Below are positions 1 through 17,791 of a stretch of 17,791 bases of DNA, piece by piece. The notes below the pieces were generated by a model that worked only from the letters and a program-made list of their open reading frames with translations, made no database searches and was not told the origin of the DNA. The position numbers were made by a program, and so were the translations under genes. Origin of the DNA: Gemmatimonadota bacterium. Lineage in GTDB: Bacteria; Gemmatimonadota; Gemmatimonadetes; Gemmatimonadales; GWC2-71-9. The stretch lies in the NCBI GenBank assembly GCA_003221005.1, contig QHTZ01000042.1:1-17791 (forward strand). The letters are read 5' to 3'. Each line of letters begins with the position of its first letter. Within the stretch, counting starts at the first letter, position 1.

Positions 1-711
1 TCGGGCGCGCAGGCGTGGTTCGCGCGTGGCCTGCGACTCGCGGAAGCGTCGGGCGAGCGGCGCTTCCTCGGCCGCTTGGAGCGGCAGCTGGGCGTGCTGG
101 CGCGCCGGCAGGGCGACCTCGCGGCCGCGGGCGAGCATCTCCGGAAGGCGCGGGAGTGGCTCGAAGCCGCCGCCACGCCGGAGGAGATGGCCCGCGTGTT
201 GAGCGCTCAGGGTCATCTCGAGGCTCAGCTGCGGCGTCATGCCGCCGCATCGGCGGCCTACCGGGAGGCGCTCGCCTGGGTCCAGCGCGAGCCACGAGAT
301 CCGGGACTGGAGCTGTCCATTCGTCTCAGTCTCGCCGAGCTGCAGCTCGAAACGGGCCGGCTGCTCGAGGCGGAGGAGGAAATGCGCCGCGCCGAACAGC
401 TCGCGATCGCGAGCAATCTCACAAGCCACCTGGTGCAGGTGTACACACTGATGGGCAAGCTTCGTGGCCGGCAGCAGGACGAGACGGGGTTTGTGTTCTT
501 CGAGCAGGCGATCGACTTGTGCCACATGCTCGAGCGGTCGCCGGCCGCGGAAGGGCAGGTATACCTCGAATACGGCCTGTTTCAGGATCGCCTGCACCAC
601 CGGGAGGAAGCGCGCGCCTACCTCGAACGCGCCCGCGAGCTGTTCGGCACGGTGGGGGAAATGGTGGCCCGCGAACGGGCGGAGGAGGCGCTGCAGAAGC
701 TGTCGGCTTGA
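1..711 (+). CDS. TPR-like helical repeat protein, 5' truncated by window edge
   Basis: Frame is open from base 1 (SGAQAWFARGLRLAE...) to TGA 709-711. Repeating amphipathic helices such as LGVLARRQGDLAAAGEHLRKA, YREALAW, FFEQAIDL and YLERARELF are typical of TPR repeats. Confidence 0.75.
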   Translation, partial: SGAQAWFARGLRLAEASGERRFLGRLERQLGVLARRQGDLAAAGEHLRKAREWLEAAATPEEMARVLSAQGHLEAQLRRHAAASAAYREALAWVQREPRDPGLELSIRLSLAELQLETGRLLEAEEEMRRAEQLAIASNLTSHLVQVYTLMGKLRGRQQDETGFVFFEQAIDLCHMLERSPAAEGQVYLEYGLFQDRLHHREEARAYLERARELFGTVGEMVARERAEEALQKLSA

Positions 712-736
712 ACCACGCAGCGCTCTCTGCTATGTT
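708..736 (+). promoter_or_regulatory. Putative sigma70-type promoter (TTGAAC-N17-TATGTT, with extended -10 TG)
   Basis: TTGAAC 708-713, 17-nt spacer, TG at 728-729, TATGTT 731-736. Stands out in a high-GC background. Confidence 0.55.
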
Positions 737-753
737 GTTGTGGCACAACGGCC

Positions 754-790
754 AGGGCCCGCGGCAGCTGCGGCGCGGGCCTTTTCGTTT
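754..790 (+). terminator. Intrinsic terminator hairpin
   Basis: GGCCCGCG 756-763 pairs with CGCGGGCC 774-781, followed by TTTTCGTTT 782-790. Confidence 0.75.
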
Positions 791-828
791 GACCGGCGAC
801 CTGAGAGAGGGACGGAGATACGCGCGCC

Positions 829-2013
829 ATGCGCTCCGCAACACGCCTGGACATCCTGGGCACCGAGGATGCCTACGTCGTGCTCGACGCGGCCAAGCAG
901 CTCGAGGCCGCGGGACACCGGGTGTTGCACCTCGAGATCGGCGAGCCGGACATGCCGACGCCGCCCCATGTGGTGGAAGCGGGCGTACGCGCCTTGCGCG
1001 AGGGTCGCACGCGCTACGCCGTCGCCGCCGGGCTCCCCGAGCTGCGCGACGCGATCGCGCAGTCGCTCGCGGCCCGCGGCGTGCGCGCGTCCGCGGAAAA
1101 CGTGATCGTCACGCCCGGCGCGAAGCCGATGCTGTTCTGCGCCGCGCTCGCCGTGATCGAGCCGGGCGACGAGGTGCTCTGTCCCAACCCCGGCTTTCCC
1201 ATCTATGAGTCGGTCGCGCGGTTCGCCGGCGGCCAGCCCGTCTACTACCCGCTCGCCGAGTCGCGAGCCTTCGCCCCCGACGTGGACGCGATCGCGGCGC
1301 GGGTGACGCCGCGCACCCGCGTCCTGATCGTCAATCTGCCGCACAACCCGACCGGCGGCGTCGCGAGCGCGGACGACCTGGCGCGCCTGGCTGCGCTCGC
1401 GGAGCGGCACGACCTCTGGCTCATCACCGACGAGGTCTACGGCCAGCTGCGCTACGACGGGCGCTGCGACAGCATCGCGGCACTCCCCGGGATGAGTGAG
1501 CGCACGATCATCGTGGACGGCTTTTCCAAGGCGTACTGTATGACGGGGTGGCGTCTGGGGTACGGGGTGATGCCCGCCTGGCTCAGCGAGCCGATGACCA
1601 CGCTCGTCATCAACAACCTGTCCTGCACGGCGACGTTTGTGCAGCACGCCGGCGTTGCGGCCCTGACGGGGCCGCAGGACCCGGTGCACCGGTTCGTGGC
1701 GTCGCTCCGCGCGAAGCGCGACATGCTGGTCCGCGGGCTGAATGCGATCGACGGAGTGCGGTGCGCGACGCCGGCGGGCGCGTTTTACACCTTCCCCGAC
1801 GTGAGCGGCGTCCTCGCGCGGACCGGGCTCGCGTGCGGGGCGCTCGCGGAGCGGCTCCTCGCGGAGGCGCACACGGCCGTCCTCGCCGGGACCGCGTTCG
1901 GCCCGGGAGGCGCGGGGCATTTGCGCCTCTCGTACGCGGGCGCCGCCCGGGACCTGGAACAGGCGCTGGAGCGCATCCGCGGCTGGGTCGGGAGCCTGGC
2001 CGCAGTGGCTTGA
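829..2013 (+). CDS. PLP-dependent aminotransferase class I/II (aspartate aminotransferase-like)
   Basis: Motifs LEIGEPD, GLPELR, VTPGAK, NLPHNPTG, ITDEVY, DGFSKAYCMTGWRLG (PLP lysine), PAGAFY and HLRLSY. GGAGA RBS upstream. Confidence 0.93.
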   Translation: MRSATRLDILGTEDAYVVLDAAKQLEAAGHRVLHLEIGEPDMPTPPHVVEAGVRALREGRTRYAVAAGLPELRDAIAQSLAARGVRASAENVIVTPGAKPMLFCAALAVIEPGDEVLCPNPGFPIYESVARFAGGQPVYYPLAESRAFAPDVDAIAARVTPRTRVLIVNLPHNPTGGVASADDLARLAALAERHDLWLITDEVYGQLRYDGRCDSIAALPGMSERTIIVDGFSKAYCMTGWRLGYGVMPAWLSEPMTTLVINNLSCTATFVQHAGVAALTGPQDPVHRFVASLRAKRDMLVRGLNAIDGVRCATPAGAFYTFPDVSGVLARTGLACGALAERLLAEAHTAVLAGTAFGPGGAGHLRLSYAGAARDLEQALERIRGWVGSLAAVA

Positions 2014-2020
2014 GCGCCGC

Positions 2021-2048
2021 TTGACGGGATGTGCCCCCGCACTATGTT
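2021..2048 (+). promoter_or_regulatory. Putative sigma70-type promoter (TTGACG-N16-TATGTT)
   Basis: TTGACG 2021-2026 and TATGTT 2043-2048, immediately upstream of the riboswitch leader. Confidence 0.65.
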
Positions 2049-2068
2049 ACGGAAGACAATCGTCGTGT

Positions 2069-2119
2069 CGTGGTGATTTGCCGCGTATTGCCGCCACGCT
2101 AAATAAGGGCTAAAAAGCG
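2069..2119 (+). ncRNA. SAM-II (SAM_alpha-like) riboswitch aptamer
   Basis: CGTGGT-GATTTG-CCGCGTATTGCC-GCCACG-CTAAAT-AAGG-GCTAAAAA-GCG matches the SAM-II layout. P1 is 2069-2074/2093-2098. Conserved GATTT, TTGC, TAAA and GCTAAA words are present. Pseudoknot closure CGC 2082-2084 with GCG 2117-2119. Recognised by eye, not by covariance model. Confidence 0.85.
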
Positions 2120-2122
2120 ACC

Positions 2123-2155
2123 GCCCGCGGCATTCACTGTCCGGGCTATTTTGTT
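2123..2155 (+). terminator. Riboswitch-associated intrinsic terminator (attenuator)
   Basis: GCCCG(C)GGCA 2123-2132 pairs with TGTCCGGGC 2138-2146, followed by TATTTTGTT 2147-2155, just before the RBS GAGGA 2156-2160. Confidence 0.7.
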
Positions 2156-2163
2156 GAGGACCC

Positions 2164-3429
2164 ATGAGTTCGACGGCGACCCCCAGGCCCACCCTGCGGC
2201 GAGAGCTTACGGCCCGACCACTGCGTTGCCGCAACTGCGGCGCGGACCGGGCCGCAGCCCCCGTCTCGATCTGCGACCAGTGCTTGGGGCCGCTCGACCC
2301 CGTGTACGATCCCGCGCGCCCGCTTCCGGACGCGAACGCGATCGCCGCGCGCGCGCCGTCGTTGTGGCGGTACCGGGAGTGGCTGCCGTTCCAAGGGGAG
2401 CCGGTCCATTCGCTCGACAGCGGATTTACGCCCCTCGTCGCCGCGCCGGCGCTGGCGCGCCGCCTCGGTGTGGCGCGCGCCTGGGTCAAGAACGACACGG
2501 TGTGCCACCCGTCACTCTCGTTTAAGGACCGCGTGGTCGCGGCGGCGATCAATGCCGCCGCCGCCTTCGGACTCGACACGATCGGGTGTGCGTCGACCGG
2601 CAACCTCGCGAACGCGGTGGCGGCGCACGCCGCTCGGGCCGGGCTCACCGCCTGGGTCTTCATCCCGGAAGAGCTCGAGGCGGGGAAGGTGCTGGGGACG
2701 AGCGTCTATGGCCCGAAGCTGGTGCGCGTCCGCGGCACGTACGACGACGTCAACCGCCTGTGCGCTCAGGTCGCCGATCGGTTCGGCTGGGGGATCGTGA
2801 ACGTCAACCTCCGGGGCTATTACGGCGAGGGGTCGAAGACCGTAGCCTACGAGATCGCCGAGCAGTTGGGCTGGCGGTTCCCCAACGCCGTGGTCGCTCC
2901 GATGGCGGGGGGCTCGCTGCTCAGCAAGCTGCGGAAGGGGTTCGCCGAATTCCTCGACGCGGGGCTCGTCCGGGGGGCATCGCCCCGGTTGTACGGAGCC
3001 CAGGCCTCGGGGTGCGCCCCGATCGTTCGCCTCGTGGAGCGGGGGGGCACCCAGATCGAGCCTGAGATCCCGCGCACGATCGCTCGGTCGCTCGCCATCG
3101 GGAACCCCGCGGATGGCGTGTTCGCGATGCGAGCCATGCGCGATTCCGGCGGTTGGGCGGCGGCGGTGAGTGACGAGGACCTGGTGGACGGAATCCGGTT
3201 CCTCGCGGAGGACGTGGGGGTGTTTGCCGAGACGGCAGGCGGCGTCACCGTGGCCGCGGCCTTGGAACTCGCGCGGGGTGGACGCCTGCGCTCAGACGAC
3301 GAAGTCGTGCTGTGCATCACGGGTCACGGCCTGAAGACGCTGGAAGCGGTGACCGGCGTCCTGTCCGAGGCACCGGTCATCGCTCCCCGGCTGCGGGAAG
3401 TCGCGGCGCTCGTCGAGCGGTCCCCTTGA
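2164..3429 (+). CDS. Threonine-synthase-like fold-type II PLP enzyme, probably O-phosphohomoserine sulfhydrylase (MetM-like)
   Basis: N-terminal CRNC...CDQC zinc ribbon, SLWRYREWLP, GFTPL, SFKDR (PLP lysine), CASTGNLA, EGSKTVAYEIAEQLGW, SLAIGNPADG and ITGHGLKT. The family call is secure. The specific function is inferred from the SAM riboswitch and adjacent sulfur carrier. Confidence 0.9.
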   Translation: MSSTATPRPTLRRELTARPLRCRNCGADRAAAPVSICDQCLGPLDPVYDPARPLPDANAIAARAPSLWRYREWLPFQGEPVHSLDSGFTPLVAAPALARRLGVARAWVKNDTVCHPSLSFKDRVVAAAINAAAAFGLDTIGCASTGNLANAVAAHAARAGLTAWVFIPEELEAGKVLGTSVYGPKLVRVRGTYDDVNRLCAQVADRFGWGIVNVNLRGYYGEGSKTVAYEIAEQLGWRFPNAVVAPMAGGSLLSKLRKGFAEFLDAGLVRGASPRLYGAQASGCAPIVRLVERGGTQIEPEIPRTIARSLAIGNPADGVFAMRAMRDSGGWAAAVSDEDLVDGIRFLAEDVGVFAETAGGVTVAAALELARGGRLRSDDEVVLCITGHGLKTLEAVTGVLSEAPVIAPRLREVAALVERSP

Positions 3430-3441
3430 GGAGGTCATGAG

Positions 3442-3717
3442 ATGTCCATCACGGTAAACCTGCCCTCGGTGCTCGCGGCACACGCCGGTGGCGCCCGGAC
3501 CATCGAGGCCAACGGCCGGACCCTCGGCGAGGCCGTCGCGGACTTGGCCACGCGCTTCCCTGCGCTCGGGCCCCGACTCCGGGACAAGGACGGCAAACCG
3601 TACCCGTTCGTGGTGTTCTACGTCAACGATGAAGACGTGCGCTTCCGCGGCGGGTTCGGCGCCCCGGTCCAGGATGGCGACGAGGTCACGGTCATCCCGG
3701 CGATCGCCGGGGGGTGA
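3442..3717 (+). CDS. MoaD/ThiS-family ubiquitin-like sulfur carrier protein
   Basis: 91 aa, FYVNDEDVRF motif (CysO/MoaD-like), free C-terminal IPAIAGG. Strong RBS GAGGAGG 3428-3434. Confidence 0.92.
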   Translation: MSITVNLPSVLAAHAGGARTIEANGRTLGEAVADLATRFPALGPRLRDKDGKPYPFVVFYVNDEDVRFRGGFGAPVQDGDEVTVIPAIAGG

Positions 3718-3784
3718 GGCGTCGTCTTCCTCCGGTCGGCGACCTCCTTGGCATGCCGTCGTCAGCGCATCAGCTTCCATACAG

Positions 3785-4873
3785 ATGAAACAATGGCTTG
3801 AAACCCGTCAGGTGCTCGACCGTCTGGCCGAGCTCCGCCGCGCGGGCACCCGCTCCGCCCTCGCGACGGTCGTCCGCGTGCGCGGGTCGGCGTACCGTCA
3901 TGAAGGAGCCAAGCTCCTTGTGGCCGAAGACGGAAGCGCCACCGGGAACGTGAGCGGGGGTTGTCTCGAGCGGGACGTGCGGGATGTGGCGCTTGAGGTG
4001 ATCCGCTCCGGTACGCCGCAGCGCCGCTCGTACTGCTCCGGAGCGGATGAGATCGCCGCCTGGGATCTGGGAGTGGGCTGTGAAGGGGAGGTGGAGGTAT
4101 TCGTCGAGCCCGCGCCGGTGCCCATGCACCTCGAGCGCGAGCTGCTCGAGGGCCGGGAAGCCTTTGCGGTCTGTACCGCAATCCCTGGAAAGGGGGAAGA
4201 GGGAAGGGGGAAGCGTGTGGTCGTGACGAGCGCGACAGCGGAAGGTGACCTTGGCTCACCCGCGCTGACCACGGCGGGGATTGTGCGGGCCCGCGCGCTG
4301 TTGCGCGAAGAGCGCTCGGCGCTCGAGGAGATTGCGGGACACACCGTGTTCATCGATGTACTCGTCCCGCCGCCCGAGCTCGTAGTGTTCGGGGCGGGCG
4401 ACGACGCCCGGCCGTTAGTACGATGCGCCGCGGACGTCGGGTTTCGGGCGATCGTCGTGGACCGCCGCCCGGGGTATCTCACCGCCGAGCGGTTCCCGGC
4501 GGCCGCGCGGCTCGTGCAAAGCGACGCGGCGCAGCTGTCGGAGCGGCTCACCCTCGATGAGTCGAGCTACGCTGTGGTCATGACGCACAACTTCGCGGAC
4601 GACATGGCGTACGCTGGAGCCCTGCTCGAGACGACGGTGGCCTACATCGGCATGCTGGGGCCGCGCGAGCGCACCGAGCGCATCCTGCGCGATGTGGGCA
4701 GCGGGTCGCGCGACACCGTGCGCGTGTACGGGCCCGTTGGGCTCGACATCGGCACCGATGGGGCGGAGCAGGTGGCCCTGTCGGTGGTGGCGGAGATCCT
4801 TGCGGTGCGCTCCGGGCGACGGGCGCGATCGCTGCGCGAGCGCGGCGTTCCGATCCATGCCCCGGGCGACTGA
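3785..4873 (+). CDS. xdhC: XdhC/CoxI-family molybdoenzyme maturation factor
   Basis: ALATVVRVRGSAYR, GNVSGGCLE, LGVGCEGEVEVFVE, LVVFGAGDDARPL, VMTHN, YIGMLGPRER and PVGLDIG. Start reassigned to ATG 3785 (MKQWLETRQ) because the longer ORF overlaps the moaD-like gene. Confidence 0.9.
   Translation: MKQWLETRQVLDRLAELRRAGTRSALATVVRVRGSAYRHEGAKLLVAEDGSATGNVSGGCLERDVRDVALEVIRSGTPQRRSYCSGADEIAAWDLGVGCEGEVEVFVEPAPVPMHLERELLEGREAFAVCTAIPGKGEEGRGKRVVVTSATAEGDLGSPALTTAGIVRARALLREERSALEEIAGHTVFIDVLVPPPELVVFGAGDDARPLVRCAADVGFRAIVVDRRPGYLTAERFPAAARLVQSDAAQLSERLTLDESSYAVVMTHNFADDMAYAGALLETTVAYIGMLGPRERTERILRDVGSGSRDTVRVYGPVGLDIGTDGAEQVALSVVAEILAVRSGRRARSLRERGVPIHAPGD
4187..4213 (+). repeat. Purine-rich GGGAAGG-type short repeat inside xdhC
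   Basis: GGAAAGGGGGAAGAGGGAAGGGGGAAG, translated as GKGEEGRGK. Confidence 0.55.
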
Positions 4874-5468
4874 GGGCCTCCGCGTCGGCGGCGTGGTGCT
4901 CGCCGCCGGGGCCTCGCGCCGCATGGGTCCGGGGCGGAACAAGATGCTGCTCGAGCTGGACGGCGAGCCCCTTGCGCGACGCGCCGCGCGGCGGGCGCTA
5001 GCCGCCGGACTCACGCCCGTGGTCGTCGTGCTCGGGCACGAAGCCGACCAGGTGCGGGCGGCACTCGCCGGCCTCAATTGTGACTGTGTGTTCAACCCCG
5101 CCTTCACGGGACCGACGAGCGAGTCGCTGCACCTGGGGCTGCGCCGGCTCGGCCCTGAGGCCGGCGCAGTTGTCGTGATGCTCGGTGACATGGTGCGCGT
5201 CTCAGACGACATGCTGGCTCGGCTGATCGCAGCCGGTCGTGAGAGCGAGGCGCCGCTCGTGGTGTCGCGCTACGGAGACGTGACGGCGCCTCCACTGCTG
5301 TTCCGCCGCGCGCTGTTCGACGAGCTGCTCGCCTGGACGGGAGAAGGGTGCGGCAAGGCGGTGGTGCAGCGTCACCGCGACAGCGCATACTACCTCGACT
5401 GGCCTGCGGAACGACTCGCTGACGTCGACACTCCGGAGGACTTCCAGCGGCTCACGAGCGGGGTATAA
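4857..5468 (+). CDS. MocA/MobA-like nucleotidyltransferase (molybdenum cofactor cytidylyltransferase-like)
   Basis: VVLAAGASRRMG..NKMLL, LGDM, PPLLF and DVDTPEDF. Adjacent to xdhC. Start taken as ATG 4857, overlapping the xdhC 3' end. Confidence 0.88.
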   Translation: MPRATEGLRVGGVVLAAGASRRMGPGRNKMLLELDGEPLARRAARRALAAGLTPVVVVLGHEADQVRAALAGLNCDCVFNPAFTGPTSESLHLGLRRLGPEAGAVVVMLGDMVRVSDDMLARLIAAGRESEAPLVVSRYGDVTAPPLLFRRALFDELLAWTGEGCGKAVVQRHRDSAYYLDWPAERLADVDTPEDFQRLTSGV

Positions 5469-5498
5469 TCGGCTCGCGCAACCGAAAACAGGTGCCTC

Positions 5499-6161
5499 AT
5501 GCTACGTGTAGTCCGGTGGACCGTGACGCTCTCCCTCGGCGTGGTCGCGGGGCAAAGTCTCGCTGCCCAGGAGCTCGCCCGCATTTGCGCGTCGGCCGGC
5601 AAAGTGACTGTGGGGCAATGGGCGACGTACGCCGGAGCCGGCGGTCAGGTCGACCGTGAGGCCCTGCGCCTCGCGATCGTGGGTTCCGAGCGGCAGGGAG
5701 ATAGCACGCTCTATTGGTTCGAGGTCAACCACCAGGGGGCCGGCGGCGCCGGCCGTGGCGAGATCTGGCAGCTGCTGGTGCCCGGTCTGGGACTCGGCGC
5801 CACCGAGGTGCGCGGGCTGATCGTGAAGCTGGGGACCGCCCCGGCGATGCGGGTGGATCAGATGCTGCCGCTCATGACCGGGCAGATGGGTCAGACCAAT
5901 CCCGCGCTCGAATTCGCGCGGCGCTGCGCGAGCGCTCGTGCCCTGGGGTGGGAGACGGTCAACGTGCCGGGGGGCACGGTGCGCGCGCTGCACGCCCGGG
6001 ACGCCGAAGGGTGGGAGGCCTGGGTGTCGGAGGACGTGCCCTTCGCCTTCGTCAAGCTGCGGACGGGGGATGGGGGCGTGCTGGTCCTGACCGGCCGCGG
6101 CACTGACGCGAAGTCGTCGATCACCGATCAGGGTCCGGGACTGCTGCTGCCACGACCCTGA
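5499..6161 (+). CDS. Hypothetical exported protein
   Basis: Signal-peptide-like N-terminus (MLRVVRW..LSLGVVAGQSLAAQ) and a beta-rich body with ETVNVPGGT and WVSEDVPF motifs. TATAAT at 5464-5469 upstream. Confidence 0.7.
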   Translation: MLRVVRWTVTLSLGVVAGQSLAAQELARICASAGKVTVGQWATYAGAGGQVDREALRLAIVGSERQGDSTLYWFEVNHQGAGGAGRGEIWQLLVPGLGLGATEVRGLIVKLGTAPAMRVDQMLPLMTGQMGQTNPALEFARRCASARALGWETVNVPGGTVRALHARDAEGWEAWVSEDVPFAFVKLRTGDGGVLVLTGRGTDAKSSITDQGPGLLLPRP

Positions 6162-6176
6162 GCGAGGCCGCGCCGC

Positions 6177-6204
6177 TTGACGCGCCCCGCTCGGGGGATA
6201 CGTT
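6177..6204 (+). promoter_or_regulatory. Putative sigma70-type promoter (TTGACG-N16-TACGTT)
   Basis: TTGACG 6177-6182 and TACGTT 6199-6204, the same geometry as the promoter at 2021-2048. Confidence 0.55.
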
Positions 6205-6237
6205 CGCGCCTCGACCGAGCGAGCCCTGGAGACCGCC

Positions 6238-6903
6238 ATGACGCCCGTAGCCCGTCGCCTGACGTATCCCCTCTGCCTGCTGACCGGCGCGCTGTTGATT
6301 ATGGTCGCCGCGGCGCTGCACCCGGATCTCGAGGGCGACGGCGCGGCGCAGTTGGTGATCATCGCGCGGTCCGACGCGTGGCGCGCGATTCATTGGGCGT
6401 TCCTGTTCGGGTTCGTCCTCTCGCTCACGGGGCTGGTCGGTGTCGTGGCCAGTCATGTGGGGACGGCGGGCGAGGGGTCCGCGCGCGGCGGCGTGGCCGT
6501 CGCGGTGCTGGCTTACAGCGCGTGGATGGTGCTCGTGGCGTTCATGGTGGGGACGGGTTGGATGCTTGCCCAGAGCTACCTGGCGGCGGAGCCGGGGCTG
6601 ACGGCGACACGGGCTGTATTCCTGTATGACATGACCCATCCGTTCGCCCTCGCCGCCCAGCGGACAGCGGCGTTCGCCCTCGGGATCGCGACGTACCTGC
6701 TTGGGTGGGGCGTGCTCCAGGGGCGAGCGCTACCGCGGGGGCTGGGTTGGGCGGGCGTGGGGAGCGGGCTCGTGGCGATCGTCCTGGCCCTGGGGTTCGG
6801 GGAGGGGACGAAGGCCGACCAGGCGGCCTTCGTGCTCCCCGTGCTGTGGCAGTTCGTGGTCGCCCTGACGCAGCTCGCCGGGCGGCGCGGCGCGGCGGCC
6901 TAA
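6238..6903 (+). CDS. Hypothetical integral membrane protein (about 6 TM helices)
   Basis: Multiple hydrophobic segments, an LHP motif after TM1, and GGAG RBS upstream. Confidence 0.8.
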   Translation: MTPVARRLTYPLCLLTGALLIMVAAALHPDLEGDGAAQLVIIARSDAWRAIHWAFLFGFVLSLTGLVGVVASHVGTAGEGSARGGVAVAVLAYSAWMVLVAFMVGTGWMLAQSYLAAEPGLTATRAVFLYDMTHPFALAAQRTAAFALGIATYLLGWGVLQGRALPRGLGWAGVGSGLVAIVLALGFGEGTKADQAAFVLPVLWQFVVALTQLAGRRGAAA

Positions 6904-8462
6904 CGGGCCCGCAGCCGCACCACCCGACCCGTCCACCCCGTAGCGCTCGAGTTATCCGGGCTCAGGACCTGCAGCGTCACGATGTCTCCGCGCCGCACCT
7001 TCGCGAGCGCCTCTCGGAATTCGGCGCGGTTCCGTGTGGGGGCGCCGTTTACCTTGACGATCACGTCTGGCCCCCCGGGATCGTCGACCGCCGCGAGGCG
7101 CTGGAATGCCGGCCCGTCCGGTGAGACGTCGGTGACGACGAGGCCGCCGCCCGCCTGCACGACTGACCGGAAGCGGGGATCCTGTTGGTCGTCGGCCGTG
7201 AGCGGCTGTACGGAGACGCCGAGGGCCTCTTCCTTGGGCGCGACCTCGCCTTTCCCGGCACCTGCCTTCGACGCCACCTCTTCGTCACCGAGCGGGGCGC
7301 GCGCCAGCCGCACCGTATAGGTCTTCCGCACGCCGCCCTGGCGTAGCACGGTGACCTCCACCGCATCGCCGGGCCGCTTGAATCCGACCGTCTGCTGGAG
7401 CTGCGGCACGTTGCTCACGGGCTGGCCGTCCAGGGCGACGATCACATCGCCCGGCTGGATCCCGGCGCGCTTCGCGGGCGAATCGTCGCCGGTGTAGCTG
7501 TTCACGACCACGCCGGAGATTTCCTTCAAGCCGACGGCGTCCGCGTCCTCGGGCTGCACTTCGCGGATCGCGACGCCCATCACGGCGCGCTCGACATGGC
7601 CCGTCTTGATGAGCTGCTCCATCACGGTATGGGCGAGATTGATGGGGATCGCGAAGCCGTACCCCGAATAGAAGCCGGTCTCGCTCGCGATGGCCGCGTT
7701 GATCCCAATGACGTCGCCGCGCACGTTGACGAGCGGTCCGCCCGAATTCCCCGGGTTGATCGCGGCGTCGGTCTGGATGAAGTCCTGGATCGCGTAGCGC
7801 GACTGCTGCAGCCCGTTCAGCAGGCGACCTTTGGCGCTCACGATGCCCGCGGTCACCGTGAAGGTGAACGCTTCGCCCAGGGGGTTGCCGATCGCGAGCA
7901 CCCACTCGCCCACGCGGGTGGAGTCGGAGTTGCCGAGGCTCACGGCCGGCAAGTCGCGCGCGTCAATCTTGATGACGGCCACGTCCGTCGCCGGATCGGA
8001 GCCCACGACCTTGGCGGTGAACTCACGCTTGTCGTACAGCCGCACCATCACGCGGTCCGCGCCCGCAACCACGTGATTGTTGGTGAGGATGTAGCCGTCC
8101 GACGAGACGATGAAGCCGGAGCCGGTCCCCTGCTCCACTTGGGGGCGCCGGCGGAACTGCGGAAAGAAGTCCTCAAACCCGGGCGGCAGGCGTCCCGCGT
8201 CGCTGCGGGCGCGGTGCTCCGACCGGATGAACACGACGGCGGGCCGCACGTGATCGGCCACAGCGACAAACGCGCTGCTCAAGTCCGCGACCGGTTTCGC
8301 CGCGGGCAGCGATGCCCGCGTGGGGGTCTGCAGCGCGAGGGCCGGCTCGGTGGCGTCGCTCCGTTTGGGGAGGTTGAGGGCTGAGGCGAACGCCAACCCG
8401 AACACAAAGGCAATGGCCACCAGGGCCCCGAACTTGAGCCAATCCCGCGTGCGTACCGACAT
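6900..8462 (-). CDS. degP: DegP/HtrA (Do family) serine protease with two PDZ domains
   Basis: N-terminal membrane anchor, GTGSGFIVS, catalytic triad TNNHVV / TDVAV / DAAINPGNSGGPL, and PDZ motifs SPAKRAGIQPGDVI and VSPDGPA. Confidence 0.95.
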   Translation of the reverse strand: MSVRTRDWLKFGALVAIAFVFGLAFASALNLPKRSDATEPALALQTPTRASLPAAKPVADLSSAFVAVADHVRPAVVFIRSEHRARSDAGRLPPGFEDFFPQFRRRPQVEQGTGSGFIVSSDGYILTNNHVVAGADRVMVRLYDKREFTAKVVGSDPATDVAVIKIDARDLPAVSLGNSDSTRVGEWVLAIGNPLGEAFTFTVTAGIVSAKGRLLNGLQQSRYAIQDFIQTDAAINPGNSGGPLVNVRGDVIGINAAIASETGFYSGYGFAIPINLAHTVMEQLIKTGHVERAVMGVAIREVQPEDADAVGLKEISGVVVNSYTGDDSPAKRAGIQPGDVIVALDGQPVSNVPQLQQTVGFKRPGDAVEVTVLRQGGVRKTYTVRLARAPLGDEEVASKAGAGKGEVAPKEEALGVSVQPLTADDQQDPRFRSVVQAGGGLVVTDVSPDGPAFQRLAAVDDPGGPDVIVKVNGAPTRNRAEFREALAKVRRGDIVTLQVLSPDNSSATGWTGRVVRLRAR

Positions 8463-8499
8463 GCTCGTCTCGCTTCGTTAGAGGGTTGCTGCCTGTAAT

Positions 8500-10437
8500 C
8501 TACGCTTTCTTGTTCTTCTCGTCGTCCACGATCTCGTAGTCCGCGTCGACCACGTTGTCCTTCTTCTGGTCTGCGGCTGGCGCCTCCGCCCCTCCCCCGG
8601 TGCCCCCCCCTCCCCCTCCCGGTGCGCCGGCGCCGCGCGTGGCGGCGTACAGCGACGCCCCCGCAGCCGAATACGCCTGCTGCAGCTCCTCGAGAGCCTT
8701 GGAGATCTCGTCCGGGTTCCCGGAACGGAGGGCCTGCTTGGCACTCGCGACCGCGCCGTCGAGCCGCGACTTGAGGGACGCGTCGAGGCGGTCGACCCAT
8801 TCCTTGGAGTTCTTCTCCACCTCATACACCATGGTGTCTAGGCGGTTGCGCCGCTCGATCTCGTCGCGCCGCCGCTTGTCCTCGGACGCGTGGGCATCGG
8901 CGTCCTTCACCATACGGTCGATGTCCTTGTCGGACAGACCCGACGAGGCCTCGATGCGGATCTTCTGCTCCTTGCCCGTCGCCTTGTCCTTGGCCGAAAC
9001 GTGCAGGATGCCGTTCGCGTCGATGTCGAACGTCACTTCGACCTGGGGCACGCCGCGCGGCGCGGGCGGGATTCCCGTGAGCTGGAACTTGCCGATGGTG
9101 CGGTTGTCCAGGGCCATCTGGCGCTCTCCCTGGAGCACGTGGATCTCCACCGTCGTCTGATTGTCCTCGGCGGTGGAGAAGATCTCCGACTTCTTGGTCG
9201 GGATCGTCGTGTTCCGCGGAATCAGCACCGTGGTGACGCCGCCCAGGGTTTCGATCCCGAGCGACAGCGGCGTGACGTCGAGCAGCAGGATGTCCTTCAC
9301 CTCGCCCGCGAGCACGCCACCCTGGATCGCGGCCCCGATGGCCACGACTTCGTCCGGGTTGACGCCCTTGTGAGGCTCCTTGCCGAAGACCTTCTGCACG
9401 ATTTCCTGGACCTTGGGCATCCGCGTCTGCCCGCCCACCAGGATCACCTCGTCGATGTCGCTCGGCTTGAGGCCGGCGTCCTTCAGCGCCTGCTCCATCG
9501 GCGCCATCGTACGCTGGACCAGGTCGTCCACGAGCTGCTCCAGCTTGGCGCGCGTGAGCGTGATGTTCAGGTGCTTCGGGCCGGACTGGTCCGCCGTGAT
9601 GAAGGGGAGGTTGATCTCCGTCTGCATCACCGTGGACAGCTCCATCTTCGCCTTCTCCGCGGCCTCCTTGAGGCGCTGCAGCGACATGGGGTCCTTCGAC
9701 AGGTCGATGCCCTGGTCGCGCTTGAACTCCGCGATCAGCCACTCGATGATGCGCGCGTCGAAGTCGTCACCGCCCAGGTGCGTGTCGCCGTTGGTGGACT
9801 TCACTTCGAACACGCCTTCGGCGAGCTCGAGAATCGAGATGTCGTACGTGCCGCCGCCCAGGTCGTACACAGCCACCTTCTCTTCCTTCTTCTTGTCGAG
9901 ACCGTAAGCGAGGGCCGAAGCCGTGGGCTCGTTGATGATCCGCACCACATCGAGCCCGGCGATCTTGCCCGCGTCCTTGGTGGCTTGCCGCTGCGAGTCG
10001 TTGAAGTAAGCGGGAACCGTGATGACCGCCTTCTCGACTTTATGGCCGAGGTAGTCTTCAGCGGTTTGCTTCATCTTCTGGAGGATCATGGCGGAAATCT
10101 CGGGCGGAGTGTAACGCTTCCCCTGGATATCCACCGACGCGAGGCCGTTCGGTCCCTCGACGACCTTGTAGGGGACGCGCTTCATCTCCTCCACCACCTC
10201 GTTCATCCGCCGCCCCATGAACCGCTTGATCGAGAAGACGGTGTTCTGCGGGTTCGTGACGGCCTGGCGCTTCGCCACCTGGCCGACCAGCCGCTCACCG
10301 TCCTTCGTGAATGCGACCACCGACGGCGTGACCCGCCCGCCCTCCGCGTTCGGGATGACGACGGGATCGCCACCCTCCATCACGGCCACCACGGAGTTCG
10401 TGGTCCCGAGGTCGATTCCAATGATCTTCTCTGCCAT
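8500..10437 (-). CDS. dnaK: Molecular chaperone DnaK (Hsp70)
   Basis: [60 protein letters not shown], and C-terminal VVDADYE. RBS GAGGAG at 10446-10451. Confidence 0.99.
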
Positions 10438-10497
10438 CAGCGTGACTCCTCAGCCAGATAGGGATTGATGCGGAGACTTGCCCGTTGGTCGCAAGCG

Positions 10498-10512
10498 GCA
10501 AAGACCGTGCCT
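10498..10512 (-). promoter_or_regulatory. Putative sigma54 (-24/-12) promoter for dnaK-degP
   Basis: Minus strand reads AGGCACGGTCTTTGC, matching TGGCAC-N5-TTGC with correct GG-N10-GC spacing, about 60 nt upstream of the dnaK start. Confidence 0.7.
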
Positions 10513-10589
10513 GGAGAAAGCGCCAGTATGGCAGAGCGGCCGGCTCCTGTCGAGGGCGAGGCGTGGCCAACCGGGCTACATTGTCCGGC

Positions 10590-11351
10590 GTGTTCCCGTA
10601 CAAGGACGACAATCCCACCGTGCTTGCGCCGATCGTCACGATCGGCATCATCGTGCTCAACGTGCTCGCCTGGCTCTTTCTCCAGGGCGCCGGGGCGAGC
10701 GAGCCGCTGGGGGCCTCGGTCTGCCAGCTGGGGCTGATCCCGGGCGAGCTCTTGGGAACGGTGCCGCCTGGCACCAGCGTGCCGCTCGGACCCGGGATGG
10801 CGTGCGTGATCGAGGGGCCGCACTACGCCACCGTGCTCACGTCGATGTTCATGCACGGAGGCTGGCTGCACATCATCGGCAACATGTGGTTCTTGTGGGT
10901 GTTCGGAAACAACATCGAAGACTCCATGGGGCACGCGCGGTTTCTGGTGTTCTACCTGGTGTGCGGCGTCGCGGCCGCCGCCGCTCAGGTGCTGGTGGAC
11001 ACGCACGCGCGGGTGCCGATGGTGGGCGCGTCCGGCGCCATCAGCGGCGTGCTCGGCGCATACGTCGTGCTCTATCCGCGCGTGCGGGTTCACACGCTGA
11101 TCACGCTGGGCTTCTTCTTTACCACCGTAGCGCTGCCGGCGTACTTCATGCTGGGGTACTGGTTCGTGCTGCAGCTGCTGCTCGGCGCGGTCGGCATCGC
11201 GGGCCGTGTGCAGGGGGGCGTCGCGGTTTGGGCGCACGTCGGCGGGTTTCTCGCAGGCCTGGCGCTGATAAAGCTGTTCGTCAACCCAGCCTTGATGGCG
11301 CAGCACGTGTCGCCCGACTCGGGCGAGTGGTGGCGGCGCCAGCCGGGCTAG
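10590..11351 (+). CDS. Rhomboid-family intramembrane serine protease
   Basis: SMFMHGGWLHIIGNMWFL, catalytic GASGA and WAHVGG. Start reassigned to GTG 10590 (MFPYKDDNPT), a typical N-terminus for this subfamily. Confidence 0.93.
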   Translation: MFPYKDDNPTVLAPIVTIGIIVLNVLAWLFLQGAGASEPLGASVCQLGLIPGELLGTVPPGTSVPLGPGMACVIEGPHYATVLTSMFMHGGWLHIIGNMWFLWVFGNNIEDSMGHARFLVFYLVCGVAAAAAQVLVDTHARVPMVGASGAISGVLGAYVVLYPRVRVHTLITLGFFFTTVALPAYFMLGYWFVLQLLLGAVGIAGRVQGGVAVWAHVGGFLAGLALIKLFVNPALMAQHVSPDSGEWWRRQPG

Positions 11352-12700
11352 GCTTCCTCTGCGTGGTGCTTGATGGTCTTGCCTTCCACCAAGAACACCA
11401 CGTCCTCAGCGATGTTCGTGGCGAGGTCGGCGACGCGCTCGAGATTGCGGCTCACGAGAAACAGCTCCATCGCGGCGCCGATGACGTGGGGGTCCTCCAT
11501 CATGTGCGTGAGCAGGATTCGGAAGACGGAGTGATGTAACGCGTCGACCAGGTCGTCGCGGCGGCAGATCTCCCGCCCCAGCTTCGAGTCACCCTTCACG
11601 AACGCGGCCAAGGCGCCGGACAGCATGGCGCGCGCCTGGCGCGCCATCTCCAGCAGCTCCGGCTCGGGGGGGACGAGGCGCGCGGCGGCGAGACGCTCCG
11701 TGGACTGCGCGATGTTGGCGGCGTGATCGCCCACGCGCTCCAGGTCGTTCGCGATCTTCATCGCCGCCATGAGCAGGCGCAGGTCTCGCGCCATGGGTTG
11801 CTGGGTGGCGAACAGGTCGATGACCAGCTCTTCGATCTTGAGCTCGAGGGCGTCGATGGCGTGGTCGCCCGCGATGACCTGCGCGGCAAGATCGCTGTCG
11901 CGGCGCAGCAGGGCGTCCAGCGGGTCGGCCGCGAGCACGCCGTCCGCCATGGATTCGATTAGGGTGTGCGTCTCCTCCCGCTCACGCCGCAGCTCAGCGA
12001 AGCGCTGGTCGAGCTGCTGGTGCATCGCGCGGAGCGCGAGGACGTGGTCCGCGATCTCGGGGATGCGCGCGTCGGGAAATTCGGGCGCCTCGCCCGCCGC
12101 GATCGCCCGAGCAGCGGTGCCGAGCTGCACTAGAGGCCGCGCGATCGTGCCGCTCAGCGCCCACGCGAGCAGCGCGGCGACCGCGAGCGCCGCCAGCCCC
12201 GCCAACGCGACGCCGCGCTGCACGGCGTCGATCGCGGCGTCCACGGCGGCGAGCGTCGTGGAGACGCGCACGACAGCGAGGCCGGGCGGGCCGCCGCGCA
12301 CCGCCACATACAGCCGGCGCTCGTTGGTGGACGCGCTGAGACGCTGGTCACGGCCCGCCCCCGTCGCGAGCGCCTGCACCACCTCGGGGCGGCCGGCGTG
12401 GTTCTCGAGCTGCGCCAGCGCGGCGCGGTCGAATTCGGTGTCGCCGCGGACCCGGCCCTTCGGATCGATGAGCGTCAATCGGTGACCGATCAGCGCACCC
12501 AGCCGCCGGGGGGCGTCGGGCCAGGCGAGCGAGTCGGGCGGCAGTAGGGTCGCCACGAGCCGCGCCTCGTGCTCGAGGCCGGTCGCGATGTCCGCTTCCA
12601 GGTGCCATCGCAGCACGTGGTCGGCTGCCACGATCAAACCGACCACGGTGGCGGCGAGCAGCAGGCTCGAGCCGACGAACAGCCGAGCCGCGAGCCTCAC
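11348..12700 (-). CDS. Chimeric ORF: PhoR-like sensor N-terminus (TM-sensor-TM-HAMP) fused in frame to N-terminally truncated PhoU
   Basis: aa 1-260: two TM segments, RLTLIDPKGRVRGD and LENHAGRPEV sensor motifs, HAMP (IARPL), and PAS start IESMADGVLAAD. aa 261-450: PhoU motifs QQPMARDLR, DLERVGDHAANIA, DDLVD and NLERVADLATNIAEDV. No HisKA or HATPase motifs. Confidence 0.85.
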   Translation of the reverse strand: MRLAARLFVGSSLLLAATVVGLIVAADHVLRWHLEADIATGLEHEARLVATLLPPDSLAWPDAPRRLGALIGHRLTLIDPKGRVRGDTEFDRAALAQLENHAGRPEVVQALATGAGRDQRLSASTNERRLYVAVRGGPPGLAVVRVSTTLAAVDAAIDAVQRGVALAGLAALAVAALLAWALSGTIARPLVQLGTAARAIAAGEAPEFPDARIPEIADHVLALRAMHQQLDQRFAELRREREETHTLIESMADGVLAADPLDALLRRDSDLAAQVIAGDHAIDALELKIEELVIDLFATQQPMARDLRLLMAAMKIANDLERVGDHAANIAQSTERLAAARLVPPEPELLEMARQARAMLSGALAAFVKGDSKLGREICRRDDLVDALHHSVFRILLTHMMEDPHVIGAAMELFLVSRNLERVADLATNIAEDVVFLVEGKTIKHHAEEA

Positions 12701-13422
12701 GGCCGCTTGCGTGTGGTCGTCGCGGGAGCCGTGCGCAGCCGGTAGCCCGCGCCGCGCACCGTTTCGATGGAGTCACCGGCCTTGCCCAGCTTGTGGCGCA
12801 GGCGCTGCACGTGCATGTCCACGGTGCGGGTCTGAATGTCGGGCTGAGCCTGCCACACGGTCTCGAGGAGCTGCGCGCGGCTCTGTACCCGGCCCTGGCG
12901 CTCCATCAGCGTTCGCAGCAGGCGGAACTCGATGGCGGTGAGCTCGACTTCCTCGCCTTGCACCGCCACCTGGTGCGCCGTGCGGTCGAGCGTGATCGGC
13001 CCCGCGCTCAACAACCCGCCGGATGCCACCGGTGGTGCTGCAAGGCGGCGCAGCACGGCCCCGACGCGCAGCACCAGCTCCTGGGGAGAGAATGGCTTGG
13101 GGAGATAGTCGTCGGCGCCGAGCGACAGCCCCTTGATCCGGTCGGGCTCCTCCTTGCGCGCCGTGAGCACGATGACGCCGATGTCCCGCGTCTCGTCCTG
13201 CCGTCGCAGCTCGGTAAGGATGTCGTACCCGGAGACGCTGGGCAGCATCAGGTCGAGCACGACCAAGTCGGGCCGCTCCTCGCGCGCGGCGCGCAGCGCA
13301 TCGCGCCCATTCGAGGCGGTGCTCACGCGGTAGCCGTCCTTGGCGAGATGGTATGCGACGAGCGCCGTGATGTCGGGCTCGTCGTCCACCACGAGGACGC
13401 GCTGGCCCTGGGGGGCCGTCAC
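12697..13422 (-). CDS. phoB: OmpR/PhoB-family response regulator (PhoB-like)
   Basis: VLVVDDE, LVVLDLMLP, VLTA, GADDYLPKPF and wHTH TRTVDMHVQRLRHKLG..IETVRGAGY. Start reassigned to GTG 13422, which overlaps the upstream stop (GTGA). The phoB name rests on phoR/phoU context. Confidence 0.88.
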   Translation of the reverse strand: MTAPQGQRVLVVDDEPDITALVAYHLAKDGYRVSTASNGRDALRAAREERPDLVVLDLMLPSVSGYDILTELRRQDETRDIGVIVLTARKEEPDRIKGLSLGADDYLPKPFSPQELVLRVGAVLRRLAAPPVASGGLLSAGPITLDRTAHQVAVQGEEVELTAIEFRLLRTLMERQGRVQSRAQLLETVWQAQPDIQTRTVDMHVQRLRHKLGKAGDSIETVRGAGYRLRTAPATTTRKRP

Positions 13423-13694
13423 AGTCGCACGTCTCCGCCAGGGTCGCGCCGCTTCAACCGCCGTACCGCCGCCGCCGCGTCGGCCTGGGCCCGCGCGGTC
13501 GCGGCGGTATCGCGCTCCAGCGTCACGACCGTACGATCGGCTCCCGCCTCGACGGTGACGACGAGCACGTCGTCGGCCCGCGTGGCGCCGGGCAGGAGCC
13601 AGCGCGGCACGTCGAGAAAGACCGTGCCGTCCACCTCCACCACGGTCAACGCTTCCTCGTGACGGTCCACGATGAACCGGTGGGTCTCCTTCAT
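13419..13694 (-). CDS. DUF3006-like small protein
   Basis: FIVDRHEEALTVVE...DVPRWLLPGATRADDVL followed by a C-terminal helix. Sits directly after a ComEC-like MBL gene, the usual DUF3006 context. Confidence 0.75.
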   Translation of the reverse strand: MKETHRFIVDRHEEALTVVEVDGTVFLDVPRWLLPGATRADDVLVVTVEAGADRTVVTLERDTAATARAQADAAAAVRRLKRRDPGGDVRL

Positions 13695-14599
13695 GGGTTA
13701 CTCCCGCTCCCGAGCTGGGAGCGCGCGTGACACGTCCCCGCGCGCTCCGTGGTGATGGTCCAGGTCGCGTTCCGCAGCACGCGCACCGTGATGGTTCCGG
13801 CGTCCGCCGTGCAATAGGTCGGGATACCGCGTGCGGCGAGCAGGCGCAGCACGGCGGCGAACGGATGCTGGCGCCCGTTGGCGCTGATGGCCACCGCCTT
13901 GGGCTGCACGACATCGAGCAGCGCGGCACTGGTCGCGTTCGCCGACCCGTGGTGGCCGGCCTTCAGCACGTCGGCCCGCAGCAGGGCGGGATGGGCCATC
14001 ATCCACCAGCCGAGCTCGGCTTGCTCGGCGTCGCCCGGGAGCAGCATGGTGAACGCGCCCCGGGTGAGCCGCACCCCGACGGAACAGTCGTTGATGGCGT
14101 CGCCGCTGGCGTTGCGCGGGAGCTGGCGGCAGGTGGGCGGCGGCGCGAGCAGCTGCAGCTCAACGGTGTCGGCGCCAGTCACGAGCGTGACGGTCCGCAC
14201 TCCCGTGTCGGCCGTCACGACGGGGATGCGGCGCGCCGCGATCTCGTCGAGTAGTGCGAGGTACGTGCGCAATGTCCGCGGGGTGCCCCCGTAGATGAAG
14301 GCACGCACCGGAAACCGGTTGAGCACCACCGGGAGCCCGCCGTAGTGATCCGCGTGCGGGTGCGACAGGATGACAGCGGCCAGGGTATCCACGCCAAACC
14401 GTCGCAGGTAGGCGGCCACGGTTGCGCCATGGCCGCTCGCGTCGATCAACACGTGCCGTCCCGTGGCCCCCGCGGAGTCGGTGATCAGGATGGCGTCGCC
14501 GCCGATTCGCGCGTCGCTCACGTCCAAGACTCGGATCAGGAGGACAGCGGAATCGCCGGGTGGCGCGAGCAGCGACGCGCACAGGAGCGCGGTCAGCAT
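13691..14599 (-). CDS. ComEC/Rec2-type metallo-beta-lactamase-fold hydrolase (stand-alone, probably exported nuclease/phosphodiesterase)
   Basis: LDV..GDAILI, VLID, SHPHADH, INDCS, LLPGDAE, LKAGHHGS and QHP. Short hydrophobic N-terminus and no ComEC channel domain. Confidence 0.88.
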   Translation of the reverse strand: MLTALLCASLLAPPGDSAVLLIRVLDVSDARIGGDAILITDSAGATGRHVLIDASGHGATVAAYLRRFGVDTLAAVILSHPHADHYGGLPVVLNRFPVRAFIYGGTPRTLRTYLALLDEIAARRIPVVTADTGVRTVTLVTGADTVELQLLAPPPTCRQLPRNASGDAINDCSVGVRLTRGAFTMLLPGDAEQAELGWWMMAHPALLRADVLKAGHHGSANATSAALLDVVQPKAVAISANGRQHPFAAVLRLLAARGIPTYCTADAGTITVRVLRNATWTITTERAGTCHARSQLGSGSNP

Positions 14600-14650
14600 C
14601 GGCCGTCAAGGTAGCGCGGCGGACGCTCGCTTGGCAATTTTCGGCGCACC

Positions 14651-15895
14651 ATGGCACGGCTGCGCGTGTTCGTGAACGAGCGTCCCGTCGACGTGGCCCG
14701 GGGCGCTACGGTGCGCGACGCCGTGGCCGCGCTCGATCACGGTCTCGCAGACCTGCTGGCCACCGCGGCGGCGTACGTCACCGACGGCGTGGGTCGGCAG
14801 GTGGATGCCCGGGACCCGGTCGGGGAAGCGGGCGGCGTGTTCCGAGTGGTGGTGACGGCGCGGCGGGCTCCTGCCATCTCGAAGGAGGCGCTGCGCCGCT
14901 GGCCCAAGGCGGAGCTGCACGTCCATCTTGACGGCTCGCTCAGGCCCGCGACGATGCTGGAGCTGGCGCGTGAGCAGCACGTCCGCTTGCCGGCGGACAC
15001 ACCCGAGGGCCTCACCCTCGCCCTTTCGGTGCAGGGCGTGCACAGCCTCGAGGAGTACCTCACCAAGTACCAGCTGACTCTGGCGGTGATGCAAACCGCC
15101 GCCGCGCTCGAGCGGATCGCCTACGAGTTCGTGGTGGATCTGGCGGCTGAACAGGTGCGCTACGTGGAGGTGCGCTACTCGCCGCTGTTGCACCGTCCAG
15201 CCCTGACCCTCACACAGGCGATCGAGGCGCCGCTCCGTGGCATCGAGCGCGCGGTCCGAGAAACGGGCACCAGGGTCGGGCTGATTGTGTGCGGCATCCG
15301 GACACTCCCCCCGGCGATGTCGCTCGAGCTTGCGCAGGTGGCGGTGGGGTACCGGAGCGCGGGCGTCGTGGGCTTCGATCTCGCTGGCGCCGAGCACGGC
15401 CATCCAGCGGAGGACCACCGCGCCGCCTTCGCCCTGGCGGTGCAGCACGGCCTTGCCTGCACCTGTCACGCGGGCGAGGGCGACGGGCCGGCGTCGATCC
15501 ACCAAGCGCTGCAAAGCTGCGGCGCGCAACGCATCGGTCACGGGACCCGTCTGGGCGAGGATCCGGCCCTGCTCGAGTACGTGGTCGCCCAGCGCATCCC
15601 CCTCGAGATGTGCCTCACGAGCAACCTGCACACGCACGCTGTGCCGTCGCTGACGACCCATCCCTTCCGGCGCTACCTGGAGCAGGGTGTCGTCGTCACC
15701 CTCAACACCGACGGGCGCCTGGTGGACGGCGTCACCCTCACCGACGAATATCATCTCGCGCACACGGCGCTCGGGCTCGGCAAGGACGAGCTGGTTCGCG
15801 TGGTGCTGAACGCGTGTGAGAGCGCGTTCCTTCCGGAGTTCGAGCGGGTGGCACTCGTGGCCCGCATACAGAGCGAGCTCGAGAAAATCGCATGA
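14651..15895 (+). CDS. add: Adenosine deaminase with an approximately 70-aa N-terminal extra domain
   Basis: PKAELHVHLDGS, YVEVRYSP, GFDLAGAE, CHAGE, RIGHG, EMCLTSN and TLNTDG. Confidence 0.92.
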   Translation: MARLRVFVNERPVDVARGATVRDAVAALDHGLADLLATAAAYVTDGVGRQVDARDPVGEAGGVFRVVVTARRAPAISKEALRRWPKAELHVHLDGSLRPATMLELAREQHVRLPADTPEGLTLALSVQGVHSLEEYLTKYQLTLAVMQTAAALERIAYEFVVDLAAEQVRYVEVRYSPLLHRPALTLTQAIEAPLRGIERAVRETGTRVGLIVCGIRTLPPAMSLELAQVAVGYRSAGVVGFDLAGAEHGHPAEDHRAAFALAVQHGLACTCHAGEGDGPASIHQALQSCGAQRIGHGTRLGEDPALLEYVVAQRIPLEMCLTSNLHTHAVPSLTTHPFRRYLEQGVVVTLNTDGRLVDGVTLTDEYHLAHTALGLGKDELVRVVLNACESAFLPEFERVALVARIQSELEKIA

Positions 15896-16731
15896 TCGGG
15901 AAGGGGGAAACGGGAAGCGGGAAAGGTGCAGCGGACCTGGCGACCGAGGCCGTGCGGCGGGAGCTTGGCGATTTCGCTCCCCGGGTCGCGGTCGTGCTCG
16001 GCTCGGGGCTCGGCGCGCTCGCGGAGACGGTGCGTGAGGCGCGGCGCGTGCCCTACGCGCGCATCCCCGGTTTCCCAGAGCCGGGCGTCGCGGGCCACAC
16101 AGGTCAGCTTGTGGCGGGCACCCTGGCCGGCGTGCCGGTGCTGGTGCAGCAAGGGCGCTTTCATTTGTATGAGGGGCATTCGGCCGCTACGGCCGCGCTT
16201 CCGGTGCGCGTATTCCACCGGTTGGGCGTCACCACGCTCGTCGTCACCAATGCAGCTGGTGGGCTGCGACCTACGTTCGAGGCGGGCTCCCTGATGCTCA
16301 TCGCTGACCACATCAACCTGATGTGGCGCAATCCGCTGTTCGGCCCCGTGGAGCCCGGCGAGGGGCGGTTCCCCGACATGAGCGATCCCTACGATGCGGA
16401 CCTCCGCGCCCTCGCTCGCGACGCAGCACGAGAGGCGAAGGTCCCGCTGGAGGAAGGGGTATACGCGGGGCTACTGGGGCCGTCGTATGAGACACCCGCA
16501 GAGATCCGGATGCTGCAGCGCCTCGGCGCCGATGCAGTGGGCATGTCCACCGTGCCGGAGGTCATCGCAGCTCGGGCGCGCGCCATGCGCGTGCTCGGGT
16601 TCTCCATGATCACGAACCTCGCCGCCGGACTCTCGGCCGAGAAGATCTCCCACGAGGACGTACTTGCGATGGGCAAGCGGGTAGCAGGCGATCTCGCGAA
16701 GCTGATCCAAGGAGTGCTCGTGAAGCTGTAG
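15892..16731 (+). CDS. punA: Purine nucleoside phosphorylase (trimeric PNP-I type)
   Basis: VVLGSGLG, VAGH, GRFHLYEG, TNAAGG, DHIN, RFPDMS, GPSYETPAE, GADAVGMSTVPE and ITN. ATGA overlap with add. Confidence 0.95.
   Translation: MIGKGETGSGKGAADLATEAVRRELGDFAPRVAVVLGSGLGALAETVREARRVPYARIPGFPEPGVAGHTGQLVAGTLAGVPVLVQQGRFHLYEGHSAATAALPVRVFHRLGVTTLVVTNAAGGLRPTFEAGSLMLIADHINLMWRNPLFGPVEPGEGRFPDMSDPYDADLRALARDAAREAKVPLEEGVYAGLLGPSYETPAEIRMLQRLGADAVGMSTVPEVIAARARAMRVLGFSMITNLAAGLSAEKISHEDVLAMGKRVAGDLAKLIQGVLVKL
15898..15926 (+). repeat. Heptamer tandem repeat (GGGAANN)x4 at the 5' end of punA
   Basis: GGGAAGG GGGAAAC GGGAAGC GGGAAAG. Confidence 0.7.
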
Positions 16732-16733
16732 CA

Positions 16734-16765
16734 CCCTTCCCCCTTTCCCCCGTCCCCCTTCCCCC
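16734..16765 (-). repeat. Same G-rich repeat family in inverted orientation after the punA stop
   Basis: Plus strand CCCTTCCCCCTTTCCCCCGTCCCCCTTCCCCC, i.e. five G-tracts on the minus strand. Confidence 0.7.
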
Positions 16766-16784
16766 AATTGTCTGACACCCCCGC

Positions 16785-16813
16785 TGCAACCCTGTCGTAG
16801 GGAGGACCGTCTC
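16785..16813 (+). promoter_or_regulatory. Putative ECF-sigma promoter (TGCAAC-N17-CGTCTC)
   Basis: AAC 16788-16790 and CGT 16808-16810 with 17 nt between them, about 40 nt before the ATG at 16854. Confidence 0.5.
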
Positions 16814-16853
16814 ATAGCTAGCAACAGTCGCGCCCCCCCGTCCTGAGACTTGC

Positions 16854-17791
16854 ATGCTCCTGGCCATCGCGCTGTGCCTGCTGTGCCCGACCGGCGATTC
16901 CCAGGCGGCCCCGGTCGGCGCACCCGCCCGCCTCGGGCCGCCAGCCGCGTTAGCCGAGGTACGGGCGTCGCGCTTGGCGCAGCCGATCGCTGTGGACGGC
17001 GTGCTCGCCGAGGTCGCGTGGCAGCAGGGGGTCCGCGTCTCCCGGTTCATTCAGCGCGACCCGATCGAGGGCGCGCAGCCCAGCGAGAGCACTGTCGTCT
17101 ATGTCGCGTATGACGACGCGGCGCTCTACGTCGCCGCCCGCCTGTACGACGGGCATCCCGACTCCATCGTGGCCCGCTTGGGCCGCCGCGACGCACAGCT
17201 CGATTCCGATCGCTTCACTGTCTTTCTCGACCCCTACCACGACCGCCGCAGCGGCTTCTACTTCGGGGTGAACGCCGCTGGCACGCTGTATGACGGCACG
17301 CTGTACAACGACGACTGGGACGACAACTCCTGGGACGGCGTGTGGGAGGGGCGGGCGCGCGTCGACAGCCTGGGGTGGACCGTCGAGCTGCGCATCCCGT
17401 ATTCGCAGCTCCGGTTTCGGGCGGCGGGCCGCTACGTGTGGGGCGTCAACTTCCGGCGTGAGATCACGCGGCACAACGAAACGGACTACCTCGTGGTCCG
17501 CCCCAAGAATGCGAGCGGGTTCGTGTCGCGGTTCGCGAATCTCACGGGGATCGACCGGATCGTCCCGCCGCGGCGGCTCGAGCTGCTGCCCTACGTCACG
17601 AGCAAGATCGAATATGCGCCGCTCGTAGCGGACGACCCCTTCCGCGCCGACGGTCGCTACTCCCCCGGCGCGGGCGCGGATCTCAAGGTCGGGATCGGCA
17701 GCAACCTCACGCTCAGCGGGTCGATCAACCCCGACTTCGGGCAGGTCGAGGTGGATCCCGCCGTCGTGAATCTGAGTGACGTCGAGACGTT
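16854..17791 (+). CDS. Exported CBM9-like / DUF5916-domain protein, 3' truncated by window edge
   Basis: Not in the ORF track because it has no stop in the window. Manual translation gives MLLAIALCLLC...IAVDGVLAEVAW...FIQRDP.EG...VAYDDAALYV...FLDPYHDRRSGFYFGVNAAG...WDGVW...GWTVELRIPYSQLRF...NPDFGQVEVDPAVVNLS. Confidence 0.85.
   Translation, partial: MLLAIALCLLCPTGDSQAAPVGAPARLGPPAALAEVRASRLAQPIAVDGVLAEVAWQQGVRVSRFIQRDPIEGAQPSESTVVYVAYDDAALYVAARLYDGHPDSIVARLGRRDAQLDSDRFTVFLDPYHDRRSGFYFGVNAAGTLYDGTLYNDDWDDNSWDGVWEGRARVDSLGWTVELRIPYSQLRFRAAGRYVWGVNFRREITRHNETDYLVVRPKNASGFVSRFANLTGIDRIVPPRRLELLPYVTSKIEYAPLVADDPFRADGRYSPGAGADLKVGIGSNLTLSGSINPDFGQVEVDPAVVNLSDVET

Follow-up and report, generated by a model that had tools for sequence, protein, structure and literature searches.

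A putative MetM/MetO-type homocysteine module under a SAM-II-type riboswitch in a Gemmatimonadota bacterium

The locus and its SAM-II-type leader

The window analysed here is a stretch of 17,791 nt from a Gemmatimonadota genome (GenBank assembly GCA_003221005.1, contig QHTZ01000042.1). On its forward strand it holds a SAM-II-type riboswitch leader, a gene for a ThrC-fold PLP enzyme and, after a 12 nt spacer (3430-3441) that includes GGAGG, a gene for a small sulfur carrier ending in Gly-Gly (Table 1). A preliminary description of this DNA had named a SAM riboswitch, a ThrC-like enzyme and a GG-ended carrier 12 nt later, had placed the leader in the SAM-II class, and had supposed a host outside the actinobacteria. 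All three features are present, the class is borne out by the comparisons given below, and the host belongs to the Gemmatimonadales.

The first gene encodes 421 aa with a PALP domain (207.6 bits), and its product scores 244.9 bits against the threonine synthase model TIGR00260; this passes the cut-off of 167.1, such that misannotation as threonine synthase is likely. The cysM and cysK models give at most 35 bits. The cysteate synthase model TIGR03844, with a cut-off of 324.9, gives 65 bits, and that identity is rejected. The carrier has 91 aa, matches PF02597 (ThiS) at 52.4 bits, and has the C-terminus IPAIAGG. Genes for XdhC and MocA begin 67 nt 3' of the carrier gene. A promoter scan of positions 1900-3900 returned the single site listed in Table 1, with a mean of 0.1 sites in shuffled sequences.

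Table 1. Features of the locus, with positions in the window
Feature	Position	Strand	Basis or remark
Class I/II aminotransferase gene, just 5' of the leader	829..2013	+	Family profiles; membership of the system uncertain
Promoter-like site (TTGACG, 16 nt, TATGTT), just 5' of the leader	2021..2048	+	Consensus match only
SAM-II-type aptamer	2069..2119	+	RF00521 match 2069-2117, 31.7 bits
P1	2069-2073 with 2094-2098	+	Invariant
Proposed P2a	2082-2084 with 2117-2119	+	One covarying pair
Proposed pseudoknot P2b	2088-2091 with 2109-2113	+	Invariant
Hairpin GCCCG...CGGGC (2123-2146) then UAUUUUGUU; candidate terminator/expression platform	2123..2155	+	MFE fold; putative role
Shine-Dalgarno GAGGA, 3 nt 5' of the ATG at 2164	2156..2160	+	Sequence
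MetM-like ThrC-fold PLP enzyme, putative O-phosphohomoserine-dependent homocysteine synthase	2164..3429	+	Fold, family, clade W, residues, co-fold
MetO-like ThiS/MoaD-fold sulfur carrier, ends AGG	3442..3717	+	PF02597, conserved linkage, co-fold

In a 301-nt search, RF00521 (SAM_alpha, equivalent to SAM-II) matched the leader with an E-value of 1.3e-5. A scan of the whole window at gathering level was empty because the score of the window aptamer lies below the RF00521 gathering score of 36 bits. Homologous leaders exceed that score, namely the second copy in the same genome (52.5 bits), L012 (43.1 bits), L009 (40.8 bits), the same-genus ortholog L123 (40.7 bits) and L022 (37.2 bits), while L015 (34.7 bits) and L068 (33.7 bits) are below it; by homology to the copies above gathering, we treat the window aptamer as SAM-II. 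Its helices, which we take to be the P1, P2a and P2b of the SAM-II literature, differ in how much they vary. P1 (alignment columns 8-12 with 35-39) and P2b show no variation across 30 distinct rows, and covariation in the leader is confined to one pseudoknot pair, in P2a (columns 22-61), which is C-G in 18 of these rows, G-C in six, another combination in three and gapped in three. None of 500 shuffles reached the observed covariation of 0.047, yet one slid control was higher (0.057). An antiterminator helix between loop 2081-2086 and 2127-2132 pairs in 82% of cells, with three compensatory cells; slid controls do as well, and the helix is a model only.

The MFE fold of the leader contains the hairpin at 2123-2146, and with a z-score of 0.30 against shuffles the folding energy is not significant. 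A terminator scan of 1900-3900 called no terminator, this hairpin included; same-genus copies have a T8 run at the place of the candidate U-tract that follows it. At high SAM levels, the riboswitch would switch off the operon. In this scheme, SAM probably locks loop bases 2082-2084 in the pseudoknot, so that 2127-2132 would be freed and the 2123-2146 hairpin and U-tract could be completed.

A separate clade of ThrC-like enzymes

Three ThrC-like genes are found in the genome. One, on contig C61, is in an operon with thrB and a gene for aspartate kinase-homoserine dehydrogenase, and another is on contig C40; hence, the window gene is neither the sole copy nor the thr-operon copy. For the trees, we combined the ThrC-like genes of 21 Gemmatimonadales genomes (42 of 43 matches) with a further 23 loci of other origin. 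A first, quick tree served to define groups A, C and W, which were then scored on a second, careful tree; G012_C40_2, which is shorter than 300 aa, was excluded from both, and the long-branch sequence G020_C5_698875 from the second. The careful tree has three groups: W (34 rows, including the window gene) occupies one side of a branch with support of 100/100, and A and C have support of 99/97 and 100/100, respectively. Nine of the 21 relatives have a W gene, and in all nine it is accompanied by at least one other ThrC-like gene.

At 19 positions, W has residues that are conserved to at least 94% and differ from those of both other clades; many of these positions lie in PLP-enzyme motifs. The signature of W has Y220 in place of the Arg that aligns with R160 of Thermus thermophilus ThrC, and R217 in place of Asn; it could be a practical marker for MetM-type enzymes. 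A structure search for solved relatives of the window enzyme returned only classical ThrCs, with no MetM entry.

Two papers (PMC13759103 and PMC12172450), relaying Hasebe et al., 2024 (Appl Environ Microbiol 90:e0124724), describe a pathway in Streptomyces albulus in which MetM (UniProt A0A059WBP2) and MetO (A0A059W7F4), with MoeZ and Mec, make homocysteine from O-phosphohomoserine and MetO-thiocarboxylate; in the former, the pathway is already built into GapMind 2026. We connected the window gene to MetM by way of a proxy from Nonomuraea gerenzanensis. The ThrC-like gene of this actinomycete falls in clade W, its product and the window protein share 46% identity, and it has a SAM-I riboswitch (68.7 bits) directly 5' and a 91-aa GG-ended ORF directly 3'. 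By this proxy, the window gene would be an ortholog of S. albulus metM. When plasmid records were searched by tblastn with the window and Nonomuraea proteins, no Streptomyces ortholog was among the matches listed, and the best 120 homologs found with the Nonomuraea protein came only from Nonomuraea, Streptosporangium and close genera. According to PMC12172450, a Microcystis homolog that is 51.6% identical to MetM has threonine synthase and deaminase activity and no clear MetM function; thus, members of the family may behave differently.

Co-folding of the enzyme with the carrier supports binding between them in the model. The score was 0.71, as compared with 0.00 for the best of three controls, and passes a mark that 116 of 157 solved complexes and two of 215 mismatched pairs also attained, although similarity to solved complexes of carriers with PLP enzymes may account for part of this result. 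The runs share at least 86% of contacts, the partner pLDDT is at least 87, and the predicted interface comprises residues 83 and 85-90 of the carrier and residues 197-198, 214, 217, 314 and 316 of the enzyme.

Conserved neighbours and other methionine genes

We counted same-strand neighbours of the ThrC-like gene in 81 related loci. Of these, 68 retain the carrier, and four of the 13 misses are truncated by contig ends; MoeZ is found in 21 and homoserine kinase (thrB) in 10. Members of the clade are spread over at least eight phyla, and every named relative carries the annotation threonine synthase. SAM-II-like leaders are upstream in 17 of the 21 loci L008-L028 and at all nine group-W genes of the 21 relatives; the covariance model used for these searches, R1, has its P1 brackets one column out of register, and so is essentially a sequence profile, with an RF00521 cross-check covering eight sources only. 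For loci from other phyla, eight of 16 have a SAM-I riboswitch upstream (RF00162, 65-86 bits), and four more have a weak SAM-II-like match. The locus set thus shows a ThrC-like/carrier module of wide occurrence, which is linked to MoeZ and homoserine kinase and has been captured by two classes of SAM riboswitch.

The enzyme might nonetheless be a redundant, genuine threonine synthase, with the small ORF an unrelated MoaD for the molybdenum-cofactor genes downstream. Such an arrangement would fit the TIGR00260 score and the short distance to XdhC and MocA, and L011 has the window homolog among asd, thrB and thrA; some relatives have the gene beside thrB and thrA, in a thr-operon-like setting. 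However, the genome already has its thrB-thrA-thrC operon and a third paralog, the active-site motifs are altered throughout the clade, and riboswitches of two SAM classes precede it; we consider a redundant threonine synthase extremely unlikely. The MoaD assignment is rejected because XdhC and MocA adjoin the gene in none of the 81 loci, and because a separate moaD-moaE-moaA set is present on contig C106.

Elsewhere in the genome, contig C88 has a cluster of CysM, a JAMM peptidase, a carrier and MoeZ. The MoeZ is a ThiF and rhodanese protein that scores 519 bits with NF005902 (MoeZ) and 544 bits with NF005646, both below their cut-offs, and 285.5 bits with PF00899; the peptidase scores 96.3 bits with Prok-JAB. 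There are only two SAM-II elements in the genome. The one outside the window, on contig C120, precedes a gene for a bifunctional homocysteine S-methyltransferase/MTHFR protein (726.6 bits against a cut-off of 453).

These observations bear on whether the pair might be a carrier-dependent enzyme for some other SAM-controlled sulfur product, such as cysteine from O-phosphoserine, or another thio-amino acid. CysM/CysO provides a precedent, homocysteine chemistry is a prediction here, and genes like cysM adjoin the pair in L030 and L065. By contrast, the genome has its own CysM cluster, homoserine kinase is a recurrent neighbour, the only other SAM-II target consumes homocysteine, and the enzyme shares its fold and its conserved STGN and PLP-lysine motifs with O-phosphohomoserine enzymes, and falls far short of the cysteate synthase cut-off. 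We regard a product other than homocysteine as quite improbable.

Profile searches of the genome, which is 93.9% complete, gave no match to metA and none above 26 bits to metX. Among the 21 relatives, which are kin rather than independent samples, W is found in nine and strong MetX (at least 248 bits) in five, with no overlap; seven have neither W nor MetX nor MetA, so the complementarity between W and MetX is incomplete. Two genes of the Cys/Met-PLP family PF01053 are present, one of them scoring 513.2 bits against a cystathionine gamma-synthase cut-off of 513, and genes of this type occur in all 21 relatives. The two enzymes could give a plant-like transsulfuration route from O-phosphohomoserine. 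Homocysteine might then be made mainly from O-phosphohomoserine and cysteine by PF01053 enzymes, leaving the pair with an accessory or moonlighting role, for example as a threonine deaminase, an activity that PMC12172450 reports for Microcystis ThrC. Yet the genome search for SAM-II elements found none at the PF01053 genes, W and MetX do not co-occur in the 21 relatives, and a deaminase would leave the linkage to the carrier, MoeZ and thrB unexplained. That homocysteine is made mainly by transsulfuration, with the pair as an accessory, seems to us most improbable.

The preliminary description had interpreted the pair as a MetM/MetO-type module whose MoeZ and releasing peptidase are encoded outside the window. 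Paralogy, clade, linkage and regulon all favour this interpretation, with enzyme activity predicted from sequence, and both accessory proteins are encoded on C88. It had further looked to a phylogeny, a second thrC, genomic moeZ and JAMM genes, and missing met genes as indications. Each of these came out in its favour. In the tree, the window gene is distinct from the two other clades of ThrC and groups with the Nonomuraea proxy, an actinomycete locus of SAM-I riboswitch, ThrC-like gene and GG-ended carrier; the genome has a thr-operon thrC plus a third paralog, and moeZ and a JAMM gene are both present. As to the missing met genes, metA and metX were not found, but the two PF01053 genes could still allow transsulfuration.

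Proposed pathway and relation to known systems

We think it very probable that the window pair is a MetM/MetO-type module making homocysteine under SAM-II control. The MetM/MetO pathway has been known since 2024, and the window most likely holds a Gemmatimonadota copy. We infer its substrate, chemistry and product release as follows. Homoserine kinase (thrB, on C61) would supply O-phosphohomoserine, and MoeZ would adenylate the C-terminal Gly-Gly of the carrier for conversion to the thiocarboxylate. The ThrC-fold enzyme would remove phosphate from O-phosphohomoserine, and the carrier thiocarboxylate would attack the gamma carbon to yield homocysteine, in place of the addition of water that yields threonine. 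Release of homocysteine could be direct, or could require the C88 JAMM peptidase to hydrolyse a carrier adduct. The SAM-controlled homocysteine S-methyltransferase/MTHFR protein would then make methionine. Annotation pipelines would name the window pair threonine synthase and MoaD, and metabolic reconstructions of Gemmatimonadota, and of the many genomes of Acidobacteriota, Planctomycetota, Verrucomicrobiota and others with the clade, would wrongly show a gap in methionine synthesis and count one thrC too many.

The MetM/MetO pair could also lie at the centre of a larger homocysteine branch in Gemmatimonadota, under SAM-II control and with its own homoserine supply. In relatives, the same riboswitch precedes a PanB-family paralog and an ortholog of the aminotransferase, along with thrB, metO, moeZ and metM. 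Same-strand copies of the aminotransferase, 50-76% identical, are found in L008, L015, L016, L017, L019 and L026, and coordinates put the leader 5' of the copy in L015, L019 and L026; some relatives thus have the ortholog within the operon that the riboswitch controls, and membership of the system is uncertain in the window. The PanB paralog could hydroxymethylate pyruvate to 4-hydroxy-2-oxobutanoate, and the aminotransferase could convert this to homoserine. We consider this larger branch unlikely; if it exists, it would be an aspartate-independent route to methionine, with the window a reduced version.

Compared with canonical threonine synthases (TIGR00260; 1UIM, 2ZSJ, 6CGQ, 2D1F), the window enzyme has the same fold, PLP lysine and STGN motif (phmmer E-values of 3.8e-54 to 2.1e-43), and presumably the same substrate, O-phosphohomoserine. 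It differs in belonging to a separate clade with clade-wide substitutions in active-site motifs and loss of the R160-equivalent Arg, and in being tied to a carrier and a SAM riboswitch.

In the CysM/CysO/MoeZ/Mec system of Mycobacterium tuberculosis, a PLP enzyme acts on an O-phospho amino acid with a ThiS-like thiocarboxylated carrier activated by MoeZ. A cluster of this kind is the one found on C88. CysM, of the cysteine-synthase branch, uses O-phosphoserine, whereas the window enzyme is of the ThrC branch. A protein thiocarboxylate, the sulfur donor that we propose for the window pair, also donates sulfur for homocysteine in the HcyS/HcyF/HcyD/MetY system of Wolinella succinogenes. That system uses an O-acetylhomoserine sulfhydrylase of PF01053 fold and acylated homoserine, unlike the window enzyme, which has the ThrC fold and is encoded in a genome where metX and metA were not found.

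The leader has the RF00521 consensus CGUGG-GAUUU...UUGC-CCACG...GCUAAA and, as for other members of this "alpha-proteobacteria SAM riboswitch" family, its targets are methionine genes. It differs in having a Gemmatimonadota host, with weaker look-alikes in Terriglobia and Methylomirabilota, in the shorter loop of the window copy, which accompanies its sub-gathering score, and in the position of the Shine-Dalgarno sequence, which is separated from the aptamer by about 40 nt that include the hairpin and U-tract. Our literature search found no paper linking SAM-II riboswitches with Gemmatimonadetes, and the range of SAM-II-type riboswitches is hereby widened to Gemmatimonadota.

The closest known system is MetM/MetO of S. 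albulus. In both, a homolog of ThrC is misannotated as threonine synthase, and the gene for a ThiS/MoaD-type carrier adjoins it; PMC12172450 places metO beside metM in S. albulus and reports a SAM riboswitch upstream of metM, as in the window. Both also have MoeZ and JAMM peptidase genes at other places in the genome, and a housekeeping thrC of their own. The window module differs in its host phylum, Gemmatimonadota, and in the class of its riboswitch, which is SAM-II, as opposed to SAM-I in the Nonomuraea proxy. Furthermore, the window carrier ends exactly at GG, such that C-terminal trimming would be unnecessary, and the MoeZ of its genome is an in-frame fusion behind the second carrier on C88.

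The ThrC-like enzyme and its carrier

The ThrC-like gene and the small carrier gene behind it (table) very probably constitute a MetM/MetO-type module. This reading, proposed in the preliminary description, is supported by the enzyme's clade (group W), by a same-strand homolog of the window's carrier in 68 of 81 loci (80 homologous loci and one from Nonomuraea), by SAM riboswitches, and by the failure to find metA or metX in the genome. The order of riboswitch, ThrC-like gene and GG-ended carrier 12 nt on had been described accurately to the base, and the host is indeed not an actinobacterium: it belongs to the Gemmatimonadota, the public genomes closest to it are MAGs of Gemmatimonadales, and the window is contig C92 of its 2.79 Mb assembly (93.9% complete). 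The spacer between enzyme and carrier contains GGAGG. The XdhC-family and MocA-like genes begin 67 nt 3' of the carrier gene; the gap shows no evident terminator. In none of the 81 related loci do such genes adjoin those for enzyme and carrier. Genes elsewhere in the window (HtrA-like protease, DnaK, PhoU, response regulator, MBL-fold protein, adenosine deaminase, nucleoside phosphorylase) are unremarkable, and some long ORFs without a family match may be spurious, given the 69% G+C.

Features of the window, of other contigs of the same genome (C) and of related loci (L) and genomes (G)
Feature	Location	Strand	Remarks
Class I/II aminotransferase gene	829-2013	+	family match
Promoter-like site	2021-2048	+	site scan
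RF00521 (SAM-II, 'SAM_alpha') match	2069-2117	+	31.7 bits, E 1.3e-5 in 301 nt
Hairpin	2123-2146	+	followed by UAUUUUGUU, then GAGGA; upstream of ORF 2164-3429
ThrC-like ORF, 421 aa	2164-3429	+	PALP domain, 207.6 bits
ThiS/MoaD family carrier ORF, 91 aa	3442-3717	+	52.4 bits; C-terminus ...IPAIAGG
XdhC-family and MocA-like molybdenum-cofactor maturation genes	3785-5468	+	family matches
Long ORFs	15-1208, 5499-6161, 6238-6903	+	no Pfam/NCBIfam match
Long ORFs	10437-11539	both	no Pfam/NCBIfam match
ThrC-like paralog, PRK08197-type	C40:38561-39718		512 bits (cut-off 303); between uvrC and larC
CysM-type cluster	C88:5131-8847 (L006, L099, L106)		Rrf2 regulator, rhodanese, CysM, JAMM peptidase, carrier-MoeZ
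Second RF00521 match	C120:44208-44286 (L152:1501-1579)		52.5 bits
Homocysteine S-methyltransferase/methylenetetrahydrofolate reductase gene	L153:91-1971		726.6 bits (cut-off 453)
PanB-like gene	L012:1492-2517		NF001452, 328.7 bits
Orthologs of the window aminotransferase	L015:1248-2417, L019:1273-2442, L026:452-1615
Very divergent ThrC-like gene	G020:C5:697331-699897 (L124)		end branch 6.1 (quick tree); immediately follows a PF01053-family gene (269 bits)

The window ORF passes the TIGR00260 threonine-synthase equivalog (244.9 against a cut-off of 167.1) and is one of three ThrC-like genes in its genome, the others being the C40 paralog and a copy on contig C61, in a homoserine kinase/aspartate kinase-homoserine dehydrogenase/thrC operon. 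We pooled 43 ThrC-like matches at E 1e-30 or better from this genome and 20 relatives, dropped one row shorter than 300 aa and supplemented the set with 23 window-type genes of other loci; the quick tree had 65 rows, and a careful tree of 66 rows left out the long-branch G020_C5_698875 and took in two actinomycete proteins. Both trees contain three groups, W (window-type), A (C61-type) and C (C40-type), which were set from the quick tree and then scored on the careful one, with branch support of 100/100 for W (34 rows), 99/97 for A and 100/100 for C. Group W is present in 9 of the 21 genomes, each time alongside A and/or C. Since several complete genomes have a C gene alone and others A and W only, A and C each look housekeeping-capable, and W is never required. 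The window gene is thus set apart from the other ThrC clades, and the second thrC that the preliminary description had suggested looking for is present; judged from sequence, the window enzyme is a ThrC paralog and not the threonine synthase.

Group C is the sole ThrC-like gene in the complete Gemmatimonadales genomes G013, G014, G015 and G018; in the window's own genome it coexists with the thr-operon copy, giving two apparent threonine synthases. Genomes G016 and G020 share a distinct ThrC-like subclade, and neither has a window-type gene or a strong MetX.

Group W is distinguished from both other groups at nineteen positions, each with at least 94% conservation within W; an alignment of 26 rows from at least eight phyla shows no variation at 15 of these. 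Y220 of W aligns with R160 of Thermus thermophilus ThrC, which we take to contact the substrate phosphate, and R217 with N157; these replacements would offer a plausible route to a changed reaction specificity. Binding of the carrier by the enzyme is supported by a predicted co-fold from our own alignments (26 and 19 rows), which scored 0.71, the best of three controls reaching 0.00; 116 of the 157 solved complexes attained the mark used, as against 2 of the 215 mismatched pairs. Part of the score may come from resemblance to solved complexes of carriers with PLP enzymes. Runs agreed in at least 86% of contacts, with partner pLDDT of at least 87. The confident predicted interface comprises C-terminal carrier residues 83 and 85-90 and, on the enzyme, the N-terminal four-cysteine ribbon (24, 35-43), 194-205, 214, 217, 297-302, 314 and 316; the clade-specific N197, R217 and D317 lie within this surface or next to it.

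Conserved context and SAM riboswitches

Among the 13 loci without a detected carrier, four have the enzyme gene cut by a contig end. Twenty-nine of the 68 carriers have GG as their last residues, among them all 19 of loci L008-L026, and 38, mostly from Acidobacteriota, have tails of 1 to >25 residues past GG, which implies maturation by a peptidase; one carrier is unclear. Many tails have 1-7 residues, and carriers 3' of the ThrC-like gene in five Acidobacteriota loci (L040, L059, L063, L073, L074) have Cys-rich tails of 17 to >25 residues (such as ...CCSYCG and ...EECCCA). Same-strand homologs of MoeZ and homoserine kinase occur in 21 and 10 of the 81 loci, respectively. The operon of L012 consists of riboswitch, PanB-like gene, carrier, MoeZ and enzyme; that of L011, of asd, enzyme, thrB, carrier and aspartate kinase-homoserine dehydrogenase.

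No part of the window reached an Rfam gathering threshold, and its leader, at 31.7 bits, falls just under that of RF00521 (36). We nevertheless accept it as a genuine element of, judging by its homologs, the SAM-II class, as first described, because homologous copies exceed the threshold: the same-genus ortholog leader L123 (40.7 bits), L012 (43.1), L009 (40.8), L022 (37.2) and the C120 copy, the highest at 52.5; L015 (34.7) and L068 (33.7) fall under it. Our model R1, made from 11 Gemmatimonadota leaders, has its P1 brackets shifted by one column and is therefore essentially a sequence profile. Of the 21 loci L008-L028, 17 have a same-strand match 5'; all nine window-type genes in the 21 Gemmatimonadales genomes are likewise preceded by one, and four Terriglobia/Methylomirabilota loci have weak matches (20.8-27.1 bits). 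Across 30 distinct sequences, P1 (CGUGG/CCACG) and the UUGC/GC.AA pairing are invariant, and covariation is seen at one proposed pseudoknot pair (C-G 18, G-C 6, other 3; score reached by 0 of 500 shuffles); this covariation support is thin, since one slid control scores higher.

R1 matches the window's genome only twice, and the second copy, on C120, lies directly 5' of the bifunctional homocysteine S-methyltransferase/methylenetetrahydrofolate reductase (MTHFR) gene, which assigns the element to a methionine-synthesis regulon. The genome gave no SAM-I match. Of 16 loci in other phyla, 8 (in Planctomycetota, Acidobacteriota, Verrucomicrobiota and Binatia) have a SAM-I riboswitch 5' on the same strand (65-86 bits, Rfam gathering threshold); of the other eight, four have a weak SAM-II-like match and four no SAM riboswitch match. 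Two unrelated SAM-sensing RNAs at one gene family are strong evidence for a methionine/SAM role.

We propose that ThrB would supply O-phosphohomoserine and MoeZ would load sulfur onto the carrier's GG terminus; the ThrC-fold enzyme would eliminate phosphate and let the carrier thiocarboxylate add at C-gamma, yielding homocysteine, from which the SAM-controlled methyltransferase/MTHFR protein would complete methionine. As a model only, without SAM the loop GCCGCG (2081-2086) would pair with CGCGGC (2127-2132), blocking the hairpin; with SAM, a pseudoknot (2082-2084 with 2117-2119) would hold the loop, so that hairpin and U-tract form and transcription stops. The alternative helix has 82% of cells paired and three compensatory cells, not above slid controls, and a terminator scan around the leader called none.

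Methionine pathway genes in the host and its relatives

The preliminary description had suggested checking that metA, metX, metY and metB are absent. In the 93.9% complete genome metA had no match and metX nothing above 26 bits, but two PF01053 enzymes are present, one scoring 513.2 against the cystathionine gamma-synthase cut-off of 513, so that plant-like transsulfuration from O-phosphohomoserine may operate. The parts called for by the MetM/MetO-type route are also encoded: homoserine kinase and, outside the window on C88, the anticipated moeZ and JAMM peptidase. There the reading frame of a second ThiS-like carrier (...IPSIAGG) continues with no stop codon into MoeZ (ThiF and rhodanese); the peptidase encoded just upstream could free this carrier, or the single ORF may be an assembly or frame error. 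The third ThiS-family gene is a moaD adjoining moaE and moaA. Each of the three carriers thus has a clear home, and the window's would not be needed for molybdopterin.

Group W (9 of 21 related genomes, three genera) and strong MetX (at least 248 bits; 5 of 21, five genera, usually beside a MetY-length PF01053 gene) never occur together in the 21 genomes; seven have neither, and MetA occurs in none. This distribution fits replacement of the MetX route, although the pattern has gaps and comes from related genomes.

Some Gemmatimonadota relatives have a PanB-family gene (L012, L016, L017, L018, L020, L024, L026, L027) and/or an aminotransferase between the SAM-II leader and metO/moeZ/metM. A second, higher-scoring panB lies elsewhere in four of the five genomes tested, marking the operon copy as a paralog. 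These variants could point to something less ordinary; that their products make homoserine via 4-hydroxy-2-oxobutanoate is speculation.

Comparison with the known MetM/MetO system

The pathway itself is not new: passages of PMC13759103 and PMC12172450 trace it to Streptomyces albulus, with the sulfur carrier MetO, MoeZ and Mec (Hasebe et al., 2024), the former showing it already encoded in GapMind 2026; a 2026 preprint is a further source. New here are the occurrence in Gemmatimonadota, control by SAM-II, the wide spread of clade W and its residue signature, and operons of relatives in which a PanB paralog and an aminotransferase also lie behind a riboswitch of this SAM-II type. Passages of PMC12172450 also place a SAM riboswitch upstream of S. 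albulus metM and report MetM homologs in cyanobacteria, including a Microcystis 'ThrC' 51.6% identical to MetM that adjoins a metO-like gene. As a stand-in for S. albulus MetM we used a Nonomuraea gerenzanensis gene, which falls within W in both trees and whose product shares 46% identity with the window protein across 95% of the latter's length. It has a SAM-I riboswitch (68.7 bits) immediately 5' and a 91-aa ORF ending VAGG immediately 3'. Both loci thus combine a riboswitch, a ThrC-like gene and a 91-aa GG carrier, whereas the riboswitch is of the SAM-I class in Nonomuraea and, by our assignment, SAM-II in the window.
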